Source: Candidatus Bathyarchaeia archaeon (GTDB lineage Archaea; Thermoproteota; Bathyarchaeia; 40CM-2-53-6). From it: DNA of 64,000 bases. Positions 1 through 64,000 of this stretch are shown here, one piece after another. Location: contig JBEKFP010000002.1 in NCBI GenBank assembly GCA_050013255.1, forward strand, positions 128,001 to 192,000, in the 5' to 3' direction. The translations under genes were made by a program, and so were the position numbers. The notes under the pieces are model-generated. The model searched no databases. It had not been told where the DNA came from and saw only the letters and a program-made list of their open reading frames with translations. Numbering within the stretch: position 1 is the stretch's first letter; each line of letters opens with the position of its first letter.

Positions 1-585
1 ACTTGCAAATTGCAGGAGGCCCCTGACTTTCGGCCAAATAATGTGATTTTGAATCAAACATACACTAGGATGCCTCAGGGAAACGCCAGGCTCTTCGAAG
101 AAAATATCGGGATCGACGCCCCCGTACACCTCCACTGTGGGCTTGAATGGAAAATGCAGTGAAACAACTTGCGTCAATGCGCGACAAACCGGAGTTATGA
201 CATCTGCCAACGCGAGTCCGGTGTAACTGAAATAATATCGATGTACTGCGAACAACCGTTCAAAGGCCCTTGCTGTCGTCAACCAGCTCTCAAATTCATT
301 CCACCAGTCCCCATGTAGCTGGGCAACTCGTGCCACCTTCCGTTTCCGAAGCATTTGATAGAGCCAGGCATACCACATTGGGTAATGCGGATAATCAGTA
401 TAGACAACTTCAGGGCCAAAGTCCATCAGCTTTCTCAAGAACGTTCTTGAAGGAAGTGACCATCCTTTTGCGCTGAAACAATCGCGCGCATCGAAAACCG
501 CATATTCGACTGATCTAGGGAGCGTCCTCGCAATTTTCTCAAAGGAGGTCTTCTTGAATGTGTTTACGATGAACGCAATTCTCAT
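1..585 (-). CDS. Glycosyltransferase family 4 (GT-B), runs off the window start
   Basis: Not in the ORF track. Manual translation from ATG at 585 gives MRIAFIVNTFKK...FGPEVVYTDYPHYPMWYAWLY...QLHGDWWNEF...HPSVCLIQNHIIWPKVRGLLQFAS, open to position 1. It is paralogous to 8668-9678 (FKPDVVFTDFPAYPNWYAKLY...SPCVGILQDNNILPKVRQL). Confidence 0.85.
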   Translation of the reverse strand, partial: MRIAFIVNTFKKTSFEKIARTLPRSVEYAVFDARDCFSAKGWSLPSRTFLRKLMDFGPEVVYTDYPHYPMWYAWLYQMLRKRKVARVAQLHGDWWNEFESWLTTARAFERLFAVHRYYFSYTGLALADVITPVCRALTQVVSLHFPFKPTVEVYGGVDPDIFFEEPGVSLRHPSVCLIQNHIIWPKVRGLLQFAS

Positions 586-589
586 TTCC

Positions 590-865
590 TCACTTTCTTA
601 CCCGGGGGCCCCTTCTTGCTAAAGGCCTGCGTGACGGACGGCGTTTCCATGCAGTATGTTGGACGCGCATAAGGCCTTCCCAAGCGTATCTGAAAGGCAG
701 TGATAAATAGTACCGCAGAATGTGAACGCGGTACTGTAGAATGTGAACGCGGTATTTGATATGCTCCACTCCCCTCAACAAGGAAATAACTAGCGCGACG
801 GGAGCGTACGTGACGAAAAATATGACGGGCACAATCGATAGAATGGTTCGAGACGGGATCCTCAT
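590..865 (-). CDS. Small hypothetical protein with hydrophobic N-terminus and basic C-terminus
   Basis: 91-aa ORF ending 5 nt before the GT4 start on the same strand; contains a YRVHIL duplication. Confidence 0.4.
   Translation of the reverse strand: MRIPSRTILSIVPVIFFVTYAPVALVISLLRGVEHIKYRVHILQYRVHILRYYLSLPFRYAWEGLMRVQHTAWKRRPSRRPLARRGPRVRK
717..754. repeat. Tandem duplication with 21-bp period (agaatgtgaacgcggta x2)
   Basis: Identical 17-mer at 717-733 and 738-754; in frame in the 590-865 ORF (YRVHILQ YRVHILR). Confidence 0.8.
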
Positions 866-912
866 TCCGACCAGGTCTTCCAGGAGCGTTCTTGTTGGTG
901 GTTTCTTATAAT

Positions 913-926
913 GTTCGTATACGAAC
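913..926. promoter_or_regulatory. Perfect 14-bp palindrome gttcgtatacgaac in a divergent intergenic region
   Basis: Self-complementary; next to TTATAA (906-911) between divergent genes starting at 865(-) and 1007(+). Confidence 0.4.
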
Positions 927-1006
927 GATTTCTGGTTGTGTTTGAAAAGATTGTATGCGCAGCGGATAGGTCAATCTTGGAAGCAAAATGAGCGAGTGCC
1001 ATTATC

Positions 1007-2101
1007 ATGCCAAGTTACGAAACGAAAGTCGCGCTCTTGCTGCCAGCGGAGAACTTGGGCATTGAGATGCCATCGACCAACCTTGGCAACAGGATGATCT
1101 GTGAAGCGACGAGACGAATAATCGAACGCCTGCCTGTTCACTTCAAACCGGAGGAATTTACGTTTCTAAGGAAGCCTAACGGAGAAGAGTTAGATCGAAT
1201 TAATGCATGTGACCGGGCCATCTTTGTTGGGACAAATATCTTCCAGCCCCAAGCCGTCGGGTGGAGATGGCGTGCGCAAGATCTTGGACAAATCAAGATT
1301 CCTTACTCGTTGTACGGAGTGGGCTATAGCGGGCCATTGGGGCGTGTTCCTCTGCGCATATGCCGAGAGACCAGAGACCTAGTTGAATGGTCTCGAGGGG
1401 GGAGCTCTATCGGGGTACGCGACCCTCAGACAGTTCGATGGTTAAAGCTCTTTGGAGTGAATTCGGAACTCGTCGGATGCCCTGTGCTCGCATACCCGGA
1501 TACGTTCACTGATATTTCGATTGGCAAAAATACACCAGTTTTGGCCATCAGGGAGATTCTTCTTCACAATCCAGGCGAAGGGCCAAAACAAGCTCAACAG
1601 GATCTTATCGATTGGTTCTTCGAAAAATATCCGGACGGCCGGAGTGTGGTGCAATCACCGGAAGACCTCAAGCTTGTGCATGACAGACCTATCGTTGCAA
1701 CCTTTGAAGAAATTATTAGAGAATTATCGAGAGCACGGTTCGTTGTTTCGACGCGACTTCATGCGGGAATGTTAGCCCTGGCCTTTGGTCGCCCAGTAGT
1801 CTTCCTTGCCCATGATACACGGGTTGCATCTTTCTGCGAGATGATTGGGGTGAAAGCCTATCCCTTAACCTCCGAAGGGCTGAGAAAGGCGTTGAAGGCA
1901 GCCCAAAAGATCGACCGGGGAGATTTGTCGGAACTCAAGCCTGCCGTCGAACGAGTACGCCTCCTAGTGCGACGACTGCATGAGTTCCTAAACGAGGAAA
2001 TAACAGGGTCTAGGGAAAACATGATGCGACATCCCTCCAGGGCACTTACAGCTCTGCGGCGAGCAAGAGCTCGACTGCTGGAATGGGGACCCGAATCATG
2101 A
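1007..2101 (+). CDS. Polysaccharide pyruvyl transferase family protein
   Basis: NLGN near the N-terminus, GVG, IGVRDPQT, GCPVL and VVSTRLHAGMLALAFGRPVV motifs; glycan-locus context. Confidence 0.8.
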   Translation: MPSYETKVALLLPAENLGIEMPSTNLGNRMICEATRRIIERLPVHFKPEEFTFLRKPNGEELDRINACDRAIFVGTNIFQPQAVGWRWRAQDLGQIKIPYSLYGVGYSGPLGRVPLRICRETRDLVEWSRGGSSIGVRDPQTVRWLKLFGVNSELVGCPVLAYPDTFTDISIGKNTPVLAIREILLHNPGEGPKQAQQDLIDWFFEKYPDGRSVVQSPEDLKLVHDRPIVATFEEIIRELSRARFVVSTRLHAGMLALAFGRPVVFLAHDTRVASFCEMIGVKAYPLTSEGLRKALKAAQKIDRGDLSELKPAVERVRLLVRRLHEFLNEEITGSRENMMRHPSRALTALRRARARLLEWGPES

Positions 2102-2102
2102 C

Positions 2103-3398
2103 TTGGCCGGGATGAAATGGTTGCGCAAAATCAAACTCCTGATACTGGTACCCACTATGGAGTTGGGAGGCATGGAACTTTGCACATCCTTCTTGCTGAG
2201 CCATCTTAATCGAGAACTTTTCGAAATTGAACTGGTCATGGTCTTCGATCGCCAGAGTTACTTCGAGATTCCTTCCCACGTACGAGTTCATGTCTTGGAG
2301 AAAGCAGGTCTCACGAATGACACTGAGCTAACCGTGCAACCATCGATTGCGGTATCGGAAAAGAATCGGGATAGCCTGATCTGGCTGGAAACTACTGCTT
2401 TGAATCTGGCCGCTCTAGTTCGGACCCTGCAACCGGACTTAATCTTGGCCCAGCACGTCCTTGCTAGCGCGGTTTCCTTGTTGGCTAAGAGACACATCCG
2501 TTCGACCATAAAGATAATCGCGAGTGTTCACAACTTCAGCTCCAGATTTCTGGAAATTGTCCCATACGGAGAGCTTTATGCACTCTTACTTCGGCGACAT
2601 TTGAGAGAGGCCGATGCTGTTGTCGCGATCGGGCAGGGCATTGCAAATGACTTGATTATGAACTTCGATGTGGACAGGACCCAAGTCAGAGTTATCTACA
2701 ATCCGTTTGATTATGAACGAGTGAGAAAACTGTCTACAGAGAGCTTACTGGAAAACAGGTTTTTCCTGGATGGTGTTCCAAACATACTTTTCGTTGGTGG
2801 GTTAAGACCTGAAAAGGGGTTAGAGTACTTGCTTCAAGCGATCGCTCTGTCACGCAGACTGCAGAGACTTCGATGTGTGATCATTGGAGAAGGAGAACGT
2901 CGAACTGAGCTTGAGGAGTTGGCGAAACAGTTAGGTATTTCCTCAGACACCTTTTTCTTGGGCAGACGACCTAACGCATTCAAATATATGCGCGCGGCAT
3001 CATGCTTCGTCTTGCCTTCACTTGTTGAAGGCTACCCCTACGTCGTTCTCGAAGCCATGGCTTGTGGTTGCCCCGTAATTGCAAGTGAATCAGGTCCTGA
3101 TGTTCAAGAGCTACTCGGTTATGGACAAAGAGGCCTTCTCGTACCCGCGAGGGATCCAGAGGCTATCTCTGATGCGATTCAGAGGATTGTCTCGGACACA
3201 AATCTACGCGAGAACATGATTGAAGCCGGAAAAAGTCACATCGAGAAATTCACGCCCATTTCAGCAGTTGCCCAATACGAAGCGCTGATGAAAGCAGTTG
3301 TCCGTTCGGGGTTAGTTCGGCGCTCATTGGATGTCCTGTCATGGCTTACCCGGAGACATCTACCCGGATTTCGCAGGGCCAAAGCAGACCGCTCTTAG
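2103..3398 (+). CDS. Glycosyltransferase family 4
   Basis: GGME, VIYNPFD, FVGGLRPEKG and FVLPSLVEGYPYVVLEAMACGCPVI motifs. Confidence 0.92.
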   Translation: MAGMKWLRKIKLLILVPTMELGGMELCTSFLLSHLNRELFEIELVMVFDRQSYFEIPSHVRVHVLEKAGLTNDTELTVQPSIAVSEKNRDSLIWLETTALNLAALVRTLQPDLILAQHVLASAVSLLAKRHIRSTIKIIASVHNFSSRFLEIVPYGELYALLLRRHLREADAVVAIGQGIANDLIMNFDVDRTQVRVIYNPFDYERVRKLSTESLLENRFFLDGVPNILFVGGLRPEKGLEYLLQAIALSRRLQRLRCVIIGEGERRTELEELAKQLGISSDTFFLGRRPNAFKYMRAASCFVLPSLVEGYPYVVLEAMACGCPVIASESGPDVQELLGYGQRGLLVPARDPEAISDAIQRIVSDTNLRENMIEAGKSHIEKFTPISAVAQYEALMKAVVRSGLVRRSLDVLSWLTRRHLPGFRRAKADRS

Positions 3399-3952
3399 CT
3401 GTCATGGAGATTCTCCACCATAATCCAGGCGAGCAAGCAAAACTGGCTCAGTGCAACCTCGTGGACTGGTTCTTCAAAGAGTTTTCCGATGGGGCCGGGG
3501 TAACGCAGTCTCCGAAAGACTTGGGGCTGGTCACCGACAAACCAATCATAACAGAGTTCCAACAGATCGTCGCCGAACTATCGAGGGCACGCTTGGTCGT
3601 TTCAACACGCCTTCACGCTGGAATGCTGGCGCTTGCGTTTGGTCGCCCAGTGGTCTTCATTGCACATGATACACGAGTTGCATCATTCTGTGAAATGATC
3701 GGAGTGAAACCATATAGATTGAGCTTTGATGGACTTGCAGAGCCCATTCAAGCTACTAGAAGGATAGTGTCTGGGGATTTATCTGGATTCGAAGCAGCCA
3801 ATGAGAGGTTGCCGATCCTGATGCGCCGGCTCCAAGAGTGGTTGGAGGAAGTCCTTGCAGGTACTCGAGCAAGCGGAATGCGACACCCGAATAGAGCGTT
3901 TACATTCTTACTTAAAGCGAAAACTAGACTGGTGCAACGTATACTGTGGTGA
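3389..3952 (+). pseudogene. N-terminally truncated duplicate of the pyruvyl transferase family gene (C-terminal half only)
   Basis: PLLAVMEILHHNPGE...STRLHAGMLALAFGRPVVFIAHDTRVASFCEMIGVK matches the C-terminal half of 1007-2101; the N-terminal half is absent and homology begins inside the GT4 3' end. Confidence 0.75.
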
Positions 3953-4397
3953 TTCGTCCCAGTTCGTTCTTGCGTCAAATTTGGGTTGAAAAAGGGATTG
4001 TTGCATCAAAATTCAGGGTTGCAGGGGGACATGCTGTCTTTGCACATCGTAGTGCAAAAGAGCCCTTCAGATCGAAGCGCAGTTACCTCGAATATCCAGT
4101 CTCCCCCTCAACGTCATCCAGACCATCACTTACCCCCACAGAAAGAGGAAGTAGTCTAGAAGAACGAATCTATTGGAGATTCGAAACTGTGCACATTACG
4201 TAATCTGGTTTTTTCTCTGCAGATTTCTTTGTTTGCATTGCAACTCCCAGCGGTCGATACGACCCACTTGTATTTTAGCCTTTGCAATTGAAACACGATT
4301 GGTATGCGTCAAATCATGGCGTCCTGCTGGAACAGTCATCCTTTTGTCCATTTACGGAAAAACAAATGAGCACCATTGATACCGTCTCCGGCAAGCT

Positions 4398-5240
4398 TTG
4401 AGGTGTCGTCCCTTGCAGCGAGCAGATCTGTCCATCGTAGGCATAGGTATCCGAGGCGTATCTGAAATCACCCCTGAGACCGAGCGGATTCTCCGCCGTA
4501 GCACCGAAATCTTCTACATGGATCCCCGTCCCATCGTTTCAAGATACTTCAACAAGGTCAATCGCAACTCTCACAACCTGCTCAAACGCTACAAAGAAAA
4601 TCGCAAAGCATACGACGTATACGAAGAGTTGTCTTCGCTCGTAATTAACAGTGCATTGAAGAAGCCGGGCGCCTGCTACGCAACGTATGGTAATCCAATG
4701 ATCTACGACACAATTACCCAGCTGATTCTTCAGAAAGCAATTTCCAGACGGCTCAAAGTGGAGATCGTTCCAGCCGTTTCAGCTTTGGACAGCGTCCTAG
4801 TCGATTTGCGACTTCCTATCTTAGACGAAGGGTTGCAGATCTTTGAAGCTAATAGGTTGGTTCTGCACAGACAAAGAATCGAGTCATCGGTTCCTTGCTT
4901 GATTTTCGGTGTGGGATCATTTGGTACCGTCATCATAACAATTGGACGACGAAGTACTGAGAAGAGATACCTCCTTCTCGAAAAGCATTTGCGACAATTC
5001 TATCCAAGCACCCACCCGATCCATCTCGTCGAGTCGTCTTTACACCCCCACATGCGAAATCGAATAACAAAAACAATGATGAACCGACTAGGAAAAATGT
5101 ACAAGCGAATAAATTACAACACTACGCTCTACATACCCCCGGTGCCGAAGGCCAAGTACATTGATAGGGATTTTGATTCCAAGATTCATTCAACGCGCTG
5201 GACTAGCAAAATTGTCGGTGACTCTGGGACAGGGCGTTGA
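4398..5240 (+). CDS. Tetrapyrrole-methylase-fold SAM-dependent methyltransferase, borosin (OphMA/SonM)-like
   Basis: LSIVGIGI...ITPE, YGNP, PAVSALD, GLQIFEA, CLIFGVG, LRQFYPSTHP and TTLYIPP match the borosin methyltransferase motif series (LTIVGTGI, YGHP, PGVSAED, TYEA, LFQVG, EHPV, STFYIPP). Confidence 0.75.
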   Translation: MRCRPLQRADLSIVGIGIRGVSEITPETERILRRSTEIFYMDPRPIVSRYFNKVNRNSHNLLKRYKENRKAYDVYEELSSLVINSALKKPGACYATYGNPMIYDTITQLILQKAISRRLKVEIVPAVSALDSVLVDLRLPILDEGLQIFEANRLVLHRQRIESSVPCLIFGVGSFGTVIITIGRRSTEKRYLLLEKHLRQFYPSTHPIHLVESSLHPHMRNRITKTMMNRLGKMYKRINYNTTLYIPPVPKAKYIDRDFDSKIHSTRWTSKIVGDSGTGR

Positions 5241-5327
5241 TACCCAAACAGGTCTGAGGACTTAGGCTTCTTGATATTGATTCGAGAGAACAGATGTGCC
5301 AGAGCTCTTGGAGCGTGGGTTTCATAG

Positions 5328-6458
5328 TTGACAATTGTTGTCTCTAACATTCGCGTGATTCAGGATTCTGACAGTTCGCAGTTGCAAGCTCGGATCCAAA
5401 GCGACAAGCTTGCCAGTCCATTTCTGTTATGGTACCGCTTCCCCTCAGGTTTTGAGAAATACCTGAACATTCAGAACGGAAATCCCTTTCTGGCCGCGCT
5501 CTTAGTGATTGCCATGCAAACGGGGGAGACGTTAGAGGTTGCTGCCTCAGTTTCTCCCCAGCTCTTGAACGCAACTGAGAAAATTCAGGAATTGCTTCTA
5601 AGTTGGTATGGAGGTTTGTCTAGAGTCAAAGTCGTAGCTCCCGAAACAGATCGACATGAGCAAACGCGAGAGCAAACAGGAACAGGTCTATTCTTCTCCA
5701 TGGGCGTGGACTCGTTCTACACTCTTCTCAAGAATATTGAGCAGGATCCAGATCGAGCCATAACCCACCTGATCTTTATCCGCGGATTCGATATCTATCT
5801 TGAAAAATGGAATAATCAGCTTTACCCATCGGTCCTGAGAAGTGCTACCCGAGTGGCTGAACACTTTCGTAGGCAGATCATACCTGTTGCGACTAACATA
5901 CGAGACCTCTCCGACCCGGTCGTCAAATGGGGGCCGTTTTACTTTGGCAGCGCCTTGGCAAGTGTCGGTTTAGCTCTCGATGGTTTGCTCGACGCGGCAT
6001 ATATCGCCGGCGGCTTGACTTATGATCTCCTTTCTCCGTGGGGGTCGCACCCAGACCTGGATCCACTCTGGTCAACTGAGACCCTGAGATTCATCCATGA
6101 CGGATGCGAGGCCGATAGAATAGCTAAGGTCCAACTCATCTCGAAATATCAAGTCGCATTGGAAACGCTGCGGGTTTGTTTCTACAATCCGGAGAACATG
6201 TATAACTGTGGCAAATGCGAAAAATGTTTGCGGACGATGATTAGCCTTCACATAGCAGGCGCACTGAACAAGTGTTCGACCTTCCCGCATGAGATAGATG
6301 TGGAACTTCTGCGTGGGCTGCCCAAGCTTAGCGAAGGATCGAGTCCAGAAGAACAAGCTGTTATGCGCGCAAGTCTTACCACATACATCAATGCGCTGGG
6401 AAACTCCCCAAAGGACTTGGAAATAAAAAAGGCGCTTCAGGATCACATGTCCTCGTAA
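5328..6458 (+). CDS. Adenine-nucleotide alpha-hydrolase (PP-loop, QueC-like) protein with Cys cluster
   Basis: FFSMGVDS (PP-loop-like SxGxDS), PWGSHP and LRVC...NCGKCEKCLRT. Confidence 0.6.
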   Translation: MTIVVSNIRVIQDSDSSQLQARIQSDKLASPFLLWYRFPSGFEKYLNIQNGNPFLAALLVIAMQTGETLEVAASVSPQLLNATEKIQELLLSWYGGLSRVKVVAPETDRHEQTREQTGTGLFFSMGVDSFYTLLKNIEQDPDRAITHLIFIRGFDIYLEKWNNQLYPSVLRSATRVAEHFRRQIIPVATNIRDLSDPVVKWGPFYFGSALASVGLALDGLLDAAYIAGGLTYDLLSPWGSHPDLDPLWSTETLRFIHDGCEADRIAKVQLISKYQVALETLRVCFYNPENMYNCGKCEKCLRTMISLHIAGALNKCSTFPHEIDVELLRGLPKLSEGSSPEEQAVMRASLTTYINALGNSPKDLEIKKALQDHMSS

Positions 6459-6671
6459 CTAATCTTCGGTTCTTGTCGGATCCTAGTCTTCAACAAAGAC
6501 AACAAAGCAACCCCGATATGGCCAAGATGTTCTAGAGTGTTTGACATTCGCTTCATATTGTGAAAAATTCTTGAATTCTTGTACTTCTCCACCCATAAGC
6601 GCAGGTTTCGTTACTGCTAGGTTTTCTTCCATGAAGGTTCGATTTTAGAACCGAAGAATCGGCCCAGATTC

Positions 6672-7100
6672 TCATGTCGAGTTTTGTTTTAACCATTCAA
6701 TCGTCATCTCTAAGCCTTCGCCCAGGTCAACTTTAGGAACCCAGCCAAGGCGTTTCTTTGCAGGAGACATGTCCAAGGCCCTGCTGAAAGGCCCCTCCGG
6801 CTTGGATTTATCAACGGCTGTAGCTAATGCGCTCAATTATCCCTGATTCATAACACGTCCGAATTGTATTCTGATGGATCGCGAATCCCAGACTACACAT
6901 TGCCTGTTGCTGGTCGAGGAAGGCTCGACCGCCGAATACTGCACCAAACATGAAAACTGTGTCGATGTAATATTTCATCAAGATATGTTTTAGACGTTCA
7001 CGTTCGGTTGAAAGATCGATGATTTCCAACTGGGGGTCGATGCCGTGCTTTTTTTGAATCTTATGAAATCTGTTTGGTGATGCCAAGACTTTTCTACAGT
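6672..7100 (-). pseudogene. Internally deleted, frameshifted relic of an NAD-dependent epimerase (paralog of 14276-15298)
   Basis: IDTVFMFGAVFGGR...ERISYS is joined by a frameshift near 6815 directly to DKSKPEGPFSRALDM...LGWVPKVDLGEGLEMTIEWLKQNST*. The central ~155 codons, including YxxxK, are missing. Confidence 0.85.
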
Positions 7101-7130
7101 TTTGCACATGTAGGCGTCGGTGTTGTTCTC

Positions 7131-8534
7131 ATGAAATTCGACCTCCTGACCGGCTTTTTGCGAAGGCAGAAATCATCAGTGATGGTTCTGGGGTTTATCT
7201 TCACCCTGTCCGCAAGCCTGTTGAGAATACGGATGCTCTGGAGCGCTAGAGAAGGACTCTGGAGTCCGCTCGATCCTGACACAGAGACTTACGCATACTT
7301 CGCCAAGCTAATTCTCTCGAAAGGTGTCACGGCGTACACGAACGTAAGCAGGGTTCCGTTTTGGCCAATTGTTGTGGCTCCATTCTACGCATTATTCGGT
7401 TTGAATAATATAACGATCAAACTTGCATCTTTCTTCTTTGGTATTCTCACGGTCCTCGCAACTTACCAGGTGGGTAAGACAGCCTTTGGGAATAAGGCAG
7501 GCGTCCTCGCGAGCTTTCTCTACGCCGTCAGCTTCTACGTAGTTTTCGATGCGTACCGAGGCTTGAGGGAGGAATTATTCTCGTTTCTACTACTCTGCCT
7601 AATCTACTTCGCTATCCAAAGGCGAACGGGTAGTCATCTGAATCTCTTGGCTTCGGCAATTCTCACTGTGATGCTCTACTTTACTAGAACCGATGGAGCA
7701 TTGGTCGTACTGCCGACTATGCTTGTTTACATAGTGCTCTCTTCTATTTCGAAGAAGCAGAGAATTCCATTCAAGAAGCTGTTCCTGATATCAGTGATGT
7801 TTGCCCTCTCAATTGCAGGCTGGAGTTGGTATTCAGCAAAACTATCTGGAGACCCGTTCGCGGAATCAACCGCATATGCAAGTTACAATTACTTTGTTGA
7901 GTTCCAGAAAGGAGTAGGGGCCTTTCCGAGGGTCACGATGTCAGATTACTTATTCAAGTATCACACACTGACGCAGTTACTTGTGGCAACTTTGCAGGGT
8001 TCAATGTGGATTTTTCAACTACTCAGTCTAAGCCTAGCCTTTGGTTATCCCGCATACTCTTCTCCCATAGCTTTGATGGTGATATCCTTTCTTCTGATCT
8101 TGTTTTTCTCAAGTGCAGTCACGCTATGGAAAGAAAAGAGAAACTGGTACTTTCCTCTCCTCTACGCAACCGTCGTCCCGTACTTGGGGATGTTCCAGGG
8201 CCTAGGCGTTATCGAAACTGCTCGAAATCTCGTCCCATTCGCACCAATTCTCACGATCACGGTCGCCTATTCGGTTGTTAGGATTTACGGGTTTTTGGTT
8301 TCAAGCATAGATCAGCATCTGTGCTTCGGACGGGTCATTGATCGAGGAATCTTGGCTTTACGGCTTATTCTTTATGGAATCCTGGCCTTTTTCCTACTGG
8401 GATATGTTTCCGTGAACTACCTCTACCTTCTCGCTTGGGCCCTCCTACCCATCAATTTTGCAGATTTATTCTTCTTGAGTTTTGTAGCCATTCTTTGCTT
8501 AGCTTGGGTTATCCTGCGCTCCTTCGAGAAATAG
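7131..8534 (+). CDS. Polytopic GT-C fold glycosyltransferase (PMT/ArnT-like)
   Basis: Many TM segments, PLDPD first-loop motif, RVPFWP, RGLREELF, YFTR; paralog of 11939-13342. ATG at 7131 chosen over the upstream start in the ORF track. Confidence 0.75.
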   Translation: MKFDLLTGFLRRQKSSVMVLGFIFTLSASLLRIRMLWSAREGLWSPLDPDTETYAYFAKLILSKGVTAYTNVSRVPFWPIVVAPFYALFGLNNITIKLASFFFGILTVLATYQVGKTAFGNKAGVLASFLYAVSFYVVFDAYRGLREELFSFLLLCLIYFAIQRRTGSHLNLLASAILTVMLYFTRTDGALVVLPTMLVYIVLSSISKKQRIPFKKLFLISVMFALSIAGWSWYSAKLSGDPFAESTAYASYNYFVEFQKGVGAFPRVTMSDYLFKYHTLTQLLVATLQGSMWIFQLLSLSLAFGYPAYSSPIALMVISFLLILFFSSAVTLWKEKRNWYFPLLYATVVPYLGMFQGLGVIETARNLVPFAPILTITVAYSVVRIYGFLVSSIDQHLCFGRVIDRGILALRLILYGILAFFLLGYVSVNYLYLLAWALLPINFADLFFLSFVAILCLAWVILRSFEK

Positions 8535-8580
8535 TCTGTCAAGATACATGCAACTCGAGGGTGAAGGGTGTGAGGGACCA

Positions 8581-8670
8581 ATGAGAGTGTGTTTTATTGC
8601 GAAGGAAATGTTCGCTTGGGGAAAATATCGTGTGTTTGGCAGTTACGCCATCTTTGTCGGAAGGGAACTA
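8581..8670 (+). pseudogene. N-terminal stub of a GT4 glycosyltransferase
   Basis: MRVCFIAKEMFAWGKYRVFGSYAIFVGREL resembles a GT4 first strand, loop and helix; similarity stops at the stop codon of the convergent GT4. Confidence 0.5.
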
Positions 8671-9678
8671 ACCTGCTTGGCTCTCTTGTTCAAGAATCGA
8701 AGCCAACCTAGGCGCTTGGATTTCCCAGCTGAAGTCGCCAAGAACAAACTGGCGTCCCGCTCGCCCCATCCGTCGAGAGAGTCTCGTATCACTAAGGAGC
8801 ACTTGGAGTTTTTCAATCCAGGGCCGCGTATTTCCATTGGGCAGCAAAAAACCGGTTAAGCCTTCTTTGATCAGTTCCGGAATTCCACCCACATTCGACG
8901 CTACAACTGGACGTTCGCAAACGGATGCCTCCAACAAGGTGGCTGGGCAGCAATCGAGACCAGAAGGGAGCACGTATACGTCGATTGACTCGTAGAACTT
9001 GCGTACACCCTGGGGGTACGGTAACCTGCCGAGCAGGTGAGCGTTGGGCAATCTTCTGAAAGCTTCCTCAACCAAAGGAGTATGTTCACCACCACCGGCG
9101 ATGTAGAAGTTGACCTTCGGCATTTCCCTAGCCACGTTGGCGAACCAAACTAGCTGCCTGACTTTAGGAAGAATATTGTTATCCTGCAAAATTCCAACAC
9201 ATGGGCTCTTAAATGGGAATTTGTCCGTCATTTCGCCGATCCAGGGTCGTGCGTCAATACCTTCGTGGAATACCTCAACTCGTTTGTCCGGCATTCTTCG
9301 CGCCACAATCTCCTTCAGCCAGCCGCACAAAGTCAAGATTCTGTCTGAGAGCGAAAGGCCGCTCGCCCATGATAATTGGTACAGTGGTCGTACAAGTTTC
9401 GTCAAAGTAGGGGCATGTTTGAAATAAACGGAATATTCTGTCCATACGTCACCTCGCAACAGAGCAACAAGTGGCAGACGACGGCGACTCATTTCCGAGT
9501 ACAGTTTGGCGTACCAGTTTGGGTAAGCAGGGAAGTCAGTAAAGACAACATCAGGTTTGAAATCGATGAGCTCGTTCATTATCTCTCCAACAGCGAAGAA
9601 CCCAGTACCTCTGGCGCGATTAACCGGTATAACGGGCACCATGCGTGATTGAATATTGCTGGGGAAGTACTCCGTCAT
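8668..9678 (-). CDS. Glycosyltransferase family 4
   Basis: YVLPSGLDCCPATLLEASVCERPVVASNVGGIPELI and TGFLL. The frame stays open upstream (VRVLIIHAPYK), so the true start may be near 9730. Confidence 0.9.
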   Translation of the reverse strand: MTEYFPSNIQSRMVPVIPVNRARGTGFFAVGEIMNELIDFKPDVVFTDFPAYPNWYAKLYSEMSRRRLPLVALLRGDVWTEYSVYFKHAPTLTKLVRPLYQLSWASGLSLSDRILTLCGWLKEIVARRMPDKRVEVFHEGIDARPWIGEMTDKFPFKSPCVGILQDNNILPKVRQLVWFANVAREMPKVNFYIAGGGEHTPLVEEAFRRLPNAHLLGRLPYPQGVRKFYESIDVYVLPSGLDCCPATLLEASVCERPVVASNVGGIPELIKEGLTGFLLPNGNTRPWIEKLQVLLSDTRLSRRMGRAGRQFVLGDFSWEIQAPRLASILEQESQAG

Positions 9679-9793
9679 GGCGCTGAAGAACCGAACCTTA
9701 TACGGTGCGTGAATTATCAGAACTCTGACGTCGCAACCCTCCCAGCAAATGCAGGTCTCTTTCCCTCTTGCACGGCGAGCGCACCAATCAGGT

Positions 9794-10927
9794 TTAAGAT
9801 GACTTTACGGCTTCCCCGTAAACCTCGCTGAGGGCTGGCAACACACTTTCCCACCTAAATCTCCTGTGGACAGTGTCACGAACTTCGCGGCCAAATCGAC
9901 GACACAACTTTCTATCTTCCAGAGCCATCAACAGCCTTTCCGCCAGTTCATCTGGGTCCTTGCATGAATAGTACAAGCCCGCTTCTCCCAGCACTTCCCT
10001 CGTGGAAGGAAGGTCAGAGGCTACAACCGTGTTTCCGGCAGCCATTGCTTCAAGAAGCGCAAGGGGGAGCCCTTCACGCCTCGAAGGAAGTACGTAGACC
10101 AATGATTGCGCGAGCATTCGAGCTACGTCTCTTCTATTTTTCTGGCGGACAAAGGTCACCGAATCCGACAACTTCAGTTCGTGAGCTCTTCGGATTAGCT
10201 TGCCTCTAAGCGGACCGTCCCCTGCTATAATGGTATGAACATGAATTCTCTTTCTAACCTTCGCGAGCGCCTCTAGGAGAACGTCCAGTCCCTTTTCTGG
10301 TACGATTCGTCCGACCCATGCGATGCCCTTTCGTTTGCCTTTCCCAGGTCGGAATAGGGCAGTGTCGACGCCGACCGGCACAATTCGAATGTTCCTGACC
10401 GGAACTCCAAGGTCGCGGACTTCGCGTGCATCCGCTCTAGTCAAGCAAATGACCCGAGTAGAGTTGCGAAGTAACCATGTACCTACGCTCTTCAAATAGA
10501 TGAGTTGTGAGGTGTTGGTCAGCCAATCGCGCAGAGCCATCACTCCGTGTACCGTTGTGATTGCAGGTTTGGCCGAGTCCAACGCCGCCTTCACCGAAAG
10601 GACCGTTGTCCAGAACAACGGTGAATGAGCATCAACCAGATCGCATTTGGAGACGCGCACCGCACCGTAAATAGGCAGGGCGAAAGGGTTTGCCATCCCC
10701 AATGCGTCCCAAGGCATCCAGACATTTTCGTACCGGCTTATCTCGTATCCGGTTTTAGATCTTTCGCGCCTAGGAAGCTTGTCTCTCCGAACAGTCACTA
10801 CTTCAATCTCGTGGCCCAGTCGTGACTGTCGAGACGAAAGCTCGTGGCAGTAGATTGCATGCCCACCCACTACGTCCGGGTAAAGCGCATGCGTGACCCT
10901 GCATATGTTCAATGCTTTCATAATCAT
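9794..10927 (-). CDS. Glycosyltransferase family 4
   Basis: YPDVVGG, TVHG, VGRIVPEKG and VLPSRREGLPLALLEAMAAG. Confidence 0.92.
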   Translation of the reverse strand: MIMKALNICRVTHALYPDVVGGHAIYCHELSSRQSRLGHEIEVVTVRRDKLPRRERSKTGYEISRYENVWMPWDALGMANPFALPIYGAVRVSKCDLVDAHSPLFWTTVLSVKAALDSAKPAITTVHGVMALRDWLTNTSQLIYLKSVGTWLLRNSTRVICLTRADAREVRDLGVPVRNIRIVPVGVDTALFRPGKGKRKGIAWVGRIVPEKGLDVLLEALAKVRKRIHVHTIIAGDGPLRGKLIRRAHELKLSDSVTFVRQKNRRDVARMLAQSLVYVLPSRREGLPLALLEAMAAGNTVVASDLPSTREVLGEAGLYYSCKDPDELAERLLMALEDRKLCRRFGREVRDTVHRRFRWESVLPALSEVYGEAVKSS

Positions 10928-11001
10928 TCGCTTGAAGTACTAAGCAATAGCTCCCGAGCAGTCTTTTTCACCAGATTGCGGCTAGCTTGGAGTCCACCCC
11001 A

Positions 11002-11877
11002 CTATCTGTTTTCCCTAACGACATTGCTGACGGTGAATAAGATGACGGCCATGAACATGAGCAAGAGCCCCGATGTCACGATCGCTTCTGTTAGCAATGC
11101 AACATTCGTAACAGGTTTGCTCTGCGCTGCGTACAATGGGATGATGTACAAACCGTACAGCACTCCACTTAGGGCCGTCACGATGCCCAAGGTTCCGTAA
11201 AACAGCAGCGGGTGTCTAATTGATACAAACTTGATGAGACTGGCCACCACATCAAGGCCGTGATAAAGAGCATTGCGGCCGGAAGGAACGTTAACAGCAG
11301 CTATTGAGACCTCCTTGATTCTGAGTTTTTGTTCTGCAATCTTCATCAATATTTCCACACTAGCGCCCATACCTAGCTCGGCAGGGGAAACGTCCTGAAT
11401 AGCTGTTCGACCATACGCACGAAAGCCGCTTTGCGCATCAGTTATTGCGAGTCCTGATGCAGCGCTAGTGAGGTCTGTGATCGTCTTGATTCCGAACTTT
11501 CTATATCGTCGCATCAGTTGCCGCTCGCTGTGTGAATTGAATCTTGAACCGATAACAACATCTGCCTCTCCCTTCAAGATTGGCTCGGTCAATTTCGGGA
11601 TCTGATCCGCATCATGCTGTCCGTCTGCGTCCAACGTTACCATAACTTCTGGATTCAGTTCGCTGGCGCGTCTGAACAGGCGAGCTAGAGCAGAGCCATA
11701 ACCCCCGGGCTTGGGATTCCTTATAACTTCTGCCCCCATCGCCTCAGAGATTTTCCCGGTCAGATCTGTTGAGCCGTCGTCGCAAACAATTATCTTATCT
11801 ACGTAAGGTTTGGTCTTTGCCAACACTATTGCTATGGTACCTTCTTCATTGCGCGCAGGCAGACAGGCAACAATCAT
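11002..11877 (-). CDS. Glycosyltransferase family 2 (DPM/DPG synthase-like) with C-terminal TM helices
   Basis: PARNEE, DDGSTD, DADGQH, IGSRF and DAQSGFRAY. Confidence 0.92.
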   Translation of the reverse strand: MIVACLPARNEEGTIAIVLAKTKPYVDKIIVCDDGSTDLTGKISEAMGAEVIRNPKPGGYGSALARLFRRASELNPEVMVTLDADGQHDADQIPKLTEPILKGEADVVIGSRFNSHSERQLMRRYRKFGIKTITDLTSAASGLAITDAQSGFRAYGRTAIQDVSPAELGMGASVEILMKIAEQKLRIKEVSIAAVNVPSGRNALYHGLDVVASLIKFVSIRHPLLFYGTLGIVTALSGVLYGLYIIPLYAAQSKPVTNVALLTEAIVTSGLLLMFMAVILFTVSNVVRENR

Positions 11878-11938
11878 GTTGGCAACCCGTAACGAATCAC
11901 TGTTAGCCTAGGCTAAAAGTGATTCCAAATCATTCCAA

Positions 11939-13342
11939 TTAGTGTAACTTGCGGACCGCGCTAAGTATTGCCCACAGCACGGACAAACCGAAAAACGCAG
12001 AAACCGCCACTATGTCCTGAAGGCCGGGTTTTAGGGTCGCCCAAGCCAGGAGATACGCGTAATTGACGGAAATGTAAGCAAACACGATAAGCCCTAGGAA
12101 GAGAGAAACCAGCAGGGGGATTGCTCCGCGTCTCCTCCGGAGCCACGATTCTGAAGACTGATAGACCGTAAGCAGTGGTAGCGAGATTGTGATAAAGATG
12201 ATCGGCGCGAAGGGGACCAAAGCCCGAGGTGTCTCGAGAACGCCGAGTTGGTGGAATAAGCCTAGATAGGGTACTGTAATGGCATAGAGGAACGGGAAAT
12301 ACCAGTTGGTATTCCGCCTCCACATCATAAAGGCACCTGCAAAGAATAGGATGGGCACTATTGGAAAGAGCAGCCAACCCATAGGTGGAATATTTGGAAG
12401 GTAACCAAACAAGTAAGGGTACAACAACATGTCGAGGAATTGAATGATCCACAGCGTACCGGCAGCGCTCGCGGAAAGCAACTGCGAAATTGTGTGATAT
12501 TGAAACAAATATTGCGACATTGTAACATTTAATGTCGGATGGCTGCCTGCTGCTTTTTGGAACTCAACCCAATAATTCCAACTTGCATAGCTAGTTGACT
12601 CCGCAAACGGATCCCCACTCAAACTGAACGAATACCAGGCCCAGCCAGCAGCGGAAATGGCAAATGCAAGCGCGATAAGAAACATCTGCTTCACAGGCAT
12701 TTTCTGCCTACGCATTTTTGAGGAGACAGCGAGGTAAACGAGCAGTGATGGAACAACAAGTAATGCCCCGTCGCTTCTTGTGAAGTAGAGTAACGACGTC
12801 AGAATAGCGGACAAACCTATTCTAACTAAGCCTCTGGATTGCCTTACTAGAGCAAAATAGATCAAACCGAGGAGGAGCAGCGAAAAGAGTTCCTCTCTCA
12901 AGCCTCTGAGAGCGTTGAAAACAACGTAGAAACTTATCGCTAAGAGAAAACTGGATACCAACCCAACCTTAGGTGAGAACGCCTCTTTCGCGACTATGTA
13001 AGTCGCGAGAATCGTCAGAAGTCCGAAAACGAAGGAGGCAACTCTGATTGTGGTGAAACCGGGGCCTAGCAAAGCGATGAAAGGTGCCACGGTAATCGGC
13101 CAGAAAGGAACTCGGGCAGGATTAGCGTATGCCGACAGGCCGTGTGAGAGAATGACTTTGGCATAATACATGTATGTTTGGGCGTCAGGATCTAGTGGAG
13201 ACCACAGCCCCACTCCCCCTCTCGGGCTCGACAGCAGGCGCCATCTCACCAAGACTGCTTCGAGAGCGAAGATGAGACCTAGTACAATCGAGGAAAGCCG
13301 GAGCCGCGGCACATGCGCAAGAGTAGATCCTATGGCCCGCAA
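11939..13342 (-). CDS. Polytopic GT-C fold glycosyltransferase (PMT/ArnT-like), paralog of 7131-8534
   Basis: GLWSPLDPD, RVPFWP, RGLREELFS and SGDPFAEST shared with 7131-8534. Confidence 0.75.
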   Translation of the reverse strand: MRAIGSTLAHVPRLRLSSIVLGLIFALEAVLVRWRLLSSPRGGVGLWSPLDPDAQTYMYYAKVILSHGLSAYANPARVPFWPITVAPFIALLGPGFTTIRVASFVFGLLTILATYIVAKEAFSPKVGLVSSFLLAISFYVVFNALRGLREELFSLLLLGLIYFALVRQSRGLVRIGLSAILTSLLYFTRSDGALLVVPSLLVYLAVSSKMRRQKMPVKQMFLIALAFAISAAGWAWYSFSLSGDPFAESTSYASWNYWVEFQKAAGSHPTLNVTMSQYLFQYHTISQLLSASAAGTLWIIQFLDMLLYPYLFGYLPNIPPMGWLLFPIVPILFFAGAFMMWRRNTNWYFPFLYAITVPYLGLFHQLGVLETPRALVPFAPIIFITISLPLLTVYQSSESWLRRRRGAIPLLVSLFLGLIVFAYISVNYAYLLAWATLKPGLQDIVAVSAFFGLSVLWAILSAVRKLH

Positions 13343-13718
13343 GCATTCACTTTCCGGGCATCAAGAAATCTGCGGGCCCATTATAACACTGCTGATTAGC
13401 CAACAGGGTGACGGAGGTGCAAGGATCACACCGCAAAACAAATAGATGCTGAAGATGCTCTTTCTCCAAGACCACTTCAAGTCCCCTTTGGTTCATGAAC
13501 GATGTTCAGAGAACGGTTTTTGCCAATACGCGGAAACATTGTTTGGGTCATTGAGAAGGAGCCTTAGTGACTAGAATGAAGGCACCATGATTGCTAATGT
13601 CGAATCTATCTCAACGATCTCTCTCATTCTTCTAGTCGAGGTCCCTTCGGCAACTTGAGACGAGGCTTCTCCAGGTAGTAAAGGCGAGTCAGACCGACAA
13701 GAAGCGGATAAGCTTTTT

Positions 13719-14279
13719 TCATTTGATGCACGCATAGAAATTCATATGCATCTTCTGGGATTTTCCGAAGTTGAACCCGGCAGATCTCAAAGCAGATTCG
13801 ACCAATTCATCAGACAGCCATCGATGTGGCCCTTCGGGGAGTTTCAAGTTAAGCTTTTCAAGGAGATCTAGCAGCCATTCGTATTTGCTTCTTGCTACGG
13901 CGAGTAGCAAAACTCCATTCTTTGTTAGAAGTCTGTATGCTTCATCCACGACTTTGAATGATGGTAGATGTTCGAGGACGTCCAGACACAAAGCACTTTC
14001 GAAAGTAGCATCCCTGAACGGAACATGCTCCACATCAGCAACCAAGTAGGAAATGCCTGAATGTCCTGCTTTAATGAAATCTATCGCAAAATCCAAGCCG
14101 ACCTTCACGTCTGCATGCACCCATGACAACGCTAATCCGGAAGCACAGCCCAGGTCAATGACGGAACGCCCGTGATACTTTTGCACCTGACTTTTCATGA
14201 GATCAAGATAGAAACTTTTCTTCTTTGCTTCATAGAATGAAGCGATATTGTTGAAATGAGATCTGACGCCACGTTTCAT
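13719..14279 (-). CDS. Class I SAM-dependent methyltransferase
   Basis: VIDLGCASG, ADVEHVPF and DVLEHL; ATG at 14279 overlaps the epimerase stop (ATGA). Confidence 0.85.
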   Translation of the reverse strand: MKRGVRSHFNNIASFYEAKKKSFYLDLMKSQVQKYHGRSVIDLGCASGLALSWVHADVKVGLDFAIDFIKAGHSGISYLVADVEHVPFRDATFESALCLDVLEHLPSFKVVDEAYRLLTKNGVLLLAVARSKYEWLLDLLEKLNLKLPEGPHRWLSDELVESALRSAGFNFGKSQKMHMNFYACIK

Positions 14280-15298
14280 TGCCAGTTGTTCTTGAGCCAA
14301 TTGATAGTCAGCTCCAAACCTTCCGGCAAATCGATTCTTGGCGCCCATCCGAGAAGCTCCTTGGCTCTCGTAATATCAAGCGCTCTACTGAATGGTCCTT
14401 CGGGTTTCGATTTGTCATATATAACTTGCTTCGGCTTATGGCCGCTGATTTCTAGAATCATGTTAGCAACATCTTTGATCTGATATCGTTTATCCCAACC
14501 AAGATTCACCGGCGTTCCCTCAGAAATCTTCTCACACGCCGAGATCATTCCAGAAACAATGTCAGTTACGTAGGTGAACCCCCTTGACTGATTACCGCTT
14601 CCCCAGATGACATACGGATCATCCTTCCGCAATGCTTTCTCAATCAACATGCTTATCGCGTGTGAAGTGGGAAATTCTCCAGCACCATAAACCGTTAAGA
14701 ATCTGCATGAACTAGTTTTCATTCCGTACTCCTTACTGAAGGCTTGTAAGGTCATTTCGGTCATGATCTTTTGGAAGCCGTATAAGTTGTCACTAGCATT
14801 GTATCTTTCACCAGTGGAGAGAACATCATCTTCTTTCAACAAGTAACCTTCCCTATTCAACGACGGAGGGTAGACGCAGGCTGAACTACTGTATGAAATT
14901 CGCTCCACGCAACCCGCCTCATAGCAGGCTCGAATTGTGTTCTGATCTATTGCGAATCCAATGCTACAATCTGCTTGACGCTTATCAACGAATTCTCTTC
15001 CGCCGAAGACTGCTCCCAACATGAAAACTGTATCAATGTCATTTCTAACCAGGATCTTATGCAACCGATCACGTTCAGCAGCTAGGTCGATGATCTCCAG
15101 TGGGACAGTTGCTTTATGGTTAAGGCAGATTTCATGAAATCGTCCTAATCTTTTCATCCAAACATTCGAAAAGACGTTAGCGGCGATCAGTCGATCTGCA
15201 GCAACAAGGTTAACTCCCCTCTCTAAGAGTGAATCAACCATAACGCTGCCTATGAATCCGGTTGCGCCTGTGACAAGCACGTTGCTCATCTTGCTCAT
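14276..15298 (-). CDS. NAD-dependent epimerase/dehydratase (extended SDR, GDP-mannose 3,5-epimerase-like)
   Basis: VTGATGFIG, SSSACVYP, YGFQK and WGSGNQSRGF. Confidence 0.9.
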   Translation of the reverse strand: MSKMSNVLVTGATGFIGSVMVDSLLERGVNLVAADRLIAANVFSNVWMKRLGRFHEICLNHKATVPLEIIDLAAERDRLHKILVRNDIDTVFMLGAVFGGREFVDKRQADCSIGFAIDQNTIRACYEAGCVERISYSSSACVYPPSLNREGYLLKEDDVLSTGERYNASDNLYGFQKIMTEMTLQAFSKEYGMKTSSCRFLTVYGAGEFPTSHAISMLIEKALRKDDPYVIWGSGNQSRGFTYVTDIVSGMISACEKISEGTPVNLGWDKRYQIKDVANMILEISGHKPKQVIYDKSKPEGPFSRALDITRAKELLGWAPRIDLPEGLELTINWLKNNWQ

Positions 15299-15304
15299 TT
15301 CAGA

Positions 15305-15970
15305 TCACCATAACTCCTTCATTAGAACAGCTACATGATTGAATCCGGTTGACCATGTTTTTGCTTTCACTTCTCCACCGGCACGGGTCCCTTCTACGAT
15401 CGGAATCTGGGCGACTTTCAGTCTCATTTTCGCCGCTCGAATACTCATCAGATACTCGGTTTCATTCCATTCAGACTTCACTTGCATCCTATCCCAAACT
15501 TCCATCTTGAATATTCGAAATCCAAACGTACTATCACTGTAATGAGATCCGAAGAACAAGTTCACTAAAAGCGTTAAGACATGATTGCCTAATCTTCGTA
15601 ATCCATACGGATCATCTGTATCATCGGTCTTTCCGCCTGGTTCGAAACGTGTACCGAAAACCAAATCATAACCGGTTCTGAACGTTTCAATCAACGCGGG
15701 TATGTATGCTGGATCATCATTTCCGTCCGAAGACATTAGCATGACAGAATCATCTCTAACATACTGCATTGCTTCGCGAATTCCATTTCCTCTACCGGGA
15801 ACTGTCTGCTTTACGATTCTGCACGGCCTGTCCTTCAAGAACTCCAGTGTCCCGTCAGTTGAATTATTGTCGACAATTATGATTTCTCTGAATTGATGAA
15901 CTGGAAGACGAGGCCAAACCCATTTCAAGCCTTCAATTTCATTCATGGTTGTGAGGATCAGAGTGACCAT
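15305..15970 (-). CDS. Glycosyltransferase family 2 (DPM1-like)
   Basis: IVDNNSTDGT, GRGNG, SSDGNDDP and FGTRF. Confidence 0.88.
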   Translation of the reverse strand: MVTLILTTMNEIEGLKWVWPRLPVHQFREIIIVDNNSTDGTLEFLKDRPCRIVKQTVPGRGNGIREAMQYVRDDSVMLMSSDGNDDPAYIPALIETFRTGYDLVFGTRFEPGGKTDDTDDPYGLRRLGNHVLTLLVNLFFGSHYSDSTFGFRIFKMEVWDRMQVKSEWNETEYLMSIRAAKMRLKVAQIPIVEGTRAGGEVKAKTWSTGFNHVAVLMKELW

Positions 15971-16349
15971 GCTAGTTCCTCTCCCTCACTTTCGTCTCTC
16001 TTCTTCGCAGCGGGCGCGCCCAAAGGAATTATGATATCGTATTTTAGACTGTCGTCTGCAAGACAAAGTCTGTTGATTGTCTATTCGTCGAGCCGAATCA
16101 AGTATCTTAACAATGTGTTCTCCACAGTGAATTGTTTGCGACACCTCAAATCCCAAAGCCCGGCCCTGGCAGCGGGTCCCCACAAGAATAGCCGCTTTCA
16201 ACGAAGGTTCCTTCGCCTCCGTTCTCTGACCATGAGGCAGTTGACTGTGCCGTAATAAGTCTTTGAAGAGTTGGCGGCCTGGAATCCCAAACCCACTTAT
16301 AGAACGGTTCGGGCTTGCGTGCACAAAGCTTCCAACGGCACGCGCGCAG

Positions 16350-17939
16350 ATGTGGTCGGGGGAATTGTTTCATTTGAAAACTCAAGCGTCAGTTGCTAAG
16401 GGAGCAACTTCCCTCTACGTCGCGAACATTGTCGTGCTCGTCGCCAACACGCTCTATTTTCTCGTATTAACAAACTTCCTCCGTTCGACGCTGGGTGTTG
16501 GAATCGTTACTGCTCTGAACATCATGATCTGGTTTTTGGTTACGGTTTGCATCTTAGCTCAGCCGGTCGCGGTGCAATCCCCTGTCCCGGCACCTTTGGC
16601 GGTCCTCAAGTTCATTCCAGAATTGCTGGCGAAGAGAGCTCGGTCGGGGGCCGGGAAGCTTTTCACGACTTCTCTGGCCTTTTCTGGGGTGATAGGTGGT
16701 GTTATTGCAACTGTTCTCATCGCTGCCCCTGGTCTCATAGTTCCTCTTGTCGGCGGGCAGGCGATCGACCCAAACTACGTCCGGCTCTCGGGCATTGACG
16801 TTCTATTCCTATCGCTGGGGCAGGTCTGCATTGGAGCGCTCATCGCGCTCGGCGAAATGAAGAGCGCAACGCTGTACCTTATTCTTTGGAGTGCCGTACG
16901 GTATACGCTCGCCTCAGTCCTGCTGGTCACTTTCGCAATCTCAGGCGTGCTTGTGGGTTGGATTTTGGGCGACGTGGTGTTGCTCGTTTTCGCCGTCCAA
17001 AAGTCAGTTCGCACGTTGCGTGTGGGGGGCGGAAGGTCAAGCTTTTCCATGTCCGAGCTCGCGCGTTATTCCCTCTACACGCTCCTGAGTGCGCTGATTG
17101 GTTTCGCGGTTAATCAGGCGGATAAGATTTTCACTTTGGCCCGGCAGGGGTTGCCTGAACTTGCGGTTTACAATGTGGCTATTGTTGCTGCGAGTTTCGC
17201 TGGCTTTGCTCCCTACGCTCTGCTTACAGTCCTGCTGCCCGCCCTATCTGCCTTGCACGCGGCGAAGAGGACAGGGCAAATGCGTGCGTTGATACATTCC
17301 TACTCTCGCTATGTGTCAATCGTGGTTCTCCCAGTCGCGTTTGGTTTCGCATCAATCATGGGAGTTGCACTGCGAATCTTCGGCCCCGAATATGTGGCCG
17401 GCCTTGTGCCTTCCGTTATCGTTTCCGTTGCGACTGGGTTAACGGCTGTGGGTGCCGTTTACGCGGGGGCGCTGTTGGCGGCTGGGGAGTTGAAGTGGTT
17501 CACGGGCGCGAACGCAATAGGCCTAGTCGGGCTCGTAGTCGTATCCTACTTCCTGACGCCAATCTTCGGTTTGAGTGGCCCCGCTTTAGGTCGGGCCACG
17601 TTGATGGCGTTAGTGGCTTTGGTTTACGGTTTTGCGTTATGGAGGAGCGGCTTCTTGGAGTTTGACCTACGTGCGTTCCTGTGTGCGGCGGCTGGTTCGG
17701 CCGTCATGGGTGTCGTTGTCTTCTTTGCCTTATCGTTCGCTCATTCCTTCCTAGCGAAACTGGCCATGCTTCCCTTTGTTGTCATCTTTGGGGCGTTTGT
17801 TTACGTGGGTTCTTTGCGCGTCCTCCGGCTTCTCACAGTGGACGACTTGAAGTTCGTACGCGACCTGTTGCCCGCGAGGTTCCATGGGGTTCTTCCGTTG
17901 GCGGCTAGGTTGGCTGGTCTAAGCCGGAAAAGGAAATAG
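16350..17939 (+). CDS. Oligosaccharide flippase (Wzx/MOP family)
   Basis: About 14 TM segments, NQADK...YNVA motif; glycan-locus context. Start uncertain (16263-16374). Confidence 0.8.
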   Translation: MWSGELFHLKTQASVAKGATSLYVANIVVLVANTLYFLVLTNFLRSTLGVGIVTALNIMIWFLVTVCILAQPVAVQSPVPAPLAVLKFIPELLAKRARSGAGKLFTTSLAFSGVIGGVIATVLIAAPGLIVPLVGGQAIDPNYVRLSGIDVLFLSLGQVCIGALIALGEMKSATLYLILWSAVRYTLASVLLVTFAISGVLVGWILGDVVLLVFAVQKSVRTLRVGGGRSSFSMSELARYSLYTLLSALIGFAVNQADKIFTLARQGLPELAVYNVAIVAASFAGFAPYALLTVLLPALSALHAAKRTGQMRALIHSYSRYVSIVVLPVAFGFASIMGVALRIFGPEYVAGLVPSVIVSVATGLTAVGAVYAGALLAAGELKWFTGANAIGLVGLVVVSYFLTPIFGLSGPALGRATLMALVALVYGFALWRSGFLEFDLRAFLCAAAGSAVMGVVVFFALSFAHSFLAKLAMLPFVVIFGAFVYVGSLRVLRLLTVDDLKFVRDLLPARFHGVLPLAARLAGLSRKRK

Positions 17940-18062
17940 TCCGCGTCGAGGCCCTATTCTCCACCGCCATTCTAGATGAGCAACATGTTTTCTTGAGTGC
18001 GGCGGCCGAGTCAGCGCTCATGGGCTTCCTGGTCTTCTACGCCTTGTCGTTTTGGTTGAAGT

Positions 18063-18581
18063 CTAAATGGGAGTCGGTTCTTCGACTTCGATCTCCGTTT
18101 CCTGCTGGATCTCCTGCGCTCTTCCTATGATGTCTTGGTCAAGGGTTACGAAGGTTTTGATGTCGTACCCCCATTTTCGCAGGTTGCTTGCATACGCTAT
18201 ATGCAGTAGGTCAAGTGTCTTCAGTTTGAGCGCGTGTGCAAGGCGGATGCAAGTGAGGTACTCGATGGGTGCCGAAAATGGAATTCCACCGGCTCGGAGT
18301 TTGGCCCTGGCGGGAACTGAGGCAACCTGCAAGTGTGAGTCTCTGATGAGGAATTCGAGGAGTGCGCGGACGCGCCTTCTAGGTGTTTCTCGTAGTAGTT
18401 CATCTGGGGCGCGGAGTGCGGGATCGACCCTTGAAAGAACAGCCATTAATTCCACGAGCGAGATCGGTGAAATCAACTTCCGGATTGCGCTTTGTTCCAG
18501 ATACCCAACAGCCATTTGATGCAATTTATCTTCAGGGAAATACTTGGCCAATATTACGTTGGTGTCGACATACTCCATCAT
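18063..18581 (-). CDS. PIN-domain protein (VapC-like toxin)
   Basis: YVDTNVI, SLVEL, LKTLDLLHIAYA and FVTLD. Confidence 0.85.
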   Translation of the reverse strand: MMEYVDTNVILAKYFPEDKLHQMAVGYLEQSAIRKLISPISLVELMAVLSRVDPALRAPDELLRETPRRRVRALLEFLIRDSHLQVASVPARAKLRAGGIPFSAPIEYLTCIRLAHALKLKTLDLLHIAYASNLRKWGYDIKTFVTLDQDIIGRAQEIQQETEIEVEEPTPI

Positions 18582-18835
18582 TTCCTACCTTCCGAAACAA
18601 TCTCCACGACACTTCTCTTGGAGGCGTAGGAGATAGGATTCTTACCTTGTTTCTTTATGGCCAACAGTTTGTTTACGACGTCAGCTATGTCTTCGTCCTC
18701 ACCCAACTTTTCCTCAAGACCCTCGGCAAGGATTGCTCTGATAGCCTCGTTTCTACTACGATACCGCCCCTGTTTCATTAACAGGTTAAGCCTGCGAACC
18801 TCGTCGTCATTGAGGCGGAGAGGAATAACTGTCAA
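18578..18835 (-). CDS. Ribbon-helix-helix antitoxin / transcriptional regulator
   Basis: VIPLRL...GRYRSRNEAIR RHH signature; 4-bp overlap with the PIN gene. Confidence 0.82.
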   Translation of the reverse strand: MTVIPLRLNDDEVRRLNLLMKQGRYRSRNEAIRAILAEGLEEKLGEDEDIADVVNKLLAIKKQGKNPISYASKRSVVEIVSEGRK

Positions 18836-18844
18836 TATTCATCA

Positions 18845-18863
18845 CGTATACATAATGTATACG
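18845..18863. promoter_or_regulatory. Inverted repeat cgtatacat-a-atgtatacg, candidate toxin-antitoxin operator
   Basis: Perfect 9-bp arms 10 nt upstream of the RHH start codon. Confidence 0.6.
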
Positions 18864-19011
18864 GGTCAATAAAAACGCATCTCGGAATTTTCTGTTGAAT
18901 TCGTGATGATGGAAATCAATTCCGATCCGCAACCCAAGGCTCGCCCAGCAGCGCAAACACGTGAATGCAACATGTCATCTCCCACGAAAACGCCGCAAAA
19001 TCAACCCCGTC

Positions 19012-19045
19012 TGACTCAGAAAACTGAGTCACCCCCCTGGGGGGT
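19012..19045. repeat. Two abutting inverted repeats (tgactcag-aaaa-ctgagtca; acccccc-t-ggggggt)
   Basis: Read directly from the sequence; intergenic. Confidence 0.5.
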
Positions 19046-19160
19046 ACTTGTAAGCGTGCGCGCGACGAAACCAAGGGTGTGGAACACTGGAAATTAGCTG
19101 CATGACCCAAGAGGTCAGGCGGCTACGACAAGAAAAGGCGTGTGATTCCTTCCAATCTTT

Positions 19161-19457
19161 CTACTTGGGTGGGAGTGGTAGCCCTCGGCAGCCCACCTTT
19201 CCGCGCACTCGGCGGTTGAAGTTCGGGCAGGTGAAACATTCAACGAAAGATACGACCTTCAACTTTACTGGGCAGTCGACGGCTTCCTTCTTCATCTTCG
19301 CCAGCATCTTGCCTTTAACCGCCCCTTTGATGGCTTCCAAGTATTCCTTCGGGGTCGGAACCGCCTTGGGCGGAGAGAATATGTCCACTAGGTACTTGTC
19401 ATCCTCACCCAACTGAACCGGCGTCTTATCATCCGCAGGCGGAGTAGGTTCGCTCAT
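19161..19457 (-). CDS. Small hypothetical protein with 4 Cys (putative metal-binding)
   Basis: EAVDCP...VECFTCPNFNRR...VGC; ATG at 19457 preferred. Confidence 0.75.
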   Translation of the reverse strand: MSEPTPPADDKTPVQLGEDDKYLVDIFSPPKAVPTPKEYLEAIKGAVKGKMLAKMKKEAVDCPVKLKVVSFVECFTCPNFNRRVRGKVGCRGLPLPPK

Positions 19458-19559
19458 AAGGGACTCAAGCTTCGGAATGGGCTTCATGCAATTCAATAAA
19501 ACACTTTCGAACAGGTATCAGCTGAATATCCAGCACGTCCATGGTATCGCCAATGCAAC

Positions 19560-20375
19560 TCAAATAATCTTATGGAAAAGGTCCATTCGCTTTCCTAGAG
19601 TTAGCTTCCTCGACAAACCAGACTGCTCGGCCCTGTGAAGGCGGGGTAACCCTCTAACAATCGCGACGGGTATTCGCTCAGTCCCCTGCCCCATAACCAG
19701 CTCAGCTGCAGCCGCAACCTCATCCGCCAAACCAACGAACTTGTACCTTAACTGGTAACCAAAAATGTCCTCTAGGCCTCGATAATCGACGATAGGTTCC
19801 AAACCTGAAACTCCGATGGCGAACTCCACCTGGCCAACCCGAAATGGGCGGCTGTACGTGTCGGCAACGATCACCGCCAGCTTCCTTCCAGACAAAGCCT
19901 CAAGCTTAGCTCTAATTCTCTTAGCTGATGAATCTGAATTCTTCGGAAGCCTAGCATACCCGAGGCGCCCCTTCACATTCGACTTGTCAACACCCGCATT
20001 CACACACACCGTCCCGTCCTTCCTCTCAACGACTAGAGCTTCCCCGTCGGCACGCAAAACCCGTCGCGTATCCATCAGGATTAATTCAACAAGCCTTGCA
20101 TCTTTACCAGTCTTCCGGGACAGTGCCCGAGCTCTGCCACTTGGCCTAATCGTTGAAATGTCAACTTCAAGCCCCTCTGCCTTAGAGACTATCTTCTGAG
20201 AAACAACTATAACGTCACCATCAACAAATCCCAAATTCGCGTTTTTCGCAGCGCCGAATATGCTTTCGCCAACATCGTCGCCTGGTTTCACTAAACCGAT
20301 CCTTTCTAAGCCTATGACTGAAAGTGCTCGGGTCATTTCTCGCACCTTAACCTTTCTGGGAACTGTGAGTTCCAA
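19560..20375 (-). CDS. cofE: Coenzyme F420-0:L-glutamate ligase
   Basis: KIVSKAEG, NAGVDKSN, IVADTYSRPFR and ADEVAAAAELVMGQG. Confidence 0.9.
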   Translation of the reverse strand: MELTVPRKVKVREMTRALSVIGLERIGLVKPGDDVGESIFGAAKNANLGFVDGDVIVVSQKIVSKAEGLEVDISTIRPSGRARALSRKTGKDARLVELILMDTRRVLRADGEALVVERKDGTVCVNAGVDKSNVKGRLGYARLPKNSDSSAKRIRAKLEALSGRKLAVIVADTYSRPFRVGQVEFAIGVSGLEPIVDYRGLEDIFGYQLRYKFVGLADEVAAAAELVMGQGTERIPVAIVRGLPRLHRAEQSGLSRKLTLGKRMDLFHKII

Positions 20376-20492
20376 CTGCGACAGCTATACTTGTTGCTTA
20401 AATAACGTATGACCATTTCGCGCAAAACGCACCCACAAAAAACCTACAAGGGTTGATCCAACTGGCCAAAATCGCTTCAGGAGTTCGGTAGC

Positions 20493-22784
20493 TTGTTTGA
20501 AGTGGGCGTAATGACCTTCGAGGGTCTCGTCCCTTGGGCAATTATCGGAATCGCCATAATCAGTTTGCTGTATGCATGGTGGCTCCGCGGGGGAGTTTTG
20601 AAGAAAGACAAAGGGACCCCCAAGATGCAAGAAGTCTGGAACGCCATCCGTGTTGGCGCTGACGCCTACCTGAATCGGCAGCTTCACACAATTCTCCCAC
20701 TCATAGGCATGTTGGCAGTGGCATTATTCTTCACCGTGTATGTGGTCCAACCCACGTCAGAAGCAACCGAAGTGTTCGGAAAGAACGCACAACTCATCGT
20801 AGCGGTCGGCCGCATGCTGGCCTTCATCCTCGGCGCATCATTCAGCCTTATCGTAGGCCAGTATGGAATGCGTATGGCGGTTCAGGCGAATGTTCGTGTT
20901 GCCTCTGCATCCCGACGAAGCTTCAACGAAGCCTTATCCATCGCCTACTACGCCGGGACAATCACCGGAATGCTAACCGACGGCTTAGGCCTTCTTGGTG
21001 GAACTTCAATCTTCATCATATTTGGGAAGGCGGCGCCAGATGCACTGCTCGGGTTCGGTTTCGGCGGCACACTTCTTGCACTTTTCATGCGAGTTGGGGG
21101 CGGAATATACACTAAGGCAGCGGACGTAGGCGCCGACCTTGTTGGAAAAGTGGAGAAGGACATACCCGAAGACGACCCACGTAACGCTGCCGTAGTTGCT
21201 GATTTGGTGGGCGATAACGTGGGCGACTGTGCTGGAATGGCGGCGGACATCTTCGAATCATATGAAGTAACGATTGTTTCAGCATTGATCCTGGGCTTGG
21301 CCGTGTTGGCTTTTGACCCACAACACAGGCTCATGTGGATACTCATCCCACTCATCATCCGCGGCATCGGCGTCATCTCATCTATCCTTGGAACGTTCAC
21401 TGTGCCTATTTGGACTAGGTTCCCCATCAAGTTTCTCAGGGCCAACAATGCAGAAGACGCGATGTTTCGCTCTTACGAGGTTTCTAGCATTAACACCGTT
21501 TTTTGGGCGTTTATTGTTGCGTGGTTCTATGGGAATGATTGGCGTCTCGGAGCACTCGTGGCCATCGGCGTTGGACTTGCGGTAAGCTTCAACCCACTAA
21601 CCTCCTACTTTACTGCCACGGACAAGAATCCAGTCAAGGATATCGTCAAAGCCACCGAGGCCGGACCGGCAACAACAATTCTTTCTGGCCTAGCGAACGG
21701 GTTCGAATCATCCGTCTGGGCACTCTTGTACATAGTCATCAGCTTCGTCCTAGCTGTCCTGCTCTTTCCACCCGAGAACGGTAGTGTCTACACATTGTAC
21801 GCCATAGCGATGATCGGGATTGGCATGCTAAGCCATACCGGTAACAATGTGGCGATGGATTCCTACGGACCAATCAGCGATAACGCCAACGGCATCGGGC
21901 AGATGGCTTGGGAACAATTAGATGATGAGGAGACGAGGAAGGGCCGGCAGATCATGGCGGACCTCGATTCAGTGGGAAACACCACGAAAGCTATCACCAA
22001 AGGAATAGCCATTGCCTCAGCCGTAATTGCTGCCGTGTCACTCTTCGCATCATACATCACGGCCACAGGTCTGCAGACGATTAGCGTCTCAGATATCAGG
22101 GTCTTCATAGGCCTTCTACTGGGAGGCGCGATGCCGTGGCTGTTCAGTTCACTAAACATCCGAGCCGTCTCGAGGGCAGCCAAAATGATAGTTGAGGAGG
22201 TTCGGCGGCAGTTCCGAATCCCAGGCGTTATGGAGGGTAAAGTGCTTCCGGACTACCGTGAGGTTGTAGGTATCTCTACAGCTGCCGCGCAGAAAGAGCT
22301 GATACCCTTGGCAGTCATAGCGTTGAGCATCCCCATCTCTGTGGGTCTGATGTTGGGCGTTGAAGCGTTGGGTGGTTTCTTGGCCGGTATCATTGTGTCG
22401 GGGCAACTGCTAGCTGTTTTCATGGCCAATGCCGGCGGAGCTTGGGATAATGCGAAAAAGACGATCGAGGATGAGCCACGCGATTTGGCCGCGAATACCG
22501 GCAAGGGCAGTGATCGCCACAAAGCCAGTGTGGTTGGAGACACGGTTGGCGATCCACTGAAGGATACCGCCGGCCCAGCTTTGAATCCCATGATCAAAGT
22601 CGTCAATCTAGTCTCCCTAATCATAGCACCAATCATCGTCGCCGCCAAGACGAGTTGGGCAACTTTTGTTGTCGCTTTGTTACTAATCGCCGCTGCGTCC
22701 TGGGCCCTTTGGCGCAGCAAACATGACGTCTCACTGGAAGAGAAAGCTAGAACTAAAAGTTCAAACATGCCCGACTCAGTCTAG
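20493..22784 (+). CDS. hppA: Membrane-bound pyrophosphatase, predicted K+-independent H+-PPase
   Basis: GGGIYTKAADVGADLVGKVE, DNVGDCAG, GNTTKA, AWDNAKK and GDTVGDPLKDTAGP. Confidence 0.95.
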   Translation: MFEVGVMTFEGLVPWAIIGIAIISLLYAWWLRGGVLKKDKGTPKMQEVWNAIRVGADAYLNRQLHTILPLIGMLAVALFFTVYVVQPTSEATEVFGKNAQLIVAVGRMLAFILGASFSLIVGQYGMRMAVQANVRVASASRRSFNEALSIAYYAGTITGMLTDGLGLLGGTSIFIIFGKAAPDALLGFGFGGTLLALFMRVGGGIYTKAADVGADLVGKVEKDIPEDDPRNAAVVADLVGDNVGDCAGMAADIFESYEVTIVSALILGLAVLAFDPQHRLMWILIPLIIRGIGVISSILGTFTVPIWTRFPIKFLRANNAEDAMFRSYEVSSINTVFWAFIVAWFYGNDWRLGALVAIGVGLAVSFNPLTSYFTATDKNPVKDIVKATEAGPATTILSGLANGFESSVWALLYIVISFVLAVLLFPPENGSVYTLYAIAMIGIGMLSHTGNNVAMDSYGPISDNANGIGQMAWEQLDDEETRKGRQIMADLDSVGNTTKAITKGIAIASAVIAAVSLFASYITATGLQTISVSDIRVFIGLLLGGAMPWLFSSLNIRAVSRAAKMIVEEVRRQFRIPGVMEGKVLPDYREVVGISTAAAQKELIPLAVIALSIPISVGLMLGVEALGGFLAGIIVSGQLLAVFMANAGGAWDNAKKTIEDEPRDLAANTGKGSDRHKASVVGDTVGDPLKDTAGPALNPMIKVVNLVSLIIAPIIVAAKTSWATFVVALLLIAAASWALWRSKHDVSLEEKARTKSSNMPDSV

Positions 22785-22888
22785 CGAAAACGGAAACATC
22801 TATTCGAATCTTTACAGTTCCCCGGTTCACTTAAATAACGAAACAACTTCCTATGCGAGGTTTGCTTCGCGCGAAAGAGGAATAATGC

Positions 22889-24958
22889 TTGCTAATTGAT
22901 TACGTCTTCGTAGTCAGCGCTCTTTCACTTGGCGTGGCCGGTTACGTTGTCACCTGGATAATGAAACAGGACACTGGAACCGCGAGGATGAGGGAGATTT
23001 CTAACGCTATCAAAGACGGTGCCGAAGCATATCTCTCGCGTCAGTACAGAACCATCAGCATAATCGCCATAATTGCGACTATTTTGATGGCGTTTGGCAT
23101 CCGGGATCCTAAGAACGCTTGGCTCGGTGTCGATACTGCCGGCGGCTTCCTCCTCGGCGCGGTATGCTCCAACCTGGCCGGTTACATCGCGATGTACATC
23201 TCGGTCCGCTCGAACGTTCGCGCCGCGCGGGGTGCGATGAGCAGCCTAGACCGCGCACTGAAGATAGCGTTCCGGGGTGGAATAGTCTTCGGGCTAGCGG
23301 TCGTTTCAATGAGCCTACTCGGAATCTCAACGCTATTCCTTGTTTTCAAAGGCGACCCTCGGCTCATTGTTGGCTTCGGGTTCGGGGCCAGCTTCGCAGC
23401 GCTATTCGCCCAATTGGGAGGGGGTATTTACACCAAGGCTGCCGATATGAGCGCAGACCTTGTCGGGAAAGTAGAATTTGGAATCCCAGAAGATGACCCT
23501 CGCAACCCTGCCGTCATAGCAGACCTGGTCGGGGACAATGTTGGCGACATTGCAGGGCGTGGGGCAGACCTGTTCGAATCTATCACCGCCGAAAACATCG
23601 GTGCTATGATACTTGGCCTAGCACCCGCCGTTTACGCTTTATTTGGGATCAACGGCCTCATATTTCCGCTGTTAGCCAGATCCTTTGGATTGATCGGGAC
23701 AATGGTCGGGTCAATGTTCGTGTATTCCCGAAAGAAGGAAGATCCTTTCACCTCGTTAACTCGAGGCCTAATCATTACTGGCGTCATATCTGCAGGAGGC
23801 TTCTACTTCCTAACAGTTGTGCTACTCAACGGTGAAATGAATTTCTTCTTCGCCGCACTTGTCGGAATTGTTGCGGCGGTACTTGTAGCGTGGATAACTG
23901 ACTACTACACCTCGTACCGAAGAAAGCCCACGCTTGAAATCGCCAGCGCCTCAGAAAGCGGCCCTGCACCTGGAATCGCGACGGGTTTCGCCGTCGGAAT
24001 GGAATCATCTGCACTCTTCATAATTGTAATTGGTGCAGCGATCCTGCTTGCTTTCGCTTTAGGGAACGGCTTCGTTTCGGAAGGCGCGCGGTTAGACCTT
24101 ACCGATCCTGCATTCCAGAAGGGACTCTATGGAACAGCGATAGCAACTATGGGCATGCTTTCCGTCACTCCAATGGTCCTTGCAATGGATGGCTTCGGTC
24201 CCATTACGGACAACGCTGGGGGCATCCTCGAAATGTCCGGCGTTACGGCTAAAGCTAGGGCAATTTCAGACCGCCTTGATTCCGTGGGCAACACGACTAA
24301 GGCGTTGACGAAAGGTTACGGCGTCGCATCAGCCGCACTTTCAGCGTTCCTCCTGTTCAGTGCCTTCCTAGAAGTCGCCGGGTTGAAAGGCGTTGACCTG
24401 TCCAGGCCTGGCGTTTTCACCGGCGCCTTCGTCGGAGCCATGCTAATCTTCTTCTTCAGCTCACTCGCGATCAAAGCAGTCGGAAGAACCTCAGCAGTGA
24501 TGATTCGCGAAATCCGCAGGCAGTTCAAGGAAATGCCCGGCATCATGAAAGGCACCGTTAAGCCTGACTATTCACGTTGCATCGACATCAGCACAAAAGC
24601 GGCGTTGAAGAACATGGTTTACCCAAGCATGCTCATCATCATAGCCCCGATAGTTGTCGGCGTACTTCTCGGTGCAGAAGCAGCAGGCGGGCTTCTAATA
24701 GTGGGCACAGTGGTCGGCGTTCTAATGGCACTGTTCATGAATAATGTCGGCGCCGCCTTGGATAACGCCAAGAAGTACATAGAGGCTGGGCATTTGGGCG
24801 GGAAGGGTTCGCAAGTCCACGCCGCAACCGTGATTGGCGACACGCTAGGCGACCCATTGAAGGATACCGCAGGGCCCTCATTGCACGTCGTAGTAAAGCT
24901 CCTAAACACACTAACCCTCGCACTGGCACCCCTATTCATCTTGGCCCTCTTACACTAA
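22889..24958 (+). CDS. hppA: Second, divergent membrane-bound pyrophosphatase, predicted K+-independent
   Basis: GGGIYTKAADMSADLVGKVE, DNVGDIAGRGADLFES, GNTTKA and GDPLKDTAGPSLH. Confidence 0.93.
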   Translation: MLIDYVFVVSALSLGVAGYVVTWIMKQDTGTARMREISNAIKDGAEAYLSRQYRTISIIAIIATILMAFGIRDPKNAWLGVDTAGGFLLGAVCSNLAGYIAMYISVRSNVRAARGAMSSLDRALKIAFRGGIVFGLAVVSMSLLGISTLFLVFKGDPRLIVGFGFGASFAALFAQLGGGIYTKAADMSADLVGKVEFGIPEDDPRNPAVIADLVGDNVGDIAGRGADLFESITAENIGAMILGLAPAVYALFGINGLIFPLLARSFGLIGTMVGSMFVYSRKKEDPFTSLTRGLIITGVISAGGFYFLTVVLLNGEMNFFFAALVGIVAAVLVAWITDYYTSYRRKPTLEIASASESGPAPGIATGFAVGMESSALFIIVIGAAILLAFALGNGFVSEGARLDLTDPAFQKGLYGTAIATMGMLSVTPMVLAMDGFGPITDNAGGILEMSGVTAKARAISDRLDSVGNTTKALTKGYGVASAALSAFLLFSAFLEVAGLKGVDLSRPGVFTGAFVGAMLIFFFSSLAIKAVGRTSAVMIREIRRQFKEMPGIMKGTVKPDYSRCIDISTKAALKNMVYPSMLIIIAPIVVGVLLGAEAAGGLLIVGTVVGVLMALFMNNVGAALDNAKKYIEAGHLGGKGSQVHAATVIGDTLGDPLKDTAGPSLHVVVKLLNTLTLALAPLFILALLH

Positions 24959-25088
24959 CGCGGGCAGCCATAGTGCTGGTTCGCCCATTGAACCATCGCT
25001 TCAGTATCAAATTCATCACTCCTTAGTTTTCATGTTGCCAAAGAAGGAACCCTATTAAACGGGTGTAATCGTAGCCGTCTCGGCCTTA

Positions 25089-26297
25089 GTGTTGCAAGAG
25101 GTCATGCGGGCTTCGAGAAGGGGGCAAGCGGTCGAATATGCAATTCGCGATATTATGGTTAAGGCAGAGGAAGTCAGGCGAACCGGAAAGAAGATTCTTT
25201 ACTTAAACATAGGCGACCCCGTCAAGTATGGTTTTGAAACACCTCTCCACATCAGGGACGCCTTGAAGAAAGCAGTTGATGCAGGCTCGAATTACTATTC
25301 AGCATCGGAAGGAGTCAAGGGACTACGTGAAGCGGTGGCCGAGAAAGAAAATTCAGTAAACGGGGCTCATGTTGACCCGCGCAATGTTATGATCACTCAG
25401 GGAATTTCTGAAGCAATCTCCTTCCTGATGGGTGCAATCGTCAATCCTGGAGATGAAGTCCTCCTTCCGGGACCATCCTACTCTCCTTACATGACCTACG
25501 TTAAGTTCTTCGACGGAAAAGCAGTCACATACAGAACTATCGAAGATAGAGGCTGGGCCCCTGACCTATCGGATCTAGAGAGTAAGGTAACCGCACGGAC
25601 ACGTCTTATCGTCATTATCAACCCGAGCAATCCCACTGGCGCAGTTTACTCAAGGAATGAATTGTCACGAATCCTAGAAATTGCTGCTTCCCACCACATA
25701 CCGGTAGCGGCCGACGAAATATACGACAGGATCGTCTACGACGGCGGGTTCACCAGCGTCGCCTCCATTGCCAAGGAAGTTCCACTTTTCGGATTGAATG
25801 GGTTTTCGAAAACGTATATGATGACAGGTTGGCGGCTAGGATACCTGTATCTTCAAGACCCGGGAGATGAAATGAGGGATGTTTGGGATGCAGTGCAAAG
25901 AATATCACGTGTACGGTTGTGCGCAAGCACACCTATTCAGTTCGCCGGTATAGAGGCACTCCGAGGGCCTCAAGGACACATAACCGAAATGGTGTCAAAA
26001 CTAAAACGGCGCCGCGATTTATTCTGGAAACGCGCAAACGAAATTCCCGGACTATTCGCAACCAAACCCGCAGGCGCATTCTACCTTTTTCCTAGAATCA
26101 ATGCGATAGGGCATAGATGGAAGAGTGATTATGAATTCGTCACTGAACTTCTGAAGGAAACAGGGGTTCTGGTCGTCCACGGGTCGGGGTTCGACCCAAT
26201 ATACGGCAAAGACCATTTCAGAGCGGTATTCCTCCCTGACGAGACAATTCTAACCGAAGCTTTCGACGCAATTGAGGATTTTATGAAACGGCGCTGA
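25089..26297 (+). CDS. PLP-dependent aminotransferase class I/II (alanine aminotransferase-like)
   Basis: LNIGDP, INPSNPTG, ADEIYD and GFSKTYMMTGWRLG. Confidence 0.92.
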   Translation: MLQEVMRASRRGQAVEYAIRDIMVKAEEVRRTGKKILYLNIGDPVKYGFETPLHIRDALKKAVDAGSNYYSASEGVKGLREAVAEKENSVNGAHVDPRNVMITQGISEAISFLMGAIVNPGDEVLLPGPSYSPYMTYVKFFDGKAVTYRTIEDRGWAPDLSDLESKVTARTRLIVIINPSNPTGAVYSRNELSRILEIAASHHIPVAADEIYDRIVYDGGFTSVASIAKEVPLFGLNGFSKTYMMTGWRLGYLYLQDPGDEMRDVWDAVQRISRVRLCASTPIQFAGIEALRGPQGHITEMVSKLKRRRDLFWKRANEIPGLFATKPAGAFYLFPRINAIGHRWKSDYEFVTELLKETGVLVVHGSGFDPIYGKDHFRAVFLPDETILTEAFDAIEDFMKRR

Positions 26298-26358
26298 CTC
26301 AAATCAATCCTGTAAAGGTTTAATTTGAGTCTTCAACTAGAAAGGTAGGTTTCAAACC

Positions 26359-26535
26359 ATGTCGGAAGAAAGCGAGCAACGGCCCGCCGGCATAATGTAC
26401 GAATGTATAAGCTGCGGACAACACTTAACCGCCGATCAGTTAGCCATGACACCGGAGATTAAATGCCCGTTTTGCGGATACCGAGTCCTCCGTAAGGCCA
26501 GGCCGCCCATCGTGAAACGTGTAAAGGCACGCTGA
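26359..26535 (+). CDS. rpo12: DNA-directed RNA polymerase subunit Rpo12 (RpoP)
   Basis: Not in the ORF track (58 aa). Manual translation: MSEESEQRPAGIMYECISCGQHLTADQLAMTPEIKCPFCGYRVLRKARPPIVKRVKAR*. Confidence 0.92.
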   Translation: MSEESEQRPAGIMYECISCGQHLTADQLAMTPEIKCPFCGYRVLRKARPPIVKRVKAR

Positions 26536-26573
26536 TTTCTTAGGCTCTGACCCTCAAGCCCACCCGGCACAAG

Positions 26574-26894
26574 CTAGTGGGTGTTTGCACCGTGCCCAGT
26601 TGTAGTGGTCTTGTTTCTCATAGTATAACCGACTAAGAAGATTTCAACGATTATGTTACCAATCGCGAACACTAGAGATGAGGTGAGATTGATTGACAGA
26701 ATATACAATCCCAGTAGACAAGCCAAAACCAGGACAAAGAGGAACTCTTTCAACCTAACACGAATTGTTCCACTCTCTGTCGATCGATTCTTTCTTCGGT
26801 GATAAAGGTAGAAACTTACAGCTATCAGGAAGACAGTACACCATGTGATGCTCACAGCCCACACGAAGAGCAGCTCTGAATATTTCATTGTCAT
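26574..26894 (-). CDS. Small membrane protein (about 3 TM)
   Basis: Hydrophobic segments; 5 nt downstream of the P-type ATPase on the same strand. Confidence 0.65.
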   Translation of the reverse strand: MTMKYSELLFVWAVSITWCTVFLIAVSFYLYHRRKNRSTESGTIRVRLKEFLFVLVLACLLGLYILSINLTSSLVFAIGNIIVEIFLVGYTMRNKTTTTGHGANTH

Positions 26895-26899
26895 TCACC

Positions 26900-29509
26900 T
26901 TAGAATTTACAGACCTTGTAGAAGAATACCTTCCCCGCGTCCACGAGAAGAAGATAGGTGGCTACCATTAGCACTAGCAACACCCAAAATTCAGCTGGAA
27001 GAGGCACGAACCCAAGAAAATGACCTAGAAATGTGAAAGGAAGGATCGTCCCAAAAGCCACGGCTGATAATGTCAGAATCGTCAGCCACTTACCGGGCTT
27101 ACTCGTAATGAAAGGTATTCTTCTAGTTCGTATTACGAAGATAACGAGGACCTCGGTCCAGAATGATTCGACAAACCATCCGGTTTGGAATAGAGCGGGG
27201 GCTGCGCCAAATATGAAGAGCATTATGCCGTAGGTTAGGAAGTCGTAGAGAGAACTAAACGGCCCGAAGAATAGCGTGAACTTTCTGACGAAATCGATGT
27301 CCCATCGCTTTGGCAAGTCCTTGTATTCGACGTCAATTTCGTCTGTTGGCAGTGTCATGTTTGCGACATCGTAGAGTAGGTTCATGAACAGGATTTGCAT
27401 TGGAAGCATTGGGAGGAACGGGAGAAACAAAGAAGCCCCCGCGGCGCTGAACATGTTCCCGAAGTTTGAGCTTGTTCCCATCAGAATGTACTTTGTAACG
27501 TTGCCGTAGACCTTCCGCCCTTCTTCGATTCCGTTAGCCAAGACAAGTAGGTCCTTGTCGAGCAGAACGATATCAGCCGTATCTTTTGAAACGTCAACTG
27601 CTGAGTCGACTGATATGCCGACATCCGATTCAAACAGAGCTGGGGCATCGTTGACACCGTCACCCATGAAACCAACAACGTGCTTGTTGACTTTGAGGGC
27701 CTTGATTATGTCGAGCTTCTGCTCGGGAGTTATGCGCGCAAAGATGTTTGCCTCTTCGACTGCCGTCCTTATTTCATTGGATGTCATCTGTGTTAATTCG
27801 GAACCCCGAATCACGCGGTATACCGTAAGTCCTAGCTCTTGACAAACTTTCACGGCGACTAGTTCGTTGTCGCCCGTTAGAATCTTCACGTCAACGCCCA
27901 TTAGTTTTAGTTTGTTCAGTGCTTGGCGGGCGTCTTCTTTCGGCGGGTCGGTGAACGTAATGAAACCTAGAAGAGTGAGTTTGTTTTCTTCATCAACCGA
28001 ATAAGAACTCTTGTTTTCCACAGAGCGGTAGGCCAGAGCGATGGTGCGGTAGCCAGCCTCGGCTTGCTCCGTCAACTTCGGTTCAATCTGAACACGCATG
28101 TGGTCTATGGGTTCGATTCCATTGGGTGTTTCGACTTGCTCGCATCTCGCAAGAACAGATTCTGGCGCTCCCTTAGTAATTAGTAACCTTCCTACTTTGG
28201 TCTGGACCACTGCGGACATCATCCGTCTTTGATAGTCAAATGGGATTTCGTCGATTACAACGTTTGAGTCTGAGTCCTTATGGAATCCCTTTTCGTTCGC
28301 AAATTCCCAGATAGCAGCATCCATTGGGTTGCCTGTAACTTCTCCCAACCCAACCACAGCGCTGTTGCAAAGTAAACCATATTGCAAAATGCGGAGTTCA
28401 GCGGCTCCGAGCGGAGTCCAATAGTCTTTCACGCTGATCTTTCCACTGGTTAGCGTGCCAGTTTTGTCTGTGCATAGAACGTCCATGTTGCCAAAGTCTT
28501 CAATCGACACCTGACGTTTGACGACAACTCTGCGTTTTGCCATATTCCGTGCCGCTTGTGAGAGGCTAATTGTCACAATTGCAGGCATCAGTTCTGGGAC
28601 TAAGCCTACTGCTACTGCCAGCGAGAACAGGAGAGATTCAATAATGGGGTGCCCGATTAGCGCATTTAGGGTGAATATTCCGACGACTAAGGCCAGAGTA
28701 AGAGAGATTAGTAAGTTGCCGTATTTTCGGACGCCTCTTTGGAATTCGGTCTCTGGCCGTGTTCGGGCTAGGCTCCTAGAGATTGATCCAAATTCAGTAT
28801 GTTTTCCTGTTGCTACAACTACACCGCGACCGGTACCATGCGAAACCACCGTGCCCATGAACATGTAGTTAGCTAACTGCTGTGGTGTAGGATTCTGAAC
28901 TTGAAGCGTGGCAAAGTTTTTCTCAACTGGAAAGGACTCCCCTGTTAATACTGCTTCATTGACCTCCAAGTCCTTACAGTCGACTAGTCGTATGTCAGAC
29001 GGGATAATGTCCCCCACGTAGACCGAAACCAAATCGCCTGGAACGAGCAACTTAGAGTCAATTTGTGTCGCTTTTCTATCTCTTATCGCTACCGCCTTCA
29101 GCGACACGGTCTGTCGGAGATGCTCGATGATTTTCTCAGCTTTGTATTCATTATAGAAACCTAACACGACGCTTAGGGCGATAATCGCTACAATGGCAAT
29201 GGATTGTTCGAGTTCGAAGAATCCGGCCACCACTGCGGCGACCAGGAGTATGAAGAGTAACGGGTTCTTGACTTGTCGGATGAGAATCCTCATTGCGCTG
29301 AATGCGTGAGTTGGTAACTCATTAAGGCCGTAAGTCTTGAGCCGAGCCTGAGCTTCCTGTTCTGATAAGCCATTTACACTTGTTTCGAGCTCTCTAAAGA
29401 CGTCTGAAGGTGGGATGGACCAATAGTCCTTGCGGTTGCTCGTCGTTTGCGTATTCGTGTCGGACGTGGCATCCCCACCAGCTGTCCAGCCAGCCGACAC
29501 AGGGGCCAT
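26900..29509 (-). CDS. mgtA: Magnesium-translocating P-type ATPase (P3B, MgtA-like)
   Basis: TGES, AVGLVPELMP, DKTGT, KGAPE, TGDN, GDGVND, SSNFGNMFS, NLLYD and FQTGWFVES. Confidence 0.9.
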   Translation of the reverse strand: MAPVSAGWTAGGDATSDTNTQTTSNRKDYWSIPPSDVFRELETSVNGLSEQEAQARLKTYGLNELPTHAFSAMRILIRQVKNPLLFILLVAAVVAGFFELEQSIAIVAIIALSVVLGFYNEYKAEKIIEHLRQTVSLKAVAIRDRKATQIDSKLLVPGDLVSVYVGDIIPSDIRLVDCKDLEVNEAVLTGESFPVEKNFATLQVQNPTPQQLANYMFMGTVVSHGTGRGVVVATGKHTEFGSISRSLARTRPETEFQRGVRKYGNLLISLTLALVVGIFTLNALIGHPIIESLLFSLAVAVGLVPELMPAIVTISLSQAARNMAKRRVVVKRQVSIEDFGNMDVLCTDKTGTLTSGKISVKDYWTPLGAAELRILQYGLLCNSAVVGLGEVTGNPMDAAIWEFANEKGFHKDSDSNVVIDEIPFDYQRRMMSAVVQTKVGRLLITKGAPESVLARCEQVETPNGIEPIDHMRVQIEPKLTEQAEAGYRTIALAYRSVENKSSYSVDEENKLTLLGFITFTDPPKEDARQALNKLKLMGVDVKILTGDNELVAVKVCQELGLTVYRVIRGSELTQMTSNEIRTAVEEANIFARITPEQKLDIIKALKVNKHVVGFMGDGVNDAPALFESDVGISVDSAVDVSKDTADIVLLDKDLLVLANGIEEGRKVYGNVTKYILMGTSSNFGNMFSAAGASLFLPFLPMLPMQILFMNLLYDVANMTLPTDEIDVEYKDLPKRWDIDFVRKFTLFFGPFSSLYDFLTYGIMLFIFGAAPALFQTGWFVESFWTEVLVIFVIRTRRIPFITSKPGKWLTILTLSAVAFGTILPFTFLGHFLGFVPLPAEFWVLLVLMVATYLLLVDAGKVFFYKVCKF

Positions 29510-30328
29510 TTAGGGGTTTTGCAGCTTTTTCGCGCCTGAACTGCTGGTATGATTCAAGACCGGTTCTTCCCTGACCTCAAATGCGTCGACCATCGGATAG
29601 GCTGTTTTCACGGCCTTTTCGAGTTTGTGAGAAATCTCATGTGCCTGCTTGATCGACATAGCCGGGTCAAACTTGCAGTGTAGGAATGCATACAGGTTAT
29701 TCCCGCTGCGTCGGATTTTTACTCCATGTACCGCCTTGATTTCCGGGAACAGTTTCGCTGCGTCCTCTATAAACCATCTTAACTCTGAGCCGCGCCCCTC
29801 GAGCTCTCTGCTTAGGAGATCTGATGCTTGTTCCATGTGAACTATTACTTCGTGAATATCCGGGTCCGCAACCCTCAATCTTCTTTCAACTTCCGTGGCG
29901 ATCTCATGTGCTTGTTTCACCGTGATATGCGCGCTCACCTCGAGGCGGAGGTCAACAGAAAACCTTCCGCCTATCTTCTGAATGTGGACATTGTGGACGC
30001 CTCTTGAGCCTGGTACTTTTTCCGCAATTTCTGTCACGAGAGTGGCGATTCCGGTTCTCGTGTGGCCAATGGGTTCCGTCTGGATGGTAATTCGTGCAAT
30101 TCGTTGCGCCTTGCTTCTTATTGTCCTCTCGATAATTGAGATAATTCTGTGGACCTCATCGAAGGTTAAACTGCTTTCGAGGAAGACGTGTGCGCTGATG
30201 TCAAGCCTCTTACCCGTCACGCGTACGCTGACTTGGCGGCAACCCCTTACTTCAGGGACCGCTTCAATCGTGTCCTTGATGCGATTAGAAATCTCCTTGG
30301 ATGAACGTTCCAACAATGGGATGGGCAT
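29510..30328 (-). CDS. Soluble protein of three cation-efflux (CDF) C-terminal dimerisation-like domains
   Basis: Three repeats of the pattern V..V+.V....G.....(H/D)........(T/S)....H.I...+E..+; no TM domain. Confidence 0.7.
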   Translation of the reverse strand: MPIPLLERSSKEISNRIKDTIEAVPEVRGCRQVSVRVTGKRLDISAHVFLESSLTFDEVHRIISIIERTIRSKAQRIARITIQTEPIGHTRTGIATLVTEIAEKVPGSRGVHNVHIQKIGGRFSVDLRLEVSAHITVKQAHEIATEVERRLRVADPDIHEVIVHMEQASDLLSRELEGRGSELRWFIEDAAKLFPEIKAVHGVKIRRSGNNLYAFLHCKFDPAMSIKQAHEISHKLEKAVKTAYPMVDAFEVREEPVLNHTSSSGAKKLQNP

Positions 30329-30417
30329 TGCTCATTCCGACTGCGAAAAACTTGAGGCATACGTGTCATAAAAGCGACTCGTCCGGTTTCCACGTCTCCC
30401 GGGTTGAATTGATGTTT

Positions 30418-31317
30418 TTAGAGTTGAGCTTTGCGGCATTCTGGACAGAAACCCTCTGAGTCGCTCAGAAGCGCTCCACAGAACTTGCATTTCACGTAGC
30501 TCTGCTTTTCTTTGGAAGGCCTGTACGCTACTTTTCCCCCTCTTTCGTATCTCTTCCCAAAGAATACGGCGAGTTCGAGCAGAATGGCCATCGGAATGAA
30601 CAATGCCAAGTCGGCTATTGGGCCACCATCTGGAGTGACCACTGCAGTAACGATATAGAGAGCGGCGTAGATGTAGCGGCGGCGTGTGGTCACATAACTC
30701 GTCTTAATGATCCCGAACTTGACGAGGAGAACAAAGAAGACTGGGAGCGTGAAGGAGAAACCTGCTGACAGAGTCGTAACGAATACCATATTGTAGAAGT
30801 CCATCACGTAGATTATCGGCGAAGCGCCTGCTAGTCTGAAGAAAGGCAACTGGGCCCAAAGTATGAATGGTGCCAGAATCTTGTAGCCGAATGCTACTCC
30901 AAGAACGAACAGAAGCGTGAAAGAAACCATGAAGGGGTATATTGCCTTTCGTTCTTCAGGGTAGAGGGCAGGGTCGATGTACCTGAATACCTCATAGGCA
31001 ATCACAGGAGCACTGACAGCTACGCCGAGCAACACGGATCCGGTGAAGTAGATTACCAGAGGTGCTGTGATTTCTCCAGCGATAAGTTGAATCCCGGTGG
31101 GAAGTACGTCTTTGACAATCTGACGGAGAACAAGTGCGATTAGCGGGTCGTAAAACGCGAAAGGGTCTTTGAGAAAAGATGGGTTTGCGGGGAAAACCAT
31201 GAATATCGTTGTTGCTATGAAGAGCGAATACAGCACTATTTTCAGTCTGGAGGCTAGCTCGGAAAGGTGCTCAGAAAGTGTACCACCCTTTTCTGGTTCG
31301 ACTACTTTTGCATTCAT
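30418..31317 (-). CDS. tatC: Twin-arginine translocase subunit TatC with C-terminal zinc ribbon
   Basis: LSEHLSELASRL, PALYPEE and VTPDG; C-terminal CKFC...CPEC. Confidence 0.92.
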   Translation of the reverse strand: MNAKVVEPEKGGTLSEHLSELASRLKIVLYSLFIATTIFMVFPANPSFLKDPFAFYDPLIALVLRQIVKDVLPTGIQLIAGEITAPLVIYFTGSVLLGVAVSAPVIAYEVFRYIDPALYPEERKAIYPFMVSFTLLFVLGVAFGYKILAPFILWAQLPFFRLAGASPIIYVMDFYNMVFVTTLSAGFSFTLPVFFVLLVKFGIIKTSYVTTRRRYIYAALYIVTAVVTPDGGPIADLALFIPMAILLELAVFFGKRYERGGKVAYRPSKEKQSYVKCKFCGALLSDSEGFCPECRKAQL

Positions 31318-31406
31318 AGAGAAAACCGTCCGAGTGCTTAGCTAGGCTTAACTTCGTTATACCCTCGCCCAACCTTTCGCGTACTTCGTGGATGACTAAA
31401 TCGGGT

Positions 31407-31688
31407 TTACTTCTTCGCCGTTCGTTCCGCAATTTCCTTGGCAATTTCTTCCTTGGTCTTTCCTTCAGTAGTGATTCCCAAGTTCTTTGCGGCAGTTATG
31501 AGAGGATCGGAACTGGGCTCAGTGGTGCTCGAGGCCGTCGATGATGATACTTCCTTCGCCGCTTTCTCAAACTCTTTCTTGGCGAGTCCTATCGACCTTG
31601 CCAGCTCCGGCAGTTTCTGTGGTCCCCAGAGGAAGACTACAAGGAGAATGCCAACTACAATTAGCCACTCATAACCGATTAGGGCCAA
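31407..31688 (-). CDS. tatA: Twin-arginine translocase subunit TatA
   Basis: TM helix followed by GPQKLPELARSIG...EFEKA. Confidence 0.92.
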   Translation of the reverse strand: MALIGYEWLIVVGILLVVFLWGPQKLPELARSIGLAKKEFEKAAKEVSSSTASSTTEPSSDPLITAAKNLGITTEGKTKEEIAKEIAERTAKK

Positions 31689-31909
31689 TGATTCTCACAT
31701 CGCAAACATGCGTTCAGGACAATATAAGAGTGCTGAACGAAATGCAAACAGTTTCAATATTTCTGGACGACAGATTCTGCGGAATACCTTTAAGCCACGA
31801 AAGTTCGCCGAGTAAGAAATCTCTTTGAACGGTGGCCAAGAGGTGAACTGGGACGTTTGTTGGCGGAATCCGGCTGCGTCCACTATATTTCATCCTGCCA
31901 ACTCTTCCT

Positions 31910-33625
31910 TTGGGAATAGTGCTCCTAATCCGAATCCCAGTGTTTGGCCCAACCCTCAACGAAATCTTCGCCTATCAACTGACGGCCGGGCTCTTTCAGC
32001 TGAACTGGGACAACTACATCTTGCGAACAATGATTCGAATGCTTCTGGCCTACGGGCTATCCGTAGCATTCGCCTTGGTTTACGGGATAACCGCCGCGAT
32101 CAGCAGGCGGGCTGAGCAAGTGTTGATACCCATACTGGATGTTCTTCAATCGATTCCAGTATTGGGTTATCTGCCAGGTGCTATTGTTGTCTTTCTGACC
32201 CTTTTCAATGGAAGCATTATTGGCCAAGAATTGGCGTCAGTAGTTCTCATTTTCACTGGCATGGTTTGGGCTGTAACCTTTGGTGTTTATGGTGGCGTCA
32301 AGACGATTCCGAAAGACATTGTAGAAGCGGCGCGTAGCTTCGGAATCCGTCGATCAAAATACCTTAGGGACGTAGTCTTTCCCGCTCTCTATCCGCCGTT
32401 CATTTCAGGTAGCATTCTCGCATGGGGGGGAGGATGGTACTTCCTGATCGCGTGTGAGTATCTTAGCTTCGGAACTACTAGGCCTTACACTCTTCCGGGC
32501 TTGGGTTTCTATATTTTCAAAGCCGCTCTTGACGGCAACATTGCTGCGTCTCTTTTCGGGCTCCTCATTCTCATTGCAATTGTGGCACTCATTAATCGGT
32601 TCGTCTGGCACCCGTTGATGGACCACGCTGACAAGTACAAGTACGAAAGCACAGCTCTACCCACTCATAGGAAGAGCCAATCACATCTCAGTCAGTGGCT
32701 GCTGAGAAAATCGCGGGAGGTTTCCGAAGACCTTGCAAAGGTCGTTGAACCCGTCGTATCCTTAGAACACAAGTACTACGCGCACTCAATTCGTTTTCGG
32801 CATGTGAACCTGCTTTCGCATGCGCATATAGGGGCGGCTTGGCACAAGTACAGCCGTTTTGGGCGTATTATCGGTACAGCAATAGGAATATTATTGGTGG
32901 TACTATTTTTTGAGCTTCTCGTCCCACCGAAGTTTCCTGAAGCCATTCACCAATTTATGCTACGCCGAGAGCTTGCGATGATTCCGAACTATATGATAGG
33001 TTCAGTGGCACGATTGCTGGTGGGATACTTGATTGCACTCTCATGGACTCTTGTTGCTGGAATTGTCATAGCGAGAAGTGAAAGATTGTTCAACATCATG
33101 CTGCCAATCTTCGACATAGCTCAATCCGTTCCGGCGCTGGCCTTGTTTCCAGTTGTGGTCACGGTCGTGATTGACTATTTCCACGGCTCAGAGTTTGGCC
33201 TGGAATTAGCCTCAACCGTTTTGGTTTTGACTGGAATGCAATGGTATCTTTTGTTCAACATTATAGGCGCAGTCAAAGCTATTCCATCCGACGTGATTGA
33301 AGCCTCACGATGTTTCGGGGTTCGCGGACTCGGGTTCATTAAGAATATTGTAATTCCAGCAATCGTACCCGCAATAATCTTGGGGAGTATTCAGGCTTGG
33401 GGCGGGGGATGGAATGCGACAATAGCCTCGGAATACATCGTGACCTCAACCAAAATCTACCAAGTGCCGGGTCTAGGATACATGCTGGATGTCGCGGTCG
33501 CCAAAGGCGACACCCCCCTCGTGCTGGTCGCGGTCGGTTTGATGGCTGGCGTTGTTTTTCTAATGAACCGCACGGTGTGGCATTATTCGCTGAAACGGGT
33601 TAACAAATACAAGTTTGAGGGGTAG
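31910..33625 (+). CDS. ABC transporter permease, duplicated NitT/TauT-type domain
   Basis: Two permease repeats (LDVLQSIPVL / FDIAQSVPAL) with EAA loops; start may lie slightly upstream. Confidence 0.88.
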   Translation: MGIVLLIRIPVFGPTLNEIFAYQLTAGLFQLNWDNYILRTMIRMLLAYGLSVAFALVYGITAAISRRAEQVLIPILDVLQSIPVLGYLPGAIVVFLTLFNGSIIGQELASVVLIFTGMVWAVTFGVYGGVKTIPKDIVEAARSFGIRRSKYLRDVVFPALYPPFISGSILAWGGGWYFLIACEYLSFGTTRPYTLPGLGFYIFKAALDGNIAASLFGLLILIAIVALINRFVWHPLMDHADKYKYESTALPTHRKSQSHLSQWLLRKSREVSEDLAKVVEPVVSLEHKYYAHSIRFRHVNLLSHAHIGAAWHKYSRFGRIIGTAIGILLVVLFFELLVPPKFPEAIHQFMLRRELAMIPNYMIGSVARLLVGYLIALSWTLVAGIVIARSERLFNIMLPIFDIAQSVPALALFPVVVTVVIDYFHGSEFGLELASTVLVLTGMQWYLLFNIIGAVKAIPSDVIEASRCFGVRGLGFIKNIVIPAIVPAIILGSIQAWGGGWNATIASEYIVTSTKIYQVPGLGYMLDVAVAKGDTPLVLVAVGLMAGVVFLMNRTVWHYSLKRVNKYKFEG

Positions 33626-33628
33626 ACA

Positions 33629-34417
33629 ATGGCTGCCTCCGCGGTCCTGCAAATTCAAGAAGTTTCAAAGATTTTCGAGGCAGGTGACCATAATGTCCAG
33701 GCGCTAGATTCAGTTTCATTTGATGTTTACCCGCATGAGTTTCTCTGCATTGTCGGACCGTCTGGATGTGGGAAGTCGACACTGCTGAGGATTCTTGACG
33801 GCCTGGATTATGCAACCTCCGGGCGAGTCTTATTCAAGAGCGAACCCATAACGTCACCTTCCCCGAAGCTATCCATGATCTTCCAAACCTTTGCCCTGCT
33901 ACCTTGGAAAAATGTACGAGAAAACATTGAATTGGGATTAGATGCCCAGGGAGTTGGCGCTCAGGAAAGGCGCGAGCGAACGGCCAGGTACATCGAATCA
34001 GTCGGCCTAAGCGGTTTTGAGGGCGCGTATCCTCGCGAGCTATCGGGCGGGATGAAGCAGAGGGTGGGTATCGCCCGAGCACTGGCAGTCGAGCCCGAGG
34101 TTCTCTTGATGGATGAACCCTTCTCATCTCTAGATGAATTGACGGCAGACACATTACGGCGTGAGGTCCTTGAAATTTGGCGCGAACCAACCAAAGTTAC
34201 GGACACATTCATAATGGTGACCCATAATGTTCACGAGGCAGTATTTATGGCGGATAGAGTCATCATCCTGCGTGCAAGGCCAGGAAAGCTTGTTGCGGAC
34301 TTGGTTATTGACTTACCCCGGCCTCGTGAGAAGTATGCCCACACTGAAGGCTTCTACAAATACGAACAGGAAATAATCTCATTAATCGAGAAAAATTCGG
34401 GACCCACACCAACCTAG
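33629..34417 (+). CDS. ABC transporter ATP-binding protein (NitT/TauT family)
   Basis: [23 protein letters not shown] and VTHN. Confidence 0.93.
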
Positions 34418-34440
34418 CCGAGAAGAAGGTTTCAATTCAG

Positions 34441-35475
34441 TCAATCCGAGGTTGCACCTAGAGCTTTGTACCCGTAATGGTATGCGGCTATTCCTGTTAC
34501 TGGAAGGTCAAGCCAAAAGGTCACAATTCTTGACAGGAGTGCTGCTGAGGCTGCGACGGCAACAGGAACTCCGAACAAAGACAGTGAGGCAGTGATTGCG
34601 GTCTCATAGATCCCAAGCATTCCAGGAACCGCAATAGGCGTCATCTGAATCATTTTACCAATTGCCATGGTAACTAGCACGACCCAAAGGGAAACAGAAG
34701 AGCTGACGGCTACAAGAACAACCCAGAGTATCAACACTGAGCACGCCCAGTCGCCTAGGCTCGCCGCGAACGAAGCCGCAACGTGTGTCCTTGAAGAGAG
34801 CATCCCTCGAAAGGCGATGTGGTAATCATTCAAGAATTGGCCCGCCTTTCCGTTCATCCTTCCCTGTTTTTGCACGATTTTGATTACGGGCTGAACCAGT
34901 CTAAGCGCGCGATCCAAGAGTGGCTGCATTATCTTCGGATTCAGGGAAAGAAAGAGTGAGGCGATTAGCCCTGCCACTGCAAGTACTGGCAATGCAGCTA
35001 GCTGAAAAATCACTGAAGTCGTTACGCGGCCTCCTAAGATGAGGACCACGAAGGCAAGGGATGTGCTTGCTAGAAAACCGACGATGTAGAGAACTCGGTG
35101 CAAGACAACTGTGGCAGTAGATTCTCCCAGCGTCATCCCAGACTCCTTCGAGGCCAGGATGCATCTTACTGCTTCAAGGAAGATGCCGCTCGGCATAGTG
35201 TAGCTCGCGAAAATGCTCGCGAACGTAATTCCCTGGCAAGTGAGAAACGGCAGTCTGGAACCCGTAGACCGGATTAGGGCATACCACGCGGTCGCATAGA
35301 AGGTAAAGCCAAGAAGTTGAATTCCAACCATCGCCAGAATTATGGTAGGGTTAACTTGGAGAAGTACGCGGACAAGGGAGTCGAGACCGACAAAATAAAT
35401 GAAAGCCACCAGAACCGATATCCCTACCGCCAAGCTGGCAAGCCTCGTGATTCTCCCTCTGTTGATGGGCTGCAC
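34441..35475 (-). CDS. UPF0104 / lysylphosphatidylglycerol synthase TM-domain (flippase-like) membrane protein
   Basis: Polytopic; PIAVPGMLGIYE and LLSRIVTFW motifs. Confidence 0.8.
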   Translation of the reverse strand: MQPINRGRITRLASLAVGISVLVAFIYFVGLDSLVRVLLQVNPTIILAMVGIQLLGFTFYATAWYALIRSTGSRLPFLTCQGITFASIFASYTMPSGIFLEAVRCILASKESGMTLGESTATVVLHRVLYIVGFLASTSLAFVVLILGGRVTTSVIFQLAALPVLAVAGLIASLFLSLNPKIMQPLLDRALRLVQPVIKIVQKQGRMNGKAGQFLNDYHIAFRGMLSSRTHVAASFAASLGDWACSVLILWVVLVAVSSSVSLWVVLVTMAIGKMIQMTPIAVPGMLGIYETAITASLSLFGVPVAVAASAALLSRIVTFWLDLPVTGIAAYHYGYKALGATSD

Positions 35476-36254
35476 CTCCGATACTGCCTACAAACTACGA
35501 AACAGGCCAGTCGAATCCTGTAAGCATGGAATTCACACTTATATTCAGTCGCAACTGTAGTGCTTCATGTTTAGCTGAAAACGTTTCATTTTGAGCCCAT
35601 TCCACCATTGTCTTCTAGACGAAACAAAAAACGTTGAGTTCACAGAACGGTTCAAGCATCGCGAAAGTTGAAGAGCCATTCTCCGACATCCCTCAACTCC
35701 TCCGATCGGTCGCAACTCTCGTAGCGATACCCTGCCCGCCTCAAGACTTCGGCGAAACTTCGCTTGCTCTCGACGCCGTTTTCGGGTTTATAGTTCACAG
35801 GGCCCCGGATGTTTGCATGTTTCGCTTAGTTCACAGTGCTTTGGCGGCCTGAGCAGGGCCGATCGTACGGGCCTGCTTCATTCCACATACCCGCGGCCCG
35901 GGTGTAGTAGAGTGCCAGTGAATTGTTGCCTTGATTACGTTCTCTTGACGCACTTATGGGAGTAGATTCGCACACTGGATCCAGTTGTTCTGCAGCTTCC
36001 CTACTTCAGACTTAATGACAGACAGACAATGGAACGCCGTGCTTTTCGAACATAGGTTGGTTTCCAAGAAACACGGACACACTCATTATTCAGGCCACGC
36101 AAGAATATGAAACAAAAAGGAAGGCAAGATAGCTAGCGCAAGAGTTGAGGGAATGCTAAGCCTGCACAAGCATTATCGCTACCCGTCTAGCACATTTCTT
36201 AAATTCTTAAGACTGGAACTAACTTCGAAGCTCGCGTCAACGAGGAGTCGAAAA

Positions 36255-37496
36255 ATGGACGATGAGACAATTCAGAGAGAATATGATCGCATTCTGGAAT
36301 ATGCTCGCGCTCATTATGCGAACGAAAGTGATTTGATTTCACAATCAACGGAGTGCCAGAAATCGTCCTACAGAATGATGTTCCAGAACGTCCTCGATCG
36401 GATTCCATTGTCGTTAAAGGAAAAAACGGTTGCAGACTTTGGTTGCAAGTACGGACACCTACTTCCCCTGCTGTTCAAGGTAGGCGTCAGAAAGGTTATC
36501 GGAATAGAAGCCCTGGATCAATTCATACGCATTGCAAGAGATCTGTTCAAAGGATATGGCGAACGTGTGGAATTCGTGAAATGTGAGCGTGGATATATCC
36601 CGCTGCAACCAGAGACCGTAGACGTAGTCATAATGAACGAGGTTATTTCACATGTCAATCCAACGTACATACCGGTTGCATATTCCGAGACTGCGCGGAT
36701 CTTGACTGTCGGGGGCATGCTGTTCGTTTCTGATGGCAACAATTCAGCCTATCCCGAGCGTCAGTCCGCTCTAGTTTCATTGTATGATGCAATTGAAAAT
36801 GGGCCGGAAGGCACACGATTGGATTGCGGAGCGACTGTTCAAGTTTCCTTTGTGAATCAGAGGAAAGCAATGATTCGATCACGTTATCCTAGCATGGAGG
36901 ACAAGAAAGCTGAGTACTTGGCAAAGAATACTTCTGGCCTGTTTGGCGATTACCTCTGTGATGTCATAGACCACTTTGCGCGGACAGGAGAATTGATACG
37001 TCGTCCCCACCGCCGGGGAATCCCGCCTACCTATCCCGATACGGGGCAAGTCGAAGAAAGAGGATTCTACCCTGAACAGGTTGAGTTCGAGTTGATGAAG
37101 TATGGGTTTGAATGCAAGATATTGGATAAGCCCTGCCGGCCCCCCGGTGAGCGAGTTCTTCTGGATAATGCTAGACTAGAACCTGCCAGCGGGTACGGAA
37201 AATATGCGTATCAGCTTCCTATCCCAAATGAGTATCCAATCCAGCAAAAACCTCCCACAATCCTTCTCGAGGGTGGCCATGCTTTACCACATAGCAATGT
37301 CGCAGCTGTGGATATTGCTGAGATGGGAGGTGGGCGCTATTGCATATGGTTCCCCAATGGTTCGATCTACCTCTCAGCTTCGGACAATACAGATCCGCGC
37401 AGGAACGGGCGCAAGTATGAGCTCTATTGGACTACTCAAGATATGTTGCCGTATGCACGTCCAGGATTTCAAATCGCTGCAGTGAAAACACATTAG
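36255..37496 (+). CDS. Class I SAM-dependent methyltransferase with additional C-terminal domain
   Basis: VADFGCKYG, NEVISHV and ILTVGGMLF; C-terminal GGGRY...YLSASDNTDPRRNGRKY; GAGGAG precedes ATG at 36255. Confidence 0.8.
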   Translation: MDDETIQREYDRILEYARAHYANESDLISQSTECQKSSYRMMFQNVLDRIPLSLKEKTVADFGCKYGHLLPLLFKVGVRKVIGIEALDQFIRIARDLFKGYGERVEFVKCERGYIPLQPETVDVVIMNEVISHVNPTYIPVAYSETARILTVGGMLFVSDGNNSAYPERQSALVSLYDAIENGPEGTRLDCGATVQVSFVNQRKAMIRSRYPSMEDKKAEYLAKNTSGLFGDYLCDVIDHFARTGELIRRPHRRGIPPTYPDTGQVEERGFYPEQVEFELMKYGFECKILDKPCRPPGERVLLDNARLEPASGYGKYAYQLPIPNEYPIQQKPPTILLEGGHALPHSNVAAVDIAEMGGGRYCIWFPNGSIYLSASDNTDPRRNGRKYELYWTTQDMLPYARPGFQIAAVKTH

Positions 37497-37705
37497 CACT
37501 ACGCGTGAAGGTTGTTTTACACCGGTGACACAATTTCTTCTGAGCGGCCTTCTCCCTGCTTTTTCCTAGAGCCCCCTAATTCAATCGAGTCTCTCAAAGA
37601 CTGCTTGAGATCTCTAGGATGGTATCAGATGCTCGTTGACAACAGGTGCGACGAAGTTGACACGAAGTTTGACAAATTGACACTCAGTGTGGCAATCGAC
37701 ACTAT

Positions 37706-37831
37706 GAACCGCATCGCCCGTACCAAGCGCGCCTGATAGGTGAACCCGAACTTGTTGAACATGTGGCGATGGGCTGGGAAGTCGTACGAGAACTACAAAA
37801 CGGACAAGTACTCATTAGAAAACCATCATAA
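37706..37831 (+). pseudogene. Start-less C-terminal gene fragment, possibly from a mobile-element gene
   Basis: Frame reads EPHRPYQARLIGEPELVEHVAMGWEVVRELQNGQVLIRKPS*, a protein-like beta-alpha-beta-beta pattern with no start codon at its 5' end. Confidence 0.35.
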
Positions 37832-37943
37832 CTTTCTCCTAGCCGGTGGAGAAATGCAAGATAATGTGCACTATAGATACGTGTACTTATATTCATGCAA
37901 TACCGCGCATGGCAATCCGTATACCACTTTGGGGTAACGTTGC

Positions 37944-39659
37944 GTGGCAGAAACACTGAGCTATGATGTAGTAATAGTCGGCTCGGGCTTAGCGGGGCTA
38001 CGCGCCGCCATCGAAGCTGCTCGTGTTTCGAAGGGCAGATGTAGTGTGGCTGTGTTAACTAAGGTTCAGGCGATGCGATCCCACTCAGTATCTGCGGAGG
38101 GTGGCACTGCGGCCGTCCTGTACCCGGACAAAGGGGATACATTCGAATCCCACATATACGACACGATAAAGGGCAGCGACTTTCTCGCGGACCAGGATGC
38201 TGTCGAATTCTTCGTGAATGCTATGCCCGCTGAGATCTACATGCTTGAACATTGGGGTATGCCTTGGTCGAGAACCGATGATGGCCGAATAGCCCAACGC
38301 AACTTCGGCGGATACAGCTTTCCGCGCGCTACCTTCGCGGCCGACCGAGTAGGTTTCTTTGAGATGCAGACACTCTACGACACAACTCGCAAGTTCGAAA
38401 GCATCCACTTTTTCCAAGAATGGTACGTGACCTCACTCATTGTGGACAACGGCGTATTCAGGGGTGTCACCGCAATTGATTTGAAGACTGGTGAATTCCA
38501 TGCTTTCAATGCGAAAGCCGGCATTATTGCAACTGGCGGAGCCGGGAGACTCTACAAGTTTGCGACCTATGGATACTCATCTACTCCCGACGGCCTCTCG
38601 CTTGTATACAGGGCCGGTGCGCCGATCGAGGACATGGAGTTCGTCCAGTTTCACCCGACCGGCCTGATCCCTTCAGGTGTTCTAATCACGGAGGGCGCAC
38701 GCGGAGACGGCGCCATCCTCCTCAATGGTAAAGGAGAGCGTTTCATGAAAAAGTACGCACCTGAAAAGATGGACCTGGCTTCCAGGGATGTCGTTTCTAG
38801 GGCAATTATCACTGAAATTCAAGAAGGGCGAGGATTAACGGATCCGGTAAGCGGAATGGATTACTTGCTCCTAGACTTGCGTCACCTGGGGGCTGAGAAA
38901 ATCAAGGAACGACTTTCAGGCATTAGAGAGATTGCCATCAAGTTCAAAGGCATAGACCCAATTGACGAGCCCTTGCCAATCCGCCCGGTTTGCCATTACA
39001 CGATGGGTGGAATCAAAACCGACATGAAAGCTCAAACCCCAATCACTGCCCTCTGGGCCGCAGGGGAAGCCGCTTGTGTAAGCATTAACGGAGCCAACCG
39101 CTTAGGTGCCAATTCAACCGCCGAATGTTTGGTCTTCGGTGCACAGGCTGGCGCAAATGCAGCCCAATACGCTTTGGAACAGCCTTCCCACGACTTGAAT
39201 CAGCAGCCAGTAGCCGCTGAGGAGAAGCGGCTATTTGATGGAATCTTCCATGGCAGCGGAGGCGAAAACCCGTATGAGGTTCACAACGAAGTGCAGGCGA
39301 TCATGGACAAGTATGCATATGTTTACCGAACAGGCGAAGGATTGGGAGAGGGATTGAGGCAACTCCGTGAACTTCACAATAGATCTTTTCGGCACGTCGA
39401 CGACCAGGCGAAGGAGTACAACACCAATTTCATCAACGTCCTCGAACTTGAGGCAATGTTTGAGGTCGCTGAAATCGTCCTCGCTGGAGGCTTGGGGAGG
39501 ACAGAGTCGCGCGGCGCCCATTCGCGAATAGATTATCCCAAGCGGGATGATGCTAATTGGCTCAAGCACAGCTTGTGCTACTACACCCCAGATGGGCCAC
39601 GCATCGATTACGCTCCAGTAACAATTACCAGATACACACCGACGGAACGACATTATTAG
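37944..39659 (+). CDS. sdhA: Succinate dehydrogenase/fumarate reductase flavoprotein subunit
   Basis: GSGLAG, RSHSVSAEGG, QFHPTG, TEGARG, HYTMGG, GANRLGANS and ESRGAH. Confidence 0.95.
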   Translation: MAETLSYDVVIVGSGLAGLRAAIEAARVSKGRCSVAVLTKVQAMRSHSVSAEGGTAAVLYPDKGDTFESHIYDTIKGSDFLADQDAVEFFVNAMPAEIYMLEHWGMPWSRTDDGRIAQRNFGGYSFPRATFAADRVGFFEMQTLYDTTRKFESIHFFQEWYVTSLIVDNGVFRGVTAIDLKTGEFHAFNAKAGIIATGGAGRLYKFATYGYSSTPDGLSLVYRAGAPIEDMEFVQFHPTGLIPSGVLITEGARGDGAILLNGKGERFMKKYAPEKMDLASRDVVSRAIITEIQEGRGLTDPVSGMDYLLLDLRHLGAEKIKERLSGIREIAIKFKGIDPIDEPLPIRPVCHYTMGGIKTDMKAQTPITALWAAGEAACVSINGANRLGANSTAECLVFGAQAGANAAQYALEQPSHDLNQQPVAAEEKRLFDGIFHGSGGENPYEVHNEVQAIMDKYAYVYRTGEGLGEGLRQLRELHNRSFRHVDDQAKEYNTNFINVLELEAMFEVAEIVLAGGLGRTESRGAHSRIDYPKRDDANWLKHSLCYYTPDGPRIDYAPVTITRYTPTERHY

Positions 39660-39662
39660 AAA

Positions 39663-40451
39663 GTGGTGAGAGGAACGACCACTCAACGAACGGAAAAAAT
39701 AAGCTTACGGGTTCTACGTGCAAACCCGGCGCAGCAAATCCAACGCCACTACGACATGTTTCAAATCCCGCCAGAACCTGGCATGACCGTGCTCGCTGCT
39801 CTTCTATATGCGAAAGAGCAAATGGATCATTCGCTCGCGATTCGTTTCTCTTGCAGGATGGCTTCTTGCGGCTCATGCGGTATGAAAATAAACGGCCTAC
39901 CAAGATTAGCATGCTACACGCAGGTATCTGATTTCGGGAACTCACCAATTACGGTTGAGCCCCTTGACCACTACCCGCTCGTGCGCGACCTTGTTACAGA
40001 CTTTCACGGTTTCTTTTCGACACACCAGTCAGTGAAGCCATTCCTTGTCAGACGAGATGTCGCAGAGCAAGAGACGTATGAATCGGAATATTCGCAAAGT
40101 CAGCGGGAATTGGACAACTTTCTCCAGTTCTCATACTGCATAAAGTGCGGTCTCTGCAACGCCGCATGCCCCACGGTGGCCACAGACCCACTCTTCACGG
40201 GACCACAAGCGTTAGGCCAAGCATACAGGTACACTGCAGATTCCCGAGATGAAGGCGGAAATGCCCGATTGAATGTCATTGACCAGGAGCACGGGGTTTG
40301 GAGATGCCACTTTGCAGGCGCATGCAGCTTCGTATGTCCAAAGGGCGTAGACCCTGCTCTGGCCATTCAGAGGCTAAGAAGACTCGTGGTCACGCCCTCC
40401 GGAGCAAAGAGAGCGGGCGGACCATTGATGCCAAAACACACAGTGCAGTAG
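39663..40451 (+). CDS. sdhB: Succinate dehydrogenase/fumarate reductase iron-sulfur subunit
   Basis: SCRMASCGSC...LAC, CIKCGLCNAACP and CHFAGACSFVCP. Confidence 0.95.
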   Translation: MVRGTTTQRTEKISLRVLRANPAQQIQRHYDMFQIPPEPGMTVLAALLYAKEQMDHSLAIRFSCRMASCGSCGMKINGLPRLACYTQVSDFGNSPITVEPLDHYPLVRDLVTDFHGFFSTHQSVKPFLVRRDVAEQETYESEYSQSQRELDNFLQFSYCIKCGLCNAACPTVATDPLFTGPQALGQAYRYTADSRDEGGNARLNVIDQEHGVWRCHFAGACSFVCPKGVDPALAIQRLRRLVVTPSGAKRAGGPLMPKHTVQ

Positions 40452-40463
40452 CCGTGAACAGGT

Positions 40464-40640
40464 TTGGGAATTGATTCGGCATTTCTCAAGAAGGACAACA
40501 GGCTCCTCAGCATGAACCTTAAGTGTGCCACATGCGGCACAAAGGTCGAGGTTTTTGTTAACGCGATCTCTTCAGCGGCCGACGTCTGGCCCTTCTGCGC
40601 GAAATGCGGCACCTACGTAGATGTCATTCCCAACGATTGA
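40464..40640 (+). CDS. Small zinc-ribbon protein
   Basis: Not in the ORF track. Translation (M)GIDSAFLKKDNRLLSMNLKCATCGTKVEVFVNAISSAADVWPFCAKCGTYVDVIPND*; starts 12 nt after sdhB; alternative ATG at 40512. Confidence 0.6.
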   Translation: MGIDSAFLKKDNRLLSMNLKCATCGTKVEVFVNAISSAADVWPFCAKCGTYVDVIPND

Positions 40641-40900
40641 TTATTTTCAGAATTTCTATTCTTTCCCGTTCCCCACTTCGCCTTTCGGCCTTCGCTATGA
40701 ATGCTCATGTATTCGAACATAGCCTCCTCTACCCATTTGTCAGGCCTGTAGACCACGACATTACTGCCGCATCCTCCGCAACGCCACTTCACTTTATCTG
40801 GATACAACGGAAAGTTTGAAACAATCAAGTTATCATGCTGGCATGATATGCAAGTCCAACGCATAATCCGTCCATCAGGAGAGATGGCGAAGTTTTCCAT
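40613..40900 (-). CDS. Small zinc-ribbon protein
   Basis: WTCISC...WRCGGCG. Confidence 0.6.
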   Translation of the reverse strand: MENFAISPDGRIMRWTCISCQHDNLIVSNFPLYPDKVKWRCGGCGSNVVVYRPDKWVEEAMFEYMSIHSEGRKAKWGTGKNRNSENNQSLGMTST

Positions 40901-40975
40901 AGCTAATACGGCAACTGAGAGTAACTTTAAGGAAGTGCTGGAAAAGATGTTGAGAGTAGACCGAAAGTAAGTGGA

Positions 40976-42766
40976 GTGTTCCCGAACAAGGCTGGAAGTT
41001 TAGGCTTGGAAGGCATCGACAAATACGAACTTCTATCCGATCTGGCTAAGCGGCGAGGTTTCTTCTGGCCCTCATACGAAATCTATGGTGGCGTAAGCGG
41101 GTATCTTGACCTAGGTCCTTTAGGGGCGAAGCTGAAGAGGCGTATAGAGGACAAGTGGCTGGACCTCTTCGTCTACCAGCACGGATTCGTAGCGATATCC
41201 ACTCCTGTAATAACCCCTGAGAAAGTCTTCGCGGCTTCCGGGCATTTAGAACACTTCAAAGACTTGATGGTCAGTTGCGAGGAATGCAAGAGGCATTTCA
41301 AAGCTGACTACGTTATCACTGAGGCAATGCCCGGGCGGACCGACCTCGCGGTTGAAGCCATGTCAGTAGCAGAGACAGATGCATTCATCGAGGAGAATCA
41401 CATTCGTTGCCCGGAATGCGGCGGAAAGCTGGGCCGAGCGGAATACTTCTCCACCATGTTCAAAACCAATATCGGGCCCTATGGCGATGTACCAGGCTAC
41501 GGTAGGCCAGAGGCCGCGCAAGGAATCTTTGTTGATTTCAAACGCGTCTACGAAACCAGCCGAGAACGGCTACCGCTCGGCATTGCACAGATAGGCACAG
41601 TTATGCGCAATGAAATTTCACCGAGGCAAGGCCCAATAAGGCTACGAGAGTTCACAATTATGGAAATGGAATTTTTCTTCGACCCCGAAGAAAGTGAATG
41701 CAAATACCTGAGTGCTGTAAATGTGGAATTACCGCTCTACCTCGCGAAAACACGCGAGCAACATAGCACCGATCTAACTCGCGTAAACGCCCATGAAGCC
41801 GTAAAACGGGGGTTCGTTCTAACAGAATGGTCCGCCTATTTCATGGCGTTGTCGGTAAAATTTGTGAGTTCACTTGGAATACCGCCGGACAAGCAAAGGT
41901 TCGAAGAAAAGTTACCAGCAGAACGTTCTCACTACTCAAGTCAAACCTTTGACCATCAGATCTGGCTCGACAGGTGGGGCTGGGTGGAAATAGCTGGCCA
42001 CGCATACCGAACAGACTTTGACTTGTCCGCACACACGAAGTCCTCAGGCGTTGACTTGTCAATTTTCAAGCCTTACGCGGCCCCCGTCGAGAAAAAAGCA
42101 ACAGTGATTGTTCCTCTCGAATCAGTTCTAGGCCCGTTGTTGCGGGAGAAAGCGAAGGCGGTGATTAGCGCCTTGATTTCGAGCAAACCAGAAGAAGTGA
42201 AGGCGGCCTTCGAAAAGTCCGGCCACTTTGATGTACAAGGCTTCAAAATCCTGCCGTCACATGTGCGCTTCGAAGAACGTTCATTACGCGAAGCGGGTAG
42301 GAGATTCTTGCCGCACGTTGTCGAACCAAGTTTTGGCGCGGAGAGAGTAGTATACTCAGCTTTGGAATATTCATACAACCGCGTGAAAGATCGCGTGGTT
42401 CTGAAGCTTCCAGTCGACCTTGCTCCCACGCAAATGACCGTATTCCCATTGATGGCGAAAGATGGCCTCGCAGAACTCTCCCAAAGCATAAGGGAGTTCC
42501 TACTCGGGCAGGGATTCGAAGTTGAGTATGATGAAAGCGGAACTATTGGAAGGCGTTACGCCCGGGCCGACGAAGTCGGCGTCCCATTATCAATTACAGT
42601 TGATTATCAGACCAAGGAAAACGGGACAGTTACGCTTAGAGATAGAGATAGCTGGCAACAGGTCCGAATCGAGTGGAGAGCAATACCTGAACTCGGACGA
42701 CAGTTCCTCCGAGGGAAGCTGACTTTCACGGAGCTCGGGACGCCTGTAAAGGTCGCTTACGAGTAA
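40976..42766 (+). CDS. glyS: Glycine--tRNA ligase (archaeal/eukaryotic type)
   Basis: RRGFFWPSYEIYGG, RPEAAQGIF, RNEISPRQG, VVEPSFG and IGRRYARADEVG. Confidence 0.97.
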   Translation: MFPNKAGSLGLEGIDKYELLSDLAKRRGFFWPSYEIYGGVSGYLDLGPLGAKLKRRIEDKWLDLFVYQHGFVAISTPVITPEKVFAASGHLEHFKDLMVSCEECKRHFKADYVITEAMPGRTDLAVEAMSVAETDAFIEENHIRCPECGGKLGRAEYFSTMFKTNIGPYGDVPGYGRPEAAQGIFVDFKRVYETSRERLPLGIAQIGTVMRNEISPRQGPIRLREFTIMEMEFFFDPEESECKYLSAVNVELPLYLAKTREQHSTDLTRVNAHEAVKRGFVLTEWSAYFMALSVKFVSSLGIPPDKQRFEEKLPAERSHYSSQTFDHQIWLDRWGWVEIAGHAYRTDFDLSAHTKSSGVDLSIFKPYAAPVEKKATVIVPLESVLGPLLREKAKAVISALISSKPEEVKAAFEKSGHFDVQGFKILPSHVRFEERSLREAGRRFLPHVVEPSFGAERVVYSALEYSYNRVKDRVVLKLPVDLAPTQMTVFPLMAKDGLAELSQSIREFLLGQGFEVEYDESGTIGRRYARADEVGVPLSITVDYQTKENGTVTLRDRDSWQQVRIEWRAIPELGRQFLRGKLTFTELGTPVKVAYE

Positions 42767-42853
42767 TCCGCCCCCAGGCGATGAAGATTGGGCTATGGTT
42801 TAATTCCTCAACCACTCTATTGGTCATAGGAACCTCGCGGAGATGCAATTAGC

Positions 42854-43513
42854 TTGACCTTTCCAATAGAGAATGAAGCGAACATCAGGCGCAGAATGCT
42901 GGAGCTGTGCCAAACTCATGCGAGGAACGTTGTAGAAATCACTAGGCAATTGGTTGTCCTCCTAGACAACCTGGCAGACAAGAAGCCCAAACTTGCGAAA
43001 GAGAACTACGAGAACATGCTCAAGACTCTGGTGGAGAATGAAAAGAACAAAGCAACGTTCCTTAATGAAGTAGCATCAGTAGGTAGCTTACTCATAAGCA
43101 GGGAAGACTTCCTGCGCCTGCTATTTCGACTTGGCGAAGTGGCAAATTACTGCGAAGCTATGGGCTTCCGGCTGATGGGAGTCGTTGACCTGAAATGGAA
43201 GCTAGACAACAAACGCCTCGAAGAAATATCCCACCTGATGAGTTCGGTACTCAAAGAAATCTCGAAGGTAAGAGAGACTCTTCACTCACTATCATTTGAT
43301 GCCGACAAAGCAGTCGAGACCGGTAAGGCTGTGGAGGATTTGGAGCGCCAGATTGACGCTGAATCACGGCAACTCGATCTAGACCTGATTTCGAGCAAAA
43401 TGCCATTACAAACCTTGCTATTCTTTCGCGACTTGGTAGACCGAGCCGAAAAAATAGCCGACATTGGGGTCGACGTAGTCGACCACATAAGAGTACTCGC
43501 CCTTACGGCATAG
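42854..43513 (+). CDS. DUF47 / PhoU-like helical protein
   Basis: All-helical; REDFLRL, LERQID and DRAEKIAD. Confidence 0.75.
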   Translation: MTFPIENEANIRRRMLELCQTHARNVVEITRQLVVLLDNLADKKPKLAKENYENMLKTLVENEKNKATFLNEVASVGSLLISREDFLRLLFRLGEVANYCEAMGFRLMGVVDLKWKLDNKRLEEISHLMSSVLKEISKVRETLHSLSFDADKAVETGKAVEDLERQIDAESRQLDLDLISSKMPLQTLLFFRDLVDRAEKIADIGVDVVDHIRVLALTA

Positions 43514-44085
43514 TGTCGCGGCAAATGAAGAAAACCATCACCGCTGAATTGATCGGAACTAGGCTCATAGTATGGGACCATAAAGACGGACTGGCAATTT
43601 ACAGGATGGGTTTCTTCGGTAAGCCCGTAGGTATTCCAAAACCTAAGCCTGAGCAGGAGTTCAAAGCGCCTCTGGTGCTCGACCTGATGGAGGCCTTGTA
43701 CCTCCTCGACAAAAAGATAATTCGAGTAGTTAACGTCAAGTCCTCTAAACCCGTAAGCCGTGCTATGCTCCTCGCCCTAGCGAACAAGACCTACAAGCAG
43801 TTCAATCTTGGATACAGCGCCTACGAGAACCTGCGTGCGAAAGGGCTGATAGTTACCCCGGGGATAAGATTCGGGGCGGACTTTGCAATATACGAGCACG
43901 GTCCGGGAATCGACCACGCCCCATTCATTGTTACCGTAAAGAAGGAGGAGGAGACGATGGGCCCCTTCGAGGTTGTCCTTGCAGGCCGCCTCGCAACAAC
44001 CGTCCGCAAACAGTTCACGATTGCGGTACCTAAGAGTCGCGGAAAAAAAGTAGACTACCTTGTCTTCCGGTGGTTCAAGGCCTAG
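43513..44085 (+). CDS. endA: tRNA-splicing endonuclease, catalytic subunit
   Basis: LDLMEALYL, GIRFGADFAIYEHGPGIDHAP and GRLATTVRK (Tyr-His-Lys triad); GKPVGIPKPK loop. Confidence 0.93.
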   Translation: MSRQMKKTITAELIGTRLIVWDHKDGLAIYRMGFFGKPVGIPKPKPEQEFKAPLVLDLMEALYLLDKKIIRVVNVKSSKPVSRAMLLALANKTYKQFNLGYSAYENLRAKGLIVTPGIRFGADFAIYEHGPGIDHAPFIVTVKKEEETMGPFEVVLAGRLATTVRKQFTIAVPKSRGKKVDYLVFRWFKA

Positions 44086-44099
44086 ATCTTTCGGCGAAC

Positions 44100-44975
44100 C
44101 TACTGAATAACCGTAACCATTTCTGCTAGCTTCCTCTCCTGTTTGAAACCAAGCTTCGCGAAAAGCCGCCCAGCAATTTCGTTTTTCTCACCGAACCGAA
44201 CGGTCAAGGTTTGGACGCCCCGCTTAAGCAACCTGTTCATGGCAGTCGCCAACTCAATCGTGGCAAGCCCTCGTGCCCGGTAGAGCGGGTCCGTGAATAG
44301 TTCTGCAACCAGTGCCTCTCGAGGGGAACGAAGTGCTATGAAACAGGCACTTACCACATTTAGGGTTGTACCACTAATCAACGAGGCCTCAGCCGCGTAA
44401 GCGCCGTGCAGACCACTCATAATCTCATGTAACTTTCGTTCCGCGGAGGAAACGGTAGGCAACCTTGGTTCGGCACCTTTCTCGTAGGATTCATGCATCA
44501 ACTTGGCAAGGGCAGGAATGTCTCGATCAGTTGGGCTGACGAGCGGAAGTATAGGCATAAGCTGTGTTTCAATAACTGGCCCTACGAATTTGACTATAAC
44601 CCTCCGTTTTTCAAATCCGTTCTTCTCCAGCCCTTCAGCCATTTCTTCCGGAACCCGTAGGGTGAGCGATTGAATCTTTGCTTTCTTAAGATCGAGTCGA
44701 AGGTTAGAGACAAACGATTCGTAAGAGGTGGGGGGTGCAGGGTAGATTTTGTCAACAATCGCATCCACATCCGAAAGCTGCAAGGTGAAAAGTGCGACCG
44801 GTCTATCCGTGTGTAGGATATTCCATTGCTCATGGGTTTTCCGCAGTTCTGACAGCAATTCTTCTTTGGTAGAGCATTGGGGAAAAGCTTCTTTCGTGGA
44901 TGCTCCATTTTCAAAAATGAATTCCGCTGTTTGACCTAAGATGTCGGATGAGGCTTTCGAGGTTTTCGTGATCAT
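44100..44975 (-). CDS. GNAT family acetyltransferase (tandem domains)
   Basis: TDPLYRARGLA and N..A.RLFAKLGF. Confidence 0.78.
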   Translation of the reverse strand: MITKTSKASSDILGQTAEFIFENGASTKEAFPQCSTKEELLSELRKTHEQWNILHTDRPVALFTLQLSDVDAIVDKIYPAPPTSYESFVSNLRLDLKKAKIQSLTLRVPEEMAEGLEKNGFEKRRVIVKFVGPVIETQLMPILPLVSPTDRDIPALAKLMHESYEKGAEPRLPTVSSAERKLHEIMSGLHGAYAAEASLISGTTLNVVSACFIALRSPREALVAELFTDPLYRARGLATIELATAMNRLLKRGVQTLTVRFGEKNEIAGRLFAKLGFKQERKLAEMVTVIQ

Positions 44976-45029
44976 GATTTATCCCATTAAAGCGAAAAAG
45001 CCCATATTCTGCCCTATATTCAATCTTGT

Positions 45030-45317
45030 GTGGTCCGAATGTATAGAGGGCTTGTCGCATCAGGAGTTATTTTGGCCTTATTCGGTGGCTTTCTGGTTTT
45101 CACGGACCTTTACGTTCCCCTTGGCGTGTCGATCTTCGGCCTGCCCATCGCGATTGTTGGAGTTCTTATGTTGGTTCTGGGGACCTTTCGACCAGAACCG
45201 TTAGGAATAGAACCGGAGCAGGGAAAGAAGTTCTGTTGGTATTGCATGACACAGATTCCCAAAGACGCGAAAGAATGCCCCAGCTGCAGCCTTCCTCAGC
45301 ACGACGCGGTCGACTAA
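45030..45317 (+). CDS. Small membrane protein with C-terminal zinc ribbon
   Basis: Two TM helices followed by CWYC...CPSC. Confidence 0.72.
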   Translation: MVRMYRGLVASGVILALFGGFLVFTDLYVPLGVSIFGLPIAIVGVLMLVLGTFRPEPLGIEPEQGKKFCWYCMTQIPKDAKECPSCSLPQHDAVD

Positions 45318-45655
45318 GCTGTCGGTTGTCCACTGCTCGGCTTTTCCTGCGTGTCGGTTGGTTTTTCTTCGGAGAGTTCAATATGCGCTTGGCCTTCCAT
45401 AATCTTTCGCTGGAGTGCAGTGATTAGTTCGTCAATTGCGACATTATCGAGACCAAGTTGGCTAAGTGATGAGAGAGTTTCATCAGAGAGGGTTGCTCCA
45501 ATATTGGGGCCGCCGTAGCCCTCCATTCCTATCGCATCGAACTTCAGTTTGGTCTTCTTGATTACGAAATGGCCGGAGATGTAGGTCACGCGTCCCTGTT
45601 CGTCCAATTTTTCAATGGAAACCTCAAGGTCCTCGGGAAGTTCTGGCCTGCTCAT
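45314..45655 (-). CDS. Hypothetical protein
   Basis: 113-aa acidic ORF with globular-like composition, filling the gap between neighbours. Confidence 0.65.
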   Translation of the reverse strand: MSRPELPEDLEVSIEKLDEQGRVTYISGHFVIKKTKLKFDAIGMEGYGGPNIGATLSDETLSSLSQLGLDNVAIDELITALQRKIMEGQAHIELSEEKPTDTQEKPSSGQPTA

Positions 45656-45740
45656 GATGGATTCTCACGTTGGACTCATCAGGCTTTAATCTTACCCATA
45701 TACTAGTTTCGGCCGCTGACCCACAGAGAGAAGTCACCAA

Positions 45741-46640
45741 TTGCTCACACACCTCAAGAACATGGTCTCAATAATTGACACCCGAGCACTGGGTACGCCG
45801 ATGGTTGTTGCCGCGTTTCTTGTTACAGGGAAGGAGACAGCATTGGTTGACATGGGCTACCAATCCTCGGCTGAAACAATCATGGGAGACTTGGCTAAGG
45901 ATGGATTTGATCCGGATCACTTGGATTACCTTCTCCCTACGCACGTTCATCTGGACCATAGCGGCTCCCTGGGGACTCTTGCCAAAACATTCACAAACGC
46001 CTCAATTCGTGTCCACCCTAAAGGTGAACGCCACCTAGCTGATCCTTCGACTCTTTGGAAAGGAGCAGGAGAACTTTTCGGCGAAGAACTAATGCGTAAA
46101 TTTGGGCGACCCCAACCTGTCGATCGGAAGCGCTTGAAGAGTGCGGCTGATGGTGACGTGATTGATTTAGGGGACGGGATTCGCCTTCGGACTATTTGGA
46201 CACCGGGCCATGCATCACATCACTTAAGCTATGAACTGGAAGGGCACCGAGCTTTCTTCACAGGTGACGCTGTGGGGGTTTGCTTCCCTGGTTTCCCATT
46301 ATTGACTCCCACAACGCCCCCAACAAGTTTCAACTTAGAGCAGACGTTACAGTCGCTTGAGCTCATAAGGGCAAGTTCTCCTTTAGACTTCTATACCCCT
46401 CATTATGGCTTCGTTGGAAATGCCACGCAATGGATCAATGAGAATGTCGAATCGTTGCACCGCTGGAAGTCGAGCATCAAAGAAATGATGATGAAGGGAT
46501 TTAGTGCCGAGCAGATATCTAACGCCCTCACCGACGATGTGTGTAGCAAGTTGGGTCGGGCCGGAAGCGATGCGCCAGACTATTTTCGCAGCTTGGTTAA
46601 GACCAGCGTTCTGGGATTCCTTCGATACTTCGAAGAATGA
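45741..46640 (+). CDS. Metallo-beta-lactamase fold hydrolase
   Basis: THVHLDHSG, TPGHASHH, FTGDA and TPHYG. Confidence 0.9.
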   Translation: MLTHLKNMVSIIDTRALGTPMVVAAFLVTGKETALVDMGYQSSAETIMGDLAKDGFDPDHLDYLLPTHVHLDHSGSLGTLAKTFTNASIRVHPKGERHLADPSTLWKGAGELFGEELMRKFGRPQPVDRKRLKSAADGDVIDLGDGIRLRTIWTPGHASHHLSYELEGHRAFFTGDAVGVCFPGFPLLTPTTPPTSFNLEQTLQSLELIRASSPLDFYTPHYGFVGNATQWINENVESLHRWKSSIKEMMMKGFSAEQISNALTDDVCSKLGRAGSDAPDYFRSLVKTSVLGFLRYFEE

Positions 46641-46959
46641 TCAAGGCCCAACTTGGCCTCATAATGATACCTCCACAAACGTGGAGATCGGCCGATCCGG
46701 AGTGCACACGTTCAAAATGACCCGCATGGCACGAATTGCCCGAGTAATCTGAGGCAGAACTCCTGGCATGTCTTGGAACCTTTACAAAAGTCGAAGTGTT
46801 TCTTTTGGGTACTAGGTCGTGTAATCTTGGCGTGGTTCCATTAATCTTGGTTAAGACCTGCTATGGAAATTCACAGTTATCCGGAACAACAATTTAGAGT
46901 GATGTTCGCTAAATCGGCATTGAGGCATTTGGGTGAAGGATTCTCGCCGTGGAGCATAA

Positions 46960-48114
46960 ATGACCTTGTTACCCGCATGGAAAGGCACTCTCATCGTATT
47001 CATTATGGTGTTCTCTTTTTTCACAGTTGGAGTCTTTGCGGAAGACCAGAGTCTGGGAAGAGTGCGGATTGCGAGCTTCGTCGGACCAAGACAGGTCGCA
47101 CCGGACACCGCCTTCTCGCTCAGCCTAGATGTCGAGTATGAAGTCCGTGCGGCAACAACTATACGTGCAGCCATATTCGAAGGTTTGCTGAGTGTGGGTG
47201 CTCCCCTTTGGCAGAGTGATAATGCAAGCGTTGCTGGAGGCGGTGACAAGGTCTGGACACTCAATCTTACCGCTCCGTCCGTCGAAGGCACCATTCAGTT
47301 TTCTGCGTATGCATATTATCTTGACAACGGGGTGTGGAAGTTTTACAATGATACTGTTCTGGGTCCAGGATATGGGCAAGTCACGATCAAGGTTTCGCGA
47401 TATGCGACTCTCAAAGTTGACCTAGGAGTACCTGGACTCGCCGTTACTCTAGGAAACTCGTCCGAGATGACAACCCAAGCCGGAGACCTAAATGCCACTT
47501 TACTCGTCGGGATGCCATACCAATTATCAGTTCCGTCCGATCAGGAGTATCAGAACTCAACACGAATCATCTTCAGCGGATGGCAGGATGGAACCAATCA
47601 AACCCAGAGACTCATCTCTCTGACCGGAGATACGCAACTAATCGGTTACTATCGAACACAATACTTGCTCAAAGTAACCTCGTCTCAGTCAGGCTATTCT
47701 TACCAGAAGTGGTATGACGCGGGTTCGAATGCGACCCTTCAAGAGGTTAATTTCGTTCCCACATCATGGCCGTTGGCGCTCTTCGGTGGGAAGTACGTCT
47801 TTTCAGGCTGGTCTGGAGATGTCAATTCTCGTTCCAGTGAAATCTCTTTCACAATGAATTCGCCAAAGACAATCTACGCTAACTTTTCCATTGATTATGG
47901 CCTTTTGATATTTCCAATAATCGTAGCTTTAGGCATCATCGGTGAGATTATCCTCTTAGCCCTAAAACGTCGGAAAAGAACCAAGACAACTCTTGGTCCA
48001 TCAACCGAAAGACCCACATGCCCAAATTGCGGTGAGGACGTAGAGAAAGAATGGGTACACTGTATTCATTGCGGAAACAACCTAGGTCCGTCGGAGGATG
48101 CGGATGCTAAATAG
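46960..48114 (+). CDS. Secreted beta-rich surface protein with C-terminal TM and cytoplasmic zinc ribbon
   Basis: Signal peptide, repeated FSGW motifs, N-glycosylation sequons, TM plus KRRKR, then CPNC...CIHC. Confidence 0.75.
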   Translation: MTLLPAWKGTLIVFIMVFSFFTVGVFAEDQSLGRVRIASFVGPRQVAPDTAFSLSLDVEYEVRAATTIRAAIFEGLLSVGAPLWQSDNASVAGGGDKVWTLNLTAPSVEGTIQFSAYAYYLDNGVWKFYNDTVLGPGYGQVTIKVSRYATLKVDLGVPGLAVTLGNSSEMTTQAGDLNATLLVGMPYQLSVPSDQEYQNSTRIIFSGWQDGTNQTQRLISLTGDTQLIGYYRTQYLLKVTSSQSGYSYQKWYDAGSNATLQEVNFVPTSWPLALFGGKYVFSGWSGDVNSRSSEISFTMNSPKTIYANFSIDYGLLIFPIIVALGIIGEIILLALKRRKRTKTTLGPSTERPTCPNCGEDVEKEWVHCIHCGNNLGPSEDADAK

Positions 48115-48419
48115 CGATGGTTCGTAGCCGAACGGACTTGCTCAAAGTGCCGCCGTTAGCTTAAATGGGTAGTAAGCTCGCCTCCTTTTCATGTGACTCA
48201 TTCAGTTCAGCGCATTTATGTGACAAAGAACCTGCGTGGACCCAGGCGTAATTTAGACAATTAAGTTGACACGTTTCACTGCTTTCATCTCAAGATATAC
48301 GTCAGTTATTAGTCTGAATAGGCGGAGCACACTGAAGTCTTAAGTAATGTATCCGCACGTTACGTACCATCCGCCGAATGAAAAAACTGCCTGAATATGA
48401 ATCAAACTGAGGCACTGTA

Positions 48420-50816
48420 ATGAAAATTGCCCGAAATCTAGTACTTTGCCTCATCTTAGCGTTAGTGATTCTTGCACCTGCATTGAGTCCTGCGGAGGCA
48501 GTAATTACTCCTCTGAGTACAGGTATTTTTCCTTCCGGGACAATTGTTGTCCCAATGGACGGAAAGCAAAATGACAGGATTCATGTTTACGGCCTAGTTC
48601 ACGAGTTTCTGAAGTCTACTCCAAACTCACAGATTGCCCGCGTTATTGAGCCCCCTGATGTCACGTTACAGACGCAATTAACTCCGAGCGGGGACGTCTA
48701 TCAGGGTGGGCCGTTCCTTATCGATTCTTCATACGCCGCGGCCATCAATACTTTGTTGGGCAACTCGACTTTCTCTAAAGTGACAGTTACGCGTCTCACC
48801 GCCTCCTTTACGTCGAACAGAATTTTCTTCGTAAGACAGCCAACTAAGATTCTCGTAATCGGTGATGGTTATTGGGGTGAAACATATCTCACACTTTTGA
48901 GGATGGGGATAAGCTTCGATCGGGTGACGACTGACCAAATATTGGCCAACCCATCATTGATCAACCAATACACACTAATCGTACTCGACAGCCCGGGTTG
49001 GTACGGAAATCCGTCAGCCTACGTGCCTGCTCGCCGAGCCCAGATCCAAGCTGTCTATAACACAATTCAAGCTCGCGTCCAGGCTGGAAACGAGGTAATG
49101 TTTACTGACGCTGCACTGTTGGATTTGAACTCGACTTTCCCAGGCTATATTAAATTGGGACAAGGTGGAGAAGCATCTACCCCAACTGTGACTGTCTATA
49201 ATCCATCAAGAGGAGGGTTCACTCCTGAGTTCCCAGGTCAGTACTATAATTCAGGGCCAACCCCGAACAAAGCGAAGATCTTGACCGAGGAGGGAGCGGG
49301 GCAATGGGTGCCCACCGCTGTTCCAGCGGCGCACGCTGGCGATGTTAGAGTAATTATGGATACAACTAACTACGGCTACCCAGCCCCACAGATCCCCTAC
49401 GCGATTCTCGCATTCTACTTCCCGTACGGTAACGGAATAGTCGAAGGCTTGGCATTCCAACCCTACCAGCAACTTTACCCGAACTATGCTGACCAGAACG
49501 GATACTATGCAACCTACGAAATTTACGGGAACAAATTCGTCGAGGGTCCACAATCCGACTTCTTCATCACAGCAACGCCTACGGCAGAAACGGTATCCCA
49601 AGGTCAAACCGCAAGTTACAGTTTGGCTGTGACTTCGGTGGGCAGTTTTAGTTCAGGCATTTCTCTTCAAGTGACTGCTGGCTTACCCCCGGGGGTACAA
49701 GCAAGCATCGTGCCCTCCTCTGTTACACCGAGTTCAGGAGGGACAGTAACTTCTACCCTTACGATTCCGACATCTTTGACTACGCCCACTGGGACGTATA
49801 ACCTCACGATTACAGGAACCTCAACTCTCCCACTCACCACTCGAAGCGTAGTCGTGACTCTTACTATTCAACCAGCGGCATCAGACTTTACGATCACAGC
49901 CAGCCCCCAAGCGCCAATCCCCCTCGTAGTTAACCAGGGCCAGTGTGGAAACATCACCATCACCGTTAGCTCAATTGGTAACTTCAGCTCACCCGTTGCC
50001 TTGACTCTCACGAACCTTCCCGCGCATGTTTCAGCAAGTTTCATACCCACCGCTGCCCCTACCCCACCACCGGGCGGCACAGCGGTCTCCGCTCTGAAAT
50101 TATGCCCAGACTCTTCCTTGACCCCTAACAACTACACGATGACGGTTGTCGGGACGAGCGGGTCACAGGTTCACACGGTCGACGTTATCATAGATGTTCC
50201 GCAACCATCGTTTAATTCCCTCATCTACCTGATCGTGCTAGCGCTTCTTCTCCTATCCATTGGTTTAGGCTTGCTCGCTTTTTACCTCTCGAGAAAAGGT
50301 CCAAGAAGGTTGCTTCGGCCGCGAGCGCGCTACGTTTTGCCTCTTCCGACCATTCGTTGCCGTTATTGTGGAAGGGTCATGCCTATGCAGGCCGTATACT
50401 GCCCCTTCTGCGGAAGAACCCAAGTGATCCTCGCGCGACGGCCTCCTAGAGTGGTCTCGGGTAGGCGCGGGAGGAGTGTTATCGGATTTGCACTTTGCCT
50501 TGTCTCCGGAATCCTCGTTCTCCTCAACAGCGCCGTCCTCCTAGTACCCTCATTCTACGGGCCTCCAGTAAACTGGTCGACAATCTTCTTCTGGTTACCG
50601 GCGATAGGACAAAGCTATGCCTTCGCGCTGGGCGTCATCATCGGCCTTACGCTCATCATGGGCTCGATAATCATGGTCATGGGACACGGAGCGATCGCGG
50701 ATGTCGTCATATTTCCGTTTGCAGTCTTTAGCATCATAATCGGTGGAGGTTTTGTCGCCGGTTTTGTGCTCGGAGTAGTTGGCGGGATCCTTGGGGCCTT
50801 GAGACGTAATTCATGA
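48420..50816 (+). CDS. Large surface protein: signal peptide, alpha/beta domain, two Ig-like repeats, TM, zinc ribbon, terminal membrane domain
   Basis: Two SDF.ITA.P...SxGxFSS repeats, CRYC...CPFC, and a Gly-rich hydrophobic C-terminus (GGGFVAGFVLGVVGGILG). Confidence 0.75.
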   Translation: MKIARNLVLCLILALVILAPALSPAEAVITPLSTGIFPSGTIVVPMDGKQNDRIHVYGLVHEFLKSTPNSQIARVIEPPDVTLQTQLTPSGDVYQGGPFLIDSSYAAAINTLLGNSTFSKVTVTRLTASFTSNRIFFVRQPTKILVIGDGYWGETYLTLLRMGISFDRVTTDQILANPSLINQYTLIVLDSPGWYGNPSAYVPARRAQIQAVYNTIQARVQAGNEVMFTDAALLDLNSTFPGYIKLGQGGEASTPTVTVYNPSRGGFTPEFPGQYYNSGPTPNKAKILTEEGAGQWVPTAVPAAHAGDVRVIMDTTNYGYPAPQIPYAILAFYFPYGNGIVEGLAFQPYQQLYPNYADQNGYYATYEIYGNKFVEGPQSDFFITATPTAETVSQGQTASYSLAVTSVGSFSSGISLQVTAGLPPGVQASIVPSSVTPSSGGTVTSTLTIPTSLTTPTGTYNLTITGTSTLPLTTRSVVVTLTIQPAASDFTITASPQAPIPLVVNQGQCGNITITVSSIGNFSSPVALTLTNLPAHVSASFIPTAAPTPPPGGTAVSALKLCPDSSLTPNNYTMTVVGTSGSQVHTVDVIIDVPQPSFNSLIYLIVLALLLLSIGLGLLAFYLSRKGPRRLLRPRARYVLPLPTIRCRYCGRVMPMQAVYCPFCGRTQVILARRPPRVVSGRRGRSVIGFALCLVSGILVLLNSAVLLVPSFYGPPVNWSTIFFWLPAIGQSYAFALGVIIGLTLIMGSIIMVMGHGAIADVVIFPFAVFSIIIGGGFVAGFVLGVVGGILGALRRNS

Positions 50817-51246
50817 CGAAATATTTCGACGCTTGTCACGAATTTTCTAATCCTGGCCACGGCACCTAGCTTTCGGTAATGTGCCTGCCTTTCTAGAGTT
50901 AGTTTCCATGTCAGAATTTACTTGAACAACACAATGCCTATTGTTGAAGTTGGTCATCCCGCCCCGTAATCTTTAGTTCCTCGAATCAATCGCCAGCTTG
51001 CCGAGCTCAATGTCTTGCGTGGATTTTGCAGCTCGCGGTATCATTTTCTTGCTTTCGAGCCAGAATCTGCACGTGAGTCATGGTGAAATCCCTATGTCAC
51101 AAATGGCACCACAATCTGGGTTGTGGTGCAATGCAAAATGGAAGTCATGGAATATTATCGCGATTCAAGTGGATTCTGGCGAATCAAAAACTTCCGAAGA
51201 CGCCGGCGCGCTAGAATCTAATTCTTCACCGGCCGATGCCTTTCGC

Positions 51247-52422
51247 TTAGGCCGTGTGAATTTCCACTATGTCTTTGTCGTCGAGTACATGATCGGGGCC
51301 CACACGCTCGCCCGCGAACTTGCTAGTCGGACCCCAAATTCGTGAGTACCGATACTTATTCGCCAAATCTGAATGGATGCTTCGAGCTAACTCCCTGACC
51401 GTTGTCCCGGCCTGGATGACAAAAGGGAACTGCGAGGCTCTGGCCTCGTTGGGTTCCTTAGTGTACACCCTGATTATCCCCAAGGTGCGAAAGAAGTTGT
51501 CGGCTACATCTTTCAAACCTTGCCCGGTCAGGCATGAAGTAAAGATGTAAGGCAAGGATTGAGGAAGAGTTCGTGGAAAGTCAAGAGAAGCCTGACGCGC
51601 CTCCGGGAGGTCAAATTTGTTCCCGACTACAATCGTTGGCTTATACAAAGTCACGTTTTCAAATATCGCGTCCTCCACATCTTCCACCGATGCATCGCCG
51701 TATATTCTGACAAGTGCATTCCTAATTCCGTAGCTGTGTAGTATTCCCCGAATTTCTGCTGGGGTACAGGACTTTTGTTGGGCGGAGGAAGCAATGCGGA
51801 TTTCGCCTGAACCTTTCTCTTGGATTATATCTACTTTCGACAGCGTTTTCTGAGAAGAAACGTGAATCTCTTCGAGGGAAGTCATAATGGAGAGCAGATG
51901 GCTTGAGGGATCGGATGCGAGATCCACAACAAGCACAAGGCCGTCTGAAGATCTAATCAGGTCCAGGGCCTCCGGCTGTATGTGATATTTGTTGTCGCGA
52001 CCGAGCTGAAGAGCGGGTAACTCAACTAATTGAAGTTGAATATCTTCGTATTGCAGCATTCCTGGAATTGGTCGTTGAGTTGCATAATCGTACGAAGCTA
52101 CTGCCACCTGGGCATGAGTAAGTGACCGGAGCAGGCTGCTACGTCCTGCTTTGGTCGGGCCAATCAAAGTGAGCTGGGCGGCTCCCTCGCGCTCAACAAA
52201 CCAGGCCGAATGGCTACTGCCACGTTTGCCCCGCTGAGTTGTGAGGTCCTCTTTGAGATCGGCGATTTTAGTTTTGATCTGCGCCCTAAGTCGCTCGTTC
52301 CCCTTATGTTTAGGTATGGCCGAATAAAATTCTTGATAGGCCTGGAGTTTCTCTCTGAGGTTCTTTGCTAGCTGAGCTTCCTGCCACTTCGCCTGTGCTT
52401 CAGCTGTGAGGTTTGCTGGCAA
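51247..52422 (-). CDS. OBG/DRG-family GTP-binding protein with TGS domain
   Basis: IPKHKGNE, G1-like GPTKAGRSS, NKFD, IIRVYTK and RVGPDHVLDDKDIVEIH. Confidence 0.88.
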   Translation of the reverse strand: MPANLTAEAQAKWQEAQLAKNLREKLQAYQEFYSAIPKHKGNERLRAQIKTKIADLKEDLTTQRGKRGSSHSAWFVEREGAAQLTLIGPTKAGRSSLLRSLTHAQVAVASYDYATQRPIPGMLQYEDIQLQLVELPALQLGRDNKYHIQPEALDLIRSSDGLVLVVDLASDPSSHLLSIMTSLEEIHVSSQKTLSKVDIIQEKGSGEIRIASSAQQKSCTPAEIRGILHSYGIRNALVRIYGDASVEDVEDAIFENVTLYKPTIVVGNKFDLPEARQASLDFPRTLPQSLPYIFTSCLTGQGLKDVADNFFRTLGIIRVYTKEPNEARASQFPFVIQAGTTVRELARSIHSDLANKYRYSRIWGPTSKFAGERVGPDHVLDDKDIVEIHTA

Positions 52423-52443
52423 CGCCTCTCGTCTGCTTAGCGT

Positions 52444-52977
52444 TTAGTGGAAGAGGAACGGTGCAGAAGGCGGATTTATGTCCTTTTCTGGAACCTTCGT
52501 CACCATGGTTGACGCAACCCTATCGCCGAGCCGCTGGCGATCATGAGATGCGAGTATGCAAAGAGCAGCAACGATGTAGAACAGTGGCAACCAATCTAGA
52601 AATCGAAACAGGTTCCGTTTGAGTGAAGCGCCTAGTGAACATGGGTCCCCGTCTTTCCCCACCACACGCAATCTCAAAAGCCACTTTCCGATCGTCGAAG
52701 CGAAGATCCATTCTAGCACAAAGTAGTAGACGAACGTAGTACCGACGAGGGAAGCCAGAGTTGTCGGGGGCACTGACCCGACACCCGCCGTCGTCCAAGA
52801 AGAGAGGAATTTGTTCCATCCACCAATGAAGGTGAGCCATATCAAGAAAACGACGAATGAGTCGATTGCTCCAGCCGCGATTCGCCTCGTTAACGGCGCT
52901 GGGTAAATTCGAATTGGAGGTGTTGATAATGTCTCGATGCTAATTTCTTCGTGCTCGTGCTGATGAGACATTGTCAT
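52444..52977 (-). CDS. RDD family membrane protein
   Basis: RRIAAGAID, TIGKWLLRLRV and QRLGDRVASTMV. Confidence 0.88.
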   Translation of the reverse strand: MTMSHQHEHEEISIETLSTPPIRIYPAPLTRRIAAGAIDSFVVFLIWLTFIGGWNKFLSSWTTAGVGSVPPTTLASLVGTTFVYYFVLEWIFASTIGKWLLRLRVVGKDGDPCSLGASLKRNLFRFLDWLPLFYIVAALCILASHDRQRLGDRVASTMVTKVPEKDINPPSAPFLFH

Positions 52978-53120
52978 CTATACCCTGTCGATCTTGACTT
53001 GTTAGTAAGGCCTGCTGTGGGACAATTTTCGGTTGATGAAAATTCATGGGTTCAGACATACGCTTAAATACAATCCGAAGAGTAAATCCATTTATCAAAA
53101 AGGAGCAATCGAACGGAATA

Positions 53121-53429
53121 ATGCCGGAAGTGTGCCCCACTTGTGGGCTTCCTAAAGATCTCTGCGTCTGCGGAACCATTAGCATGGAACAGCAGCTTGT
53201 AAAGGTCCGCTTAGAAACGAGGAAATGGGGTAAAGCAACAACAATTATCGAGGGCATAAACTCGAAGAGTGTTAACCTCGGGGACCTCGGTGCCAAGTTG
53301 AAGACTAATTGTGCCTGTGGTGGCACCACCAAAGATGGCCTCATAATCCTTCAAGGCGATCACAGGAATAAAGTCAAGAAACTGCTTGTTCAAACTGGCT
53401 TTCCGGAAGGCTCAATTGAAATTCATTGA
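53121..53429 (+). CDS. Translation initiation factor aIF1 (SUI1 homolog)
   Basis: MPEVCPTCGLPKDLCVC, LKTNCACGGT and LQGDHR; ATG at 53121 preferred. Confidence 0.93.
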   Translation: MPEVCPTCGLPKDLCVCGTISMEQQLVKVRLETRKWGKATTIIEGINSKSVNLGDLGAKLKTNCACGGTTKDGLIILQGDHRNKVKKLLVQTGFPEGSIEIH

Positions 53430-53453
53430 CCCTATTAGACCAGGGTATTTGTA

Positions 53454-53663
53454 ATGGGCGCTTTCTTCGACACCATGAAGAACCTCAAACATTCTGGGCC
53501 TGCGCCGAAGATCTGCCCAGAGTGTGGGAGCATGAAGGTGAAGCAGCAGGGCTCGTTGAATGGCTGGTTGATGCCGGCAGTCTATGCATGTGAGGAATGC
53601 GGTTATGTTGGCGGCATTGTTCTTGAGCTTGATGAAGAGAACGATGACCAAAAGAAAACATGA
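53454..53663 (+). CDS. Small zinc-ribbon protein
   Basis: CPECGS...YACEECGY. Confidence 0.75.
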   Translation: MGAFFDTMKNLKHSGPAPKICPECGSMKVKQQGSLNGWLMPAVYACEECGYVGGIVLELDEENDDQKKT

Positions 53664-53665
53664 GA

Positions 53666-53684
53666 CGTTAATGTTCCATTAACG
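53666..53684. promoter_or_regulatory. Inverted repeat cgttaatg-ttc-cattaacg just upstream of a TATA-like ttaatata
   Basis: Perfect 8-bp arms; TATA-like element at 53690-53697, about 35 nt before the 53731 start. Confidence 0.45.
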
Positions 53685-53730
53685 GTACATTAATATACCG
53701 CTCACGCCTGAGGACGAGCCGTAGACCTAA

Positions 53731-54633
53731 TTGGAGCGGCTGGACTCACTGGACTCAAGAAACGAACTTCACCTCATTCCGTGGGTCGCCGTAGTTCTTC
53801 TGGTTTCTCTCACATTCGGTGGGTTGCAAACCGCATCGGCCGATCAAATTCTCACGCGCACACTGAGCGTGCAGCTAAGCACAGGCGACTACTTGGTGGT
53901 TCAAAGTGATAGGGCAAGCATACAGCAGGTGTTCGTTCAGGGCAACTTCTCAGCGACCAACATGACACGACTCGCCCATTATCCTGCGGGCGACTACGAG
54001 ATTCAAGCATTCAATCCAGGCAGTTTCGAGTTGAGATTCATTTTCGATTACCCTAGTGAGTATCAGATCAACTTGCTCACTAGGTCCTCAAATTCAAGTT
54101 CGCCCGGGAATAGTACAACTTACTACTTGTCGGGCGGTTCGTTTGAGCTTGACGTAACTGCGATCTTCAACGCGCGGCCTAACACTCCCCCAATTGCCGT
54201 CCCATCCCTGTCGCCTTGGGACAGCTTTCTTCAGTGGATTGGAAAGTTTGGGGAGGCGTTTCCGTTATGGGTGAAGGGGCTCTATCTTGCGCTCGGCCTC
54301 CAATTCTTTGGTGTGGGTGGCTTATGGATCGCGCGTGAGTCCAAGAGGAAGGAAACAGCAGGGCAGCGACTTGACCTGGGCGATAAGGCATACCTCTGGT
54401 TAGGTGTCGTCTACAAGTTCCTGGTGGTCTCTTTTGCTGCAATCATTGCCATTATGGGCGGTGAACTTCTCTTACTGTTTGTACTTCGTTTCATGTTCCT
54501 TGCCTCTCTAGACCTTCTGTCTTTGTGGGATCTTTTTGTCGTTGGCTTTGCGGCAGGAGCGATCATAATGGTCTACCTAATTCGGTTTAGCCTTGAGAAG
54601 GTTTTCGACCTCAAACCTGTGGAAGGTGAGTAG
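53731..54633 (+). CDS. Membrane protein: signal/TM, extracellular beta domain, three C-terminal TM helices
   Basis: Hydropathy pattern and sequons (NFS, NMT, NSS, NST); stop codon 2 nt before the AAA-Lon start. Confidence 0.8.
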   Translation: MERLDSLDSRNELHLIPWVAVVLLVSLTFGGLQTASADQILTRTLSVQLSTGDYLVVQSDRASIQQVFVQGNFSATNMTRLAHYPAGDYEIQAFNPGSFELRFIFDYPSEYQINLLTRSSNSSSPGNSTTYYLSGGSFELDVTAIFNARPNTPPIAVPSLSPWDSFLQWIGKFGEAFPLWVKGLYLALGLQFFGVGGLWIARESKRKETAGQRLDLGDKAYLWLGVVYKFLVVSFAAIIAIMGGELLLLFVLRFMFLASLDLLSLWDLFVVGFAAGAIIMVYLIRFSLEKVFDLKPVEGE

Positions 54634-54635
54634 TT

Positions 54636-57389
54636 ATGTCAAGTCAACTTGATGATTTGGAACGATATGTGCAGGCGCCTTCAGAACCTGAAGAGAACCT
54701 GGAGTGGTGGCGCAGGTTCAGAATATTGCGTTGGTTGAACTACGTACCGCTTCGTGCTGTCGATAAGGATTACGCGAAATGGCGGAAATCGCGAATATCG
54801 CCGAGGAAGTTCAGAAAAATACAGCAGCGCTTGGATAAGCTCTACCCGCCAGACAAATTCTCCTCAGTCAAACTCATCGGGCGCGAAAAAGAATACAACC
54901 TCCTGTTGGATTCTTTCAGGCTCCACGTCCTAAAGCACCCAATGCTTCGAAAATGGTTCGATAAAGACGAACTTCCGAAGGCCATCTGCCTAACCGGGGA
55001 AAGTGGAACCGGTAAGACTTTCCTCACGATGGTTTCTCTAAAGCAGATGCTACTTGAAGCCCACTCAAATGGCGTACTGCTCTCACCAATAATCATCAAA
55101 GGATCCGATGTCTTCTCAGAATACTACGGGCGGAGCACCAAGCAATTGAGTCGATTATTGGAGCGTGCTGCTTCAGCCCCTTCAGTGATCTACATAGATG
55201 AGTTCCAGAGTTTTGGAAAGAAGGTGAGAGGTGATTCTGGCACAGAACTGGAAGACACACGAGTTCAGGACGAGATAAACAGATGGCTCGATAAGATCCT
55301 AAGCAACGACGCACGCACCTTGGTAATTGTCGCTACAAATTCCTATGAACAAACGCGAGAAGACATTCGCCGCCGACTATCGCGGGTCGACCTTGACTCA
55401 GGAGTCACCCACGAGATGCTGCTGGCGATCATAAAGGACAGATTGTCAAGCGAAAGTTGGCGCGGAATTTCATCAGGTGAGATATTAGAGGTCTTGGAAA
55501 GAGAAGCGTCAATGCGCCGGCACGGTTCCATCACCCCAAATGATGTCCTAAGCGTTTTTAGAGAAGTGAAACGCGCGAAAGAGGTTCCACTGCTCGAGGC
55601 AATTCGAAGGTCTGTGCCTGGTCCGTTGTCCAAGTGGACCAAACCTAGGTACAGGGTAAGCCTCGAGGATTTTGCTCAGGCAGCGCACACGATGAAGTTC
55701 TATTCTGAGCGTGAAAAGTCGCAGGAAATTAGGGACGCGGTTTACATCGTCACCCCGAAGGATTCCAGAGAAGACATCGGCGGCCTTCATGACCTTAGGG
55801 ACAAAGTACTGAACCACATATCGCTCGCCTTCAACCGGAAAATGTCGGAGCTCGGATACGCCTCCAATTGTAGGTTCTTGCTGTTTGGGCCGCCAGGTAC
55901 CGGGAAGACGCTCCTCGCATTGGTTGCTGCAGCTGAGAATCGAGTTGCCTTCATCAAAGTCAGGGGAGGTGAACTGATGAGCGGTGCAAGTTACATAGGT
56001 GAACCCGAGAAACGGATTAAGGATCTATTTGCACTGGCCAGGCAGAGAACTCCGTGCATTCTTTTCCTCGACGAAGCCGACGCGATTTTCTGGGGAGCTG
56101 ACCCAACAGGTAACAAGATTCTTGCGCAAATAAAGGCCGAGTTGAGCGAGATTAAACCTGACGAAGGAATTGTGGTTATCGCCGCATCCAACAAGGAAAA
56201 TCTGATTGACCAAGCTACTAGGGATCGGTTCGAACCAAACGTATACTACGTACATCCACCGTTGAACGATGGTGAATGGAACGAGGTTGTGGAGATCCAC
56301 CTCAGAAAGTTCAGAAGGTTTCTACATCAGGAGATTGACCCGGCAAAAATCACACGGCTATTTAGAATGCAACGAATCTTGAGCCCGAGAGCTGCAGCCG
56401 AAACCATCTCCGAGGCACACAGGTTATGGGCTTCAGAATTGAGTGCGGTGGATGAGATTCGGACAGCTAAGGATGAGCAGGAGAAGCTCTTCGTCAAGAA
56501 GCGATACGAAGCGGACCTGAAACGGCTCCAATCCGTGATTGAAATGGAAGGCCACAAGTTATCGATGGAAAAAGTCGACGAGACTTGTTACCCAATCCGC
56601 CTGTACCACTTCGAAAGGGCAATTCAAGCGCTGGAGTCTAGCCAAGACAAACAGCGAAGAGAAATGGAAGAAGCCCTCATTCTGACCACGCCCACACCTG
56701 GAGCTTCATTCGGCCTCTACGCTGCTGATGATGGAACCGGTGGAATAATCACCGTAGAATGTTCAAGTAGACCGATAATCCCGGGAGAGAGACTCGTCTC
56801 CATAACAGGCAATTCCACTTCGATGATTGTAGGTCAGTCCGTCGTTCCGGACGAATCGGTTCTACAGAGCGCGCAAAACGCCGTAGAAGCGGTTAGGTCC
56901 TGGCTTTGGACGGCGTGCAACATGGACCTCAGCCGTTTGCATGTGCATTTCCAAGTTAGAAGCCTATTAGAAGGTGCCCCGGGGCAGGGAGTATCAGGGC
57001 CGAGTGCCGGTTTGGCGATGGTCCTAGCACTTTTCTCGGAACTTTCAGGCGTTCCGATTTCGCCTTCAATTGTTGCTACAGGAACAATCGGAGTTAAGCA
57101 TGACGTTGGCCCCGTAGGCGGACTAGGAGGGTACGGAACTCAGACTGGGAAGATTGTTGGAATCCTGAAGTCGAGACGTATACGTGTCACAGATTTGGTG
57201 TTGCCCATTGCAAACTTCGAAGCGGCGAGAGATGAAATGAGGATTCTGCAAGAAGAGGGGGTTTGCGTTCATCCTATACGTAACGTAGCAGAATGCTTGG
57301 AAGTTGTGTTCGGTGTTAGCGAACAGGGATTGATTGGAGAGATAAAAGAAAGGTACGAGACAGCTGCGATGCTAACTCAGCGGGCTTAG
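54636..57389 (+). CDS. Tandem classical-clade AAA ATPase fused to a Lon-type (S16) protease domain
   Basis: D1 GESGTGKT, IYIDE, ATN...IRRR; D2 DIGGL, GPPGTGKT, LFLDEAD, ASN..LIDQATRDRF; C-terminal VHFQ, GPSAG, ATGTI, PVGG...GK and VLPIAN. Confidence 0.88.
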   Translation: MSSQLDDLERYVQAPSEPEENLEWWRRFRILRWLNYVPLRAVDKDYAKWRKSRISPRKFRKIQQRLDKLYPPDKFSSVKLIGREKEYNLLLDSFRLHVLKHPMLRKWFDKDELPKAICLTGESGTGKTFLTMVSLKQMLLEAHSNGVLLSPIIIKGSDVFSEYYGRSTKQLSRLLERAASAPSVIYIDEFQSFGKKVRGDSGTELEDTRVQDEINRWLDKILSNDARTLVIVATNSYEQTREDIRRRLSRVDLDSGVTHEMLLAIIKDRLSSESWRGISSGEILEVLEREASMRRHGSITPNDVLSVFREVKRAKEVPLLEAIRRSVPGPLSKWTKPRYRVSLEDFAQAAHTMKFYSEREKSQEIRDAVYIVTPKDSREDIGGLHDLRDKVLNHISLAFNRKMSELGYASNCRFLLFGPPGTGKTLLALVAAAENRVAFIKVRGGELMSGASYIGEPEKRIKDLFALARQRTPCILFLDEADAIFWGADPTGNKILAQIKAELSEIKPDEGIVVIAASNKENLIDQATRDRFEPNVYYVHPPLNDGEWNEVVEIHLRKFRRFLHQEIDPAKITRLFRMQRILSPRAAAETISEAHRLWASELSAVDEIRTAKDEQEKLFVKKRYEADLKRLQSVIEMEGHKLSMEKVDETCYPIRLYHFERAIQALESSQDKQRREMEEALILTTPTPGASFGLYAADDGTGGIITVECSSRPIIPGERLVSITGNSTSMIVGQSVVPDESVLQSAQNAVEAVRSWLWTACNMDLSRLHVHFQVRSLLEGAPGQGVSGPSAGLAMVLALFSELSGVPISPSIVATGTIGVKHDVGPVGGLGGYGTQTGKIVGILKSRRIRVTDLVLPIANFEAARDEMRILQEEGVCVHPIRNVAECLEVVFGVSEQGLIGEIKERYETAAMLTQRA

Positions 57390-58318
57390 ATATCCAGTTT
57401 CAGTGATTCTTTGAGGCCCTTGTACCTGTTCCGGACAGTAACTTCAGTAACGTTAGCTACCTCAGCTATCTCCTTCTGGGTCTTCTTTTCCCCTTCTAGG
57501 ACGCACGCTACGTAGAGTGACGCTGCCGCAAGCCCCATGGGGTCTTTTCCGGCAACAATTCCCTTCATCTTTGCCTCGTTGATTATCTTAATCGCACGTT
57601 GCTGTGTGGGCATTGAAATTTCGACTTTCGTGGCAATCTTCGAAATGCATTTAACCGGATCTTCGACTGGCATTCGGAGGTCTAATTCGCGGACGAGTAG
57701 TCTATAACACCTTGCAACATCTTTCTTTCGAATCCTACTCGCAGCGGACACGTCTTTCAGTGTTCTCGGGGTTTCGGAAATCCTACAAGCTGCATAGAGT
57801 GATGCTGCGGCAATTGCAGCTATCGAACGACCTCTGACAAGTCCGTTGTCGAGGGCTTTTCTGTAGACTATGGCAGCTCGTTCCTTTATGGAGGCTGGTA
57901 TGTGCAACATGTCTGTTAGGCGGTCAAGTTCGGCCATTGCTTGAGCAAGATTCCTATCGGCCGAGGAGTGTACACGTGTTCTGATTTGCCACTTCCTTAG
58001 GCGAAGCATTTCAAGCCTGGTTGCTAGCGGAAGTTGACGACCGTACGCGTCTCGGTTGACGCGGTCGATGACCGTTGAAAGGCCCTTATCATGAATAGAG
58101 AATGACGTTGGGATACCCACGCGCCCGCGTTCATCCTTCTCTTCCTTCGTGAAGGCACGCCATTCGGGCCCTTGGTTCAGGGAATGTTCGCTGATAACCA
58201 AACCGCAATTCTGGCAGATTATCTCGCCTTGATCATAGTCCTCTACTAAGTTCGTGCTCCCACATTCGGGGCAGTTGGTTAGTTTTCCAACTTTCTTCGT
58301 TGTCGTGCTCGCACTCAA
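57386..58318 (-). CDS. tfb: Transcription initiation factor IIB
   Basis: CPECGS...CQNCG zinc ribbon, GPEWRAF, HDKGLST, LVRGRS and VTEVTVRNRYK. Confidence 0.97.
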   Translation of the reverse strand: MSASTTTKKVGKLTNCPECGSTNLVEDYDQGEIICQNCGLVISEHSLNQGPEWRAFTKEEKDERGRVGIPTSFSIHDKGLSTVIDRVNRDAYGRQLPLATRLEMLRLRKWQIRTRVHSSADRNLAQAMAELDRLTDMLHIPASIKERAAIVYRKALDNGLVRGRSIAAIAAASLYAACRISETPRTLKDVSAASRIRKKDVARCYRLLVRELDLRMPVEDPVKCISKIATKVEISMPTQQRAIKIINEAKMKGIVAGKDPMGLAAASLYVACVLEGEKKTQKEIAEVANVTEVTVRNRYKGLKESLKLDI

Positions 58319-58604
58319 TTTCTTTCAACCTTTTCGATGCTTTACGCTCGGACCATCTCTCCTTAGTAGAACAACGCGGCGTCGTTCTGCTTCAGAACTT
58401 CGTCATCCGGCCCGAAAGCTATAATAACCACGCCTGCACACTATTTAAAGCTTGTGTCGAATTTCGCTGTTTCTACTCCAGTCGTTGAATTTCGCCACGT
58501 TTTCACGCAATATGTGTCAAGTTATGTGGATTAATGCTTTATCATTTGATAATGGCCTTTAATGTTGCTTCACGAGCCCATTTGGGGTGATTTAAAGCCA
58601 GAAT

Positions 58605-58856
58605 TCAATCAAGCGCCTTCCGGAAGTATACGTGATCAGATTCTCTACGCAAGAAACGTGCGTACCTTCCACATTCCGATACGAGCATGGGTTGCAAGTC
58701 GTCGGGGGATGTGATGACTTCGATATTCAAGACTCTAAAACGGTTCTGTTCCGGATCTTTGCCGAACAGCTTTCGGAAATCGTCGAGGGCGAGTTCAGGT
58801 GACAGCGGATCCTTCATGTCAATGACCACTGGGATCCTTCTGATTGGTACTTTCAC
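58605..58856 (-). CDS. Small protein, last gene of the crenactin operon (arcadin-3-like position)
   Basis: GTG at 58856 lies 7 nt after the upstream stop; similar to 19161-19457. Confidence 0.65.
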   Translation of the reverse strand: MKVPIRRIPVVIDMKDPLSPELALDDFRKLFGKDPEQNRFRVLNIEVITSPDDLQPMLVSECGRYARFLRRESDHVYFRKALD

Positions 58857-58863
58857 GACTACT

Positions 58864-59529
58864 TCAACCGGCAATAGGCTCGTCTCCAGATCTGCCGCGT
58901 TTGGAAAGAACATCTAACCAGGGGTTATTCGAAAAGAAAGCCGGAAGTTGTGACCCAGAAATACTGGGGCTGGGAAATATAGGTTCGTGTCGAGCAATCC
59001 GAGAAAGCGTGGGTTCTCTTGTATCTGTTTGCGTCTCGGAATTGCGCCTTAAGGTTTTCAGGTCGTCGCGAAGTGTGGCTATGGTTCTCTCCATTTCCGT
59101 GTACATTGATTTCAAGCTGGCCAGTTCAGTGAATAGACCTGGGTCGGGAGTCTGAGATGTTTGTGCCATCAGCTTTGTGGGTTGCACTAGTTGCGGAGCA
59201 ACGACTTCGTCGATCCTGCGTTCGTCGAAAAGGAGCAAGCCTATTCCATAAGGCTTGAAGACTGCGGCGTCAATGGAAGCTCCCAGTAATCGTGGTGCGG
59301 CCAAATAGAGGAATTGAGATGAATTCCGAAGGGACGTCAGGCTGAGTATGGCCTCAATAACCCTGTTTCTCTCAACGAAATCCTCGCTCCTCAAAATGAC
59401 GACATGAACTTTCTCGGAACCTGAAATGAATGCGAGGTTATTTTGCGGTATTTCGGACTTTTCGGTCTGATGCATGCCCATTGCTAGAAAGTAGTGAAGC
59501 AACCTGTCCTCGATAGGTAAGTCAGCCAC
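58864..59529 (-). CDS. Arcadin-2-like crenactin-binding protein
   Basis: Overlaps the crenactin stop by 8 nt; alpha/beta domain, coiled coil, then terminal NNPWLDVLSKR resembling the arcadin-2 C-terminal helix (recalled as ENEWVKILRSKR). Confidence 0.7.
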   Translation of the reverse strand: MADLPIEDRLLHYFLAMGMHQTEKSEIPQNNLAFISGSEKVHVVILRSEDFVERNRVIEAILSLTSLRNSSQFLYLAAPRLLGASIDAAVFKPYGIGLLLFDERRIDEVVAPQLVQPTKLMAQTSQTPDPGLFTELASLKSMYTEMERTIATLRDDLKTLRRNSETQTDTREPTLSRIARHEPIFPSPSISGSQLPAFFSNNPWLDVLSKRGRSGDEPIAG

Positions 59530-60799
59530 TGAGCTTCATCCACCCCTCGAGGCGTTGCCAATCCCACCCGTAGTTATCAGGGACAGCGAAGCCATAGATT
59601 ATGCAGCCATGCCAGACCGAAAATTGAGGTGATTTTGTCATCTTGACGGAGACATTCTTGATTCCCTTCTGTCGAAGTAGCAACTTGATTTTTGTGGGGG
59701 CGTCGACCGCAGTATCTTCGAGGCGTTCAGGAACGATCCAGCTGAAGTTCCCGCCAGACAACAACACCTCACGGTAGAGCATCGGTTGGAGTTCAACTGG
59801 GCAGCGCTCTACTGAGGCAACAATGGCATCGCCGAAGTCTAGCATCCCGCGGAATATGGTATCGCCCATCTTAACGTCCCTAGGTCTCGGCATGCCGCGC
59901 CCGAAGTAGCTCTCGAAAATTTCGTGGTTCGGGTTAAACACGTATTCGCCAATCAGGAACCTACTCCACGAGTCTTTTTCTAAGTCAATCTCGACCCTGG
60001 TTCCTGGTACTTTGTACTTGGCCCTGAATTTTCGTGGCGACCTCTTCGCTTCATCTACGGCAGCGTCGAGGTCTGCCGGTACAAGCCCTATGTTTTCCTT
60101 GACTTTACGAACAAAAGCCTCTTCGTTGGCAAGGTCTCCGTATCCCGCGTCTTTCAATATCTCAGACGTAATTGCGTTTGCGTCGCCACCGCCTCGGTTG
60201 AGAACAACTTGCGCTGCGCGGATGGGGTACTTAGAGATAGGGCAGACTTGACTATTGCCATGCCCGGATTCGATCACGACGCAAGTTGTCACACCATGAC
60301 CGATTGCGACGGCGAACGGCTGAGGTATGACTGTTATCGCCTTGACATTTCCATTAGCGTTGTTTTGTCCGAAGAGTTCTAGGAGCCGTTCGTACATGTA
60401 GCGTGGTGATACTGACGAGAGTGACGCTACGACGTAGTATCCTTGGAAGCCATTGTTTGGTTCGGGTTTGAAGCTATTCAACCCGAAGTTAGTTAGGGCG
60501 CTTACCACTCGCCATGCAGTGTCATCGGCCCTGTCGATCATGCCGTTACGCATGGGATAAACTAAGCGACTTGATAGGTCATCGGCTGACTGTAGGTAGA
60601 GTGGAACGTCTTCTCCCACAATGATTTCATCTGTCGATTCAAAAGCCTTGTACACAACAGAGTTCTTGTCGGGAAAGTAACCTCGGTTGTTGACGATTCT
60701 CGGCGTCTCGCCGCATGTTATTGGACCAAACTTGAAGTCGCTTGTCCCGAAGTCCATAGCGAAAGTGTAGTGGCTTCGATAGTCGGTTTCTGCGGTCAT
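59522..60799 (-). CDS. Crenactin (archaeal actin homolog)
   Basis: YTFAMDFGTS.FKFGPIT, YPMRNG, PQPFAVAI, IESGHGNSQV.PIS, LNRGG..ANAIT.EILKD.GY, WSRFLIGE, LSGG.FSW and PQFSVW.G.IIYG...EGW follow the Pyrobaculum crenactin motif order. Confidence 0.92.
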   Translation of the reverse strand: MTAETDYRSHYTFAMDFGTSDFKFGPITCGETPRIVNNRGYFPDKNSVVYKAFESTDEIIVGEDVPLYLQSADDLSSRLVYPMRNGMIDRADDTAWRVVSALTNFGLNSFKPEPNNGFQGYYVVASLSSVSPRYMYERLLELFGQNNANGNVKAITVIPQPFAVAIGHGVTTCVVIESGHGNSQVCPISKYPIRAAQVVLNRGGGDANAITSEILKDAGYGDLANEEAFVRKVKENIGLVPADLDAAVDEAKRSPRKFRAKYKVPGTRVEIDLEKDSWSRFLIGEYVFNPNHEIFESYFGRGMPRPRDVKMGDTIFRGMLDFGDAIVASVERCPVELQPMLYREVLLSGGNFSWIVPERLEDTAVDAPTKIKLLLRQKGIKNVSVKMTKSPQFSVWHGCIIYGFAVPDNYGWDWQRLEGWMKLSG

Positions 60800-60987
60800 G
60801 CTCTCGACTCCTCTACAACCAAGCGATTGCCATCGATCCGCACTACGACCTCTTGATCTGGGCTGAACGGGAATGATGAATCTTTGACAATATCGGCTGG
60901 GATGTACAGAATCCCTGTTTTACTTCGATTGCTGCGGGTTGGTAGGATCATTTTTGCATAGCCTTCGAGCATCAGGTATTTCACCAT
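60796..60987 (-). CDS. Small AbrB/SpoVT-like swapped-hairpin protein, first gene of the crenactin operon
   Basis: LYIPADIVKDSSFPFSPDQEVVVRIDGNRLVVE; ATGA overlap with the crenactin start. Confidence 0.75.
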   Translation of the reverse strand: MVKYLMLEGYAKMILPTRSNRSKTGILYIPADIVKDSSFPFSPDQEVVVRIDGNRLVVEESRA

Positions 60988-61117
60988 GCAATCAACAATG
61001 CAAACTAGCTGCCCTTGAGTTGGAGATTTAACGGCGCCAGGGAAGGCTGGGGGTAGTGAGTCGAGTAAAACTAAAGCGCACTCCTAGGATAGGAACGTTG
61101 GATGAGGGCCCACCTAA

Positions 61118-61543
61118 ATGGTCACCTACATAACGCGGGACCAACTGCAATTCATAATGAACCATGCTCGTTCGACGTATCCTGAGGAGTGCTGCGGCTT
61201 TCTCTTGGGCAGTGATTCTGACCCTCGAATAATAGGGCGCGCGCTATCGGCCCAGAACACCAATCGAGGTTCGCGCAAAAATCGATTCAACATTGATCCG
61301 ATGGAACTCGTACGGGCGGACGAAGAAGCACATAGGGCCAACCTCGATTTGATAGGAATCTATCACTCACACCCTGACGGACCTCCTCAGCCTTCGCAGG
61401 TCGATCTAGAGAACGCGTGGCCATGGTATACCTATTTGGTTGTATGTGTGGAAAACGGAGAACCAAAGGGCGTGGCAGCATGGATCCTCAGTGAAGACCG
61501 CTCGACGTTTCATCTTGAAGATATGAGAGTCATGGCTGATTAA
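61118..61543 (+). CDS. JAMM/MPN+ (M67) metallopeptidase
   Basis: PEECCGFL and YHSHPDGPPQPSQVD (E...HxH-x7-S-x2-D). Confidence 0.92.
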   Translation: MVTYITRDQLQFIMNHARSTYPEECCGFLLGSDSDPRIIGRALSAQNTNRGSRKNRFNIDPMELVRADEEAHRANLDLIGIYHSHPDGPPQPSQVDLENAWPWYTYLVVCVENGEPKGVAAWILSEDRSTFHLEDMRVMAD

Positions 61544-61548
61544 GCGGA

Positions 61549-61806
61549 TCAAGGGAATCTTACAGATTCCTCTACCTCAACAGAAAAGCCAATTTGGTTT
61601 TGTTCTGCCACGGGCTTCAATATTTCTTCAATTCGATTCCTCTGCATGCTAGGGCCCTCATAGGTGAGCGAGAACTCTTTTCCAGGTACTACGACCGAGT
61701 GAACTTCTTTTTTGAACCCAGCGGTGGCCAATGCTGTGTCGACTTCCTTTAGAGCTTGAATCGGGAAAGCTTCGCCCTTCGAAGAGAGGTTTACTAATAG
61801 TAGCAT
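61549..61806 (-). CDS. Small hypothetical protein (ferredoxin/ACT-like pattern)
   Basis: 85-aa ORF with alternating beta/alpha pattern; convergent with the JAMM gene. Confidence 0.6.
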   Translation of the reverse strand: MLLLVNLSSKGEAFPIQALKEVDTALATAGFKKEVHSVVVPGKEFSLTYEGPSMQRNRIEEILKPVAEQNQIGFSVEVEESVRFP

Positions 61807-61913
61807 GGGCTCTCACTTTGCGTGTGCTGCCACGGAATGATAAACGCTGCTACGCGAAGGCTACAGGCTATTCCTTAAGAAATGACAAATGAGATAGCAA
61901 ATCCAGTGAAGGA

Positions 61914-62270
61914 ATGACTATGTTCGAGCATCGTAAAGACCCACTAATCTCACGGGCAGCGTTCTTGAAACGCGTAGTTCGCTATGCGCTAATCGCCTTT
62001 GCAATCGATGCCGGTTCCTTGGCGGTCGGCGTAATAGGCTACCATGTCTTCGAAGGCCTTAGTTGGGTTGATTCGCTTCTTAATGCTGCGATGCTGCTTG
62101 GAGGTATGGGTCCGGTGAATGAATTGCATACAACTTCTGGAAAGTTGTTCGCTTCATTCTACGCAATTTACTGTGGCGTGATATTCCTGGTCGTCGCGGG
62201 AATCCTGCTTGCCCCAATAATTCATCGTTTCATTCACCACTTTCACCTTGAAGCGGACAGCTCGACCTGA
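61914..62270 (+). CDS. Small membrane protein with ion-channel pore-like TM-helix-TM pattern
   Basis: EGLSWVDSLLNAAMLLGGMGP...SGKLFASFYA; lacks the TVGYG filter. Confidence 0.7.
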   Translation: MTMFEHRKDPLISRAAFLKRVVRYALIAFAIDAGSLAVGVIGYHVFEGLSWVDSLLNAAMLLGGMGPVNELHTTSGKLFASFYAIYCGVIFLVVAGILLAPIIHRFIHHFHLEADSST

Positions 62271-62298
62271 AACGAGAGCGTGCTCGCGGACGCTTCTC

Positions 62299-63147
62299 TC
62301 AAGGCTTGCTGTACCGTTTCTTCATGGCTACTATTACAGTGAACACGATAACGAGGCCGAAGATCGATAGAAATACGGGCAGGAATGCTTCGGATGTATT
62401 CTGGGTTGACCCTGTAGTAGTCAGACTCGAAACGACCGTCCCAATATTCTGAAGCCTTTGGAATGATGTCGTCGTGTATGAGAGGGTTGTGCTCTGGACT
62501 GTTGTATTGTAGGTGTATGCGATGAAGGAAATGGGGTTGTATGCACCGTAGGGTCTTTGTGTAGTAAACAGGAATGCGTACACTCCTGTCTTGGGCGGGG
62601 TCCATTCGAAGTCGTACGAGGAGGCGAATTCCTTCACGATCGAAGGCCCAAAGTTATTTCCACAAAAGTAACCGTTGAACGTATTCAGCTGGTTCAAGTC
62701 TAAGAGATAGAAATTAACCGGGCTTGCAGTCGCAAGATGGACTCTGATTTCCTGTGACGCCATCGCGTTGAACACAAAGTAATCGTAATAGAGGCATATG
62801 TGTTCCGGCGCTTCAAATGAAGGAAGTATCATGAGCCCACTTATCTCTTCATACTGCCCGAGGGTGAATGAGCCTGTTCGGTAATCGTAGTCATATGGCC
62901 TCTGCAGGTAGGCTATCATTCCTGTATTGGTTGCTGTAGAATAGGCCGTTGATGATACAGTCGTGACGATTGTAGATGTGTAGTACTCGGTTATGGTCTG
63001 TGTCATCGAAACTAGCTGGCTACTAGCCGGTTGGTAAGCCAATGGAACGAGAATTCCCGAAATGATCAACATTGCGAGTATCTGTATACGCATCCAATAT
63101 CGCCGACAATCATTTCTTTGATTCTTGTCCGTGCGTGCGAGCGGCAA
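62299..63147 (-). CDS. Secreted Thr/Ser-rich protein with C-terminal membrane anchor
   Basis: Signal peptide, Thr-rich linkers around a beta domain, TM plus KKR. Confidence 0.7.
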   Translation of the reverse strand: MPLARTDKNQRNDCRRYWMRIQILAMLIISGILVPLAYQPASSQLVSMTQTITEYYTSTIVTTVSSTAYSTATNTGMIAYLQRPYDYDYRTGSFTLGQYEEISGLMILPSFEAPEHICLYYDYFVFNAMASQEIRVHLATASPVNFYLLDLNQLNTFNGYFCGNNFGPSIVKEFASSYDFEWTPPKTGVYAFLFTTQRPYGAYNPISFIAYTYNTTVQSTTLSYTTTSFQRLQNIGTVVSSLTTTGSTQNTSEAFLPVFLSIFGLVIVFTVIVAMKKRYSKP

Positions 63148-63271
63148 TTTCGCTCAATTAGCATCGATCGAGCGGCCTCTTAAGCAACATGAAAGTCACC
63201 TTAGCACACTTTTCTTTCGACTCTAGCGAGCTTCGCCGAACGGCTTTGACAAAGAACTCTTTTCACACATT

Positions 63272-63820
63272 TCAAATGATGACACGACGTCGAGTGCGTA
63301 CGATTATGATTCCCGCACTCAACGCGGCGAAAACGATGATTCCCAAGCCAAGATTGAACTCTGGCACTGGCGTAGCGCTACCTACTTGAATGGTCGCATT
63401 ACTTACCCTCTGGTAATCGAACAAGTAAAATCCGTTTGTTCCTCCTGCGCGGATAACATACACGTGAATCCCTAGTGGCCATGTTCCGTTGGATGAAGGG
63501 GTTGTTACAGAATTGATTGCCACGACGGTGAAGTTCGTAGCGCTGTAGCCTATAGGCGTGCTGCTAGATGATACGTAGTTGGAATTCATATCTACTAGGT
63601 CGACTCGAACTGAGTAGTAGTCAAGTCCAGTTGAGGCACATGAACCGGCCACGGTTGTATCCACCTGAATCTCCTCGTTAGGGTTAGCTTGGCGAGGGTA
63701 CGCATATGATACGTTACTGATCTGGCAGCGCGCTGCTGCTACGCTTGAACTTACCAGGAGGCCCAAAAGAAGGCCAGTCAGTAGAATAGAAGCAAACCAA
63801 ACTACATTCTTCATGTTCAA
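63272..63820 (-). CDS. Secreted Ig-like protein with PEF-CTERM-like sorting signal
   Basis: Signal peptide, several N-x-S/T sequons, then VPEF + TM + RTRRR. Confidence 0.75.
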   Translation of the reverse strand: MNMKNVVWFASILLTGLLLGLLVSSSVAAARCQISNVSYAYPRQANPNEEIQVDTTVAGSCASTGLDYYSVRVDLVDMNSNYVSSSSTPIGYSATNFTVVAINSVTTPSSNGTWPLGIHVYVIRAGGTNGFYLFDYQRVSNATIQVGSATPVPEFNLGLGIIVFAALSAGIIIVRTRRRVII

Positions 63821-63933
63821 TCGCCTTCCGTTCTTCGGATGCAGTTGGTAGGCCGAGGGAAAAACTGTTGTGTACCGTGGGTTTCACGGTGTGATTTTTG
63901 GTGGGTAGTTAAACATATTCTGGTTGACTAGAT

Positions 63934-63962
63934 TGGACACACCCAAGCGTCAGGTGTGTCCA
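63934..63962. terminator. 10-bp stem-loop (tggacacacc-N9-ggtgtgtcca), possible terminator or regulatory hairpin
   Basis: Perfect inverted repeat in intergenic DNA near the window end. Confidence 0.3.
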
Positions 63963-64000
63963 TTTCCAAAAAGAGGGACAGAGAGCCCCAACCGCCCCAT

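Follow-up and report, generated by a model that had tools for sequence, protein, structure and literature searches.

A candidate archaeal protease combining two Cdc48-type AAA modules with a Lon peptidase domain, encoded beside a membrane protein

Introduction

Archaeal Cdc48, like its relatives VAT and p97, has two classical AAA modules (D1 and D2) behind a double-psi-barrel N-domain, and its C-terminal HbYX motif docks on the 20S proteasome. FtsH and the m-AAA and i-AAA proteases (with HflK/C or prohibitins) instead fuse a single classical-clade AAA ring in cis to a Zn peptidase of family M41, and FtsH has TM helices of its own. In ClpAP and ClpCP, the ATPase forms two stacked rings and delivers substrate to a serine peptidase chamber. 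This chamber is ClpP, an S14 tetradecamer that is not part of the ATPase chain and meets it with a 6:7 symmetry mismatch; the Clp ATPases are not classical-clade throughout. The Lon proteases (MEROPS S16) place an S16 peptidase with a Ser-Lys dyad after the ATPase in one chain. Only single-ring enzymes with Lon-type motors appear in the 2022 classification into LonA, LonB, LonC and LonBA, which holds nothing resembling the protein described here (PMC9569914). FtsH is absent from archaea (PMC4343526).

Here, we studied a gene pair in a Candidatus Bathyarchaeia archaeon. The window, i.e., the whole stretch of DNA analysed, comprises 64,000 nucleotides (GCA_050013255.1 JBEKFP010000002.1:128001-192000), and the source genome has an estimated completeness of 100%. 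An earlier note, made from the sequence of the window, had pointed to a 917-aa putative protease (hereafter the protease) with two AAA modules and a Lon domain, whose gene follows that of a membrane protein (hereafter the partner).

Results

Two classical AAA modules precede a Lon peptidase domain

A Pfam search of the 917-aa protein identified two AAA domains (PF00004 x2, 3.9e-49) and an S16 peptidase domain (Lon_C, PF05362, 5.7e-11), the latter scoring 42.8 bits versus a cut-off of 21.1. No match to CDC48_N, Peptidase_M41 or LonA/LonB-type AAA models was obtained in this search, and no TM segment was found in a hydropathy scan. The composition proposed in the earlier note, with two classical AAA modules and a Lon S16 domain but neither a CDC48 N-domain nor a TM helix, was thereby confirmed. 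All the motifs it had quoted were likewise located: WWRRFRILRWL at residues 24-34, SEYYG at 161-165 and SYIG at 452-455, followed in the Lon domain by GPSAG (788-792), ATGTI (814-818), PVGG (826-829) and VLPIAN (855-860). The features of both genes are collected in Table 1.

Table 1. Features of the gene pair, with positions counted from the first nucleotide of the window
Feature	Position	Strand	Basis or remark
Candidate archaeal TATA box TTAATATA	53690..53697	+	~38 nt 5' of partner TTG; read from sequence
Partner gene (membrane protein, 300 aa)	53731..54633	+	TTG start; ORF call
Partner residues 15-35, N-terminal hydrophobic helix (signal anchor or signal peptide)	53773..53835	+	hydropathy and AF2
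Partner residues 41-147, predicted extracytoplasmic beta-sandwich	53851..54171	+	AF2 strands, pLDDT ~76-88
Partner residues 162-300, interfacial helix, 3 membrane helices and tail	54214..54630	+	AF2
AAA-AAA-Lon protease gene (917 aa)	54636..57389	+	ATG start; ORF call
N-terminal basic/aromatic region, protease residues 21-80	54696..54875	+	composition: 18 K/R, 5 D/E, 10 W/F/Y
D1 classical AAA module, ~residues 100-360	54933..55715	+	Pfam AAA; D1 of VAT/p97 = best PDB matches
D2 classical AAA module, ~residues 370-600	55743..56435	+	Pfam AAA 415-536; D2 of VAT/p97 = best PDB matches
Helical linker from D2 to peptidase, ~residues 601-683	56436..56684	+	AF2 helices 584-680
Lon S16 peptidase domain, residues 684-891	56685..57308	+	Lon_C HMM
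Ser790, catalytic by alignment	57003-57005	+	alignment to A. fulgidus LonB 1z0b
Lys839, catalytic by alignment	57150-57152	+	alignment to A. fulgidus LonB 1z0b

The D1 module carries Walker A K127, Walker B D188/E189, a pore loop at Y164-G165, sensor-1 N235 and R245-R247, and the corresponding features of D2 are K424, D479/E480, a (Y/W/F)-x-G455 pore loop, N519 and R531. The linker behind D2 is family-specific, and distant relatives of 866-1120 aa align from there onward. At the other end of the protein, residues 21-80 show a family motif, WW-x5-LR-x6-PL ... Y-x2-W, that is visible in all distant members; W24 and W25 are invariant in 33 sequences, and W25 is retained in at least 93% of 69 sequences. 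AF2 predicted only short helices for residues 1-100, with pLDDT 61-74 at residues 21-80, and the relative placement of the domains in the monomer model is unreliable (pTM 0.48).

The protease compared with Cdc48, Lon, FtsH and Clp

In sequence and fold, the protease is closest to Cdc48/VAT/p97, with which it shares colinear tandem D1-D2 modules, both having Walker A and B, sensor-1, Arg fingers and aromatic pore loops. The match to VAT (5g4g) had an E-value of 4.6e-49, D1 best matched D1 and D2 best matched D2 of VAT/p97, and p97, VAT and Rix7 were top-ranked in a Foldseek search (E ~4e-27). However, the protease is without the double-psi-barrel N-domain (CDC48_N, CDC48_2), and TIGR01243, to which residues 99-560 align at profile positions 198-639, gave 160 bits versus a cut-off of 802.65. 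The HbYX tail is also absent, since the C-terminus reads ...AAMLTQRA, beyond the Lon domain, and the peptidase belongs to the same chain in cis instead of docking in trans.

Like the Lon proteases, the protein has an S16 peptidase after the ATPase in the same chain, with a Ser-Lys dyad. The best PDB match of this domain was the P-domain of A. fulgidus LonB (1z0b, E 2.4e-8), and S790 and K839 fall on the dyad positions of that enzyme (GDSAS and VGGV-TQK). The centre is of the A-type found in LonA and LonBA, with a Pro before the Ser (PMC9569914), while the likeness to archaeal LonB would lie in being an ATP-dependent archaeal protease that is probably membrane-associated. In contrast to LonA, LonB, LonC and LonBA, which have one Lon-type AAA+ module, the protease has two classical-clade modules, and only PF00004 x2 and generic P-loop models matched its ATPase part. 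It has neither the N-domain of LonA nor the TM insertion of LonB. TIGR00764, the model of canonical LonB, reached 33.4 bits versus 516.6, in the P domain only, and all NCBIfam Lon models remained far below their cut-offs. TIGR00764 was above its cut-off in 0/301 genomes of the phylum, which left no distribution of canonical LonB to set against that of the protease. Only one other Lon_C protein is encoded in this genome (L024:2875-5265:-), a soluble LonC/LonB-like protein with no predicted TM; it matches AAA_32, LonB_AAA-LID and LonC_helical, which indicates that Lon-type AAA models work in this organism.

The fusion of a classical-clade AAA motor in cis to a peptidase is shared with FtsH, and the site of action at the membrane would be shared as well. 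However, there are two AAA rings instead of one, the peptidase is of the Ser-Lys S16 type instead of Zn M41, and the membrane part comes from a gene of its own, not from TM helices in the protease itself. TIGR01241 gave 105 bits versus a cut-off of 600, and Peptidase_M41 was not matched. Two stacked ATPase rings, which are predicted for the protease, that feed a serine peptidase chamber would resemble ClpAP and ClpCP, but the peptidase here is fused to the ATPase, 1:1. No description of a tandem-AAA/Lon fusion was found in full-text searches of openly accessible papers, and the database annotation of the family is only "AAA family ATPase". Taken together, none of LonA/B/C/BA, FtsH and Cdc48 fits the protein, in agreement with the earlier note, and this family of putative ATP-driven proteases is apparently undescribed.

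The family is widespread and its active site is conserved

Full-length homologs with the same Pfam content and 60-100% identity number over 120 in independent JGI, ENA, NCBI and Logan assemblies, well beyond what chance would give. A chimeric assembly, which the earlier note had named as a possible flaw, is excluded, because the same full-length architecture recurs in over 120 protein clusters from these four independent sources; the unbroken frames of ~900 aa in many relatives' genomes that were searched also speak against it. The family was detected in 49/301 sampled genomes of the phylum.

Conservation was assessed in 69 relatives of the protease with ~25-100% identity. K127, K424, D479, E480, N519, R531, G455, S790 and K839 are invariant in this set, while D188, E189 and R245-247 of D1 are conserved in at least 93% of the sequences. 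Around the peptidase centre, G828 and G829 are invariant, and P789, G792, G816, V827 and G838 reach at least 93%. Such retention of Ser790, Lys839 and the surrounding Gly, Pro and Val residues is what one would expect if the active site is under selection. With all its catalytic residues conserved, the protease is expected to be catalytically competent.

The number of residues between Ser and Lys is 48 here and 46-48 across the family, with single outliers of 43 and 54 among the 69 sequences, whereas 42 intervening residues have been reported to be invariant in the LonA and LonB subfamilies (PMC9569914). The extra length stems from a Gly-rich insertion following the GG of PVGG, which here comprises 6 residues and lies next to Lys839. 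The spacing thus departs from that reported for LonA and LonB, so that the active-site geometry of the protease is putative. The atypical spacing would fit a Lon domain that is non-proteolytic and serves as an oligomerisation or chaperone module, leaving the protein only an unfoldase or segregase, and the Lon fold has indeed been reused non-catalytically in several families, e.g., RadA/Sms, ComM and the ATPase-dead LonC (for LonC, see PMC3391209 and PMC13069640). Given the conservation of the dyad and its surroundings described above, we consider this very improbable.

The partner is a membrane protein with a variable ectodomain

The protease gene starts 2 nt after the partner gene, as the earlier note had it; the ORF coordinates and the junction (...GAAGGTGAG TAG TT ATG) agree on this gap, and an SD-like GGTGA lies just 5' of the protease ATG. 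The sequence TTAATATA upstream of the partner gene may act as the TATA box of the pair.

Hydropathy and AF2 also supported the claim that the upstream gene encodes a membrane protein with a predicted extracellular domain: a hydrophobic N-terminal helix is followed by a beta-rich domain, and three membrane helices (179-210, 216-256 and 265-292 in the AF2 model) lie towards the C-terminus. Within the ortholog group, the beta-sandwich is poorly conserved in comparison with the membrane domain and the tail, where FDLKP(V/I/M)E is retained at the C-terminus. W169, F177, P178, W180, Q191, F192, V195, G196, D215, G217, M242, G244, F256, S264, R285, D293 and P296 are invariant in 22 partner sequences. 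No Pfam, NCBIfam or PADLOC family matched the partner, the PDB matches from Foldseek were all weak (Ig-like or beta-sandwich folds, TM-score <=0.19), and every one of its 262 homologs is named 'hypothetical protein'.

The pairing persists across lineages

The earlier note had asked whether the two-gene neighbourhood is conserved, and we found that it is, well outside the genus: in 38/39 loci examined, the protease gene adjoins that of a membrane protein with this topology. A partner homolog lies directly upstream in 14/14 orthologous loci, with gaps of -4 to +25 nt where an upstream ORF was called. In four paralog loci, whose proteases are 36-37% identical, the neighbour is an overlapping 3-TM protein of 124-134 aa. 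We also inspected 20 more loci, taken from other families of the phylum. In 18 of them, the upstream ORF runs in the same direction and encodes an N-terminal TM and 2-4 C-terminal TM segments, and in the remaining two the same type of ORF is adjacent but divergent. The pairing also recurs on contigs of Marsarchaeota and Nitrososphaerales, and the loci examined thus span Bathyarchaeia, these two groups and further lineages of the phylum. No co-directional membrane gene adjoins that of P0144, a long variant (1036 aa) extended at its N-terminus by a soluble segment.

We examined whether long representatives carry a membrane anchor of their own. Only P0167 (1067 aa) has a weakly hydrophobic N-terminal segment, and an N-terminal anchor fusion was thus unconvincing.

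Sequence homology of the partners across clades was not established, as the ortholog-group HMM gave marginal matches to 26 partners of other clades (best E 3.9e-5, in a tiny database of 26 sequences) and hhalign a probability of 12%. In view of these marginal matches, what we regard as conserved in the partner is its position and its topology, and we claim no homology in sequence. Partners range from 124 to 441 aa, and both the size and the sequence of their ectodomain differ widely between clades.

One may ask whether the protease instead serves cytoplasmic quality control as a soluble enzyme, next to a membrane gene that is co-transcribed but has neither a physical nor a functional link to it. 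The missing TM helix, the P0144 locus and the lack of cross-clade sequence conservation in the partner are in line with this view. However, the membrane neighbour is kept in nearly every locus although the proteases have diverged to ~30-37% identity and the other neighbours of the pair differ between lineages. Such persistence would otherwise be hard to explain, and it indicates a functional link between the protease and the partner, which makes an unlinked soluble enzyme quite unlikely.

Alternatively, the partner might be a dedicated substrate or sensor and not an anchor, in regulated proteolysis like that of anti-sigma factor or RIP cascades. An extracytoplasmic signal perceived by the beta-sandwich would uncover the tail or a loop on the cytoplasmic side, whereupon the AAA-Lon protein would extract and destroy the partner. 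The large variation of the ectodomain is as expected of a sensing module, the conserved FDLKPxE tail could be a degron, and the close coupling of the two genes fits this scheme equally well. In contrast, the partner of the paralog group has no ectodomain (3 TM only), which rules out sensing as the common function; moreover, the flanks of the pair show no conserved transcription factor or output gene, and co-directional, often overlapping genes are more usual for subunits of a complex. We regard a substrate or sensor role as unlikely.

The locus lies in a housekeeping setting

In this genome, the pair is flanked by the genes of aIF1/SUI1 and TFB, with roles in translation and transcription. A role in anti-virus defence, as an ATPase plus protease module like IetAS, was suggested by PADLOC IetA models matching the D2 module (112 bits) and by NCBIfam IteA_antiphage (107.6 bits). 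However, the cut-off of the latter (NF042959) is 510, and the PADLOC matches cover only the generic AAA core of D2. Furthermore, the gene is single-copy, occurs in 16/22 listed genomes of the same genus and across the phylum, and sits between housekeeping genes, not in a defence island. An IetA/IteA identity was rejected on the basis of the low score and this setting, and a defence function is extremely unlikely.

The proteolytic machinery of the genome includes 20S subunits and two Cdc48 paralogs, while no FtsH M41 domain was found in it. Since FtsH is absent from archaea as a whole and M41 from this genome, the protease may fill the niche of FtsH.

Discussion

We consider it fairly probable that this single operon encodes a self-contained ATP-dependent double-ring protease together with a membrane partner, and that the two work at the membrane. 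The protease would most likely be a hexamer with two stacked classical AAA rings of the Cdc48/VAT type, whose aromatic pore loops would thread the substrate straight on into a ring of the fused Lon-type peptidase domains with the Ser790-Lys839 dyad. By ATP-dependent proteolysis of this kind, one polypeptide would do the job of Cdc48 and the 20S proteasome. The basic and aromatic N-terminal end would face the membrane, and the N-terminal segment may dock on two conserved parts of the partner, its membrane domain and its cytoplasmic tail. A complex prediction with protease residues 1-360 and partner residues 160-300 (alignments as input) scored 0.01, a value obtained without controls that speaks neither for nor against an interaction. 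From gene order and topology, we infer that the partner tethers the protease physically and that the substrates are membrane proteins or lie close to the membrane. Such a machine would be a functional analogue of FtsH or of membrane-bound LonB.

Going further, we tentatively raise the possibility that the pair represents a third class of ATP-dependent protease in archaea, besides the proteasome and LonB. This would be a Cdc48-Lon hybrid held by its partner that extracts and degrades membrane proteins in the manner of FtsH, with an ectodomain that couples events outside the cell to proteolysis inside.

As a conserved family, it would add a new architecture, a Cdc48-type double ring with a Lon peptidase, to the short list of AAA+ proteases, and would show that classical AAA motors have joined not only the M41 peptidase of FtsH but also an S16 peptidase. 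It would offer a natural single-chain model of substrate handover from a double-ring unfoldase to a protease. Bathyarchaeia, Nitrososphaerales and their relatives are abundant in sediments, soils and oceans, and the pair would also be a candidate for the quality control of their membrane proteins.

Gene Organization of the Protease and Its Membrane Partner

By gene layout, the gene of the 917-aa protease and that of the 300-aa membrane protein directly upstream (the partner) are a two-gene operon. The junction reads GAAGGTGAG-TAG-TT-ATG, leaving a gap of 2 nt, and an SD-like GGTGA lies 8–12 nt ahead of the protease ATG, an arrangement typical of translational coupling. The operon lies in a housekeeping neighbourhood, as indicated by the aIF1/SUI1 gene upstream and by a convergent TFB gene overlapping the protease stop. 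A candidate TATA box, TTAATATA, precedes the partner gene. The small ORF between aIF1/SUI1 and the partner gene encodes two Cys pairs (CPEC ... CEEC), giving a zinc-ribbon-like protein. The genome containing the window comprises 2.46 Mb in three contigs, and close protease homologs carry the label Candidatus Bathyarchaeia.

Features of the window at and around the gene pair
Feature	Position	Strand	Remarks
798-aa ORF	48420-50816	+	no Pfam match at E ≤ 0.001
aIF1/SUI1 gene	53046-53429		upstream of the pair
Four-Cys ORF	53454-53663	+	69 aa
TTAATATA box	53690-53697	+	candidate TATA box, upstream of partner gene
Partner gene	53731-54633	+	ORF, TTG start, 300 aa
Protease gene	54636-57389	+	ORF, ATG start, 917 aa
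TFB gene	57386-58318	minus	downstream, convergent

The Protease Combines a Tandem AAA Motor with a Lon Peptidase Domain

Pfam assigned two AAA domains (PF00004) and Lon_C (PF05362, residues 684–891) to the 917-aa protein, and neither a Cdc48 N-domain, an M41 peptidase nor a Lon-type AAA+ module; no TM segment was predicted. The earlier note's description of two AAA modules and a Lon domain without CDC48 N-domain or TM helix, encoded 2 nt after a membrane-protein gene, thus holds in each part. Against PDB sequences, D1 (95–360) best resembles D1 of VAT and p97 (E 6e-18) and D2 (363–557) their D2 (E 4.6e-49), indicating that the motor is a Cdc48-type D1-D2 tandem. Residues 99–560 were also colinear with positions 198–639 of the NCBIfam CDC48 model, at a score far under its whole-protein cut-off. 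The AF2 model, for which 33 sequences were aligned (mean pLDDT 78, pTM 0.48), shows short helices at residues 20–107, two AAA folds, a helical linker (584–680) and an alpha/beta C-terminal domain. With this model, Foldseek returned p97, VAT and Rix7 at the top, and no solved chain with all three modules. The C-terminus (...LTQRA) carries no HbYX motif.

The peptidase domain aligned most closely with the P-domain of A. fulgidus LonB, GPS790 matching its GDSAS and K839 the Lys of VGGV-TQK, with six more residues between S790 and K839 than in that protein. Across 69 family members of about 25–100% identity, 29 positions were invariant, among them Walker A K127 and K424, D2 Walker B D479/E480, sensor-1 N519, R531, pore-loop G455, S790, G828/G829 and K839, while D188, E189, R245–247, G165 and W25 were each at least 93% conserved. 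All three modules look active, judging from these residues. A Pro precedes the catalytic Ser in 68 of the 69, which is an A-type centre. The Ser-to-Lys distance is 43 (42 intervening residues) in the LonA and LonB subfamilies (PMC9569914); it is 47–49 in 67/69 family members (ortholog group, 49; most other clades, 47). Within the stretch from S790 to K839 (window 57003-57152), the Gly-rich insertion GGLGGYGTQTGK, which follows the PVGG motif and precedes the catalytic Lys, is therefore a family-wide hallmark and not an oddity of one genome.

The Partner Is Conserved in Position and Topology

Pfam, NCBIfam and PADLOC have no family for the partner, and its 262 homologs are each named "hypothetical protein". 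Its AF2 model (pLDDT 74.6) contains an N-terminal hydrophobic helix (15–35), a beta-sandwich (41–147), an interfacial helix (162–175), three long membrane helices (179–210, 216–256, 265–292) and a short tail. Sequence conservation falls mainly in the membrane domain and in the tail FDLKP(V/I/M)E. The positive-inside rule would put both this tail and the basic loop 201–220 in the cytoplasm, and thus within reach of the protease.

The membrane-gene neighbourhood proved to be conserved. A partner of 32–99% identity (tblastn) lies directly upstream in 14/14 orthologous loci, whose proteases are 59–100% identical, with gaps of −4 to +25 nt where the upstream ORF was called. In a second clade (protease 36–37% identical), which occurs in the same taxonomic order, the neighbour is an overlapping 124–134-aa protein with three TM segments and no ectodomain. 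In other families of the phylum, 18 of 20 further loci have a co-directional upstream ORF of 229–408 aa with an N-terminal TM and 2–4 C-terminal TM segments (gaps −53 to +127 nt); in the other two, both of one family, a similar membrane protein adjoins the protease gene divergently. Marsarchaeota- and Nitrososphaerales-labelled contigs show a like arrangement, with partners of 230–246 and 416–441 aa. Cross-clade partner homology was not demonstrable by profile methods; what is conserved across clades is position and topology.

The sole exception among the loci examined is a 1036-aa variant (P0144, L023:3911-7021) with a soluble N-terminal extension and no adjoining co-directional membrane gene. 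It belongs with P0149 and P0191 to a subgroup of 1007–1036-aa members in which an extension of ~100–180 aa replaces the WW motif region, and this subgroup may have a different partner.

Distribution of the Family

A search of 1.8 billion representatives with residues 580–917 yielded ~20 clusters (50% identity) of 866–1120-aa proteins aligning from the linker onward, and AAA x2 plus Lon_C was found in 10/10 of the cluster members scanned. Of 301 evenly sampled genomes of the phylum, 49 (21 of 123 genera) had the linker-plus-Lon region, nearly all in open frames of ~900–950 aa, with three shorter, cut ones. Database names go no further than "AAA family ATPase", "SpoVK/Ycf46/Vps4" or "transitional ER ATPase".

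A marine Nitrososphaerales-labelled version of 1120 aa (P0280, P0150; L021:4001-7363, L022:4001-7363), also present in Tara samples, carries a BSP domain (PF04450, "peptidase of plants and bacteria") beyond the Lon domain, so that a single double-AAA motor bears two putative peptidase modules. NCBI MAG records labelled as bacteria (Acidoferrales, Dormibacteraeota, Terriglobales) hold the gene pair at 77–80% identity to the Bathyarchaeia protein (proteases P0047, P0053, P0054, P0069; partners P0387, P0423), most likely as mis-binned archaeal contigs. In a same-genus genome (G016:C3:216741-219483), the protease gene is broken in two near residue 690 and the second piece has one in-frame TGA. Another genome (G004:C12:10264-13340) has partial copies riddled with stops next to one that has a single in-frame TAG; these broken copies could reflect pseudogenisation, duplication remnants or assembly errors.

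A Putative Membrane-Associated Protease of Apparently New Architecture

If it works like Cdc48/VAT, Lon and FtsH, the protein would assemble as a hexamer. The pore loops of D1 (Y164-G165) and D2 (Y453-x-G455) would thread substrate through to a fused ring that holds the Ser-Lys sites. The N-terminal segment carries a conserved WW...LR...PL...Y..W and a net charge of about +13; this face would lie against the membrane and contact the cytoplasmic loop and tail of the partner, which would serve as a tether or adaptor.

The protease would resemble FtsH and LonB in place and logic, and Cdc48-20S in its motor, but it does not have the defining features of FtsH, LonB or Cdc48. The 2022 Lon classification holds only LonA, B, C and BA (PMC9569914), a review gives the proteasome and LonB as the only ATP-dependent proteases of archaea (PMC4343526), and a full-text literature search found no description of a tandem-AAA/Lon protein. 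The earlier note's view that this candidate new architecture lies outside LonA, LonB, FtsH and Cdc48 is upheld. AAA-AAA-Lon is a real AAA+ protease architecture, strongly conserved and apparently undescribed, and has a membrane partner dedicated to it.

In the host genome (estimated completeness 100%), an inventory of Lon_C-, M41-, PAN- and proteasome-type families recovered two Cdc48 paralogs of 730 aa and three genes for 20S proteasome subunits, nothing reaching the PAN cut-off, and no M41/FtsH domain. The one other Lon_C protein (796 aa, G000:C3:2875-5265, minus strand; L024) combines Lon_C with LonC_helical, AAA_32 and LonB_AAA-LID domains. Its centre, GDSAS, is B-type and no TM is predicted in it; it is a soluble LonC/LonB-like enzyme, not membrane LonB. 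Therefore, among the families covered, the AAA-AAA-Lon pair is the only candidate identified in this genome for an ATP-dependent protease associated with the membrane, with a putative function that would place it among the ATP-dependent self-compartmentalising proteases.

Follow-up and report, generated by a model that had tools for sequence, protein, structure and literature searches.

A four-gene operon in a Bathyarchaeia archaeon encodes crenactin, arcadin-2 and two small proteins of unnamed families

Among prokaryotic proteins from outside the Asgard archaea, crenactin is structurally the one most closely related to F-actin. To our knowledge arcadin-2 is its only partner of known mechanism, and all of that knowledge comes from one hyperthermophile genus. 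The arcade cluster of the Thermoproteales comprises arcadin-1, crenactin, arcadin-2, arcadin-3 and arcadin-4 (Ettema et al. 2011, as cited in PMC5173319). In Pyrobaculum calidifontis, Q164 of crenactin is catalytic while V339 and E340 function in polymerisation, and a peptide comprising residues 187-203 of arcadin-2 binds a hydrophobic groove of crenactin; in vitro, Pyrobaculum arcadin-2 depolymerises filaments rather than stabilising them (PMC5173319). The C-terminal helix of ParR lying in the groove of ParM has been named as a functional analogue (Izore et al. 2016, PMC5173319). Crenactin in the Bathyarchaeota is already published, from single-cell genomes of the MCG/Bathyarchaeota (Saw et al. 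2015, PMC4571567), and sets of crenactin with arcadin-1 and -2 are described in the Caldarchaeales (Aigarchaeota) and the marine Culexarchaeia (Kohtz et al. 2022, PMC9723716).

The locus described here is a four-gene operon for crenactin and the filament regulator arcadin-2, carried by an uncultured member of the Bathyarchaeia from soil or peat. It occupies the minus strand at 60987-58605 of the window, by which we mean the whole 64,000-nt stretch of DNA analysed (Table 1). Its framework is that of the Pyrobaculum and Thermoproteales arcade: crenactin is followed directly by arcadin-2 on one strand with coupled starts, one small gene lies directly 5′ of crenactin and another directly 3′ of arcadin-2. 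The initial annotation proposed four tightly coupled genes, and all the open reading frames are present on the minus strand, as are the 4-nt overlap between the leading gene and crenactin and the 8-nt overlap between the crenactin stop and arcadin-2, which begins with GTG. The 7-nt gap that it placed before the fourth gene would require the GTG at 58856. Since the position exactly 8 nt ahead of the arcadin-2 stop carries a conserved ATG or TTG in relatives, the TTG at 58874 is the more likely start, creating an overlap of 11 nt; the resulting length of 89 aa is that of many relatives in the databases. The arrangement is not due to chance, because the identical gene order recurs across the genus and most of the order.

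Table 1. Positions of the genes and sequence elements of the operon, and of the unlinked arcadin-1 gene.
Feature	Position	Strand	Remarks
63-aa AbrB/MazE-like gene	60987-60796	(-)	Stop overlaps crenactin start (ATGA)
Crenactin, 425 aa	60799-59522	(-)	Open reading frame and homology
Arcadin-2 homologue, 221 aa	59529-58864	(-)	N-terminal globular domain, coiled coil, linker, C-terminal docking helix
Arcadin-2 residues 195-212, LPAFFSNNPWLDVLSKRG	58894..58947	(-)	Predicted crenactin-groove-binding tail
Fourth gene	58605..58874	(-)	89 aa from TTG at 58874; 83 aa from GTG at 58856; alternative start 58913
Upstream motif TTTAGTTTTACTCGACTCA	61057..61075	(-)	Candidate operator or promoter element of the operon
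TATA-like box TTAAAT	61026..61031	(-)	38 nt before first ATG; conserved TTAWAT column block; putative promoter element
Arcadin-1 homologue, divergent	L083:1486-1803, contig C1 (other contig)		Pfam PF18653 above cut-off

The columns of the upstream motif TTTAGTTTTACTCGACTCA are at least 80% conserved among 22 aligned upstream regions, and the alignment shows that the motif is also kept at loci where the AbrB-like gene is away from crenactin. In the 2.46-Mb genome the strict pattern is found at this one site, and a genome-wide search for a regulon finds other, looser copies only at chance level. At the opposite end of the operon the fourth gene is followed by a TFB gene, with AAA-Lon and JAB genes also among the neighbours; we draw no functional link to these since their synteny is confined to the genus.

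The second gene encodes a crenactin, as originally assigned. Crenactin is its best match, and a full-length one, ahead of actin, MreB, ParM and MamK: the NCBIfam crenactin model is matched with 536.6 bits over positions 1-422, compared with 40.7 bits for MamK and 52.5 bits for Pfam Actin, and the structure of Pyrobaculum crenactin (PDB 4cj7) with E = 2.5e-101, compared with about 1e-9 for eukaryotic actins (best 7e-10). The score lies below the NCBIfam equivalog cut-off of 630 bits. This is passed by none of 41 relatives and by 40 of 138 crenactin-positive Thermoproteota genomes, splitting the Thermoproteales from the crenactins of all other lineages. Since only the Thermoproteales pass, the cut-off reports closeness to Pyrobaculum-type crenactin and not membership of the family; identity with the crenactins of the Pyrobaculum and Thermoproteales arcade is only 41-50%. 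Clustering outside the crenactins would have spoken against the assignment. In a quick maximum-likelihood tree of 64 crenactins, calculated without an actin outgroup, the protein falls inside, within a Bathyarchaeia clade (SH-aLRT 99) that stands beside the clades of Culexarchaeia and Caldarchaeales and apart from the Thermoproteales. Residues Q160, V335 and E336 align with Q164, V339 and E340 of the Pyrobaculum protein, and D16, G18, T19, E177, G179-N182 and S348-G350 are the same in all 22 crenactins compared.

The third gene, initially termed arcadin-2-like, encodes a genuine arcadin-2. BLASTP aligns its residues 3-211 end to end with residues 2-203 of the P. calidifontis protein (E = 6e-6, 25% identity), and E values range from 1e-10 to 1e-7 against the Vulcanisaeta/Caldivirga-type copies and from 9e-11 to 2e-6 against the Thermoproteales copies (loci L065-L068, L075 and L080). 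It has the same architecture as the arcade protein and the same Trp-containing C-terminal helix. [quoted passage not shown] Within the tail none of 23 sequences, among them Pyrobaculum, Vulcanisaeta-type and Thermofilum-type copies, departs from N202, W204 and L208, and P196 and P203 are nearly invariant across the aligned Thermoproteota lineages. No carrier of this docking tail other than arcadin-2 was found in the genome. The central part of the protein matches coiled coils only. For the N-terminal domain there is no relative in PDB or Pfam beyond coiled-coil noise and no detectable DNA-binding family; an Atlas search with it returned only hypothetical clusters from Bathyarchaeota.

With the ATPase and polymerisation residues and the arcadin-2 docking helix all kept, the suggestion that this archaeon has a regulated actin filament system is well supported by homology, as far as sequence can indicate it. 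Crenactin, as an actin-fold ATPase, would form F-actin-like double filaments. Arcadin-2, probably dimerised through its central coiled coil, would insert the helix of its tail into the hydrophobic groove of crenactin in competition with the D-loop of the next subunit, and occupation of the groove would sequester monomers or dismantle filaments.

Where the Thermoproteales arcade continues with arcadin-3 and the SMC/Rad50-like arcadin-4, the present locus has the gene for the 89-aa protein, which is unrelated to arcadin-3 (hhalign 0.2%), and no arcadin-4 next to it. The protein was also rejected as a counterpart of the gene of 110 aa that precedes crenactin in loci of the Vulcanisaeta type (again hhalign 0.2%). 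Its family comprises 337 clusters, nearly all labelled 'hypothetical', with no match in Pfam, and three of the four cysteines of the family are lost in this genus; the Culexmicrobium copy has all four. An AF2 model with a pLDDT of 94.5 finds no match among solved folds (Foldseek against PDB, E > 1; VIA-align against 48,161 chains, Z ≤ 2.7). Searched by shape, the ESM Atlas returns the protein's own family, one hypothetical cluster from Nitrososphaerota and, as a weak lead, TackOD1 with a TM of 0.49 over 58 residues; searched by features it returns nothing above 0.81.

The distribution of the fourth gene is distinctive. In 401 Thermoproteota genomes, 18 of the 19 strong matches are in genomes that are crenactin positive, and in 17 of these 18 the gene shares the strand of crenactin and lies some 0.7 kb downstream of it, beside the crenactin-arcadin-2 pair; it comes after the pair in several other Thermoproteota lineages too. 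Given the translational coupling of the gene to arcadin-2 and its near restriction to the neighbourhood of the pair, its product is most likely a direct accessory of crenactin and arcadin-2. Prediction of a complex of the three proteins gave a score of 0.25 (mark 0.32), which counts neither for nor against binding. The fourth protein and the 63-aa protein represent families without a name and are candidates for new partners of the archaeal actin; at 89 and 63 residues they are concrete and cheap targets for study of its regulation. A bolder proposal, somewhat less likely than not, is that the 89-aa protein could be a 'fifth arcadin' that partners arcadin-2 and/or crenactin directly and has a fold new among solved structures, that Bathyarchaeia, Culexarchaeia and other Thermoproteota lineages would on this basis share a second type of arcade, distinct from that of the Thermoproteales, and that the leading gene might encode the dedicated regulator of the cluster in this order.

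Neither arcadin-1 nor an SMC-like arcadin-4 had been recognised when the locus was first annotated, and a different accessory set was suggested. There is indeed no Arcadin_1 match within the window, but a divergent homologue, the sole match in the genome, is encoded on another contig. It scores 27.8 bits against PF18653 (cut-off 25) over model positions 3-101 of 111, and hhalign pairs it with Thermoproteales arcadin-1 at 96.7% (E = 3.8e-10, 96 columns). The unlinked gene is conserved in 21 of 22 genomes of the genus. The genome bin is 100% complete by marker genes with an estimated contamination of 8.55%, yet this gene on the other contig is common to the genus. Arcadin-1 is therefore unlinked to the crenactin locus rather than missing, in contrast to the Thermoproteales, and it may also bind crenactin. 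Thus the accessory set differs at the locus, where the AbrB/MazE-like and 89-aa genes occupy the places of arcadin-1, -3 and -4 in Pyrobaculum, but the description is overstated for a genome that encodes an arcadin-1 homologue elsewhere. We found no counterpart of arcadin-3 or arcadin-4. Genome searches of the tblastn and HMM type for the latter reach only the Walker-A regions of two proteins, an SMC of 1196 aa and an SMC-like protein of 650 aa, and arcadin-4 was not recovered when P. calidifontis was searched reciprocally. The 650-aa protein is paired with an Nse4-like kleisin.

The leading gene takes the place of arcadin-1 directly 5′ of crenactin. It had been called AbrB-like, and the likeness to the AbrB/MazE/SpoVT swapped-hairpin proteins is seen in its size, in the pattern xIPxDxVxD...V.V.IDG.RLVVE and in sub-threshold matches to Pfam MazE_antitoxin (PF04014), which are given by 7 of 19 orthologues and, among 71 wider relatives, by 16, the best having E = 1.2e-5. 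The protein itself matches with E = 0.069 and 13.5 bits, below the cut-off of 24.7. Because the cut-off is never reached we term it AbrB/MazE-like and do not file it as a member of that family, from which it also differs in carrying an invariant and distinctive DSxFPF motif and in having no toxin partner, DNA binding being only putative. Modelled as a monomer, the protein yields a weak prediction (pLDDT 70.8) that resembles no structure clearly; Foldseek gives VapB and MazE chains at probabilities of 0.13-0.23, and VIA-align gives Z ≤ 3.5. For this reason a role as a DNA-binding regulator is a guess from the sequence, under which the protein would most likely act as an autoregulator at the conserved upstream motif.

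The leader might instead be no transcription factor at all, and be a structural accessory that binds crenactin directly in replacement of the arcadin-1 that lies just upstream in Pyrobaculum. It shares that position and is likewise translationally coupled to crenactin, and both proteins end in a similar β-hairpin motif, with the alignment confined to that stretch. However, profile comparison by hhalign gives a probability of 2% against Thermoproteales arcadin-1 and 0.2% against the genome's own arcadin-1-like family, fold searches do not return the arcadin-1 structure 5ly5, and sequence and profile searches of PDB are empty, and the protein was rejected as a shortened arcadin-1. Moreover, paralogues of the family occur in unrelated contexts and its representative relatives number about 500, a picture more like that of a general family of small regulators or adaptors. 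We consider a structural role of this kind unlikely, and retain the putative autoregulator.

What might the filaments do in the cell? The genome gives no match to Tubulin/FtsZ in a search that matched 13 of 14 control genomes, and it has a Vps4 (MIT + AAA) gene together with a Snf7/ESCRT-III-like gene, away from the operon. With these present and FtsZ absent, gene content suggests that a role in cell shape or internal organisation is likelier for the crenactin system than one as sole division machinery. A cytokinetic function has been proposed for the Thermoproteales (reviewed in PMC7613921 and PMC10936438), and the lack of FtsZ from so complete a genome would be in keeping with it here; yet that proposal is itself described as inconclusive, and Vps4 with the Snf7/ESCRT-III-like protein offers a division route of the Cdv type. 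The probability that the system is cytokinetic rather than organisational is therefore low in our judgement. An abundant uncultured group with crenactin, ESCRT-III and Vps4 and without FtsZ would be useful for separating the roles of actin in shape and in division.

The tail of arcadin-2 also invites comparison with ParMRC plasmid partition, where again the C-terminal helix of a partner plugs the hydrophobic groove of an actin-fold filament former. By extension the locus could be a machine for positioning or segregating DNA, in which arcadin-2 would resemble ParR as an adaptor and cap crenactin filaments with its tail, and the DNA would be held either by the N-terminal domain of arcadin-2 or by the possibly DNA-binding AbrB/MazE-like protein at the head of the operon. 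P. calidifontis arcadin-2 is reported between segregated nucleoids, and the binding of its tail is like that of ParR in ParM (PMC5173319). However, no centromere-like array of repeats is seen; the upstream motif is single, with genomic copies no more frequent than chance; the N-terminal domain lacks a detectable DNA-binding family; and depolymerisation in vitro by the Pyrobaculum protein is the opposite of stabilising a filament (PMC5173319). Unlike ParMRC the locus is chromosomal, its filament former is of the crenactin family, and arcadin-2 has no sequence relation to ParR. A segregation machine is thus decidedly improbable. It is most unlikely of all that the small MazE-like gene and its neighbour form a toxin-antitoxin-like or mobile module, for while an ATGA overlap into the next gene is the usual antitoxin-toxin arrangement, the gene concerned encodes crenactin over its full length and its ATPase motifs are intact, the locus is syntenic and lies in the chromosome, the crenactin tree follows the lineage grouping, and profile searches at the locus matched no toxin family.

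We think it likely that the operon is a lineage-specific variant of the arcade, serving shape or internal organisation, in which crenactin filaments would be regulated by the arcadin-2 tail, with the AbrB-like protein as autoregulator and the 89-aa protein as accessory. The initial annotation had allowed that the layout might already be described for this lineage; our literature search found no paper describing it, and the available parts of PMC9723716 and PMC4571567 make no mention of the fourth gene or the AbrB-like leader. In common with the sets of Caldarchaeales, Culexarchaeia and Bathyarchaeota, a non-Thermoproteales crenactin occurs with arcadin-2 without the full arcade. At the Culexmicrobium locus (L037) crenactin and arcadin-2 are joined by this same small gene, the fourth here, whereas in Caldarchaeales arcadin-2 is upstream of crenactin and the fourth gene is lacking. 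The locus shows mesophilic Bathyarchaeia of soil and peat retaining the core of crenactin and arcadin-2 while exchanging the other partners; the fourth protein tracks the core across several classes, and the 63-aa protein heads the operon in one order. Within that order the leader is conserved upstream of crenactin in five families, all four genes occur together across five families, and the crenactin layout is conserved in 19 of 22 genomes of the genus.

The operon is a genuine and conserved variant of the arcade cluster. Four ORFs run in a single direction on the minus strand of the window from 60987 to 58605, and the 4-nt and 8-nt overlaps described in the initial annotation are plainly seen in the sequence, the first as ATGA and the second at a GTG start. 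The 7-nt gap that it placed before the fourth gene requires a GTG start at 58856, and is probably to be revised. Across 19 related loci aligned at the end of arcadin-2, loci from other families of the order show an ATG exactly 8 nt ahead of the stop, and members of the genus a TTG at the equivalent position. With the corresponding TTG in the window, at 58874, the product is 89 aa long, as in many database relatives, and the overlap is 11 nt. Because this conserved start puts the beginning of the fourth gene inside the end of arcadin-2, each of the three junctions is probably an overlap, consistent with translational coupling.

Coordinates of the operon and of related features. Unprefixed positions are those of the window; L, individual loci with their own numbering (L077, the P. 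calidifontis arcade locus); G000, the source genome with contigs C1 and C2.
Feature	Coordinates	Strand	Remarks
Leader, 63-aa ORF	60987-60796	-	stop overlaps next start in ATGA
Crenactin, 425-aa ORF	60799-59522	-
Arcadin-2, 221-aa ORF	59529-58864	-	GTG start 8 nt before crenactin stop
Fourth gene, 89 aa	58874-58605	-	if TTG start; stop ends at 58605
Motif upstream of leader	61057-61075
Flanking genes	54636-58318, 61118-61806
111-aa four-Cys protein	19161-19496	-
Arcadin-1 homologue, 105-aa ORF	L083:1486-1803 = G000:C1:930514-930792	-	outside window; unlinked to crenactin
88-aa protein	L083:1884-2150
DSxFPF-family paralogue	L097:1372-1704	+	outside window
DSxFPF-family paralogue	L098:1477-1713	-	outside window
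SMC_N ATPase, 262-aa protein	L099:1410-4153 = G000:C2:322909-325652	-	outside window
Vps4-like, AsnC/Lrp-type, Snf7-like	L100:960-3241 = G000:C2:266459-268740		outside window
160-210-aa upstream proteins	L041:5471-5995, L050:5502-5999, L053:4761-5243, L035:5352-5960, L058:5364-5993		adjoining crenactin
P. calidifontis arcadin-1	L077:7640-7999
P. calidifontis crenactin	L077:8007-9314
P. calidifontis arcadin-2	L077:9341-9952		203 aa, as published
P. calidifontis arcadin-3	L077:9988-10158
P. calidifontis arcadin-4	L077:10136-12523

The source genome, a 2.46-Mb assembly of 3 contigs with an estimated completeness of 100% and contamination of 8.55%, holds the window as G000:C2:128001-192000. The closest public contigs, with crenactins 78-95% identical, belong for the most part to peat and soil MAGs titled Candidatus Bathyarchaeia or Bathyarchaeota; a few that are near-identical but sit in bacteria-labelled bins are probably mis-binned. 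The operon is flanked by genes for a TFB, a double-AAA/Lon-type protease fusion, a Prok-JAB/MPN protein and an 85-aa unknown. This synteny is restricted to the genus, across which the TFB gene is 91-99% identical.

The 425-aa protein is a crenactin, as had been proposed, and its gene is the sole actin-family gene found in the genome. It matches the P. calidifontis crenactin structures over residues 6-421 (E 2.5e-101, against E 7e-10 for the best eukaryotic actin). It also matches the NCBIfam crenactin model over its full length with 536.6 bits, below the model's 630-bit equivalog cut-off; that cut-off is passed by Thermoproteales-type proteins only (none of 41 relatives; 40 of 138 crenactin-positive Thermoproteota genomes). 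An alignment of 22 crenactins shows no variation in the phosphate-binding motifs. Q160, V335 and E336 align with the Pyrobaculum catalytic Q164 and with V339 and E340, mutation of which blocks polymerization (PMC5173319). A rapid maximum-likelihood phylogeny of crenactins alone (64 sequences) places the protein within a Bathyarchaeia clade (SH-aLRT 99), nested in a larger clade (SH-aLRT 91) of lineages carrying the fourth gene, with the Thermoproteales on the other side. In several relatives (loci L055, L057, L063 and L064; genomes G008, G013, G016, G017, G033 and G036) crenactin is spread over two or three frames or carries internal stops, and in L064 arcadin-2 is broken as well; these look more like assembly frameshifts of some MAGs than decay.

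The third gene is likewise confirmed as arcadin-2-like. Its 221-aa product aligns end to end with P. calidifontis arcadin-2 (E 6e-6), and Vulcanisaeta/Caldivirga-type copies give stronger alignments (E as low as 9e-11). The tail motif LPSFxxDNPWxEILSKRG is strongly conserved among 57 distinct tails; the window has LPAFFSNNPWLDVLSKRG, and it is the Pyrobaculum tail, ENEWVKILRSKR, that diverges. N202, W204 and L208 are invariant in an alignment of 23 arcadin-2 sequences. The centre of the protein matches coiled coils only, no family was detected for the N-terminal domain of ~110 residues, and no other protein of the genome was found to carry the docking tail. Izore et al. demonstrated that the C-terminal 17 residues of Pyrobaculum arcadin-2 use a Trp to bind a hydrophobic groove of crenactin with nanomolar affinity, and that they depolymerize crenactin filaments (PMC5173319). 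By analogy, the window tail would use the same groove binding and filament depolymerization.

This crenactin-arcadin-2 core is of an ordinary kind that has already been explained. Crenactin in MCG/Bathyarchaeota is on record since 2015 (PMC4571567), and arcadin-1 and -2 are on record outside the Thermoproteales in Caldarchaeales and Culexarchaeia (PMC9723716). What is new is two partner families and an unlinked arcadin-1. Where Pyrobaculum has arcadin-1 before crenactin the window has the AbrB/MazE-like 63-aa gene, and whereas arcadin-3 and then arcadin-4 follow arcadin-2 in P. calidifontis, here an unrelated fourth gene does so. Our literature search found no mention of an AbrB-like gene with crenactin, and nothing beyond passing mentions of arcadins in Bathyarchaeia.

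The strongest clue to the fourth gene is its genomic behaviour. When the same 401 Thermoproteota genomes were searched for both genes, crenactin was found in 138 and the fourth gene in 20, 18 of them crenactin-positive; in 17 of these 18 it follows crenactin on the same strand at a distance of ~0.7 kb, with space enough for arcadin-2. Thus the fourth gene is a dedicated member of the crenactin-arcadin-2 module. Of the other two, a weak match is probably a paralogue, and the second comes from the end of a contig in a crenactin-less bin of 85% completeness. Among the lineages with the gene are those of a Culexmicrobium MAG and of one labelled Nitrososphaeria. The family comprises 337 clusters at 90% identity, the named ones nearly all 'hypothetical'. 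Most members have four cysteines (C...ECxxC...C), three of which are Ser, Tyr and Phe in this genus. AF2 models the protein with confidence (pLDDT 94.5); the model matched no solved structure, and in the ESM Atlas only its own family. Identity with arcadin-3 was rejected on profile comparison. Elsewhere in the window, beside an F420-0:gamma-glutamyl ligase gene, there is a 111-aa four-Cys protein whose C-terminal 38 residues align with the family's Cys module (hhalign 80%, E 1.3e-5); it could be a remote, still metal-binding paralogue.

The leader protein and its orthologues share the pattern xLEGxAKIILPxRxxRSKTGILYIPADxVKDSSFPFxPDQEVVVRIDGKRLVVE, which looks like a SpoVT/AbrB/MazE domain. PF04014 matches are all below cut-off: 13.5 bits in the 63-aa protein, with others in 7 of 19 orthologues and 16 of 71 wider-family members (best E 1.2e-5). 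A profile search of 1.84 billion representatives gave 506 relatives, nearly all of 50-90 aa. Modelled as a monomer, the protein reaches a mediocre pLDDT of 70.8, with unconvincing structural matches. A short arcadin-1 was suggested by the Pyrobaculum-like position and a similar terminal hairpin, and failed in comparisons with arcadin-1. A motif (in the window, TTTAGTTTTACTCGACTCA) and a TTAWAT box are common to 22 loci upstream of the leader gene; the strict motif occurs once in the genome. The most economical reading makes the leader a putative small DNA-binding autoregulator. Two paralogues of this DSxFPF-motif family lie in unrelated contexts elsewhere in the genome, one with a basic C-terminal tail, the other overlapping the start of a DnaJ-like gene (J domain and Cys-rich region). 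In other Thermoproteota lineages proteins of 160-210 aa without Pfam match occupy the position directly upstream of crenactin that the AbrB-like gene has in this order.

We agree with the initial annotation that the window has no arcadin-1. Genome-wide, arcadin-2 in the window is joined by a single divergent arcadin-1 homologue on contig C1, above the Pfam Arcadin_1 cut-off (27.8 bits against 25); arcadin-3 and arcadin-4 orthologues were not found with the queries used. The homologue's family matches Thermoproteales arcadin-1 at 96.7% probability, and 21 of 22 genus genomes carry the gene. In 10 of 11 related loci compared it comes after the gene for the same 88-aa beta-barrel protein, which has a weak EF-Tu-domain-2-like match, and the two may form a pair. 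A 650-aa SMC_N-family ATPase was ruled out as an arcadin-4 orthologue; with the 262-aa protein that follows it, which has a weak Nse4 C-terminal (kleisin-like) match, it resembles an SMC5/6-like pair.

No tubulin/FtsZ match was found in the source genome, against matches in 13 of 14 control genomes, and MIT-AAA Vps4 and Snf7-like genes lie together at ~266-269 kb of C2. This suggests Cdv/ESCRT-type division without FtsZ, and so makes a role for crenactin in shape or organization more likely than sole responsibility for cytokinesis, without proving it. The row of genes there codes for the Vps4-like MIT-AAA ATPase, an AsnC/Lrp-type HTH protein and the Snf7/ESCRT-III-like protein.
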